Positions 1-64,000 of a DNA stretch of 64,000 nucleotides are shown here, one piece after another; position 1 is the first letter of the stretch; every line of letters starts with the position of its first letter. The notes under the pieces were generated by a model that saw nothing but the letters and a program-made list of their open reading frames with translations, made no database searches and was not told the origin of the DNA. Both the position numbers and the translations under genes were made by a program. This DNA is from Zootoca vivipara. Lineage: Eukaryota. The stretch lies in the NCBI RefSeq assembly GCF_963506605.1, contig NC_083278.1, positions 52,452,001 to 52,516,000 of the forward strand, in the 5' to 3' direction.

Positions 1-1057
1 CAGATTAATCTTCCATTGAACTGCACCACCCCCAACCAAATCAAAATACAGTACTGTTGTTTTTATACTTTGTACTTTGCATTGGGGCATTTGTGGTAGG
101 TGATTGTGGTCTGCAAGACCACAGGGGCTAATTAATTGCCCCAAACATGATTGTGGAGAGAGCAATGAATTATGGATTGCCTGTAGTTGATATGACCAGG
201 ATGATTTCCTCCCCCTCCTCCCCCTCCTCCTCCTTGTTCTCCTGGATGCTGCCACAATGGCCCAGCAGCTCTGAGAGCAGAATTTGTCATTCCACTGTAG
301 TTCTCAGTTCCACCTGCTGGCAGCCACACAAACATCAATATAACAACATCCTTAAGAAAGTATGTATCAAGAGATAGTAGAACTGTTCTATAAACTGGAG
401 AGTGGCTGTAAATGTTTCAAAATGGACCTCTAGTACTTAGTACAAGCTCAATGTGAATCATATAGAAACAAGGGAAATCGTTTTTATTTATTTATTTGGC
501 TAGAGGCTTCTTTAATAGTTCATCAGCAATTATAGCTCCAGGCATACAGTTTTCTGGATCTCCTTCATTAATTTTTGAAGGACATTATGAGCCATGATTG
601 AAAGCATCTCGTTTACGGGAAGTGCATTTGGAGGTTGCATGATTGGCATTTATTGTTAAGAGTCAGTCCTTTTGCTACATTTCTCTCTTCAGCACCTCCT
701 CCTCCTAGACTGCTTTGCAAAGGAAAGGAGCTGGTTTTAACTTTGGATCCATTGTAATCAGTAGCGCTTTCTCACCACCACCCACAACACGTACCTGCAC
801 ATTTGGAAGCAAATCTGGGTTTGCTTCTGGGTGATGTGTGAAATGGCCTGCACAGATTGATACCACTCATTGTGTTGTTTGAATGTGGGAGTTTCATCAT
901 GGGTGACCTTGCAAAAATAAGTTTTGTATGTGATTAAGACAGTTTTTGCAAGATCTAAGCAACAATGTCCACCACCCCGATATCTAACAATCATAAAATC
1001 ATAATCATGACTAACTTTTGCTAGATGTGTCCTTTGTGGGGCTTTACTTTTTAAATT

Positions 1058-1557
1058 CTTAAAAAGCAGAGACATCACCTTGCCGACAAAGTTCCGTATA
1101 GTTAAAGCTATGGTTTTCCCAGTAGTGATGTATGGAAGTGAGAGCTGGACCATAAAGAAGGCTGATCGCCGAAGAATTGATGCTTTTGAATTATGGTGCT
1201 GGAGGAGACTCTTGAGAGTCCCATGGACTGCTAGAAGATCAAACCTATCCATTCTTAAGGAAATCAGCCCTGAGTGCTCCCTGGAAGGACAGATCGTGAA
1301 GTTGAGGCTCCAATACTTTGGCCACCTCATGAGAAGAGAAGAATCCTTGGAAAAGACCCTGATGTTGGGAAAGATTGAGGGCACTAGGAGAAGGGGACGT
1401 CAGAGGACAAGATGGTTGGACAGTGTTCTCGAAGCTACGAACATGAGTTTGACCAAACTGCGGGAGGCAGTGCAAGACAGGAGTGCCTGGCGTGCTATGG
1501 TCCATGGGGTCACGAAGAGTCGGACACGACTAAACGACTAAACAACAACAACAACAA
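1058..1557 (+). mobile_element. BovB (RTE-clade LINE), 5'-truncated copy
   Basis: ORF2 C-terminus open in one frame (VKAMVFPVVMYGSESWTIKKADRRRIDAFELWCWRRLLRVPW...). 3' end cacgaagagtcggacacgact plus a (caa)n tail. 12-bp TSD actttttaaatt at 1046-1057 and 1558-1569. Confidence 0.95.
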
Positions 1558-3660
1558 ACTTTTTAAATTGGGGGTGGGGGAATACATTATAGCTTAACTG
1601 AGACTTTTAAAACTAGAGCAATCTAAATAATGGAAAGTATTGTTAGCAACATTTGGGAAATTTCTCTTACTCTTTCCGGCATTTCATTCAGTTGATTGGC
1701 ATGTAACAATTCCATACTTGTCTATTTTGTGCAATGCTTTTGAAGTCCACATAAAAATCATATAAAAGTAAAAAATTCTGCTGACCATGAAAAAAAAAAG
1801 CTTCCACAGTGTCTCCCATAGCTTGTATGGTTGTGTTGGGCTTCATTATTTAAGAGAAAAATCTGAACCCTTAAAATAACCGTAGGATTTAAAGACATCT
1901 ACTCTGAATGCATATCCTGATCTTTTAATAATATGGTATTTTGGAATAAACCCACAATGTCCTATTTTGTTTTTGTTTTTTTAAAAAAAATCTAATTGCT
2001 GATGCTGCACTACACAGTTTGATGCTTAATCCCTTCTGCTAAGATTTGTGTCTGTATAGGTACTGAAATCATAAAACAACATTCTGAAACTGTGGTCTAT
2101 AAACTCAGCTAATGCTAAGATGTGTTGGTATTTTCGCACGAACTATGCTTCATTTTCCAGTTTGTAGTTTGTGCAAAGAATTGTCCTATTTAATCAATAC
2201 CTTTATGTTGAGCTGTTGCAAAACAGTGTTTCGTACCTTGCAATGGCACAAAGCGTTTTATTTTTGCTCAGGCAGTTAGTGTACATTAACCACTGTGAAA
2301 CTTGAATGTCTCTTAGTGTTAACCAGCTTCATCTAAAGGTCACAGTTTGTAGCTGTCATGGCTACATACTGGAAAACTGCAAATTGGAAAAGATTAAGTA
2401 TGGTCAAGCTTATAGTCATTTGAGGATGCAGTCCAACTGCAGGCACAAACCAATTCAAGTTTAGCACCTTGAATTCCATTTTGTTTAATTGGAGGAATTA
2501 CTGTACACACTCTCTCGTATAAATTGGTGGGGCTTAAAAGGTGATACATTGAGCCAGCCCCAGCCCAAGGCATTTTGCTACCAGAGGTGAAGAACAAGAT
2601 TGTGCCCTCAGTGCATTCCATGTGCAGAAACCAATTGGACTGGTAATTTAATCTTAGTGCCGCCAATAGGACAGTGTGCTCCACTACGCCTGAGGTCAGC
2701 CAGTTATGGGGCCACAGGACAGGCTAGTTATGTGTGGAATACACAGCTCTGTTCTCCAACAAAAGCATATGACCAGGGAGCATAGGAGAGACAGTTGTGG
2801 AGGGTGCCCCTGCTGGCCTCCAGCATTTGATACCAGAGGTGGTCACCTCACACTGCCTAATGGTAGGACAGGCCATGAATGCAAATGGTATGTCTCTTAA
2901 AAATATTGTTTTGTCCTCTCCTATTAGCTATTGTTTTTGAATCTATGGTTTGTTTTGCTTCTTAGGGAGAGCATTTTGCTAACTTGTGATTTAATCCACA
3001 TGGCGTGCAATCCCGACCCTTTGAAGTCAATGGGCACGTAGTTACTGATATATATCAATTTGCACAGTCAGAACTGTAGGCTGCATTTCCCTTGTGGTTT
3101 TGAAATCTAGTACAGTGGAAGCTGTGTTTTTCCTCGAGCATTTATCCTCTTTAGCCACTGACCCTTTAAGCCGCATCATAGATCACTTTACTTTCCAGCT
3201 AAGTCCTTTTCCGTTATATATAATCACACATTCATATACAGCAGCTGTATGAAGATTTGATATGATACCCAGTTTTTCTTCCAGATAAAGAGGTTAGCTG
3301 TGGTCAGCCCAGTAGCTCCCAGCATGGCCAATTTATATATGACTCAGCAAACAAATATCATTCTCTTAAACTCTCCTTTATGAAAATATTTCAGATATTA
3401 TGGGTGATATCTTGATGATATGTTTCCCCCCCCCCAAGGTGGCTGAGGTTTATGGGTATTTTTGGTTGAATCAACTCAATTATATTAATATTATGTGGGC
3501 ATAACCGGCTGGCAATTACTGACATTCTAAAAATGGATATCTAATACATGTTTGGCAAATTGCTAAATTCTTTAGCACATAATTTTCTTTGTAGCAAGGA
3601 GTTCCATAGTTCCGCTTTCCTTAAGCTAAATACAGACAACTTGCTCTGGAGGCTCTGGAG

Positions 3661-3900
3661 AAAAAAAGAACGAATTCCTATGCCCCACAAATAACCCAGA
3701 GATACATTTTAAATAAAAACATACATTCTACTCATGTAAAAACACCAGGCAGGCTTCACAAATAACCCAGAGATGCATTTTAAATAAAAGGACACATTCT
3801 ACTCATATAAAAACACGCTGATTGCCAGACTGTCCACGGGCCGGATTAAGAAGGCGATTGGGCCGCGTCCGGCCCACGGGCCTGAGGTTGCCTACCCCTG
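3661..3900. mobile_element. hAT-type DNA transposon end with two ~70-bp subterminal repeats
   Basis: Terminal gggccgcgtccggcccacgggcctgaggttgcctacccctg (reverse complement caggggtaggcaac, a hAT-like TIR). cacaaataacccagagat...aaaaacac occurs twice. Confidence 0.7.
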
Positions 3901-3989
3901 TTCTACATCCACGCCGCCCTCCTCTTTTATCCACTTTCCTTTCTATTCCCACTTTGCATTTTTATTGACGTTATTAATAATACAATAAA

Positions 3990-4255
3990 TAGACTTCCGG
4001 TGACAGTGCGCCAAGAAGCAGGCTGTGTTTGAGACGCTCCGCTCAACTTGGAGCGTTAAATTCAACAGCGTTTGTCTTTGAGGGGGGGGAGTGGCGCCAA
4101 AGCACCCCCGAAAAAAGCGGGAGTACAGGTCTCCCGCTATTCTATTGAAAAAGCAGCACGAAACGGCGGAACTGCGTAGCGGCACCTTTTGGAATGGTGG
4201 AGCTGCGGAGAGGAGCCAGCGCAAAATAAAGACCAGACAACGCTGCAGCGGCACC
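3990..4255. promoter_or_regulatory. CpG-rich patch (promoter-like, or an L1-type 5'UTR fragment)
   Basis: Abrupt CpG enrichment beginning gacttccggtg (ETS-like core) in a CpG-poor background. Confidence 0.4.
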
Positions 4256-5704
4256 CTAGACCCACCCCAAAATTATCTGTCTTCCAGCCTCATTTACTCA
4301 GTATGCACCGAGTTATGGCATGCCTGGGGGAAGGAGTATGCAAGTGAGGAGGCACTGAGCAGGCTGATGCTCACCTGGAAGTGGCTCAAGGCCCATTGGT
4401 GGGTCTTCTTGATCCACAAAGGAACACTGGTCAAGGGCATATTCTGTTCCAGGGGCAGCTTCCAGTTATTCTTGGACTACAGCCCCAGCCAGCCAGCATG
4501 GCCAAAGGCAGGGGTAATGGGAGTGACACTCCAATGGGCAACATTTGGGCTACCTCTGCTCAAAGAAATAAATGTTTTGAGTGGCATGATTTAGGGCAGT
4601 GTGGCCAGTTCTGCCGCACTGGGAGCCGAGCCTAGGGGGTGCTGCAGGGCATTGCAACTGTGAAGTAGTGAATTAAGCAGAATGGAAGGTGAGAAGTGAT
4701 GGGTGTGTGTATGTGCCAAAGTTTGGCCTCTCACAGGCTGCTGCTGAAATGTGAAAGATCAAACTCTGCCTCTTGAGTCTGCCTGTGGGCCGAATGGACT
4801 TCTCTTCATGGAATGGGCCTTCTCCTCCTTCTTGCAGTTCACCTCACATCCTCAGATCTGCTCCAGAGGGTATGGGGACCTGCCAAGCAGATCTGGAGAT
4901 GTGGGAGGCAGCTGCAGGAGAGGAGGAAGTGGAAGTCCTGTTCACTGAGCTGATGCCTACTTGTGTCATGTTGGCTATCACTTTTCAACATTACTGTACA
5001 ATACTGAATACTATGTTTTATTTTGAAACTGAATAAGATGTTTAATACCTTTTACAAAGGTTTAATATATTTCATTAAAGCTCAATTCTCTTTTAACAGG
5101 CCCTGCTTTCCTTTCTACATAGATCAAAGACTTTAACGGTGGAGCATTTTGTATATAATAACTCTTTTGAATTAGCATCACAGACTCCCTGAGGGAAAGT
5201 CCAGGTGAAGAAGCAGTGAACTGTGAAGCTGTCTTAGTTGCAGTTTCAGGTGACCTACATTTGCCTGGAAATATGAATAATATGGTGGATTTTAAATATA
5301 AATCCCTTTCATTAGTTTCGCCTGGTACACTCTGCATCTGACATAGTAGATAATGATGGGGGGGTACTAAATATTATGAGCAAACCCATTGAACAAAAGC
5401 TGATGAACTGGGTGTGCCTTGGGCTATAATTCACCCCTCCTTTATACCCAATAGTCCTTGGGAGGTTGGTGAGCAGGCTCCATAATGACTAGCTTGGAGC
5501 CTCTGTTTCTAGGGAAAGATGACTGATGAAGGGAGCCCTAGGATTATTCTGATGATTTTATGGAGATGGAAGACATACCAATTTACAGAGTTGAAATATA
5601 TGTGGTGGGATTTCTAAATGAGGATGGGGAGACTGCCAATAAGCTAAATGAATTAGTGTTAGTTTTTTCACTGCAGATGATGTTGGATAGCGGCTACTCA
5701 TATC

Positions 5705-5797
5705 TGACCCAGTGCACTGAGTGCATGTCTACTCAGAAGTAACCTCATTTGATTCAATGAAGCCTACTCCCAGGTAAGTGTATCTAGGATTGCAGAC
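5705..5797. mobile_element. Short old palindromic interspersed repeat (tactcagaagtaa...ggattgcag)
   Basis: Related copies lie near 10705-10766, 19405-19470, 43360-43450 and 54270-54355. Confidence 0.5.
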
Positions 5798-6918
5798 TGA
5801 ATCTTTGTTTCTTCAGAGAGGGTGTCAGAAAAAAACCTGAGTGAAATAGAGGTTACAAGGTATCACAGTAGAGATCCACATGTTAACTCATCTTATTTTT
5901 AGATGTTTAGTTTTAAATGTATGGCTCCATAGCTGAAAAAATTGCCAAACAAATCTGTTTCTGTTGTAATAGATTTTTTTTTAACTGAGGCTGCATACAC
6001 ACATTTTATTCTAGAATCAATGGAGACTTGTTTTTCCCCCCTACATAGTCAACATGTAATCTAGATCTATTGCTTATTCTCTGCCTCTGAAAAGTGCTTT
6101 TTGAGAAATGGTTTTCATTCGAGGAAAAAAGTTCATTGCAGATTGATTATGCATTATCCAGTAGTGTATCCATTTGAAAGATGTAGGTGGACCCAACAAG
6201 GTGTCTGCATGTATTCATGCCTGTCCAATGATGTTGTATGTAGATGGACATATCCCAAGACTGCAATAATCACATCCTCCTTCATTCACTTAGGGCATGA
6301 GCAGGGAAGAAAAGGCATGGATAGTCTAATCAAGGTCCCCCACCTCTCAAAAAATGCATATCAAGTAACTATGCCCAGCCTGGAGATAGCCTAGGACCAA
6401 TTGTAGATTGAAACCAGCATGTTGAGGAGGAGCAGAAATGATTCTGGAATGAGGAAAAACTACATTTTTGTGCTACAAATGAGTTAGCACATATGTAGCC
6501 TAAAACACAAAGTTTGACCTTGTGGTAAATGTAGGTTACAAATTTATTCAAACACTGCTGTCCTTTACTTCCTTAATGCATTATTATTTCATATCTTTAT
6601 TCAACGTTTTTAGAACATACATTCTAAGTCAGTGCACCCACTTCCTTCTTGTTGAGTCTGGGCATGCAAGATGAACACAGATTGCTATGATTAGGCAATG
6701 AGGTAGCTGGATATTTGTGAGTATTAGAAGCAACTGTAAGCAGTCAGAATGGGTTTCATTCACAGATGCAGCAGCACAAGTTTAAAAATGTTTCATTGCA
6801 AGGAAACAGTGTGTGGGGGGGATTATAAGTAGATGTCCAAGCCATTAATGCATTGAGAAAGATGCTTATCCAAATGATCTTTAAAACAACAACAACAACC
6901 TTATCCAGTATATCTAGA

Positions 6919-7440
6919 TATCATGAACTGGCAGGACAACGAGGAGGATGAGGATCCAGTGAGGGATGTAGCTGAGACTGGGACATACTGGGGCAAGCTG
7001 GAGATGGGGAAGGAGAGGTTGGTGTAGGAAGTACTCACAGGGTGAGGGAATGGGGACAGTGCATAGGAACCCAAGCAGGACCTAAAGCCAGAGGGGCCCC
7101 TATTTCCACAAACACAGCAAACTGAGGTGTAGGGAGCAGCCAGAGTGGCGCTCTATTCTAGGAGGCAGAGGCAGACAAAGACCAACAGCCCAGCTCATTA
7201 GCTGGCCAGGTGGGGCTCACCAACTCTGGGAGGAAGTGTGTGATTCTTCAGCTGGAGGAGGCCTGGAGCAGGTGAGGGTCACATGCTTCATCAAGCACCG
7301 ATGCTGCACTCAGCATACCAAGAGAAGTGGAGCTGAGGTGCTGTGTTTGCTCAACTGCCCATCGTGATTAACCTCAACTTGGATGCCCCAGGATCTCTGC
7401 AGGACTGTGCTTCAGGACTGACTTGCTGCCAGGTAGGCCA
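6919..7440 (+). mobile_element. Possible degenerate LTR (Gypsy-like solo LTR)
   Basis: Starts tatcatgaactgg (TGTCA-like) and is followed by a purine-rich gaggag block. Boundaries and TSD are unresolved. Confidence 0.3.
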
Positions 7441-7736
7441 GGGGTTCAGGGCACTAGATGATTTTTGTTGTAGTATTTTTAATTATTTCATAGAATCTAA
7501 AATGTAGTTGGGGGCAAGTTTTCTATTCACTGATTTTGAAATGAGCAAGTATTCCCTGCATATGAGCACAAGCACTGAAGGATCTCCACTATACAGTACT
7601 TAATAAGTAAGATGGTTTTTTGATACCTCTGCACCTGTATTTTCTCCTGTGTGAGAAATCTGCCATTGAATGAAATCTGGCTGCACTCGGCACATCTGCG
7701 CAAGTGGATGCTAGTTGCACTCTTTTTAGCACAATC

Positions 7737-7923
7737 CTGTGGGTTAAAGCCTAGGGCTTGCCTATCAGATGGTCAGCGGTTCGCATCCCTGCAACGGGGT
7801 GAGCTCCTGTTGCTCAGTCCCAGCTCCTGCCAACCCAGCAGTTCGAAAGCACGTCAAAGTGCAAGTAGATAAATAGGTACGTACCGCTCCAAGCGGGAAG
7901 GTAAACGGCGTTTCCATGTGCTG
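7737..7923 (+). mobile_element. Sauria SINE fragment (5' and central part)
   Basis: cctagggcttgcc...ggttcgcatccc (B box)...gcagttcgaaagcacgtcaaagtgcaagtagataaataggtac; homologous to 63528-63850. Confidence 0.9.
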
Positions 7924-8112
7924 TTAAATTGATCTTGACTGTACCTGTTATGCTGGTATTTTAATTTATTTGCAGTTTTCTTGCTGAGTTTTGGTGATTT
8001 TTGTGGTAAGCTTATTCACAATGCAGAGCAATATACATATTTCTAAGTGAAGGGGGCGATGAGAAATGGAACAAAACACTTGCTTTGCGACCCTGCACTG
8101 ATGAAAGCAGCG

Positions 8113-8167
8113 GAGTCTTGTGACACCTTAAAGACATTTATATCGTAGCATAAGCTTTCATGGACTC
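8113..8167. mobile_element. Penelope-like element terminal fragment
   Basis: gagtcttgtgacaccttaaagac...tagcataagctttcatggact resembles the ends of reptile Penelope elements. Confidence 0.55.
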
Positions 8168-9972
8168 GTGTCATCATTTTGGACCAGGAATCCTTGAATG
8201 CAAAGTCCTCTTACGATGGTTTGAATTAGAAAAAAAGGTACCCACTCTTTATCTTGTTCCTTGCATTAGTAGCATTTATTTGTCAAATTTACATCCTGTT
8301 CTTCCTCCCCAAGGAGTCCAGGGCAGCAAACAGATAAACAGTTAAAAAAACAAAAGCAAAGCGAAAACATTTAGAAACAGTTAAAACATTCAAAAAACAA
8401 TTTAAATTAAAAACAGTCCAAAAGCAATCACACTTAAGAATATACTTTTATTTGATGATCTCAGGGGTATTGCTGGTATTATTAGTTGCTTTTTACTAAA
8501 GTCTACCAGTGATTTATGTTTGAAAACATAAATAAAAATTTCCATTTAAAAATCATAGAAAAACATGCCCATACAATTCTTATATAATTACATTCATAAC
8601 CCCCCCCCCAATAACAGCTACAGGAAGCTTTGGCAGCACACTAACAAGAGGGGGGGAAGTTAGCTTAGTCCATCAAAGGTCTGGGCTAGGGGGAAGCAAG
8701 TATTTACCTGACACCAAAACTACCGGTAAGTCTGTGAAGGTGTCATGCAGACCTCACTGGGGTGAGCACTTGACAGATGGTGGGCCACAGCTGAAAAGGC
8801 CCTCCCTCCCTTTATGGCTCCTTTGGCATCTGTTTGCACATATGTACTACTTCTCTCAAAATGGCAAGGTGGCTTGGGAAACATCTGCAGGCAGCACATT
8901 CACCTGCAAAAGGCACCTAGCAACTTCCCAGGCCTGAAGAAAGGAAATGCCATTGGACTAGTTACCTCTATTAGCCTCTGCCAGTCATGTCAAGCCCCAT
9001 CTATTTTTTCAGGTGAGGATCTATTGCAGGGCGAATGCCTTTCTGCATACAGTCAGAAGCACCCGTGTTAAGCAATCCCTACCATCTCTGCCCCAGGAGC
9101 GAACCTGTCCCATTGTGTCACTCAAGCACAAAGGACATTTCCCTTTCTCTCTGACTCATAAGGTGACTTGCAATGCTCTCCCTCCCCAAATCTCTTCTGC
9201 TCCAATAAATTCTTGTGTTGGCGCCACTATGCCGCAGTGAGAAAACTGCTGAGTTTCTTACTGTAATATCACTCACAATTAGTTTGCATGATTTTGATTA
9301 TGCGCCCTACAGAAACATATTTTCAGCAATGTATTTGTAGCTGGCTGAGGTCCTGCATGATCCACAGTGTGGAATAACTGCTTCTATGCTGGTGACATTT
9401 ATGTTGAATATTTCCAAACCTCCCAATTTGGGGTGGGGCAACCCCCCAGCTCTTTTCCAAAAGCTCTTTTCCACAGTCCATTTCTGAATGTGGGGAACCC
9501 CATCATGCTCTCCATGATGTCACAGGGAGCACAATTGCCTTTGCATCCCGCAAATCACACAGTCTGCCGATGAACCCTCTTACTGCTTCTTTTCTTCCTC
9601 CTAAACTTATCCAGCAGTAAAGTTCAGAGTATATTTTGCTCATTGTTATTTATGAGGACTAGCAAACTTTTTTTCATTCTGTAAATACCAGGACTATGAA
9701 ACATTGCAGTTGTGTGTGTGTGTGTGAGAGAGAGGGGGGGGGTAGGTGGTGGTGATTTTCTGGATTTATGCATGTTTATTTCTTTATTTGGTCTGTGAGT
9801 GACATTATATATTTGTACCTAGCTTTTGTACCTGTTGGTGGTATAATTATACTCCCCCTGTTTATCTTTACAACAGCCCTGTGAGATAGGGTAAAGTAAG
9901 TAAAAATATATACATAAGCAGCAGCAGTTCTTGCCAATGGGTACTGATGGTGCAGGGGCCCCAATCCATATA

Positions 9973-10160
9973 CAGTGGTACCTCGACTTACGAATGCTTC
10001 TACTTCCAAAGGTTTCGACTTACGAAGTCCGCAAACCCGGAAGTATTTTCGCCGTGTGTGTGTCCTGCACATGCGCAAAATGGACACTTCAACTTACGAA
10101 GGATTCGACATCCGAAGAGCGCCATGGAACGGATCGCCTTCCTAAGTCAAGGTACCACTG
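9973..10160. mobile_element. Tc1/mariner (Tigger-like) MITE
   Basis: TIRs cagtggtacctcgactta / taagtcaaggtaccactg with TA on both flanks. Confidence 0.88.
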
Positions 10161-10325
10161 TATAGCATTTTAGAGCCATGAACTCTTGTTGGCATCTCTG
10201 TGGCCTTCTACGGTACTCATGCTCCTCTCTCTTTTGAGATAGGTTTTCCTTTCTGCATGTCTTAGCCCAGGGTGTACAATCCATACAAGACACATGAAGC
10301 GAAGTCCACCAGCCATCTATGACAA

Positions 10326-10650
10326 CATACCCTCCAACATTTCTTCGATGAAAATAGGGATACCCCATTCCATACTGCTAATTTTACTATTTATACCCCA
10401 CACATCTTACTGGGTTGCCCCAGCCACTTTAAGCAACTTCCAACATATATAAAAACGTAATAAAATATTAAACATTTTTTAAAAAACTTCCCTACACAGG
10501 ATTGCCTTCAGATGGCTTGAGGATCTGATAACGCCTTACTCTTCAATGAAAATAGGGACATCCTAAGGAAAAGTGGGATCAAATCAGAAACTGGGATAGC
10601 TTCTCCAAATCAGAGACCTCTCTGGAAAATAGGGACACTTGGAGGGTCTG
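10326..10650. mobile_element. Composite hAT-like MITE containing a LINE 3' fragment
   Basis: TIRs cataccctccaa / ttggagggtctg. tgacaa occurs on both flanks. The motif tgaaaataggga is duplicated. The internal segment is homologous to 13700-13823. Confidence 0.7.
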
Positions 10651-11834
10651 TGACAACTCACTGGGTGCTTAATAAGCTTTCTAAAAAGGGCTTCCATCTT
10701 ACCAGGGATATAAGCATCACTGAGTTTAGTAGGACTTACTTCTGAGTAGATATGGTTAGGATTGTGCTGTTTTGTTGCCTGCCTGGGATATAAAAAACGT
10801 GTGTGTTAAGTAGCCCTGGGAAGGTACAGTAGTGTGTTATGTTTCTTTCTTTTGTGGGTGATATTCTTAGCACAACATTCAGTTTCAGTTTCTTATGACA
10901 CCCTGGCATTTTCATCACCCTGTTCTTTGTCACTTGAATTTGTTTATACGCAAGGAACATTTTCTTTCATGAGTTTCTTCACTTCATTTCCATTTCTGAT
11001 TGTTCAAATAGTGTTAATGGCCCGTCAGCTTTGATAGGCGAGATCTTTCACTGAATTAATGCTCTAGGAAGAGAGACATGCTGACAACCAGAATTTTTAA
11101 GATCTAGTTTTGCAGTCAGTTGTGCTATGACTTTGGGCTTCGTGAAGACAAGCCATCATGCCATATACACTTGAGTGGGGTCCCGTTTGTGTGGCCAAGC
11201 AGCCAGCTCTTTCAAGCTTCTGAAGGAGGATGCAGGAACTTGTGAGAGATCCACGTGGGCAGAGTGGTAGAGGGCTTAAAAGCTTCAGCCGTTGAGCAGA
11301 CGGGGGCCATGTTGGTTTCTATTATCAAAGGTAGATCAACTGTAGATCAACTGAAGTTGTGATGTCCAGTTTTAATTTTTTAGAAAAATGGTATTTTGCC
11401 ATGCTACATATTTATCTTTTTTTGGGGGGGGGGACATTTCCCCATCACTTGAGTTTGTTTATTGTAGATGTTTCAACAATGCTATCTTACGCCTACCTGA
11501 ATCAAGCTGGACAGTGTGGGCTGATGAATCTATTTTTAATTCTTGAGTATTTGCTGCCCTCTGCAGCTGAAATGGTTTATTAGCTTCTCAGCCATTCAAA
11601 TACAACCCTGCATCAATGACTTTCCAAGCTCTTTAAAGCATGCCCTTTTGTCTTAATGCTGTAACGGTTGAGATAACTTCCCTACAAGGAAAAAGTTAGA
11701 AAACCTGCTGGAAAAAAATGAGGTTTGTACAGGGCTCCCAACCATTAATTGTGCTCACTCGACTGCTTCAATCTGTGGAACTGGCACTCTTACACGTCGC
11801 ACACAATACTCATTCTGTAGTTGTAAGAAATTGA

Positions 11835-12095
11835 TTTTTTAGCGTGATGGCACCTACAATTTGGAACTTCCTGCCTGACGTCAGGGAAGCACCTTTGCTG
11901 TGCTCTTTTCGGTGCTTGCTTAAAACATGTTTGTTTAGGAAAGCCAATCCAGAAATGTGATGTTGGCAAGTTTAAATCATTTTTAATTACCTTTTAATGA
12001 TCTTTAGCTGTTTTTAATTGTTTTTAACAGTTTTCATTGATAATTTTAATATTTCCAGAAAACTGCTTAGAAGTTTTACTACAATCAAGTGATAT
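11835..12095 (+). mobile_element. Old L2-like LINE 3' fragment
   Basis: gcgtgatggcacctacaatttggaacttcctgcc...ttaaaacatgtttgtttagg encodes a degenerate ORF2 end (APxxWNxLP), followed by a T-rich tail. Confidence 0.55.
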
Positions 12096-12361
12096 ATGCC
12101 CAGTGGCCCAAAAGCAGGCTCACAGAAGTCGGTATACAGCTGAAGGAAGGAAATTCCTCACAACAGATTATATGGGTACACATAACAAAGTGACCGTTAA
12201 ATTTTAGGCTGGCAGTTGGAAAGAATAGTGGAGTCAGATAAAAGGATTTTTCTTCTTTACTGATATTGTGAATGATGACAGCAAACTTGAGTCAAGAACA
12301 AAGCAGATTTTAAAAGCAGGATACCTACTTTGGGGGGTCCCTGTACATTTTGCTATTTTAA

Positions 12362-12363
12362 AT

Positions 12364-12398
<35 letters not shown>
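12362..12398. repeat. (TTTA)n microsatellite
   Basis: Read directly from the sequence. Confidence 0.95.
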
Positions 12399-13653
12399 CC
12401 TGAAGTAAGTAACATGGGAAGCTTCCTTATACTCAATGTTATGAGCTGCCAGTACACATTTCTTGATAAAAGTGGTGTGGGTGTCAGCACAATCAAAATG
12501 GCTGCCATGGGCAGCAATAAAAAGCAGAGGAGGTATTTCATAGCAGTGAGAGCCTGCATTTTAAAAAAAACCACTACTTGCACTGTATCAGACCATGGGT
12601 CCAGCTAGTTCTGTGTTGTCATCACTGATTGCAACACTGATCAGTTACCCTTTAATACCCATTAATAACTGCTCTGAATTTAAACCTGGAGAAAGATTTC
12701 ACAGCATAATAATATTTGGAACGGAGGTTCGAATCCACTTGGTAGCTGTAAGTCCAGAATGAGGGTTCCCACAGAGCAACAAATTATGAGGGAAAGGTGA
12801 GATTTGGCATTTGTGCCTTGCAGTTGCTGCTCAGTGATATAATATCCAGGTTCCCGGATTTTTCAGAGGGCACCGAAAAAGGCATTGGACAGAAGAAACA
12901 GGAATGTCCTTGAAAGAGGTACAGAGCCATTAGCTTTGTGCACTGGGATTGTTATTGCTGGCCTGGTCTTCTGGCGTGACAAGTCACATAGCAAATGGAT
13001 GAAAGGTACATCCGGTTTTAGCCTAAGGGAAAACCATCCATCTGGGTCATTCTTCAGTTGAAGAATTGCTCTGTTTTTTTATATCTGGCAAGGGACAGAC
13101 AGGTCTGTCTGCAGAGAGAATTTCTTAGCAGGAACAGATGGAATCTGAAGTAGAAGATTTCTCTTCTCTTCCAACACTTCCTATTAATAGTTAATATTTC
13201 AGCCACTCGTGTCTGTTTCAGATATCTGTAAGAGTTTTAGGTCTGCAGATAGCAGGGATTTAGTTATTCTCATAATAGTATTTCTATCCCACCTTTCCAC
13301 TTAGCATAAAATTCTCGAGGCAGCTTACAATGCAAATTAAAACACAATATTACACAACCGTCTTCCTGCAGGTGGATCTGAAATTACAGCCTGTCTTGGG
13401 TTGCCATCCAAACAAAAACAACTTCTTATTGGTGTCAGGGCAGCTGGCTTCTGAATCCGTCATCCTGAATGCACCTTGTCTCTAGAAATCCAAATACAGT
13501 GGACTGAAAGCCATTTTCTCATGTTTGATTTTAAAGGTTTCTGATTTTCAAAGCTGCTTTTCTATCATTTTCAGGCACCATCCTGTGACTAGCAGTAATG
13601 TGCTCACCTCTTGTGTAGCTTTCACTTTTAAACCAGGGCATCAGCACCAGCCA

Positions 13654-13654
<1 letters not shown>

Positions 13655-13704
<50 letters not shown>

Positions 13705-27493: not shown

Positions 27494-30397
27494 TGTGTGT
27501 GTGTGTGTGTGTATGTCCATAACAGCTGTCCAAGGATTAGGAAACAGCGGGAGATGCCAGGAGTGTGCTACAGCTTGGAAAATTAATAATAATAATCATT
27601 ATTAGGATTCCTAAAGTGTCCAAGAGTGTTCAGAGCAATTACTTGCAATAAAGCAATTACTTGCTTTATTTAAACATTTCCCATCCCATCCTTCAGCACA
27701 AGCGCTCTCAGAACAGCTAACAAACCCAAAGGTCCTTCTCTGCCCCCTTTATCCTCACAACAGCCCTGTGAGGTAGACCAGAATGAAAGTTGGTGAACAA
27801 CAACAATGCTCAGGGATGATGAGGGCTGGAATCCAAAAAACCTGAGGTGCTGCAGGCTTCACATAATTTCACTGTTTGCTTCTGAGAAGCTCCATTCCCC
27901 TAAGTTTAGTGGGATGGATGGATGTGGCACTCCGTATTTGGAACAGGAGGTCTTTTTTTGATACACAGGCTAAATACAGGCATTGAACCGTTATTAATGA
28001 TTTTTCACCTTTCCTGCTCCTTCCAGTGGGGCAAGGTTTTAAACAGCTGCAGGGTTGTAGCCCTTGCCGTGACTGAAACTTACATACTGTGGCTTTCATT
28101 TGCCCCCCCCCCCCCCCCGCCGAATTTAGCTTTTGAGGACTGAGATCTCTTTCATCTCCCTTCATTGTTGGATCTGTAAAATGTGCAGACTCAGGTTCTG
28201 TTTGGTTTTTGAAATGTTAATTCATTACTTCTCACTTTCTGTTCTTTTTTCTTTGCTGGTTTTCTTTGTTGCAACATTTGTCTGGATGTAGCTTGGGGGT
28301 GAGTCTCAGTGTCATTTCACTGTGCTAACATTTGAGAAACCAGCACAGTATTGAGCTTAATAGTGGAGATGACTTTGGTTCCGCTCACCGAGAACTCTTG
28401 AAATGGGCCCATTGGAGAGAGGTGCAGAAATCATCATAATATTGTGAAGCATCCCTGCAGCTCTTGAACAATCACATTTGCACAAATTGTTTATACCTTC
28501 TGCACTGGATGTCATATGTTCAAAAGGCATGTCGTTGCGTACTTTGCGGTATGCATCTAGGTTATTTCCACCCTTGGGTTTTTCAGAGTTTTGCCTTTCC
28601 CGTCTTGTAGGTCAGGGGCTCACTAGTGTGTCGGCCAGTACCTTCTAAGGCAACTATTTAAAGTTGCAGTGCCCTTCCCTTAAAAATCCACAATGCACAA
28701 GGGAGTGGGATGTATTCTACATAGTGCTAACTTAAAGTCACTCAGCAGTATACTTTGGTGAAATCCCTAGTGGAACACCTTTGCACAAGAGATGGTAACT
28801 TTGTCACACAATCATGAGATTCTTAAGAAACCCTGTGTTTTCAGATCTGAGAGCAAAAAAGAATTCATGAATCTAGATAAATCTGGTATTAGTCAGAGTC
28901 TTAAGAAGAATTCTTTGCTCACTGTGAGTCAGAGGTTTAGCAACTTCGGAATCAGAATTGGAGGAAACATAACAATGCAAATGCTAACAAGAAAAAGGAA
29001 TGTTACCAGTTTCATAGTTCAGTCCTATGCAAGGTATTTCAGAGGTCATTGTTGACTGTGCTCAGTTTCCTTCTAGGGGTGGATGTGTGTGTAGCTTAAG
29101 GGTATTTTCATCCAAGACTTAAATTTAACACAAGGCTGTGACTTCAGTTGACCTCTAATACAATTGTAAACTCATTTCAAGGCGAGTCAAGCTCCTTCAA
29201 AACAATTCTTGTCATTTCACAACAGCCCTAAACATCTATTGAGACTGATATAAAGAAGCAATCAACAAACAGTGATGAGATTCTGTAGTGTGTTTGCTTT
29301 TAAATTCTGGAGCATATCTTTCTAGGCAAGCATGAACAGCAAAAACAACATTGACCCACACACTGGCATTGCTCTTTCTTTGCTTTCTGCATCATTCCTG
29401 TAGGAACACCTAAGCAGCCTTTTCAACAGCAGGGCAGTGGTGTGGTGGCGTCTCTCACAAGAGAGACTACCTGATCTCTCCAACCGCTGTTCCTCACTAT
29501 TATGCAAAGTATTTTCTTTAAGCAGTAGCAGAAAGTGTGCTTTGCAACTTTAAGGTCCATATGGCCCACATCTGAATTTGAATGAGTTTGTATCATCAGC
29601 TCCAGCCAGCACTACCAATTGTCCTGGATGGTGAGAGCTGTAGCCCAACAACATTTGGAGGGCAACTGATTCCCATCTCTGATGCAAATGTGACCTTTAC
29701 ATGAGGCTGGTGGAAGTTTTTAAAGATCTCCCTTGCAGTACCTGTTGGTGAAACTAATGTATCCATTTAGTCTTGTGACTCAGCCTATCTTGATTTGGAG
29801 GAGGTTGGTGACAGATAAGCCCTTTCTTGATCCCATTTGATTCAGTTAGCCATACTTAGAGTAGACCCACTGATTTATATGTAACTCATTGGGAGATGAG
29901 CCAACTAACTAGAATGCTTGGGTTGAACTGAAAGAATCACACAAGGAGCTTCTTTTGTAAACATGTGCTGCTCAGTTACACACTACAGAATATCTCAAAG
30001 GATTTCAGGGGATTTATTGATCTTACCTTTTGTCCAGAAGTCACAAATGCAAGTTTTTTGTTGTTGTTAAAAACCATATCCTTAGCTCATTGGTTTCTTA
30101 TGCCTGAAAGGTAGAATGGCTGTTGTAGGAATCCTAAGTAGGAGACTCTTTTTGCGAAATTATTAAATGGAGGTACTGTCATGTTCATCAAGATTCCCAA
30201 GCTCACATGAATGTTGGGATGACCTGAGCTGAGATTGCTCCATTAGAGGCCGATTGAGCTAACAGCACCTCTTTTTTCCCTAGGATTCTAGTACGAATAA
30301 TGTCATATTGCTTCTTCCCATTTTCTAAGCCTAAGACCTTCCAATCATGTCACCAAATCTTGTAAGAATGGTGCTGTGCCTTGGGGAGAAGGGGTTG

Positions 30398-30529
30398 AAT
30401 AGAATTGTAGAGTTCAAAGGGCTGCCAAGGGCCTTCTAGTCCAACCCCCTGCAATGCAGGAATTTCAACTAAAGCATCCATGACAGATGCCATCCAATCT
30501 CTGCTTAAAAACCAATGAAGGAGAGTCCA
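30398..30529 (-). mobile_element. CR1 LINE 3' fragment
   Basis: Reverse complement of the CR1 end (ggttggactaga...attctat), homologous to 62458-62597. Confidence 0.8.
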
Positions 30530-30916
30530 CAAAAAGAAGAAATGTTGCCCCTCCACCGGTTTACCAGACTGACAGAGACTAATTGACAGCAGGGTTGCCT
30601 ATTCCTTAAGAAAAAAAATAGCAGGGCAGTAGATTACACACACATAGATATTAGCACATTATTGGGGGAGTGGCTTTATGGGGCACCAAAAATCACTTGG
30701 ACAAGGACTGGATATAGCTTGCAGGCTGCAGTTTAGCTACTTCTGGTTAAGTTAGTAAGTACTGTAGTAGAAATAAATCTGCAGAACCAGTTTTGGTACA
30801 TTACCTCCCATGCAGCTATCCAGCATAACTTTTCCTCTTTACAGGACATTTAACCCTTTCAGCACTTCAGTGCAGGGGAAAAAAATCCACCAAAATAAGA
30901 GGCTGTATTAAAAGAC

Positions 30917-30922
30917 TTTATT
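30917..30922 (-). terminator. Distal polyadenylation signal AATAAA (putative)
   Basis: Minus-strand context ctattgtgAATAAAgtcttttaatac at the end of the AT-rich UTR block. Confidence 0.55.
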
Positions 30923-31982
30923 CACAATAGATTTTTTTTTGTTTTGTTTTACAAATATAGTTCTTAAAAAGTAAGCATTTTGTTCTCTTATAACTTCAGA
31001 GATTTCTATAAAGGTGGAAGAAAACTAAGTGGGATATGCAGAAATAATAAGAAAAAAATACACAATATGACCACACAAGTTTACTGAATCAACAAGGTGT
31101 CACCGGGTATCATAGAGCTGTCATATAAACAAACATGGAATTTAAATTCGCATTTCTTAGGATTTAATATATATTTAAACAACTGCAGTGTGATATGCTG
31201 AAGAGCAATGTAAATTTAGACACTGTTGAAACAGGAAGAGACACTTTTTTAAAAATTAAAAATTGCCTTAAATTACATATACAGTGGTCAGCATTAGCTC
31301 AGTCACCCATAGTTACTCCTACTGAATGTAAACACAGTGTTATTTTACTAAAAGTTAATTCTGAAGCTATTTACACCATTGTAAATAATTTCAGGACTGT
31401 AGCTACAACTTTTTAAATGGTGATCACTCTGAAGTTTTATACTTTGGTGTTTTGTGTTAACATAAATCACTGCTTTGAGGATATAAAAACATGTTTCTCT
31501 GACACTTTGCAGTTCTACAGGGATACAATCTTCTTGTCTACTTACATCACTTTACAAAAAAGGTACATTATAGTGCAGCTTGTACATACAACCTGATTAC
31601 TGTATGTTATAGAAACATTGTGCTCTTTCAAATAATAAGACCAATGAACAAAAACCTACTATAATCAAAACTTCCCATAAAGAGAAATATTTAACTGATC
31701 AAAACACTTGTGTCAAATATCTTAAGGAAAATAAACCTGGTTAAATAATCACTAAATTGCCTGCAAGAGGAAAAATAAGAAATATCCAGTACAATTCCTG
31801 CTGCATTTATAAATTTCTATTTCGACTCTGTTTATAGTGACTGACAAAAAAAAATGTTTCACAGAAGCACAGTAACCATTTCACACATTTGGCCAGGTTT
31901 CCCCAAAATGGCACCAGTGGGTTTTGATGAGGTCCTCACTGGAAGATTGGCAACAAATAGGGGAGAAATCTATGCATTAGGC

Positions 31983-32118
31983 CAGGCATAGGCAAACTCA
32001 GCCCTCCAGATGTTTTGGGACTACAACTCCCATGATCCCTAGCTAACAGGGCCAGTGGTCAGGGATGATGGGAGTTGTAGCCCCAAAACATCTGGAGGGC
32101 TGAGTTTGCCTATGCCTG
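31983..32118. mobile_element. 136-bp palindromic hAT MITE in the putative MAN1A1 3'UTR
   Basis: Long, nearly perfect inverted arms caggcataggcaaactcagccctccagatgttttggg... with an 8-bp TSD cattaggc at 31975-31982 and 32119-32126. Confidence 0.93.
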
Positions 32119-34411
32119 CATTAGGCAATAAAAGATGTCAACTGGAACTGAACCACTGACAAAATACTACTGTTAGAGAGTGTTGGAAAAATGATTCCCT
32201 TTAAAGGCTTCCATCAGGACATTTTTGTGAAACAGGGAGCTTAAGGTGTAGTAGTATATCCTGCCTAGAATATGGGGTTGGACTGAATATTGTTTTTAAC
32301 AATTCACTACATATGGCATTATAGTTTGAGGGCTATAGGGTTTACTGAGCTTTGCTCAACCAGACAATACTTTTATGTATGAACATCTGCTGAAAGCCCA
32401 GAAGGACAAGTCTACAAAGGCCTACTTAAGTTCAATGATGCCATCTCTTGGAATGTTTAAAAGCCTATTAAAGTGAACAGAAAATATTGTGATCCAAAGG
32501 ATTTTGACCTTGGAAAATCAGGACAATTTGTCTTAGCTATACATAGCAGATTATATATCTACAGATCATTTTTTAAACAAAATGTTCCAGATTGATGCAT
32601 GAAGAGGAGAAGCAATCAATTGGCACAAAAAAAGGGCATGGTAATTCTACAAGGCAGCCTGTTTAAAATGGAGGCTGGCAGGACTTTAGTCAGAAGGCAG
32701 AAATGGAATACTATATTAGAAAACTGAAAACCATACTAGGTAATCCAAGATCACTGCCGTTTTTATTGGCTCAGTCTTAGAAGAGGCCCTCTGCTTTTGT
32801 TTCTAAGGCTTATTCCTCATATAGGATCTCAAATAAGACAATTCACATTATACTACTATGCCTCTGTGGGAGAAATTTGCTCAGAAGATGGATTCCCCCC
32901 ATCAAAACTAGCTTCCACAGAAAGTAAGAGGGGGTTCTTCTGTTGAAGCTGTAACTTAAGCTTAGGAAATCATTTAAAAATATCATTAAAAATAAAAAAA
33001 CTTATAGAGTTAGCAACCTTCTAAAATTGTGGTGACTCTGTAGCCCTACATTTAATTGTTGTCTTGCATTTGCTTTCCCATTTTAGGTTTTGAAGAGCCA
33101 ATTAAGCTTAAAAACAGAGTTCTGCCAATCAATACCAGCAGGCTTACATCATTCCAAGTTACCAGATGAGAATACCTGTACGGCTGAGTATATTTTGACC
33201 CTGTCCTCTTGCTTGTGTGTTGCATATATTTTCTTTATATGGCAGAAGCCACCACTATTTGCTCAAAAAAAAATTGAGAATTTAATTCCATTCTGCATTT
33301 AGACTTTGAATATACACACAATAGTGCTTTGGGTGATACAATAGGATGTTCTTTGCAGTTTGAAAAATGCATTATAGCCTGTGTGCTAGAAATAAAGCAA
33401 AAGCTCCTTTCACCTTCATTCCTTCAAAGGGAGGGGAAGGGAGGATAAAATATAAAGTTTCTCATAGCAGATAGTAAAGAAATGTTTAGATTTACCACAG
33501 TATTGATTTTCTATACATCAGGCTTTCAAACTCTTTTCAAATAAAAATGTTTAACGTGAATAACATTTGAATTAATGTCTCACGTAAATGAGTAAAGAAT
33601 TAAGCACACAGACACATAGCACAAGAACAGAGCATATGAAAGGCTTATTTTAATTAGTCTAACTGATTTTCTGGACTATAAAGATGTTAGCAGAAGTCCA
33701 GAATCAGAAACATGACACCAATTCTAGTTAAATAAAGGGAAAAAAGCTTGTATTTTCATTATTATACTTTATTATAATGGTTCTTGTGATGGCTTAAAAA
33801 ATCCATATACCAACACCATATCCAATTATTTGAACATCAGTCTTGAATAATAATCAAGTTTTAGTATAAGTAAATTTGCTAGCCAATTCATTTGTAATAA
33901 ACAGAGATACATGTGTGCCAGCAACTCGCATGGTTTCCTTTGATTCTTCAGCTACCATGCCTGATCTTAGAATAATTTTTTTAAAAAAATTGGGATGGGT
34001 GGGTAGGGAATGAATGTAGCATGGAGAGGCGCAGAAAGAGAAATCAGACATAAATTTGGGGGGAATTATTGCTTGTGTGTTCTCACTATTTTACTAGATT
34101 GAAATATAAGAGATTTCATTCCTATGGCCTAATCTTGTGCAACAGAACACTGCCATGACCTTCACAAATGCTGTGGCATAGTCCTGCGAAAATCTATTAT
34201 ACTGAAAGTTAGCATTGTATAAAGCTGTTCATCAGCGCAGAAACTGATGCAGATTATCACCAGATTTTTTAAATCTGCGGATCACTCATTTTATGCACCA
34301 TTCCAAAAAGTCCTTTAGCTACCAAGGAGTTACCTGTGTTGGATCAAATCTGTGGTTCTCATATTTCTTAGCATAACAAGGGTTGCAGTAGATTAGAATA
34401 ACAGTGTTGAC

Positions 34412-34501
34412 CATAGCTGCCAAGTTATCCCCTTTTTTAAGGGAAATTCCATTATGCTGAATAGGCTTGCTCGCGAGAAAAGGGAAAACTTGGCGGCTAT
34501 G
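34412..34501. mobile_element. 90-bp hAT MITE in the putative MAN1A1 3'UTR
   Basis: TIRs catagctgccaagtt / aacttggcggctatg with an 8-bp TSD gtgttgac at 34404-34411 and 34502-34509. Confidence 0.93.
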
Positions 34502-35804
34502 GTGTTGACCTGTTAAATCACAAGCACCTATGTGGTCAAGTAGTTTTAATATATTAACCACTAATTAAAAGCTATTCTTTTCAGAAAGGCATCCCAACTG
34601 GTAAACTGGAAAAAGCGGTGCTGTTTCATCCTCTGATTAGACTACTAACCAAAGTTATTGAAAAAAATTGGGCTGTCTCAACCAACATTCCATTTCTGTC
34701 ACTTTGATTAACACTCATTAATATGAGTACATAGAGGAATATTTTTTAAAGCAAAGCATTTAAAGCAGTAGTGGTTTGTTTCCATCTCTCAAATGTGAAT
34801 GAAAGCTGAAATGTGGATTTCTAAAGCATAGCACCTTCTCTTCCTACTTCCACAGCATTGTTCCTGGTCACACAGTGGAATGTCTGAAATGGCAATCAAC
34901 ATACTTGCAACACTAGCCAGTCCTAGTCTCGAAATGGACTAAGGCTTAACATAGAGGAGTTCACAGATCAGCCCATTTCTCATAAGAAATTACAAGTTTC
35001 AGGAGACACCAGGTTGTGCCTTCAAATGCAAATAATGCTGAATCTTTGCACTAACAGAAGGTTTTGAGAACTGCAGTCTCAAATTGTTGGAAATAAGGGT
35101 AAGTTCAGATGGCAGCTGCTACGATCTTGGTGTTGTGGCTGCTTGTGAAACCAAATATTGGGGGGGGGGGAGGACTCTAAATTTACTTGTGTTTAAGTTG
35201 ATTTGCAGTTATGTTCTAAAATTATTAGATAAGGGTTTCAACATCTGGACTTTGCCTATCAAGAAAAGCCACAGTTTAACATAATAGTGCACACAGATGA
35301 GATGAAACTATTCTTATGAACAGAACACCTTCTAAAGTATTCAAATTACCAATTAATGATAGACCCGCATAAGAAGAGGCTGTCACAGTCAGATTTGTCT
35401 CTAGTAATAGACAAACCACATTAACATATATTAAAAAAGAAAAAGCTCTTCATACTTAATTCTTTATGGCTTTTTGCAACACAGCAAAGTATTACAGCTT
35501 AAAGCAGACATCTCCTCACAGAGGAGGAAAGGATTTTGCAGTCAAAAACAAAACGGAAAACAAGTAACATGCTGACCTCTGTATTCTATTTGGCCAGATG
35601 CACACTGCAGCCTAACAAAATCTAGAGATGACAAGTTACAATTCCTGTCAAAAGATAAATACGTTTAATTATAATTAATTACTTTAGGTCCCTTGATAAA
35701 TATTGTATGGGTAGACACCCGACTGCAAAAGATTGATTCAAAACTAAAAAATGATGGAATTTTAATTACTACATTGTGTGTCCCAAACAGAATTCAGCAT
35801 TATT

Positions 35805-35957
<153 letters not shown>

Positions 35958-36049
35958 CTACAAAACTGGAAGGCTCACATAGGAATAATAATGGAACATT
36001 TGTATCTCTCAAAACACCTAGATCAATAAAAGTGCAATATATCTTAAAT

Positions 36050-36198
36050 GTGGCGTAGTGGTTAGTTGGTTAGTAGGACCAGGACCTGGGAGAACAGGGT
36101 TCAAGCTTATTATGTGACTTTGGGACAGTCTCTGTGCCTAAACTACCTCACTGGGTTGTTGCAAGGATAAAATGGGGCAAGGAAAAACCATGTCTGCC
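36050..36198 (+). mobile_element. CORE/MIR-like SINE
   Basis: tRNA-like head gtggcgtagtggttag...gggttcaa and core cctaaactacctcactgggttgttgcaaggataaaatgg. Confidence 0.6.
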
Positions 36199-36424
36199 AA
36201 CCCTTGGGTTCGGCGCGGTGCGCAACCCGAAGTGTCTGTAACCCGAGGTATGGCTGTATAGCACATTGCCAGAGTTGAAAACACTTCATAAATTCTCACT
36301 AATAATATTTATTATTCCCATGTTACAGAAAGTAGGGTTGGGTCAGAAAATGGAGAATTCAAAGTAACTAAGCAAATTTCTATCTGAGATGGATTGAATC
36401 GCAGGACTTTCTAGTCCTGCGAGT

Positions 36425-36605
36425 ATTTGTTTATATCTTGACTTTCTTTCAGTGAGCTCATAGCAGCATAAATGGTTCTCTCCTCCAGTCTATTCTCATA
36501 AAACACTGTGAGGTAAGTGGAGAAACAGGGATGGGTCCAATGCTCAAGGTTGAGTGGGAATTTGAACATGGTTCTCCTAGGTCCTAGGTCCAACACACTA
36601 CCCAC
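36425..36605 (-). mobile_element. CORE/MIR-like SINE (inverted relative to 36050)
   Basis: ctcataaaacactgtgaggtaag...gggaatttgaacatgg...ccaacacacta is the reverse complement of a SINE head and core. Confidence 0.55.
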
Positions 36606-37071
36606 ATGTCAGTTTTCAGAGGCACAGAACCAAATGACTGCAGCCTCACCCTTACTTGGAACCAATCTGCCTGATCACAGCCCTGGCTTTCCTGTTCACA
36701 GTTACATTTCTTTCTATGTCCTTGTCTGAACTGACATGCTTGCTGAAGACGTCAGCAGTACCCCCCTGCTTCTATTCTGGCCACGAACAGCATTTCTACG
36801 CAATTCTTTGCCAAAAAAAGCAGAACTCATTTTCTCCACCATATACCAAGATTATGTGCAACACTCCCATCTGTTAAAATACTATGGGACTTCAGTAAAC
36901 AGAACATCTTGTGTTTGAAAGACCACTAGCAATAACCTGCTTGCTTCTCCTGGTCCTGACTCCCCATATTCCCATACCCCTTTTTTGTTCTGTTGCCCTT
37001 TACGCCAGCCCATACAAAGATGAATGACTCTTAGCTCTTCAACTTTTAAACTGAAGGGTTTCAATTGCTTA

Positions 37072-37194
<123 letters not shown>

Positions 37195-38020
37195 TCAAAG
37201 AAAGGAAAAGAGGAGTTTGATATTTTAAAACTTACACCCTGCCCTTTAATGTAAAACATCTTCAGGGCACCTAATAGCACGAAGTTAAAAATTCAAACAA
37301 TATAAAATAGCATGATTAAACATCAGCATCACAACAAATGTAAAACAACTGCCCAATTGAAGCCAATGAGACCAGTTAATGATTACTATTCAAAGTATCA
37401 TTGATTTTGATCCATTTAACATACAATGTCAAAATGGAGTCCTCAAATTCCCTACACTGTAGTTTTTTCAAAGGGATACAGTTCCTGAACTCAAAGGACA
37501 TGCAGAGTAGAAAAACTACTCTCTTTATTCCATACCTAGACAAAGCTCCTATTGTACTGATGTGTTTCCCAGCTCACCAACCATTCTGATGGAAGTCAAA
37601 GATACTGAAAGATACTGGGCACAGTATAATTTGGGACTTAAATACTTGAAGTTATCCTAGTCTCTGCTGATGGGGCCCTACTGAGAAGTGCACCAGTGAG
37701 TGATTGCAGCTGCTACTATTATGGTTTTACCATTTCAATATTTGTCTGATATTCATGTTTTGATATTTATGATTACAGTTGCATTGAACTTTATATTTGG
37801 CTGTGGTATTTGCTATGTAATTATTGCTTTGGGATCACTTTTGACATGACCGGCAGCCAATAAATCCAAGGAATTGGACACTGAATATACTCATGTTAAA
37901 ATAGAGTGAGGTACTGAAGGATACTAAAAAAGAATGAATAGTTATTTTTCAAACAAAAGGAAATAGGAGATTTGTGGAGAACTGTCTGGGATATTCTGTG
38001 GGAAACTGCAGTCAAACATA

Positions 38021-38177
38021 TTTTGTGAGGGCACAAGGAGAAGGGGACGACAGAGAACGAGATGGTTGGAGAGTGTTCTTGAAGCTACAAACATGAGTCT
38101 GACCAAGCTGCGGGAGTGGAAGACAGGAGTGCTATGGTCCATGGGGTCACGAAGAGTCGGACACGACTAAACAACAA
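38021..38177 (+). mobile_element. BovB 3' fragment
   Basis: BovB 3' end with a 13-bp TSD gcagtcaaacata at 38008-38020 and 38178-38190. Confidence 0.92.
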
Positions 38178-38206
38178 GCAGTCAAACATAACTATGCATG
38201 AGTGCT

Positions 38207-38556
38207 AGTTAGTACATGAAGGGGTTAAGAGCAGAGAAGTTTGTTCCTAGACTCAGGTCACACTTCTCTGATGTGGGAGGAAGTGAAGCCTTCTCTTCCT
38301 GTTCCCTCTCTCTGTGCCATGTAACTGGCCAAGAAGATGTGTCTAAGCAAGTTCCAAGCATGTGTTTGATGCTTTCTGTATTTTCTACCCAAGAGTGTTC
38401 CGCCAGTGTTCTCCTTGCTGCTGCTTGGATAAATGCATGAATCTTTGGAACCTCTGGAAGGTTTTGTAAATAAAGCATTTTAAACGTACTTACCAGTGTG
38501 TAGTCAGTTCATTGCAAGAGTGGTAGAAAAAGAGAACACTGTAAAAGGGTCTAACA
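38207..38556 (+). mobile_element. Possible solo LTR
   Basis: (a)gttag...ctaaca inverted ends and an internal gtaaataaagc polyA-like signal. No clear TSD. Confidence 0.35.
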
Positions 38557-38979
38557 ACCTATATTCCTATTGCTATATTGCTGCTAGACTTTTGTGTGTT
38601 TAAACTCTGCAATTGGGGGCTCTCTTCTGCCACAGAGTGTGCAAAGTTCCATGTTTTGAATCTGGGCACCCAGCGGATTCTTTTGTTATTTACCCCCCAC
38701 ACGTGGGTCACAGGGATTAATATTTACCTCCCGTTTGTTTAAGACTCAAACTGACAATTTATTAGTCATTTCCAGCTAATGCACAATGTATGGAGGGCAC
38801 CAAGGAACTAAAATCAAAGAGTTAGAAACAATGTATAAGGTCACTCTTAATGAGGAATTATTTAAGGAACTGGATAATTATAAAAATAGATCTGCTGAAT
38901 TCACATGAGGCAGAAAAATCATTAATTTTTACTAGGCAAGCTTATTCTGAGTGAAAATAAAAGACATTGTTCAAAATTA

Positions 38980-39231
<252 letters not shown>

Positions 39232-40411
39232 TCAACTCTTCAGCATGTGGTAGAGCTTTATTAATGTACGTGAACCATTCGTATAAGCTTAGTACTATGC
39301 CACAGAAATATTTTTGCCATTTCTGAACTCCACTATTCAATGCTTGCATCACTAATGCATGACATTTTAGTGTGGAGGGCACAAATATTTTGAAAGCATC
39401 CCAATAAAACATAAAAAACCACACCTCTTCTATGACATTTATTGATATGTCTGGCCCTTCCAGGGAATAATGCAGAATAAAAAGGGTAAACTGGGTAAAA
39501 CAAAACTAGAAGAATGAATCTTCTTAAAAATTGTAGGCAACAACATTGGAATATGAATAGGCCTTATGTATGAACTACTCTAATAGTTTTCTAGCAATAT
39601 TATTTTCTCTCACTCCAGGGTTTATTGGAAAAGGAAACATGTCCTTGATAAAACTTTAGCTTGGATATTTAAAATCTTATTATTTGAGTACATAATGCTG
39701 ACTGGTCGAAAGGGTTTATATGCCAACGGTTTAGCCTGTTTTAAATAGGTCCAACTGGCCTCAACTAGAAGTCAGGTAAGGGACACTCCTTCAGCCGAGA
39801 TCCGGCGAGCACCCTCACTTTTGACTCTTAGGTGTATCCTCAATATCTTTTTATACTGACAAGTCTTGCATTGTTCTTTTAGTCTGGCACACCATTTTAA
39901 TTATTGTTTTGCATTGTTTTTAATGATGTTTTGTGTTTTATTGCAGTATACCGCCAGTATGTATATGTAGCATATACATACTTTAATAAATATTGATCTG
40001 TGCTTGTTTCAAGTTCTAGGCAATTCAAAATTAAGCTCTAGCATGCAGTGATCATACTTTGCAGCCAAAGTTGATACAAAAGTCTGCTACTTTTCCCTTT
40101 ACTGGACAGTTTGGTACAACTTGGAAGTTTATAAGACAAGTGCCTGTTCCTTTGGAAGCAGAAGCAACTATTAAAACACACTGAAATCTACACAGTAGTC
40201 ATTAGTAAAGGCAGTTAAGTGCAAGACATAGGAATACATTTAAATCTGCTGGGAACACGTTGCATATTTTTTAGCTTTTTTAAAATACCTGTAAAAACAA
40301 AACCTTTAGAAGTTTTCCCCTTGATGTACATGGATATTGGACAACTGTGTACAGTATCTACTGAATGTGTTTTAACAGAGGCAAAATGATACATAATGCA
40401 TGTGTGTTGAA

Positions 40412-40459
40412 ATCATAGAATCATAGAGTTGGAAGAGACCACAAGGACCATCCAGTCCA
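40412..40459 (-). mobile_element. CR1 extreme 3' end
   Basis: aatcatagaatcatagagttggaag is the reverse complement of the CR1 (attctatg)n tail. Confidence 0.75.
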
Positions 40460-40506
40460 GAAATGGGGAAGCTTCCAAGTAAACTGAGTAGAACTGATTT
40501 CTAGCA

Positions 40507-40643
40507 CAGCCTTCTCCAATGTAGCACCCTCCAGATGTTTTGGACTATGTCTTCCATTACCCCGTACCACTGGCCATGCTAGCTGGGGCTGATGAGGAGT
40601 TGGAGGTGAACAACATCTTGAAGGCACCAGGTTGGTAAAGCTA
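40507..40643. mobile_element. Older palindromic hAT-type MITE
   Basis: ccctccagatgttttggacta...aacatcttgaaggcaccaggttgg. Similar old copies lie near 4455-4560, 15128-15250 and 29590-29680. Confidence 0.6.
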
Positions 40644-40926
40644 GTCTAGCTTTTTACATGTCTGTCAAACACAGCCCACTACAAAACTTGCTACCAGTGT
40701 TAAAAGAGAGAGCAAGAAATACTCTTTAGTTAATAAGAAAATAGATTACAGGTAGTGTCATCCTGTACCAGTCATAGCTTCAGTGGTGCTGTCTAACTAC
40801 TCCAAAGACAGAAGAAGGTTGTCAAAAGCAGTTCTACAGCTGATCTTTGAATGCATGAATATACCACTCTGGGTCTTAATATCAAGGGAAAACTCCCCCT
40901 CAAAAAACTTCCCTCCAAACAACATA

Positions 40927-41166
40927 CAGTGATACCTCAGTTTATGAACTTAATCCGTTCTGGAAGTCCGTTCTTAAACCGAAACCGTTCTTAAACCGAG
41001 GTGCACTTTCCCTAAAGAGGCCTCCCGCTGCTGGTGCCCTTCCACTGTTCGGATTCCATTCTTAGACCGAGGTAAAGTTCTCAAACCGGGACACTACTTC
41101 CAGTTTTGCGAGTTTGTAAACCGAATCGTTCGTAAATAGAGCTGATCTTAAACTGAGGTGCCACTG
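40927..41166. mobile_element. Tc1/mariner (Tigger-like) MITE
   Basis: TIRs cagtgatacctcagttta / taaactgaggtgccactg, a TA TSD and an internal ttcttaaaccga repeat. Confidence 0.87.
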
Positions 41167-41329
41167 TACTCTGCTGACTGTAATTTATTTTAACTGTTTT
41201 TAATACTAAATTTCAAATTGCTGTAATCTGTGTCATCTGACAAAGGTATTTGAGAGCAGAAGCAGCACTAACCATCAATATAGAAATGGGCAAGTTTGGG
41301 GGGGAGGAAGAGCTACTCCACAAAGTTTA

Positions 41330-41557
<228 letters not shown>

Positions 41558-43008
41558 CTAGAAAAATGCAAAAATATTTCTGTATTAGAAATAGACGCTC
41601 AGCCAGAATGCATACTGCAGATCAGAAAGGGTACCAGAGGATGTTGTCATAGTTAACAAGAAGAATGAAGGAAGCTCTTTTGAGACAGGAAGGCTTCCCT
41701 CAGAAACTAGAAGTGTTTCCCAAATTAGAACAATATGAAAAACAAATTTGTACCAAAATGCTAGCAGACGGTAATGGTTGTAAAAAGGAAGCATATTGCT
41801 AAAAACATTAAGACAAACAATAAAATAGTCTTTAAATACATCAGAAGCAGGAAACCAGCTAGGCAGGTGCCTGTATCAATAGAAAGCAGGGGAGGAAAAG
41901 GAGTGTACAAAGGAGCTGAATAAGTCGTGTCGGTCTTTACTGCCTGAAGTGACATTTTCAGGGAGCGACATGAAGAACCGAGGCAAATAGCGACAAAGGG
42001 CAAAATGCTAGGCCTTACTGACATACTTAAAATAAACAACTTGCCAGATCCAGATAGTATCTACTCCAGCATTCTTGAACTCTAATGTGAAAAGATTTAG
42101 GGGCTTCTTAGCAGTCCCCCTCCCCTTAAGCGACTTCCATAGGTTGGTATAGTATTTCATGAAGAATGAGCAGCTGTCATGGCAAGGGCAGATTTTGGCA
42201 CACACAGTATGTTACTGGTGTTTCACATATGCAGTGGCCTCTGTACAGCATGGGCTTAGTTGACATATCTGATTAAACTTCTTAAAAAGATGGAAGCCCA
42301 ACGTATGCTTCCCTTTACCTGAGGGAAAGGGCTACGTTTAGTACAGGACTGCCACATACCATGCACCTGCTATTTTTGCTTTAAAAAATCCACCATCTTT
42401 GAACAGTCACAAAGATACATTTTAGTCACAACAGCCAGCAAGGGCTTCATTCAGAAATAATAGATTTTCAATATTTAGTTATTGCTGTTCCTTTTATCCA
42501 TTTGCGAGGGGGGGGGGGTCCTGCAAGGCAACTACACACATTCCGTCAACTAATGTTGTCAACATAAAAGCTATTGAAAAATGTGCTGTCATGATGTTTT
42601 GATACAGAATTGACAAATGTTTAATAACCATGTAGGTCTGGTTCAAGAGATTCTTTGTGTGAGCAGACCTGCTTCCTTCATGCCCTTATCACACACCGTT
42701 CTGAAAGGACCCTCAATCCTGGGAATTTTTCCGGTGCTAAGCATGGAGTAAATAATATGCTTTGTTAGTACTGTACCTCTTTTCACAGATAAACAGGCTT
42801 CAGCTAATCTTACAACTAGAGGGAAACTGGGAATCTGACCACTGGACACACCTACATAATCAGTACAATGTGAAGATAGATGTAGGAGGAAAGCATGGTC
42901 TATTCATAAATTAGGAACAATGACATTGATGTAAAGTATATGAATATACTTAGAAGTATTGTTTAAAGGAATACATATTCAATCAAAATTTATTGTTGAA
43001 ATCATTTA

Positions 43009-43263
<255 letters not shown>

Positions 43264-45645
43264 TTAAGGGTCTGCACACTCCCCACCCAATTTTAAAGAT
43301 GAACTGCAAAACAACTCTTTGCACAGTAAAGCCTGAAACCCAAGAAATTATTTTAATCTGTAACCCTGCGTACCCTTATCTAGGTGTATAATTGCCATTG
43401 AACAAAGTGAGGCTGACTTCCAAGTAGATATGCAAAGGATTGGGCTGTAAGCCATCATTTAGAAGAAAAGCGCTCTACAAACAACACTTTTTGTTAAGCT
43501 GATTATATATAAATCCAATCACTCTGTATTGTATTACTTCAAAATATAGTGCTCTGCGAGAATGAAAGAATGTCAAGCATTTGGCCTATTTAGCTGAACT
43601 CTACCCCTAACATAGTTAAAAAGCCCTCCCATTCAACCTGATATGATGAACTCATTCTATTCTTTCTATTCTTTAGGTGGGACCGACACATGGTTCAAAT
43701 CCAATGCATACCGTCATCTGGGTTTAAAAAGGTGAACCAGTCTAATTTTAAGTTGACTCTCTAGGTTTGATTTTAAGTCACGTTGTTCAATTTTGCAAGT
43801 TGCATCTACCTCCTCTAAGGTGGCTAAATATTGTGCTGCTGCATGTAAATTAGTCACCAGGGACTAATTGTACCGTAGTAAACACCATTTTGTTTTTCGT
43901 GTCTGGTGCTTTTAGAGTATGATACAGTTACTAGTGATTTTATTGTTAGGGCTCTCTATTTTGTTTTGCTTGATATTTTATATATTTGCAAAAAAATTCT
44001 GGTCATTGACCGTAATGACAAATTTCCTAAATGTCAGCCATTGCTGTGACTTCAATCACAGCAAAACAGTGAAAGGAAGAATAAAGTGAGTGTTTCACAA
44101 AGCTAATGAGCGGAATGCTGGAGCAATGTGCCCCGTGGACCAGAAATTTATTTATATTAAATGAAATCTGGAAAATTGAGGATTATGTCTATTCTGGGAG
44201 GGATGGGGGGCAGCTTTCCCTTTCACACCTATGCCAAATATCCTGAAAAGAAGAAGTCTATTTAACTTCATGAAGTTCTTCCTTTCCAAATTATGCCTTC
44301 AAAATTGAAAGCACAGACATGCTTGTTTACTCTTTAAGGCTTAAAACCAAACAAGTAATATGACCTACTTTTTCCTATTAAAAGTTTCACCTTCACAGTG
44401 TGGATCTTTTAACTATCAGCCTGTGACCTGGTATTTAGTTTTCTGAACTGTTACCTTTGCTATTCATTTCCAAAGAAATGTTCTGTGATGGCAAGACAGA
44501 ATTACGAAGAACTAACAAAACAGAACACTTTTTTTAAAAGTAAAGAAATACCTCATTAATTACACGAGTGTCCACAATACAAAGAAGAAAGAAGCTTTTC
44601 TCAGAAGAATGAGTGCACTTTCTGTGATGGAAGGTTGATCTCTGAATAGCAGCATTTAAATGACCTTTGCGGTTTCCTAAATGAATTATCTCAGAAACTC
44701 TTGACATTTGCAGACTAAATAGCACAAGCAGAGTCTCATCAATAATAAGTCCTGCTATTATATCCATGATTGCTAGAGACAAATCTAATTGACCCATGAC
44801 GCTGAAAATCACTTTCAATTTGCAACTGAAGTAACAAAGGCTAAATAAATGTACAGGAACAATAGCAATAAAATAGTTCCGACATTCGGAACTATAGTAC
44901 TGCTGGTCTAATTGTAGTAGAAAATATTTTGCCTCACAGTGGCTATTGCTTCAGTCTCAATATTCTGTAAAACCCAGTGTCAACATTTTTGGTGGTATTT
45001 AGTAAAAGGTAGGGTGTGCACCAGATTCAGCCAAAGCCCAAAGTCCAAACTGAATCAGGTTGATTTGTGTCCTGCCCAGATTGGGTAGAAGCAGAAACAA
45101 ATCACTACAGGGCAGATTGGCTTGTCCCAAAAATATTTGTACAGATTTAGGCCAATCTGTAGCTCCAAACGGTCTCACAGAAAGCCAGGCCAATGTTTCA
45201 ATTAATAATTACAACACCATATAAGAATTCCAGTGTGGAGAGAAGGGGATCTGGAGGAAGGCTAGCAAGATCTCCTCCTACCAAACATGTGCTAATCACA
45301 GGCTTGCAGGGAGGAGCTGGACTTTGCTTTATGCATGCTGCGGGGCTACCTAGAAGGCTCCTGGTGTGTATGAGAAGTCTTAAAATGAGAAACACTTTTG
45401 GAAGTCCTGTCTCTTATAAAGCGTTTGATGGGTTTGGTTGCATTTCTTCAGCTTGTGTTTGTTTTCTATCGTTTGTCAAACAATCCCAGTTTCCTTGTTT
45501 GTTTGTTTTGAAATGTTTGCCTATTTTTTATTTTATTATCTTCTCATTGCTAAGAATATTGCATTTTGATTATCCCAACCACAAACTACAAGAAGGATCT
45601 AGCTTGTGTTTTGTAGCCTAGAGGTGTTTTACCTTTTTATTTCTA

Positions 45646-46348
45646 CAGTGGTACCTTGGTTCTCAAACGCCGAAAACCCGCAAGTAAGTGTTCCAGTTTT
45701 CGAATGTTTTTCAGAAGCCGAACGTCTGGTGTGGCTGTCAGCTATTGTTTCCTGGGCACCTGAACTAATCAGAAGCTGTGTCTTGGTTTTCAATCATTTC
45801 AGAAGTCAAATGGACTTCTAGAACGGATTAAGTTTGGCGCTTTTGTTTTTGCTATTTATTTTGCATTTTTGTTTCTGGGGGGTTTTTCAGTTAATTTGTT
45901 TTTGTAACTGTGTGGAACCCAGTTCAGCTACTGATTGATTGTGTGGCTGCGGAAATGGATAAAAGCCCCCCATCCAAAATGACGATCATCAGTGCAGTTA
46001 TAATAATAATAATTTTAATTTCTATTTATTTTATAGCACAGTACATTGATTATTGTTTTCATTTTATGGATCAATGGTCTCGTTAGATAGTAAATTTCAT
46101 GTTAAATTGCTGTTTTAGGGGTTGTTTTTAAATTGCTGTTTTAAGGGTTGTTTTTAAAAGTCTGAAACAGATTAATCCGTTTTGCATTACTTTCTATGGG
46201 AAACATAGCTGCCAAGTTCTCCCTTTTTTTAAGGGAAATTCCCATCTGCTGAATAGGCTTCCTCACGAGAAAAGAGAAAACTTGGCAGCTATGATGGGAA
46301 AACTCCACTTTGGTTTTGTAACGGACTTTGAGAACCAAGGTACCACTG
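45646..46348. mobile_element. Tc1/mariner (Tigger-like) non-autonomous element
   Basis: Perfect 22-bp TIRs cagtggtaccttggttctcaaa / tttgagaaccaaggtaccactg and a TA TSD. Confidence 0.92.
46204..46293. mobile_element. 90-bp hAT MITE nested in the Tigger-like element
   Basis: TIRs catagctgccaagtt / aacttggcagctatg with an 8-bp TSD atgggaaa at 46196-46203 and 46294-46301. Confidence 0.93.
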
Positions 46349-47208
46349 TATTTGTCATCCAGCCAAACTTTGTGGCCACAGCCTACTGAATGCAATATTA
46401 TCATAATTTATCAGCAAACATAGTGCTCAATCATGTCATTTCTCATGTCATTTCTGAGTCTAATTTTTTTAATTACTTTTTTTTGAAAAGCAATTTTTAA
46501 AGGTGTACAGCACAAAAAGACCTGCAGCTATGCATCTGCAACTAGGCAGTTACTCCCCTCTAGAGAGGTTATCATGCCCCCAGTTTATATGTTTCTATGT
46601 CAAAAAAGCAAGTTATTGTAGTTTTATTCTGTAATGCAAGTCAATTTGTAAAATCAGATTGAGTCTGATCCAGATTTACAACTGGAGCAACAAATCAAAC
46701 AAACATGTCTGTGATAATACTTTATGAGAACACTTTATGAATTTTGAAATCTTGTATCAGTAAATCTTTTGTTAAATATTTATAACTAGCAAGTAAAATA
46801 CACGTGTTCTCAAGTTAACTGCTGCATTTGTAATGAACTGTGTCCAAAAGAATTGTCCCATTCACAAAATGAGTCCCACCTGCACAAGATAATTTCCCCT
46901 CCCTCTTCTCCCCCCATGCAGCCCCACACTCTTTTCTGAGTGTTCCCAAAACCCTCCAGAGGAGATGGAAGAGGGAGGGGAGGCTCATTTTGCTTGCATG
47001 AACAAGACAACTTTGCTATAACCACTTATAAATTATGAAAATGCATTTCTATTTCCTGAAAACAAAACTATAATAATAATTTTGGTTCAGAGTATATTTA
47101 GTGTACATTTTATAAACAAACACAAGTAATGAAGGGACAAAGAAAAGCCACATGGACAGTATAGTTCAAATACCTTTTTAAAAAGTCTTTTAAATGTTTT
47201 GTCTTTCA

Positions 47209-47352
<144 letters not shown>

Positions 47353-49037
47353 CTATGGCAAATAACAAAATCATGGTGTTTCATGTGCACACTTTTTGGT
47401 GTATTTTACATAAAGAATTTATTCTTTGCAAAAAGAAAAGAAACGTATGACTATTCAAACTTAAGGGAAGCAACTCTTTCAAGAGTACTGGATTATATTC
47501 TAACTAAACCTCTCCTGACAGTCTCATGAGCAGAGTTTTGCTTTTGGGACACATTCCACAGTGAAAAGGAAGGAGGAAGAGAGGAAATGCTTTTTGCCAC
47601 TCTCTCCTTCCCACTGCAGCCCCTTGAAAATCTGCTTGAAAATCATGAGAAGCAACAAAATGGGAAGAGGAGATTGACAAAAATGCTGCCCTGCCCATAC
47701 TCCAACCGGACCTTCTGCAGGATCCCAGCTGCCTATATAAACAGAAGCAACCCTTCCATTTGCAGATGAGTTGTTAGGATCCAAGCCATCATTTTATACT
47801 GGCTTGCACTCTCCCCCTGCCCCACTCTCACACACAGCCCATACAGGAATGGACATCGTCCAGAGCTATTTTGTGTAGCTAAGTAATGACTTCTTGTTAG
47901 ATTAGTGTTGAACATTAGCTGAAAAGTAACCTGGTTTCGTAACTCCTCAATATATGTTTGAGAACCTATGGCTGCATTTGAACTTGGGTATTCAGTAACT
48001 ATAGTTAAAAAACGCAAATAACCTGTGCATGAGCTGCTTGCTGTCCTACCAATCCTGTTTTGCTACTCCTTGAGCTGAGCAAGGAAACAAACCACAAACT
48101 GGTTGGCTTAGCATTATATCCAAACCAGCCATTTGCTTCACTCTCTAAACCCGAAGCCAAGGTTTGTTCTTAGTTGCAGATTGTGGTTTGGAGGAGAGGG
48201 AGAGGAGGTAGAGAAGCAAACCAAGAGTGCTGCTTTGGACAAAACATAAAGTAGCCCTTTGTGGTTTGTTTACCTGATCTACTAAGAGAGCAGAGAAGTG
48301 GAAGAGCTTGGGCTGGACAAACAGGGTAATTTGTTAACTGCTTATCATTATATACAAATGAAGCTTATATTTGTAATACAGAATGTATTGGGGGCAATTA
48401 TGGGTTGTGTTCCATGTTAGGCTATTACAAATGTTTCATCTGAGCAACTATATTAGCTTGCCAGGTGGGTGTCCATCCCACCATGTGCTACTCTAGGGGA
48501 TCACCCAACCACTTCAGAGCCAATTTCATGGGTGCAGGGGCACACAGGGAGAGGCAAGGGAGAGAGCCTCACTGCAAAAGCAGCTACACAGAGCTTCCTC
48601 TGATGGGGTGAAATATACCTAATGAGCCCTGTGTTTTTAATCCCCCACTCAAGTTAGCTGGAAAACATTTCCTTTGAATCAGCACCTAAAACAGTTGTGC
48701 CATAACAGGCAAGCACAGCATGATTTAAGGATGATTACTACCTGTAAAACTACTAAACTTAGACCTTGGTCTAAGTTGGATACAAAAAAACCTAATGCAG
48801 AGAAAATCCACACACGCTTCCTCTCCCTTGTTTGCAGTACAAGATCAACCTAAGATACTTAACAGAAAGCTCTTTCAATGTGTACACTTCTATCATCCTA
48901 CATTCATAAAACATTTGAAAGAAGTGCTCTCTGAAAATAAGTCCAGAAGATCCAAAGAACAAAAATGGAGATATTCCCGACAATTGGCAATTGTCACACT
49001 TCCAAAAGTGTGATGCAACTACTGGCAAAAACTCTTA

Positions 49038-49229
<192 letters not shown>

Positions 49230-49292
49230 CTATGTAGTAGCTTGACAAGAAAAATAAAAGCCCTGAATACTAAATGCAATAAAAAGCCCCTA

Positions 49293-50352
49293 CCGTGTTT
49301 CTCATATTATAAGACATGTCTTATATTAATTTTTTCCTCAAAAAAACACGACAAGGCTTATTTTCAAGGGATGTCTTATTTTTTAATAAAGTGCACGCGG
49401 GCGCTGTTTGCCGGGCTTGTCAAGCCCAGCAAGGAGCGCCCGCCGATCTTCGGTGACAGGCGGGGGTGGGGGGAGACCAGAGAATGATCTCCGCTTCCCC
49501 CCACCCCCGCCTGTCACACAGCACAGGTCCGAAGATCGGAGGGCGCTGTTTGCCGGGCTTGTCAAGCCCAGCAAACAGCGCCCGCCGATCTTTGGTGACA
49601 GGCGGGGGTGGGGGGAGAGCGGAGAACGATCTCCGCTTTCCCCCCCACCCCGCCCGTCACACAGCACAGGTCCGAAGATCGGCGGGCGCTGTTTGCCGGG
49701 CTTGTCAAGCCCAGCAAACAGCGCCCGCCGATCTTCGGTGACAGGCGGGGGTGGGGGGAGAGTGGAGAACGATCTCCGCTTCCCCCCCACCCCCGCCCGT
49801 CACACAGCACAGGGCCGAAGATCGGAGGGCGCTGTTTGCCGGGCTTGTCAAGCCCAGCAAACAGCGCCCGCCGATCTTCGGTGACAGGCGGGGGTGGGGG
49901 GAGAGCGGAGAACGATCTCCGCTTCCCCCCACCCCCGCCCGTCACACAGCACAGGGCCGAAGATCGGAGGGCGCTGTTTGCCGGGCTTGTCAAGCCCAGC
50001 AAACAGCGCCCGCCGATCTTCGGTGACAGGCGGGGGTGGGGGGAGAGCGGAGAACGATCTCCGCTTCCCCCCCGCCTGTCACACAGCACAGGTCCGAAGA
50101 TCGGCGGGCGCTGTTTCCCGGGCTTGTCAAGCCCAGCAAGGAGCGCCCGCCGATCTTCGGCTCTGTCCCCCGATGCGCTACGGCTCGGGGAAGCAGGCAG
50201 GGAGCTCCTGCTGGGTCCCGCGGCTTCGCCTCTCACTCGGTCGGGGCTTTGCGATAGTGCTTATTTTCGGGGTATGTCTTATTTTTCACCAACCCTTTGA
50301 AATCCTGTCATGGCTTATTTTTTGGGGATGCCTTAAAATATGAGAAACACGG
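49293..50352. mobile_element. Tc1/mariner-type non-autonomous DNA transposon carrying a tandem array
   Basis: Perfect 16-bp TIRs ccgtgtttctcatatt / aatatgagaaacacgg, TA on both flanks, and subterminal cttatttt repeats. Confidence 0.9.
49398..50160. repeat. GC-rich minisatellite, ~137-143 bp unit, ~5.3 copies, each made of two palindromes
   Basis: ccgaagatcgg recurs at 49529, 49672, 49815, 49957 and 50094. Confidence 0.97.
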
Positions 50353-50506
50353 TACTATGCAGCCTCTTATTTAATCACATTTGTATCTCTTCAATGTTCA
50401 CATGTACTTTGCTTTTATTTCCTGTTAATGCTGTTAAGCAGTCAGAGCAGCACTTGCTTTGGACTATGCCTAGTTCACAATACTTAGAAGAGCTGCATTA
50501 CCAAAT

Positions 50507-50629
50507 CATTTTTATGTGAACCTGTTCACTAAAATTAGTGCTGTTCACCTAAATTAGCTATTTGTAACATTTTTATGTGAACCTGTTCACCTAAATTAGT
50601 GCTGTTCACTTAAATTAGCTATTTGTAAC
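50507..50629. repeat. 61-bp tandem duplication with an internal ctgttcacctaaattag subrepeat
   Basis: catttttatgtgaacctgttcac starts at 50507 and 50568. Confidence 0.9.
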
Positions 50630-51097
50630 TATAGGATGGAGCCAAAATGTATCATTCAGTTCTTTTCAATATTAGCACATTTAACCTATCTGCACTGCTT
50701 TGCTACTATTGCAAGTTGAGAGGATGCCCAATCTAGCAATAAGCTCATTATACACAGACATTACCATGAAGGAGAAGGCTTAGAGATACCAGCCCTTCCC
50801 AAGCAGATCTTTTCTTTCCTCCAGAGTAACATACATTACTGTCACATGCTTCATTGAGTGAACTTGTCTAACAGCCTCAATCCTATGAAATAAGCCTGAA
50901 TTAGTTCAAATTAGCCCGAATTAGCTTATGCCCAATGGACGTTGACTCCTTGTCACACTTGGCCAGCTTTACGTGATGAAAACTGAACCAGCATCCATCC
51001 TTGGTATTCTCTTCCAGCTCTTGCATGGAACTTACTAGTCTGTCATCTCAGGCTAGTTATGGTCATGAATCAGTTATCCACATGAGTGAACTCTTGA

Positions 51098-53071
51098 CGG
51101 ACTTCTGGTCTACCGCCAGCGCTGTTCGACGGGATTTGCCTCGAGCTCCGAGGCAACCAGGCTCCGCGAGGGGGTGGGAAGAGGCGCGATAGCGACGCGC
51201 CACCCCAAAAGAGCCCCAGATCAAGTGCCCTGGGGACGAAGTGCTTGGCAGCGCCCCGTTTCTGCGACTCCTCAACTCCCCGGTAAGCCTAAGAGCCCCG
51301 GAGAGAGTTGAGTGGAAGTTGCGGGGGCCATTTTGAGCGCAATCGTCACCCTCGCGAAGCGAAGCTACGTGCCGACAGCGGAGAGCGGTGGATTCTTTCA
51401 AGTAAAGATTACAAATTGGAACCTGTCAGTAAAAAGGGGTGTTTTTTTTGAAATTTAATTAAAGAATTGGCTACAGGGGGTGATTTAAAAAGGAAGTCGA
51501 TTGCCCCCTTTTGAGAGACTGTGATGCAATGAGCTAACCACTAAGCTGATAAAGTGGGAAGCTTTCAATTTACTAGAAAGTGGACCTAAAAACCCTCCTC
51601 TGTAGCAGGCACAGGGGAGAGGTTTGAATTAAGTGGAAGTTCCTGCAAAAATTGTGGTATTGTTAAAAGTAAGTCCCTCTGGAAGTCGGACCCGGGTCAG
51701 TGAATGGTGTTGAGAATATTGTAATAATAAAGAATTTGCTTAAAAAGTATTGAAGAAACTTTGATTAAGACCCTAGAAGTTATGCGGGGGGGGGGAATGT
51801 TTTTAAAGGAAGAATACATCCAGTTTGGACTTAAAAATGGTGATTGAGAAGATGGAATTTGATCCCTGCCATTTCTGGCCGTATAATCTGCTGGACTCAC
51901 ATGAAATTTGAGATACCTAAGATGGCTGTAGCCACAACAATATCATCACAAGACTTGGCTTGGCAAAAGATTTTTGTGGTGCTCTTGGAAATTAAACAGG
52001 AATTGGATGAGAATAACAAGCAGCTGAGACTAGTAAACTGTGGAGAGAAAGGAGTGATTGTCATAGTGCAGAAAATGGACTTGAGAAAGAAATGACCCCA
52101 ATGGACAAAGAAGAAATGCAAGATGCTCAAACACAAATATTGGAAGAAGAGGAAAAAGATGAAGGATACAATGTTCCACAAGTGAGAGATGTGGAACAGG
52201 ACTTAGGTTGGATACAAGGAGGCCTCAAAAAAGAAAGTGTATACTGCTGGACTCCTAGTGAGAGAGGGAGTCCAGGGTTTGCACTGTGAACTGGACAGAA
52301 AAAGGGGGAAAATGAAATTGGACTGGAACTTGATAATGTAAAGGACTGGTTTCGATCCATAGAATCAAAGAACAATGCAAAGACAGTGGAAGTGGGATGC
52401 AGGCAAAGACAGTGGAAGTGGGAAGCAGGCATAGTATTGAAGAGGCGGCAGAAGATGTGGAAACAAATTCGGTGGTTTTGGTGGGAAAGGGTGGGAATGG
52501 GGTGATTAATAAAGGGATATTATAATGGGTGGATTTAAACGGTCTGAAACTGGTTTGACATAAGGAATTCGCTGAAATGTCTGGGAAATTTGGCTCCGGC
52601 AGAAGGGGGGATGGATCTAAATATTAATATTGAAGAAAGGAGAATAGAATTTTAAGAATTGAATTATAATACATTTCTGGTAAAAAATGTTAAGCTAAGG
52701 GAAGAAATATAAGATAAAATAATGGGAAAGTGGAAAGGATTAGATTTGGATAGTGGATTATTAAAAATGATAAAATTGTTATGTGTAAAGTAGAATAGAA
52801 AAGTTAAGTGTAAGTTATAATAAGGTTTAAGATATTAATTGTGAACAGTGCTTAAATGGTTATATATAAGGGACCCAGAGTGGGGGGAGTTGGGGAAGTC
52901 CATAATTATATTGTTATGATAAATGATATAAGTAAGATGTTTTTCTTTCTCTTACTTTCTCTTTTGCTTTTTTACTTTTTTGTCTTTGTCTTTTTTGTTT
53001 GTTTTGTTTTGAGATTTGCTGATTTTTTTGCATATATATGATAATGGAAAATAAAAATTATTTTTTTAAAA
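51098..53071 (+). mobile_element. ~2-kb non-autonomous L1-like (HAL1-like) retroelement
   Basis: 16-bp TSD atgagtgaactcttga at 51082-51097 and 53072-53087. CpG-rich 5' end, broken coiled-coil-like ORF remnants, G-rich and T-rich 3'UTR, AATAAA and a short A tail. Confidence 0.8.
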
Positions 53072-54414
53072 ATGAGTGAACTCTTGATGTGACTACAATT
53101 GGTGCAAAACCTGTATTTCTTTTCTTCAAAGGTGTCTGAACACTAAGGCAAAAAATCCATGTGGTTTATATTTTCAAAATAGAAAGTTGTATAAAAATGG
53201 AGACTCTTTTCAAAACTTTAAACTAGGATATTATACTTCATGCTATACCTGATACAAAGCACGGGCTGTTAAACAAAGCATTGACCTTCTGGTGAAATAG
53301 AAACCAAATATTACATTAAAAAGCTTTCTGCATGAATCTTCAGTTACATATTTTACATTGTGGTTAACAATAAGACTTCCAAAATAGAAAGCACCAAGGA
53401 TTTCTAGGTCCACAAGTTCAATACACAATGCGTTTACTTTGAAATTTCTGATGAAAGCAATAAGGCAACCTCTTTCAAGAGTCAGCTGAACAAAATGGAA
53501 TTCAGTTTTTGAGACCTTGAGCAAAACTAGATATAAAAATGATCCTGGCCAAGACACTATTTTGCAACAAAACAAATATTCTCAGTATGCTTATATTATC
53601 ATGTACATCTTTGCATGAAAGTAAATCAGACCTGGCTATGGCAATGGACTCTACATGGGGGGTACCTTTGCAGACCGCAGGAAGCTTCAACCAATCCAGA
53701 ATGGAGCAGCAAGAATGTTTGTGGGAGCTGACCCCTGGATAAGGCTACACCTATCCTGTGACAACTGCACTGGTTACATATTTATTTTCATGTAAAAGTC
53801 AAAATATCAGAGATGGTTTTTAAAACCCCAAATGGCTCTGGTCTAAGCTATCTGATGGAATGCCTTCTCCTACACCAGCCTGTATGTTGCTAAGCTATGG
53901 GAGAGACTCCCATCCATCAGGGAGACTTATTTTACTGTGAAGATAGCAAGGCCTTCTCAGTAGGCAGTTCCCACATTGTGCAACATGTTGTCTGCTGAAG
54001 CCTACGTTGTTCATTCTCTTGTTTACCATGGGTTTGTGAAGATGCTTTTCTTTCAGCTGGCTTTTACTGATGGACTATCTGAAGAGACAGTTTTATCTCT
54101 GCTTCCTGTTTCTTTTCAACTGTTCTTGAATGTATTTTGCCTTTACCGGGGTTTTAATGTGAATCTGATCTATTTGTTGTAAACCATCTTAAATTATGTG
54201 TATAGGTTTTAAAAATCTTATCTAAATAAATATAAATTACAGCAGAGGAACTGGTAGCAAGAGATTAAGTCTACAATCCTGTGCATGTTTCCTAAGACTA
54301 CCGGTATAACTCACTGAATGCAGTGGGACAGCTAGGTAAAATATGCATAGGACTGAACTTTTAGTTATGTGTATTTTCATATACTATTCTTGAGTATATT
54401 TATATTTCATATAT

Positions 54415-54746
54415 TCTTGAGAGTCCCATGGACTGTAAGAAGATCAAACCTATCCATTCTGAAGGAAATCAGCCCTGAGTGCTCACTGGAGGGACAGATC
54501 CTGAAGCTGAGGCTCCAATACTTTGGTCACCTCATGAGAAGACTCCCTGGAAAAGACCCTGATGTTGGGAAAGATGGAGGGCACTAGGAGAAGGGGACAA
54601 CAGAGGACGAGATGGTTGGACAGTGTTCTCGAAGCTACGAACATGAGTTTGACCAAATTGCGGGAGGCAGTGGAAGACAGGAGTGCCTGGCGTGCTATGG
54701 TCCATGGGGTCACGAAGAGTCGGACACGACTGAACGGCTAAACAAC
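54415..54746 (+). mobile_element. BovB 5'-truncated copy
   Basis: LRVPWTVRRSNLSILKEISPECSLEGQILKLRLQYFGHLMRR followed by a BovB 3' end. Confidence 0.93.
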
Positions 54747-55475
54747 ATCTTCATAGCTGCTTATGATTTATTATTCTCTCTCAACAAAATGGAGATACAT
54801 CAACACCACTCACTGCCTACTTGGAAACCCAAAGAAAAATGTGCAGCACTTCATGTCAGGGATTTATTTTACTTTCATCACCATGTTCAAGAAACTAATA
54901 ACTATTTTTATGCATAGGTTGAAATAAAGATAGCAAACTCAACTGTCAAAGAGATGAAAATACCAGAGGGACAGAAACAAAGATTTGCACTTTCTTCCTG
55001 CCAGAGGGGCATTCATTAAAATTCTTCAGGTATTTATGCTTTCAAAGTATGCAGGTTTGAATTTAGGGTTTTTTTTGTAACAAATTACAGGAATAGTGCT
55101 GCTGAAGAGTTTCAAATAATCAGTTGGAGCCAAGGTGTATGAAGCATGTCAAATGTGGGGCAGGCATGGGTTATTTCAGCCAGTAGCAGAAATATACATT
55201 TAAACAAATAAAAAAAATACTGTATTTACATACATTTCATAAACATTTAGCTACTTTGGTGAAAATAATAGTTAAGGGTTTATCCAACATGGCTTTATTT
55301 GTGTATTTCACCTGTAGTTGTAGGCAAATCTGCAGGAATCAACAGAAACTATAAGTGTTATTTCTTGCCTTACATATACATTTAGGTTGCAATTAAATGC
55401 ACACTTACCTGAAGTAAGTTCCACTGAATTCAGTGAGAACACCCAATCTTTGTCCCATGCATGAATGAGGAAATG

Positions 55476-55925
55476 CAGTAGTGTAGTGTGGCGGGGGGAG
55501 GAAGGGCGTAGCCCCGGGTACAAATTTCTGAGGGGGTGCAACCAGGCACCACCACCACCAGTTCCCTCATGAAGGCTGGAGCTGTGGGGAGGCAAACTGT
55601 GCACAGGCCGGGCCTTCAGGGCTGGGGCAGCACCTCATTTTCCTCATGGCTGGCAAAGGGACTCTTGGGATGGCCAAGAGGGAGGGATGAGGAAAGCACT
55701 GCCGGAGCCATGTGCATTGCCCAGAGCACCAGGAAAAGGTCACACAGCGAAGCTCCTGGCTTCACGTTTCTCTGCCTTATCTCTGCTCTCAGGTTGGGGC
55801 TAGTCTGCAAGGAAAGATTCCCTTGTTTGGATGCTGACCGGTGAAGGGACGGACTGCTGCCCAGTCCACTAGGGGGCACAACACTTGCCCCACCCAGGGC
55901 ACCGGCAACCCATGCTACACCCCTG
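55476..55925. mobile_element. hAT-type non-autonomous element (450 bp)
   Basis: Imperfect TIRs cagtagtgtagtgtgg / ccatgctacacccctg with an 8-bp TSD aggaaatg at 55468-55475 and 55926-55933. Confidence 0.85.
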
Positions 55926-57805
55926 AGGAAATGTGCATGTGTTTGAGAAAGATAGGAGGAGCAAAGCATAGCCTTTCCCCATCTTTCTCATACACTTGCT
56001 CCAAACACATCCCTTCAGTAAAAAGCTGTAAGCTGTTTGGTCTCTTACTGTAGCGTGAACCCAACCACCTCAGATGTACAAATGACTGATTTAGATCTTT
56101 ATAGTCATCTTTGGCTTACTGTTTTGTGTGCAATGCATCTGTTTATATATGAATGAATAAACATGCTGGACAAAAAATGCTGCTTTTAAATATGATTAGT
56201 CAGTGTTTTCCTAGATTAGTACAATAGTCATTCCATTCAAGAAGCAGATACATGAAGGCAATTTAATTATTGAAAAATCCAGATCCCAGTGCATTTTAAG
56301 TACGTACTGTACATACTTCTTTATGTATTGAGTTTATAGCTTAGCTCCTCATTAGGCAATACATTCCAGCTTCTGTAAATCTCAAACATACTTTTTATCA
56401 TCTTTCAGAATACACTTATGTAGCACTGATTAATAAAGGCAAACAATACAAGTTTCCCATTGCTTTATGTGCTAAGGGTTTGATTAATCATTTTTCCTGA
56501 AGTTTCACACATAGCAGGGGGGAATAAAATATAAGAAAGCTGTAAGATTATATGTAACAGTGAGAGCCAGCCTTAAAGCAGTTCCCTAAAGTAAAAGCAA
56601 GCTGAACACTAAATCAGAGAGCCATGAATATGAGTCTGTTATTCTATGAGCCATGTGATGATAATAAATTAAACTATCTGAAAGAGAAATCTGTTAGATC
56701 TAAATCCCCCTACAACAGCATCTTGTGTAATAGGGAGATTCAGTACCAGAACCACTCCAAAGTCATGGGGAAGTCAACTAGATTAAAAGGCAATTCATTT
56801 AACATAACTGTTGGCATTGGGAAGACAGGTCAGTAACACAGCCCTACTGACTTCTACTGTCAACAGTTTGTACAACCCTTCCAAGTGGCAAAGAAACCTG
56901 AAAACAGACTGAATATAAGTGTGATCCCCAACAAAGTCACAGTGTGTTCCCATTCAGTATTCCTGCCACTGATTTCCTTTTCAGCATAAGCCATTCAATT
57001 TCCCTTCCTGTTTTGAATTTTTTCCTCCACCCCTCAGTCAGCCACCATTCTGTGCCCCATGAGCATGCTCACACCTCATTGAGCTGTTTGTGTTCTCTTC
57101 TGAAGGTTGTTTTTTAAAAATAAAAATAAAAAATAAATAAATCTGGTACTTCAACAAGCCTTGAGTTCCCTCAAGTCTGTCTATTTTGGCCATGTCACAC
57201 ACCTTGAGAAGGAGGGTGCAATTAGTATACTGTATATTGATTTAAAAATTCCAAGAAGAAGAAGAGTGTATATTTGCACTGTCCTTGCATCAATAGCTGA
57301 CTCTCATGCAGGTCACCTTTTTGTCTTTTGTAACAATTTGCTATTGTATGATAGAATAAAAAGATGACCAACATAAGAGCATGAGTGTGCATAAAAAAAT
57401 ATACACTAGTTATTTAATTTACCATTTGCCAGTTGAAGTAAATTAAGAAAGGAATTGAAATAATTAAGTTACACCAATTTTAGAAAGTCTCAATGTGAAA
57501 TTCAGGCATATTAACTTTAAACCTAGAATACTGTGACTTGGACAGCTTCACTACCTCCTTACAAATATTCAGAGTAGACTTTGAGAAGACTGGACTTCTA
57601 TCCAACTGAGAGCAAAAAAGTTGTTTCAGTTTGCAGCATGTCTGCAAATTGCAATAAATGAAGAAAATGAGAGAGCAATTATGTGTCATCTCATGTTATG
57701 TATCCACACAAGCCAGGAGCCTAAAAGGTAAGATAATACAGAAAATTGTTGCCTGATTGTTCATCCCAATAAAAAAGGGTAAACAGAAGCTATTCCTTGT
57801 TTTTA

Positions 57806-57925
<120 letters not shown>

Positions 57926-58919
57926 TCAGACAAATCAAGAAACAATAAAATCTAATTCACCTGGAGCTGTGGAACTCTCCCAGGCCAGAGCCACATTAGC
58001 CATCCTCCAACACATGCTAAGTAGGATTTGGAATACTTCCCGGACACTTTCCCATAACAAAACGAGTTAGAAGCTTTGTTCTAATTTTTAAGTGAAAGCT
58101 GAACATTTTTGGAAAGGGTCCTGGAAAATCTCTAAAATTGCTCTACTTGTACACCCACCCATTCATTTATGAGACTTGTATACTGCCCTTCACTAGTAGA
58201 CCCCAGAACAGATTACATACATGAAAAACAAAATTGAATAAAAATTGAACATAAAAAATTCCATAACTCCAACAAAAAAATTATTTCTCTTCCCCTTTTC
58301 ATCAAGCCATAAAAATTATGTACAACATACAACTCTGCTCTTCATTCAGACAGTATGAACAATCCTGTATTTTATTATTTACTTCCCCTGATTTATAAAA
58401 CCACCCTTCACATAGTGATCCCTGGGAGGCACACAACATAAAATCAAACCAAATCAAGCTAATGTGATTTACCACCAATGATTCACACATTTATATGCAT
58501 GTGCTCTAGTGACCATCCTTCAAACCCATCCAATAGACAAGTGGCAGTCTATCACCACATCAAGGTACTGATTCTAGACAAGACTTGCCAATTTCATTCA
58601 TGTGCACAGGTAGGTTTTTCAAGAATGCTGGTAACTAAACTGAGTTGATCTGACAGTTCACCCAGTTGAATCCTTTGCCTCTAACCTATGCCTCTGTTCA
58701 CCAGCACTTAAAGATGAAAGGAGAATGATGAATAACATTGGCACAAAGCAGATTTAGGAACAGAAAACATTTCATATGTCCAGATTTTTGCTCACATTAC
58801 CAAACAATGATGATTGCAATTTGCTAATTAGGTTTTGTTATCTTATGAGAAGAGGAGAAAAAATCCAGTGGAAAAAGTTTAATTCAGCTAACAGTAAAAC
58901 TTATGTTAGCATAATGGGG

Positions 58920-59070
58920 AAGGAAGCACTTTTCTGCTAATCCCCCCCCCCCCTGCAGTCCGCCATGCCTCCCTAAATCTGCTCTGAAGGATTGGGAGGA
59001 CGATCCGGAGTAAATTTAGAGAGGGGCTGATGAAGGGGGGAATAGCTGAAAACTGCTTCCTTCCCCATTC
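58920..59070. mobile_element. Old palindromic interspersed repeat (ccctaaatctgctc...gagtaaatttaga)
   Basis: Imperfect inverted symmetry. Similar copies lie near 22690-22780, 46880-47000 and 62010-62110. Confidence 0.45.
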
Positions 59071-60382
59071 TGCTAACAGACGCCTTACCTATCTGAATGA
59101 CACAAATGGATTATAAACCTAAGCAAAGATTATTATTTTTAATATAACTAAAATTCCCTGTAAAAACACAGAGAAGAAAAATGCAAAATGTAGACAGGGC
59201 ACAGAATTTGCAGATAACTCAATGTACATGAAAGTCATTGCTTTAAATAAAATTCTATCTACATATTACTTGAAAAGAACCGCAGTCTGGAGGAGACACT
59301 GAAAGTTCCACAAAGTGCCGTGTAACTTTTCCTACTTGGTTATATACACAATCTTTTGCCTGATCAACCTTTAACCTCTTAGCAGAACAAAACTCTACAT
59401 CTAAATTGGTCAATATTTGTTTTGTTGGCTTCAGAACATCAGGGACTGCAATCTTTGGCTGATCTAAGGTCAATTCATGACAAACAGAAAAACATATTTA
59501 TTCCAACGAAACAAAAATGCAGGTTCAGTGTCACAAAAATTGACTTATCTAGGACTGCACAAACGATTGACAAATCCTGAATCAAGAACCAAAGCAGAGC
59601 CACTTCAAAAAGGTTTGTCTGAAGTGTATCTCTACAAAACACTGTGGGAATTCAGAGGTTTAATCACAGCAAACTGAGTCTCCAAAAATTTCTCCGCTAG
59701 TTTGTCATAGAAGAAAAATGCCAGAGCTGGGAGAGGGAGAAGTCTTTTATGACAGACAGGTTTAGCTTTTAATCAGAGGACATCATTTTACCAGGGCTCT
59801 CCAATCACAGGGCTTTGGGAGAAGGGATGCTGAATACATCACCTAGTTTTTGTCTCTTCTGTGCTCTGTGCTTTGTCAATTCTTTGTGCTCTGCCTGTGG
59901 TGACTGCTTGGAAAACACCGAACATTAAAGCCCTTCTGCCTTTGTGCCACATGCCAAAAATATCCACTCCTATCAAATCAGGTTTGTGTTTAGTTTCTGT
60001 GACTTTTGGTGCCAACTGAGCACAACACAAGCCTGAAGCTGTTTCTTTCATTCATCATAACTCCCTAGCCACTGCACTCAATGTCCTGAAATTTTGCAAG
60101 TTACTTTCCTAGAGAAACCTCTACAATGTACAACATCTTCATAATAAAATGGTTGCCCTACAGTAAAGTGCCTGCCAGCTCAGGTGTAACACACACACCA
60201 AGAATATAGGTGTGGTTAATCTAATAGGCTATATTATGGGTGAATACCCAGGCGATGGTGATGCCCCAAAGTGGAATGAGACACAAAGTCTGGCAAATCA
60301 CTTCAATCTCTTCTCCCAAAGCAGTGGAAGACAGAAGGTGGGGGGAAAGGGAACACACACTAGGGAATGTATTTTTAATCTC

Positions 60383-60483
60383 CTGTTGGAAGCCGCCTGG
60401 AGTGACTGGGGAGACCCAGCCAGATGGGCGAGGTATAAGTAATAAATTATATTATTATTATTAATTATATTATTATTATTATT
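60383..60483 (+). mobile_element. L2-like LINE 3' end with (TTA)n tail
   Basis: gaagccgcctggagtgactggggagacccagccagatgggcgaggtataa plus a (tta)n tail; same family as 13655-13921. Confidence 0.75.
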
Positions 60484-61405
60484 CACACATACACCAGGAA
60501 AAGGAAAAGTGGGAAAGGAAAGGAACAAGCCAGCAGTTAAGCTGGTGGACAGGACTAAAGCTGGGAAACCAAACAAAATGGCGACTGGTGAAAGACAAAG
60601 TTGAGGAGGAAAAAACAACAACCAACTCAATCATAGCAACCAAACAGGAAAAAAAACACTCCGGAGAACACATCATGCCACACACCACTCATATAAAGAA
60701 TAATTAGAAAAAATAAGCTTTAAAGAGGCAGAGGAAACACCTGAGGAGAATCAGTAACAGGCTCCAGAAAGGATGTGTACAGCTTTCGTCGAAGGTATAT
60801 TGGGAGTGATCTACATCCCAATATGTTGTCCTGCCTTTCAACCATTAGGTGGGGCCATAGACCCAACCCGATAGCCTTGTTACCACAATATGAAATCTGA
60901 AAAGGCTGTCTTGTACAACTGCTACAGCTATCCTTCTGAAATTTGGTAGGATTCATCCACTTAGAAGTGATCAAATCTTGCTCTTTTCCAAAACAATGAA
61001 GTGGGGTCCAAACCAAATCTTGTGGTTTATACACCCCTAGCATTTCCCTCAGTTTCCAAAAGCTGGTACGGTAAGTAAATAATGTCCAAATTCAATGCTC
61101 TGAACTGTTGCATCTTTTAAGTAGCAATTCAATTTGGTATGCAGGTGTTAAAAGTTAATTGGAATGTCATTTGCCTACTGTTTTATCTGTTAAGTGGTTG
61201 AAGTAATTTATTCTTTCAGGGAGATACATGAAAAGGTCTCACTTTTTATAAGCCAAATTACATTTAGGACAAGCCAAATTACTTCGTAATCTCAGAAATC
61301 CTAATAAAATATGGCTATAATACTGATAACCACACAATGGTGTAATGTATGGAACATAAGCAAAGCTTGCTGTGGGACCAGAAAACTGGGGATGTAAAGT
61401 GGAGG

Positions 61406-61856
61406 TCCATATACGGTAGTTAAAGCTATGGTTTTCCCAGTAGTGATGTATGGAAGTGAGAGCTGGACCATGAAGAAGGCTGATCGCCGAATAAATGATG
61501 CTTTTGAATTATGGTGCTGGAGGAGACTCTCGAGAGTCCCATGGACTGCAAGAAGATCAAACCTATCCATTCTGAAGGAAATCAGCCCTGAGTGCTCACT
61601 GGAAGGACAGATCCTGAAGCTGAGGCTCCAATACTTTGGCCACCTCATGAGAAGACTCCCTGGAAAAGACCCTGAAGTTGGGAAAGATTCAGGGCACAAG
61701 GAGAAGGGGATGAACAGAGGACGAGATGGCTGGACAGTGTTCTTGAAGCTACGAACACGAGTTTGACCAAAGTGCGGGAGTCAGTGGAAGACAGGAGTGC
61801 CTGGCGTGCTCTGGTCCATGGGGTCACAAAAAGTCGGACACGACTAAACAACAACA
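61406..61856 (+). mobile_element. BovB 5'-truncated copy
   Basis: MVFPVVMYGSESWTMKKADRR... with a (caa)n tail and a 10-bp TSD aaagtggagg at 61396-61405 and 61857-61866. Confidence 0.94.
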
Positions 61857-62457
61857 AAAGTGGAGGCTATCAGACAAAGTTTCCTGATGGTGTATAGTCA
61901 ATGAAAGTGTTGCCACATGTAAGACGGAGTCTACAGCACGGCATCAGGAAGGCAATTCAGAGAAACGGAACACTACGTCTGCTGCATGGGAAGATTTCCT
62001 CTCTCCCTCTATCGTGTGCTGTCCAGTAGTTCTCCCAAGTCCCCACCGAGCAAATTTTGGAGGTGGGGGACAGTGTGGGGAGTGGACCAGGGAGAAGCCC
62101 AATTATGCAAATAGAACTCTTTGCCCTCAGTGGAAAATAGCTGTGCTGATTTTAGGTAGCATGATACAGCGCAAGCTCACACTCTCTCCCCACCCTGCTG
62201 CTACCCTACACTTAAGTAAAGGCACCCTAAGCAAAGTATCCCAAGACTTCTCAAAGAAAAGCAAAACAATTCCCATTTTTGTCTTTTCAACTACTGCGTA
62301 TGTAAGGGGGGGGAAGGGGGACCTCCTCCTTTCTAGACTCTCCTAATTATTTGCACACTTGTTATGGGGGATGAACTCCTCATTTGGAGTATGTACATAC
62401 AGGGTAGTTTACAGGAACTTTGGGAGTGAGAGTCTGGGAGTGGAACAGACTCCCACA

Positions 62458-62597
62458 AGAGATGATGGACTCTCCTTCCTTGGAGGTTTTTAAGCAGAGG
62501 TTGGATGGCCATCTATCATGGATGCTTTAGCTGAGGTTCCTGCATTGAGGGGTTGGACTAGATGACCCTTGGGTCCCTTCCAACTCTATGATTCTAG
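62458..62597 (+). mobile_element. CR1 LINE 3' fragment
   Basis: ttggaggtttttaagcagaggttggatggcc...ggttggactagatgacc...ccaactctatgattcta. Confidence 0.85.
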
Positions 62598-62844
62598 GAC
62601 TCTCTTGAAGAGCTCAGTGATTAGGTCTTCCCATTCTTGAGGCATCCCGGACCCAAGTTGCTAAGGGCTTTGAAGCTGGACTGGTAGTGTATGAGGAGGC
62701 AGTGTAAGCTTTTGAGCACTAGAGTTATGTGCTGGCAGCATTTCCCCAATTAGCCGGTCCCTGGTGAGATGTTGGCTAACTTCGGGTCCCCTAAGCCAAA
62801 CTTTGGACTTTAACCTGTTACTCAGTATTATAGATTCAGAGCTA

Positions 62845-62949
<105 letters not shown>

Positions 62950-63527
62950 CTATGAATACAAATACAATACATTTTAAAAGTATAGTGAATTTTCAACATG
63001 AAAAGGAAATACAATGTCTGCAGTAGTATCCAGTTATTTCTAGGGTCTTGTTTGCATGACATGGTAAGCCAAATTTTGGCAGGCACCTTGAAAGGAGCTT
63101 GCAGCTGCATTGCTCCTCCTGGTGCTTTTTACTCCTGTGCGGCACTGAGCTAAGTCAAGGTTTGGCTGAGCACGTTGTTTGAACCCAAGCTCACGGCAAG
63201 GTTCTCTCCTCACTAACCACAAGCTGTATCCATGATTTTTCACAAACATGGCTCCATATCACAGACAGTGAAGTCACTACGAACTCTTTGCCTCCAGGAG
63301 GATAAGCTATCCAAAGATTTAAGCATCATTCTTGCCCAATTTGCATACAGTGTTTACGCCAGTTTTAAGCTTCAAAATGCAGTATGAATAAGTTTATATT
63401 CAGAAGCAGAAATAAAACAATGCTTCACAAAGACAGAAACATTTAAATTCTAAGAAAATGTATTTGTTTCCACAATGAAGGAAATATTTCACCTAAGGAA
63501 GAGTTTAGCAGACTACTAAAATCATTT

Positions 63528-63850
63528 GGGATGCAGGTGGCACTGTGGTCTAAACCACAGAGCCTAGAGAGCTTGCTGATCAGAAGGTCGGCGCAACAGG
63601 GTGAGCTCCCATTGCTCGGTCGCAGCTCCTGACAACCTAGCAGTTCGAAAGCACGTCAAAGTGCTAGTAGATAAATTGGTACCGCTACAGCGGGAAGGTA
63701 AACGGCGTTTCCGTGTGCTGCTCTGGTTCGCCAGAAGCGGCTTTGTCATGCTGGCCACATGACCTGGAAGCTGTATGCTGGCTCCCTCGGCCAATAATGC
63801 GAGATGAGTCGGTCACGACTGGACCTAACTGTCAGGGGTCCCTTTACCTT
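63528..63850 (+). mobile_element. Near-full-length Sauria SINE (POM-type)
   Basis: Head gggatgcaggtggcactgtggtctaaacc, BovB-related 3' region gagtcggtcacgact, and an (accttt)n tail. 14-bp TSD tactaaaatcattt at 63514-63527 and 63851-63864. Confidence 0.93.
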
Positions 63851-64000
63851 TACTAAAATCATTTGAACTTCACACCCTTTCCATGTCCACAGCACTATGT
63901 TTTTTTGTTTGCTTTAAAACCCCCTAATAATAGGAATATTGGCAAAAGCTCTTTGTGAATCATACCTCTATGGAACAAACAAATTTTCAGGATGTTGTTA

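What the first reader, a model, noticed from the sequence alone, without database searches (positions are those of the whole stretch)
49293..50352. DNA transposon carrying an array of back-to-back GC-rich palindromes next to a MAN1A1 splice acceptor
Seen: inside TA-flanked 16-bp TIRs lie ~5.3 copies of a 137-143-bp unit that is almost entirely self-complementary. Palindrome A is 67 bp (ccgaagatcggcgggcgctgtttgccgggcttg-t-caagcccagcaaacagcgcccgccgatcttcgg), with 33-bp arms, 1-2 mismatches and a 1-nt spacer. Palindrome B is ~65 bp (gtgacaggcgggggtggggggagagcggaga-acga-tctccgcttcccccccacccccgcccgtcac). A short acagcacag linker completes the unit. CpGs are intact, and the element ends 125 bp from the acceptor of the 49167 exon. 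Inference: a young MITE seeded a minisatellite that could form about 11 cruciforms or pre-mRNA hairpins, plus G-run structures. It is a candidate VNTR, de novo CpG island, dsRNA or ADAR substrate, or splicing modifier.
Basis: partly seen in the sequence, partly recalled or inferred. Interest (0 to 1): 0.72.

Follow-up and report, generated by a model that had tools for sequence, protein, structure and literature searches.

The report
Lizard jumping gene with palindrome array
This is one of about 250 young copies of a small jumping DNA element that carries a variable-length row of hairpin-forming repeats, likely picked up when one transposon jumped into another; its place beside a MAN1A1 exon is probably chance.

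Summary
The sequence description is right: TA-flanked 16-bp TIRs around 5.4 units of 143 bp, each made of two palindromes, 125 bp from a MAN1A1 acceptor. It is not a local curiosity. The junction between end and array occurs 244 times in this genome. Eighty complete copies hold 1.4-31.3 units, and their ends differ by about 1%. Full-length relatives with the same TIRs encode a 431-aa DD35D pogo (Passer-type) transposase. The array also sits in a second, CAGT-ended transposon family. One copy shows that family inserted at a TA inside the Passer-type parent, so the element is likely a deletion product of a nested insertion. Two other samples have the empty site, so the insertion is polymorphic. 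Support for a role at MAN1A1 was not found: predicted acceptor accessibility is unchanged, CpG transitions are 4-5 times elevated, and RNA cover was too thin to test. Closest known: Xenopus miDNA4. The scan had no look-alike note.

The parts
49291..49292 (.). TA target-site duplication, left copy
   Evidence: empty allele keeps one TA; TA on both sides in 79 of 80 complete copies
49293..49308 (+). 16-bp terminal inverted repeat (3' end relative to the partner's transposase)
   Evidence: identical in autonomous L142/L143/L144/L147
49293..49395 (-). Passer-type 3' end, 103 bp with subterminal repeats
   Evidence: 95% to autonomous L144; 94-96% to non-autonomous parents L341-L344
49397..50160 (+). 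tandem array, 5.4 x 143 bp; six palindromes A (first truncated) and five palindromes B with a 10-bp linker
   Evidence: 92-94% to units in the CAGT-ended family L331/L302
49672..49738 (.). palindrome A, best example (33-nt arms, 1 mismatch)
   Evidence: (I21)
49738..49803 (.). palindrome B, example (31-nt arms, 4-nt spacer)
   Evidence: (I25)
50161..50204 (+). non-repeated tail that still matches the CAGT-ended donor family
   Evidence: L331 match runs to element position 912 = 50204
50204..50352 (-). Passer-type 5' end, 149 bp
   Evidence: 99.3% to L341, 97-99% to L342-L344; 96.6% to L159, which keeps part of the transposase
50337..50352 (-). 16-bp terminal inverted repeat (5' end relative to the partner's transposase)
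50353..50354 (.). TA target-site duplication, right copy
49044..49167 (-). MAN1A1 coding exon, 124 nt (neighbour, not part of the element)
   Evidence: its donor joined to the next exon in 6 reads of X23
49168..57806 (-). MAN1A1 intron of about 8.6 kb that holds the element near its 3' end
   Evidence: upstream exon placed; this junction was not among the joints shown

Best explanation
This is one of about 250 recent copies of a non-autonomous, TA-targeting DNA transposon with a variable internal array of palindromic 143-bp units, likely moved by the Passer-type (pogo, DD35D) transposase of full-length elements that share its ends, likely born by deletions from a nested insertion, and probably neutral for MAN1A1. 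Steps: (1) shown: a CAGT-ended transposon family carries the same units in 1-4 copies; (2) shown in one copy: that family sits at a TA inside the Passer-type non-autonomous parent; (3) inferred: two deletions of such a composite removed the CAGT ends and left Passer ends around the array; (4) shown: the product spread to about 250 TA sites and is presence/absence polymorphic here; (5) shown: unit number and order change far faster than the ends mutate; inferred: by misaligned repair or replication, helped by the hairpins, during gap repair after excision or in place; (6) inferred: the hairpins fold on themselves in the pre-mRNA and leave the acceptor free.
For: 244 matches to the end-array junction, 0 in the reversed control; 3168 exact palindrome-A cores. 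80 complete copies, 79 with TA on both sides, 489-4775 bp, median 7.4 units. Four full-length elements (3473-3898 bp) with identical 16-bp TIRs and TA flanks, three with the whole 431-aa frame; HTH_Tnp_Tc5 + DDE_1; 35 residues between the 2nd and 3rd D. Donor family: L331 matches element positions 105-912 at 92-94% and goes on past both breakpoints; the Passer match begins at position 912. L341 = parent L342-L344 plus the CAGT end directly after the TA that is empty in L342-L344, with a right end 99.3% identical to ours. Empty site: single contigs join 49290 to 50353 in X4 and X6, two studies. Fast array change: 60 distinct two-letter unit codes among 69 copies, 32 of 32 distinct among copies over 1300 bp; of 23 pairs whose 295 bp of ends differ by at most 1, 2 have the same unit number (pairs not independent). 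Acceptor region predicted unpaired 0.30 with and 0.29 without the element, 0.0 expected pairs between element and the 193 nt downstream.
Against: No intact composite with both CAGT end and array was found: 1 of 28 matches to the parent stretch had the CAGT end, and L341 keeps donor segments that do not overlap ours, so common descent is inferred. The intact transposase copies match our 5' end at only 86% over 93 bp; the nearer lineage (L159/L270, L269) has a shortened or interrupted frame, so which copy supplied the enzyme is open. Mobilisation was not assayed. Array changes during transposition and after insertion cannot be told apart from one assembly. Neutrality rests on a folding model and on missing evidence; the RNA runs had almost no MAN1A1 reads.
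Confidence: 0.82

Rival explanations
1. The array was copied into the Passer-type ends by template switching during gap repair, from a CAGT-family copy elsewhere, with no nested ancestor; L341 is a separate event.
For: No full composite found; our element keeps no CAGT terminus; abortive gap repair is the model given for such derivatives in PMC2213677 (abstract read).
Against: L341 joins the same small parent subfamily (4 of 28 matches share our left end) to the same donor family and has the right end nearest to ours, 99.3%. Two independent captures of one donor by one parent are less economical.
Confidence: 0.12
2. This insertion alters MAN1A1: the long GC-rich hairpins 125 nt upstream of the acceptor slow splicing, cause skipping of the 124-nt exon (a frameshift), attract ADAR, or spread methylation.
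For: Very stable predicted structure (-792 kcal/mol; z -17 per unit); close to the acceptor; polymorphic, so an effect could segregate.
Against: The element lies outside the last 125 nt, and the model shows no pairing with them. About 4 of 244 copies would fall this near an acceptor by chance, if some 200,000 acceptors are assumed (my assumption, no call). No skipping joint among the 15 of 25 joints shown, though cover was far too low to exclude it.
Confidence: 0.08
3. The palindromes are kept by selection at the level of the element, for example because hairpins or cruciforms raise its transposition or repair rate.
For: Units are almost wholly palindromic, and the donor interior holds 9 palindromes in 1294 bp. 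One unit of L108 shows both arms changed to a perfect match.
Against: In 530 units a C-A mismatch persists in 508 and about half carry two more. Double changes are as expected by chance (A-T at pair 31: 3 seen, about 3.6 expected). The 12 units with the mismatch repaired share linked variants and look inherited. A plain 235-bp relative without any array is far more common: 27 of the first 30 of 1829 terminal matches.
Confidence: 0.05
4. The array or its variation is an assembly artefact.
For: Short-read contigs break inside the element, so no run spans it.
Against: Units differ by shared diagnostic variants in ordered patterns; two distant copies agree at all but 1 of 1895 bases; X3 contigs enter the element from both flanks without a difference.
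Confidence: 0.02

Closest known systems
miDNA4 of Xenopus tropicalis (Tc1/mariner MITE with an internal satellite); known to me only from passages in two reviews, PMC12628747 and PMC9659126; the primary paper did not appear
   Same: TA-type MITE whose interior is a monomer or an array of variable copy number; proposed capture of a pre-existing repeat
   Different: Here the unit is two long GC-rich palindromes, the donor is an identifiable second transposon family with a nested intermediate, full-length partners are present, and no free array without ends was seen among the copies examined
Passer (PS) family of pogo transposons; PMC7386202 (passages), PMC9976928 (passages and section 17)
   Same: Partner has DD35D, HTH_Tnp_Tc5 + DDE_1, 431 aa, 3.5-3.9 kb, short TIRs, TA duplication; reptiles are within the reported range
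   Different: Our element encodes nothing; no BrkDBD hit; no tree against named Passer proteins; internal arrays are not mentioned in PMC9976928 (0 hits for 'tandem'; supplements not read)
DTC84 of the clam Donax trunculus, pearl-like MITE; PMC3879986 (passages)
   Same: Variable number of core repeats, a palindrome in each repeat proposed as a hotspot of length change, distinct end units
   Different: 12-nt palindrome, up to five repeats, AA duplication, fixed order of variants; ours has 65-67-nt palindromes, up to 31 units and shuffled order
MtPH-A6-4 PIF/Harbinger elements of Medicago; PMC2213677 (abstract)
   Same: Internal tandem repeats, nested insertions and deletion derivatives within one DNA-transposon family
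   Different: Other superfamily, 3-bp duplication, 60-bp repeats

Membership tests
Non-autonomous IS630-Tc1-mariner/pogo element (MITE-like) | Terminal inverted repeats | tested here: met
   perfect 16 bp
Non-autonomous IS630-Tc1-mariner/pogo element (MITE-like) | TA target-site duplication proven by an empty site | tested here: met
   X4 and X6 skip 1062 bp = element plus one TA; 79 of 80 copies TA-flanked
Non-autonomous IS630-Tc1-mariner/pogo element (MITE-like) | Many dispersed near-identical copies, no transposase inside | tested here: met
   244 junction matches; interior is array plus ends, and matches full-length elements only at the ends
MITE in the strict sense | Short (about 400 bp in PMC9659126) and uniform length | tested here: not met
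   489-4775 bp, median 1350; the 235-bp relative meets it
Passer family (through the partner) | DD35D catalytic triad | tested here: met
   D174, D278, D314, spacing 35; triad positions read by eye from the motifs; Fot elements are DD35D too
Passer family (through the partner) | DNA-binding domain BrkDBD + HTH_Tnp_Tc5, or HTH_Tnp_Tc5 alone | tested here: met
   HTH_Tnp_Tc5 E 1e-12, no BrkDBD at E 0.01; this pattern also occurs in other pogo families
Passer family (through the partner) | 1.6-4.0 kb, 400-500 aa, TIR under 30 bp, TA duplication | tested here: met
   3473-3898 bp, 431 aa against section 17 of PMC9976928
Passer family (through the partner) | Falls in the Passer clade of a DDE-domain tree | not tested
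   no named Passer sequences were fetched
Passer family (through the partner) | The partner transposase moves this element | not testable with these tools
   inferred from identical TIRs and 95%/86% end identity
Tigger-like (label for the CAGT-ended donor family) | Shares ends with a Tigger transposase element | tested here: inconclusive
   TA flanks and imperfect TIR (20 of 25); end matches in DDE_1 loci did not frame a transposase; the name is recalled from the CAGT terminus, not from a call
Locus VNTR / minisatellite | Allelic variation in unit number at one locus | not testable with these tools
   contigs break in the array; variation is shown only between loci
CpG island (functional) | Unmethylated state | tested here: inconclusive
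   GC 0.62 and o/e 0.87 meet composition rules, but CpG transitions are 3.7-4.9 times elevated in units and right end; methylation itself not measured
Known RNA family | Rfam match at gathering score | tested here: not met
   0 matches in 49000-50600

The most novel reading that the evidence does not exclude
A still-active vertebrate Passer-type system is spreading a captured, hairpin-rich minisatellite whose array is rewritten at nearly every jump, so each insertion carries its own bar code; it would be a living model of how transposon nesting gives birth to GC-rich minisatellites, and polymorphic copies beside exons, such as this one at MAN1A1, could act as segregating splicing or methylation modifiers.
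Probability: 0.15. Interest if true: 0.65.

Novelty: new member of a known kind. Interest (0 to 1): 0.34.

Why it matters
Transposons with internal satellites are a known route to new tandem repeats, but the source of the repeat is usually only proposed. Here donor family, empty parent, a nested intermediate, about 250 young products with 1-31 units, candidate transposase genes and an empty allele all lie in one species, so the birth and turnover of a minisatellite can be followed and tested. The transposase copies with whole frames are also candidates for an active reptile Passer element. For MAN1A1 biology the finding probably matters little.

Tried and rejected
RNA: no RNA holder was listed for the stretch. 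Three same-species RNA runs, about 6% of each read, gave almost no MAN1A1 cover: 6 reads in X23 for the downstream junction, none shown for the upstream junction or for skipping (10 joints not shown); array bin depth 0.34/0.10 in X21 and 0 in X22 and X23; reads at the element ends come mostly from other copies; the animals' genotype at the locus is unknown. This tests neither splicing nor editing. Organism B (X14) gave no contig cover over 49457-50239, but its flank contig ends at 49184 and contigs cannot show absence. Array inside an autonomous element: no unit match better than E 0.29 in 80 transposase loci. Recurrent arm-to-arm repair of palindrome A: the 12 repaired units look like one inherited variant, one unit aside. 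The right-junction pattern (307 hits) overcounts the family: 21 of the first 30 were followed by the Passer end, so one search is used. Rows dropped: of 73 rows, L100 and L109 were left out of the 69-copy set because the script paired ends of neighbouring elements; 3 of the 80 copies are not pure arrays. The 80 copies are biased to high identity and to short arrays. Literature: no description of this family turned up (listings; papers read only as stated); Dfam and Repbase were not available, so it may be catalogued there. PMC7325037 and PMC10702118 (passages) added nothing specific. No supplements were read.

Full report
OBSERVATION. The element spans 49293-50352 between two TA dinucleotides and has perfect 16-bp TIRs. 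TRF finds 5.4 copies of a 143-bp unit at 49399-50160. Palindrome A has 33-nt arms with 1-3 mismatches in the four inner units, and palindrome B about 31-nt arms with a 4-nt spacer. One unit folds far better than shuffles (z -16 as DNA, -17 as RNA). The neighbouring 124-nt exon on the minus strand is GH47 and matches mannosidase IA in 40 of 41 residues; the two paralogous loci are 74% and 83% identical to it over this exon. The description is confirmed, with small corrections.

A FAMILY, NOT A LOCUS. The 21-mer that joins the left end to the array occurs 244 times with up to one mismatch, 0 in the control; it detected 67 of 69 known copies, so the family has about 250 members. The palindrome-A core occurs 3168 times exactly (donor-family copies included). 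Eighty complete copies were recovered: 79 have TA on both sides, lengths are 489-4775 bp, units 1.4-31.3, median 7.4; 8 have 5.0-5.9 units like ours. The sample leans to high-identity, shorter copies. Ends differ from the majority letter by a median of about 1%. The 28-bp terminus is shared by 1829 places; of the first 30 by position, 27 are a plain element of about 235 bp, 2 carry a different 41-bp array, 1 carries the 88-bp array of the full-length elements, and 0 carry this array.

PARTNER. A DDE_1 search led to full-length elements of 3473-3898 bp with the same 16-bp TIRs and TA flanks. Three have the whole 431-aa frame at 100% rounded identity, with HTH_Tnp_Tc5 and DDE_1 domains and a DD35D triad. 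These fit the Passer family as described in PMC7386202 (passages) and PMC9976928 (section 17); no tree was built. Our element matches them at 95% (3' end) and 86% (5' end). They carry GC-rich 88-bp arrays of their own, in 3.0-5.4 copies, but not our unit. That this enzyme moved our element is inferred.

ORIGIN OF THE ARRAY. Nine of the first 30 hits of the right-junction pattern lie in other contexts. Several are TA-flanked elements that begin with CAGT. L331 (1294 bp, imperfect TIR 20 of 25, nine palindromes) and L302 carry 3-4 units 92-94% identical to ours and continue beyond both of our breakpoints; relatives carry 1-3 more diverged units. The donor match ends at element position 912, where the Passer-type match begins, and our first palindrome is cut mid-arm, as expected for the receiving side. 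L342-L344 are array-free parents with our two ends. L341 is the same parent with the CAGT end placed right after a TA that is empty in the others, and its right end is 99.3% identical to ours. The simplest reading is a nested insertion followed by different deletions in L341 and in our family. It is inferred: 1 of 28 matches had the CAGT end, and no complete composite was seen. The name 'Tigger-like' for the donor is recalled and was not confirmed.

ARRAY DYNAMICS. A two-base variant in the right arm of A splits units about evenly; the last unit has one type in 67 of 69 copies while inner units are mixed. Both types exist in the donor family. There are 60 distinct codes among 69 copies, 32 of 32 among copies over 1300 bp. 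Of 23 pairs with at most one difference in their ends, 2 share the unit number. Yet L288 and L290, 48 Mb apart, differ at 1 of 1895 bases, so the array can be moved intact. Eleven of 66 variants seen in a single copy occur in two or more of its units, and some long arrays show repeated four-unit blocks; this suggests block duplication, but 'private' is provisional with 80 of about 250 copies. I infer misaligned repair or replication helped by hairpins; the timing is open. There is no sign that pairing is selected: mismatches persist and double changes are at chance level.

THIS INSERTION. Contigs of X4 and X6 (two studies) join 49290 to 50353, leaving one TA, on a haplotype with several other shared differences; X3 contigs run into the element from both flanks with no difference (X3 may be close to the source of the assembly). 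The insertion is therefore polymorphic. Folding the sense strand with and without the element gives the same acceptor accessibility (0.30, 0.29) and no pairing with the downstream 193 nt. CpG transitions exceed other C/G transitions 4.1-4.9-fold in units and 3.7-fold in the right end, 0.7-fold in the CpG-poor left end; inherited variants inflate the counts, but the pattern suggests germline methylation, and intact CpGs are explained by youth. RNA reads were too few to test splicing or editing. With 244 copies, a few this close to an acceptor are expected by chance (about 4 if 200,000 acceptors are assumed; my estimate).

COMPARISON AND VERDICT. It works like miDNA4 of Xenopus (review passages) and resembles DTC84 and MtPH-A6-4. 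It differs in the long GC-rich palindromes and in having donor, parent, intermediate, partner and empty site all visible. No description was found in eight paper searches; repeat databases were not available. 'Lizard' comes from earlier notes on this genome and was not tested. Verdict: real, a new member of a known kind, of moderate interest for transposon and satellite evolution and low interest as a MAN1A1 regulator.

Noticed in passing
L144, L147, L143 (G000:C12:36.99 Mb, C3:42.03 Mb, C11:4.64 Mb): Three Passer-type elements with whole 431-aa transposase frames and intact TIRs; a sister subfamily at 86% has at least 8 near-identical copies with open frames. Candidates for currently active reptile DNA transposons.
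   Followed up: partly
L142-L144, L147, L159, L162, L185: Members of this Passer-type group carry different GC-rich tandem arrays (88, 58, 41 bp) near the 5' end and a 79-bp repeat of the transposase 3' end: the group seems prone to internal arrays.
   Followed up: partly
L286, L289, L291, L292, L293, L295, L297: Older versions of palindromes A and B occur in at least two further contexts: a second CAGT-ended family and an element with another terminus. Palindromic modules appear to be shared among several families.
   Followed up: partly
L283, L285 (G000:C1:2.95 Mb, 15.09 Mb): Long arrays show repeated four-unit blocks of spacings, like early higher-order repeats.
   Followed up: no
L287 (G000:C3:52.310-52.313 Mb): Two copies of the family face each other about 1.1 kb apart, 190 kb from the window copy; may be local hopping.
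   Followed up: no
L299 (G000:C8:21.135-21.139 Mb): Two left ends and one matched right end around 21 units, with a 438-bp step: perhaps one copy inside another.
   Followed up: no
window 49177-49269: The empty-site haplotype of X4 and X6 differs in the polypyrimidine tract (two substitutions, 3-bp deletion) and has a 7-bp duplication at 49269; these would confound any splicing comparison.
   Followed up: no
window 45644-46340 and 54415-54750: Two other repeats draw many RNA reads from elsewhere in the genome; the first begins with CAGT.
   Followed up: no
window 50507-50629: Tandem duplication of 61 bp, 95% identical, 155 bp from the element.
   Followed up: no
window 52001-53000: Strong purine skew (GC skew 0.50), probably the 3' part of a retroelement; not identified.
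   Followed up: no
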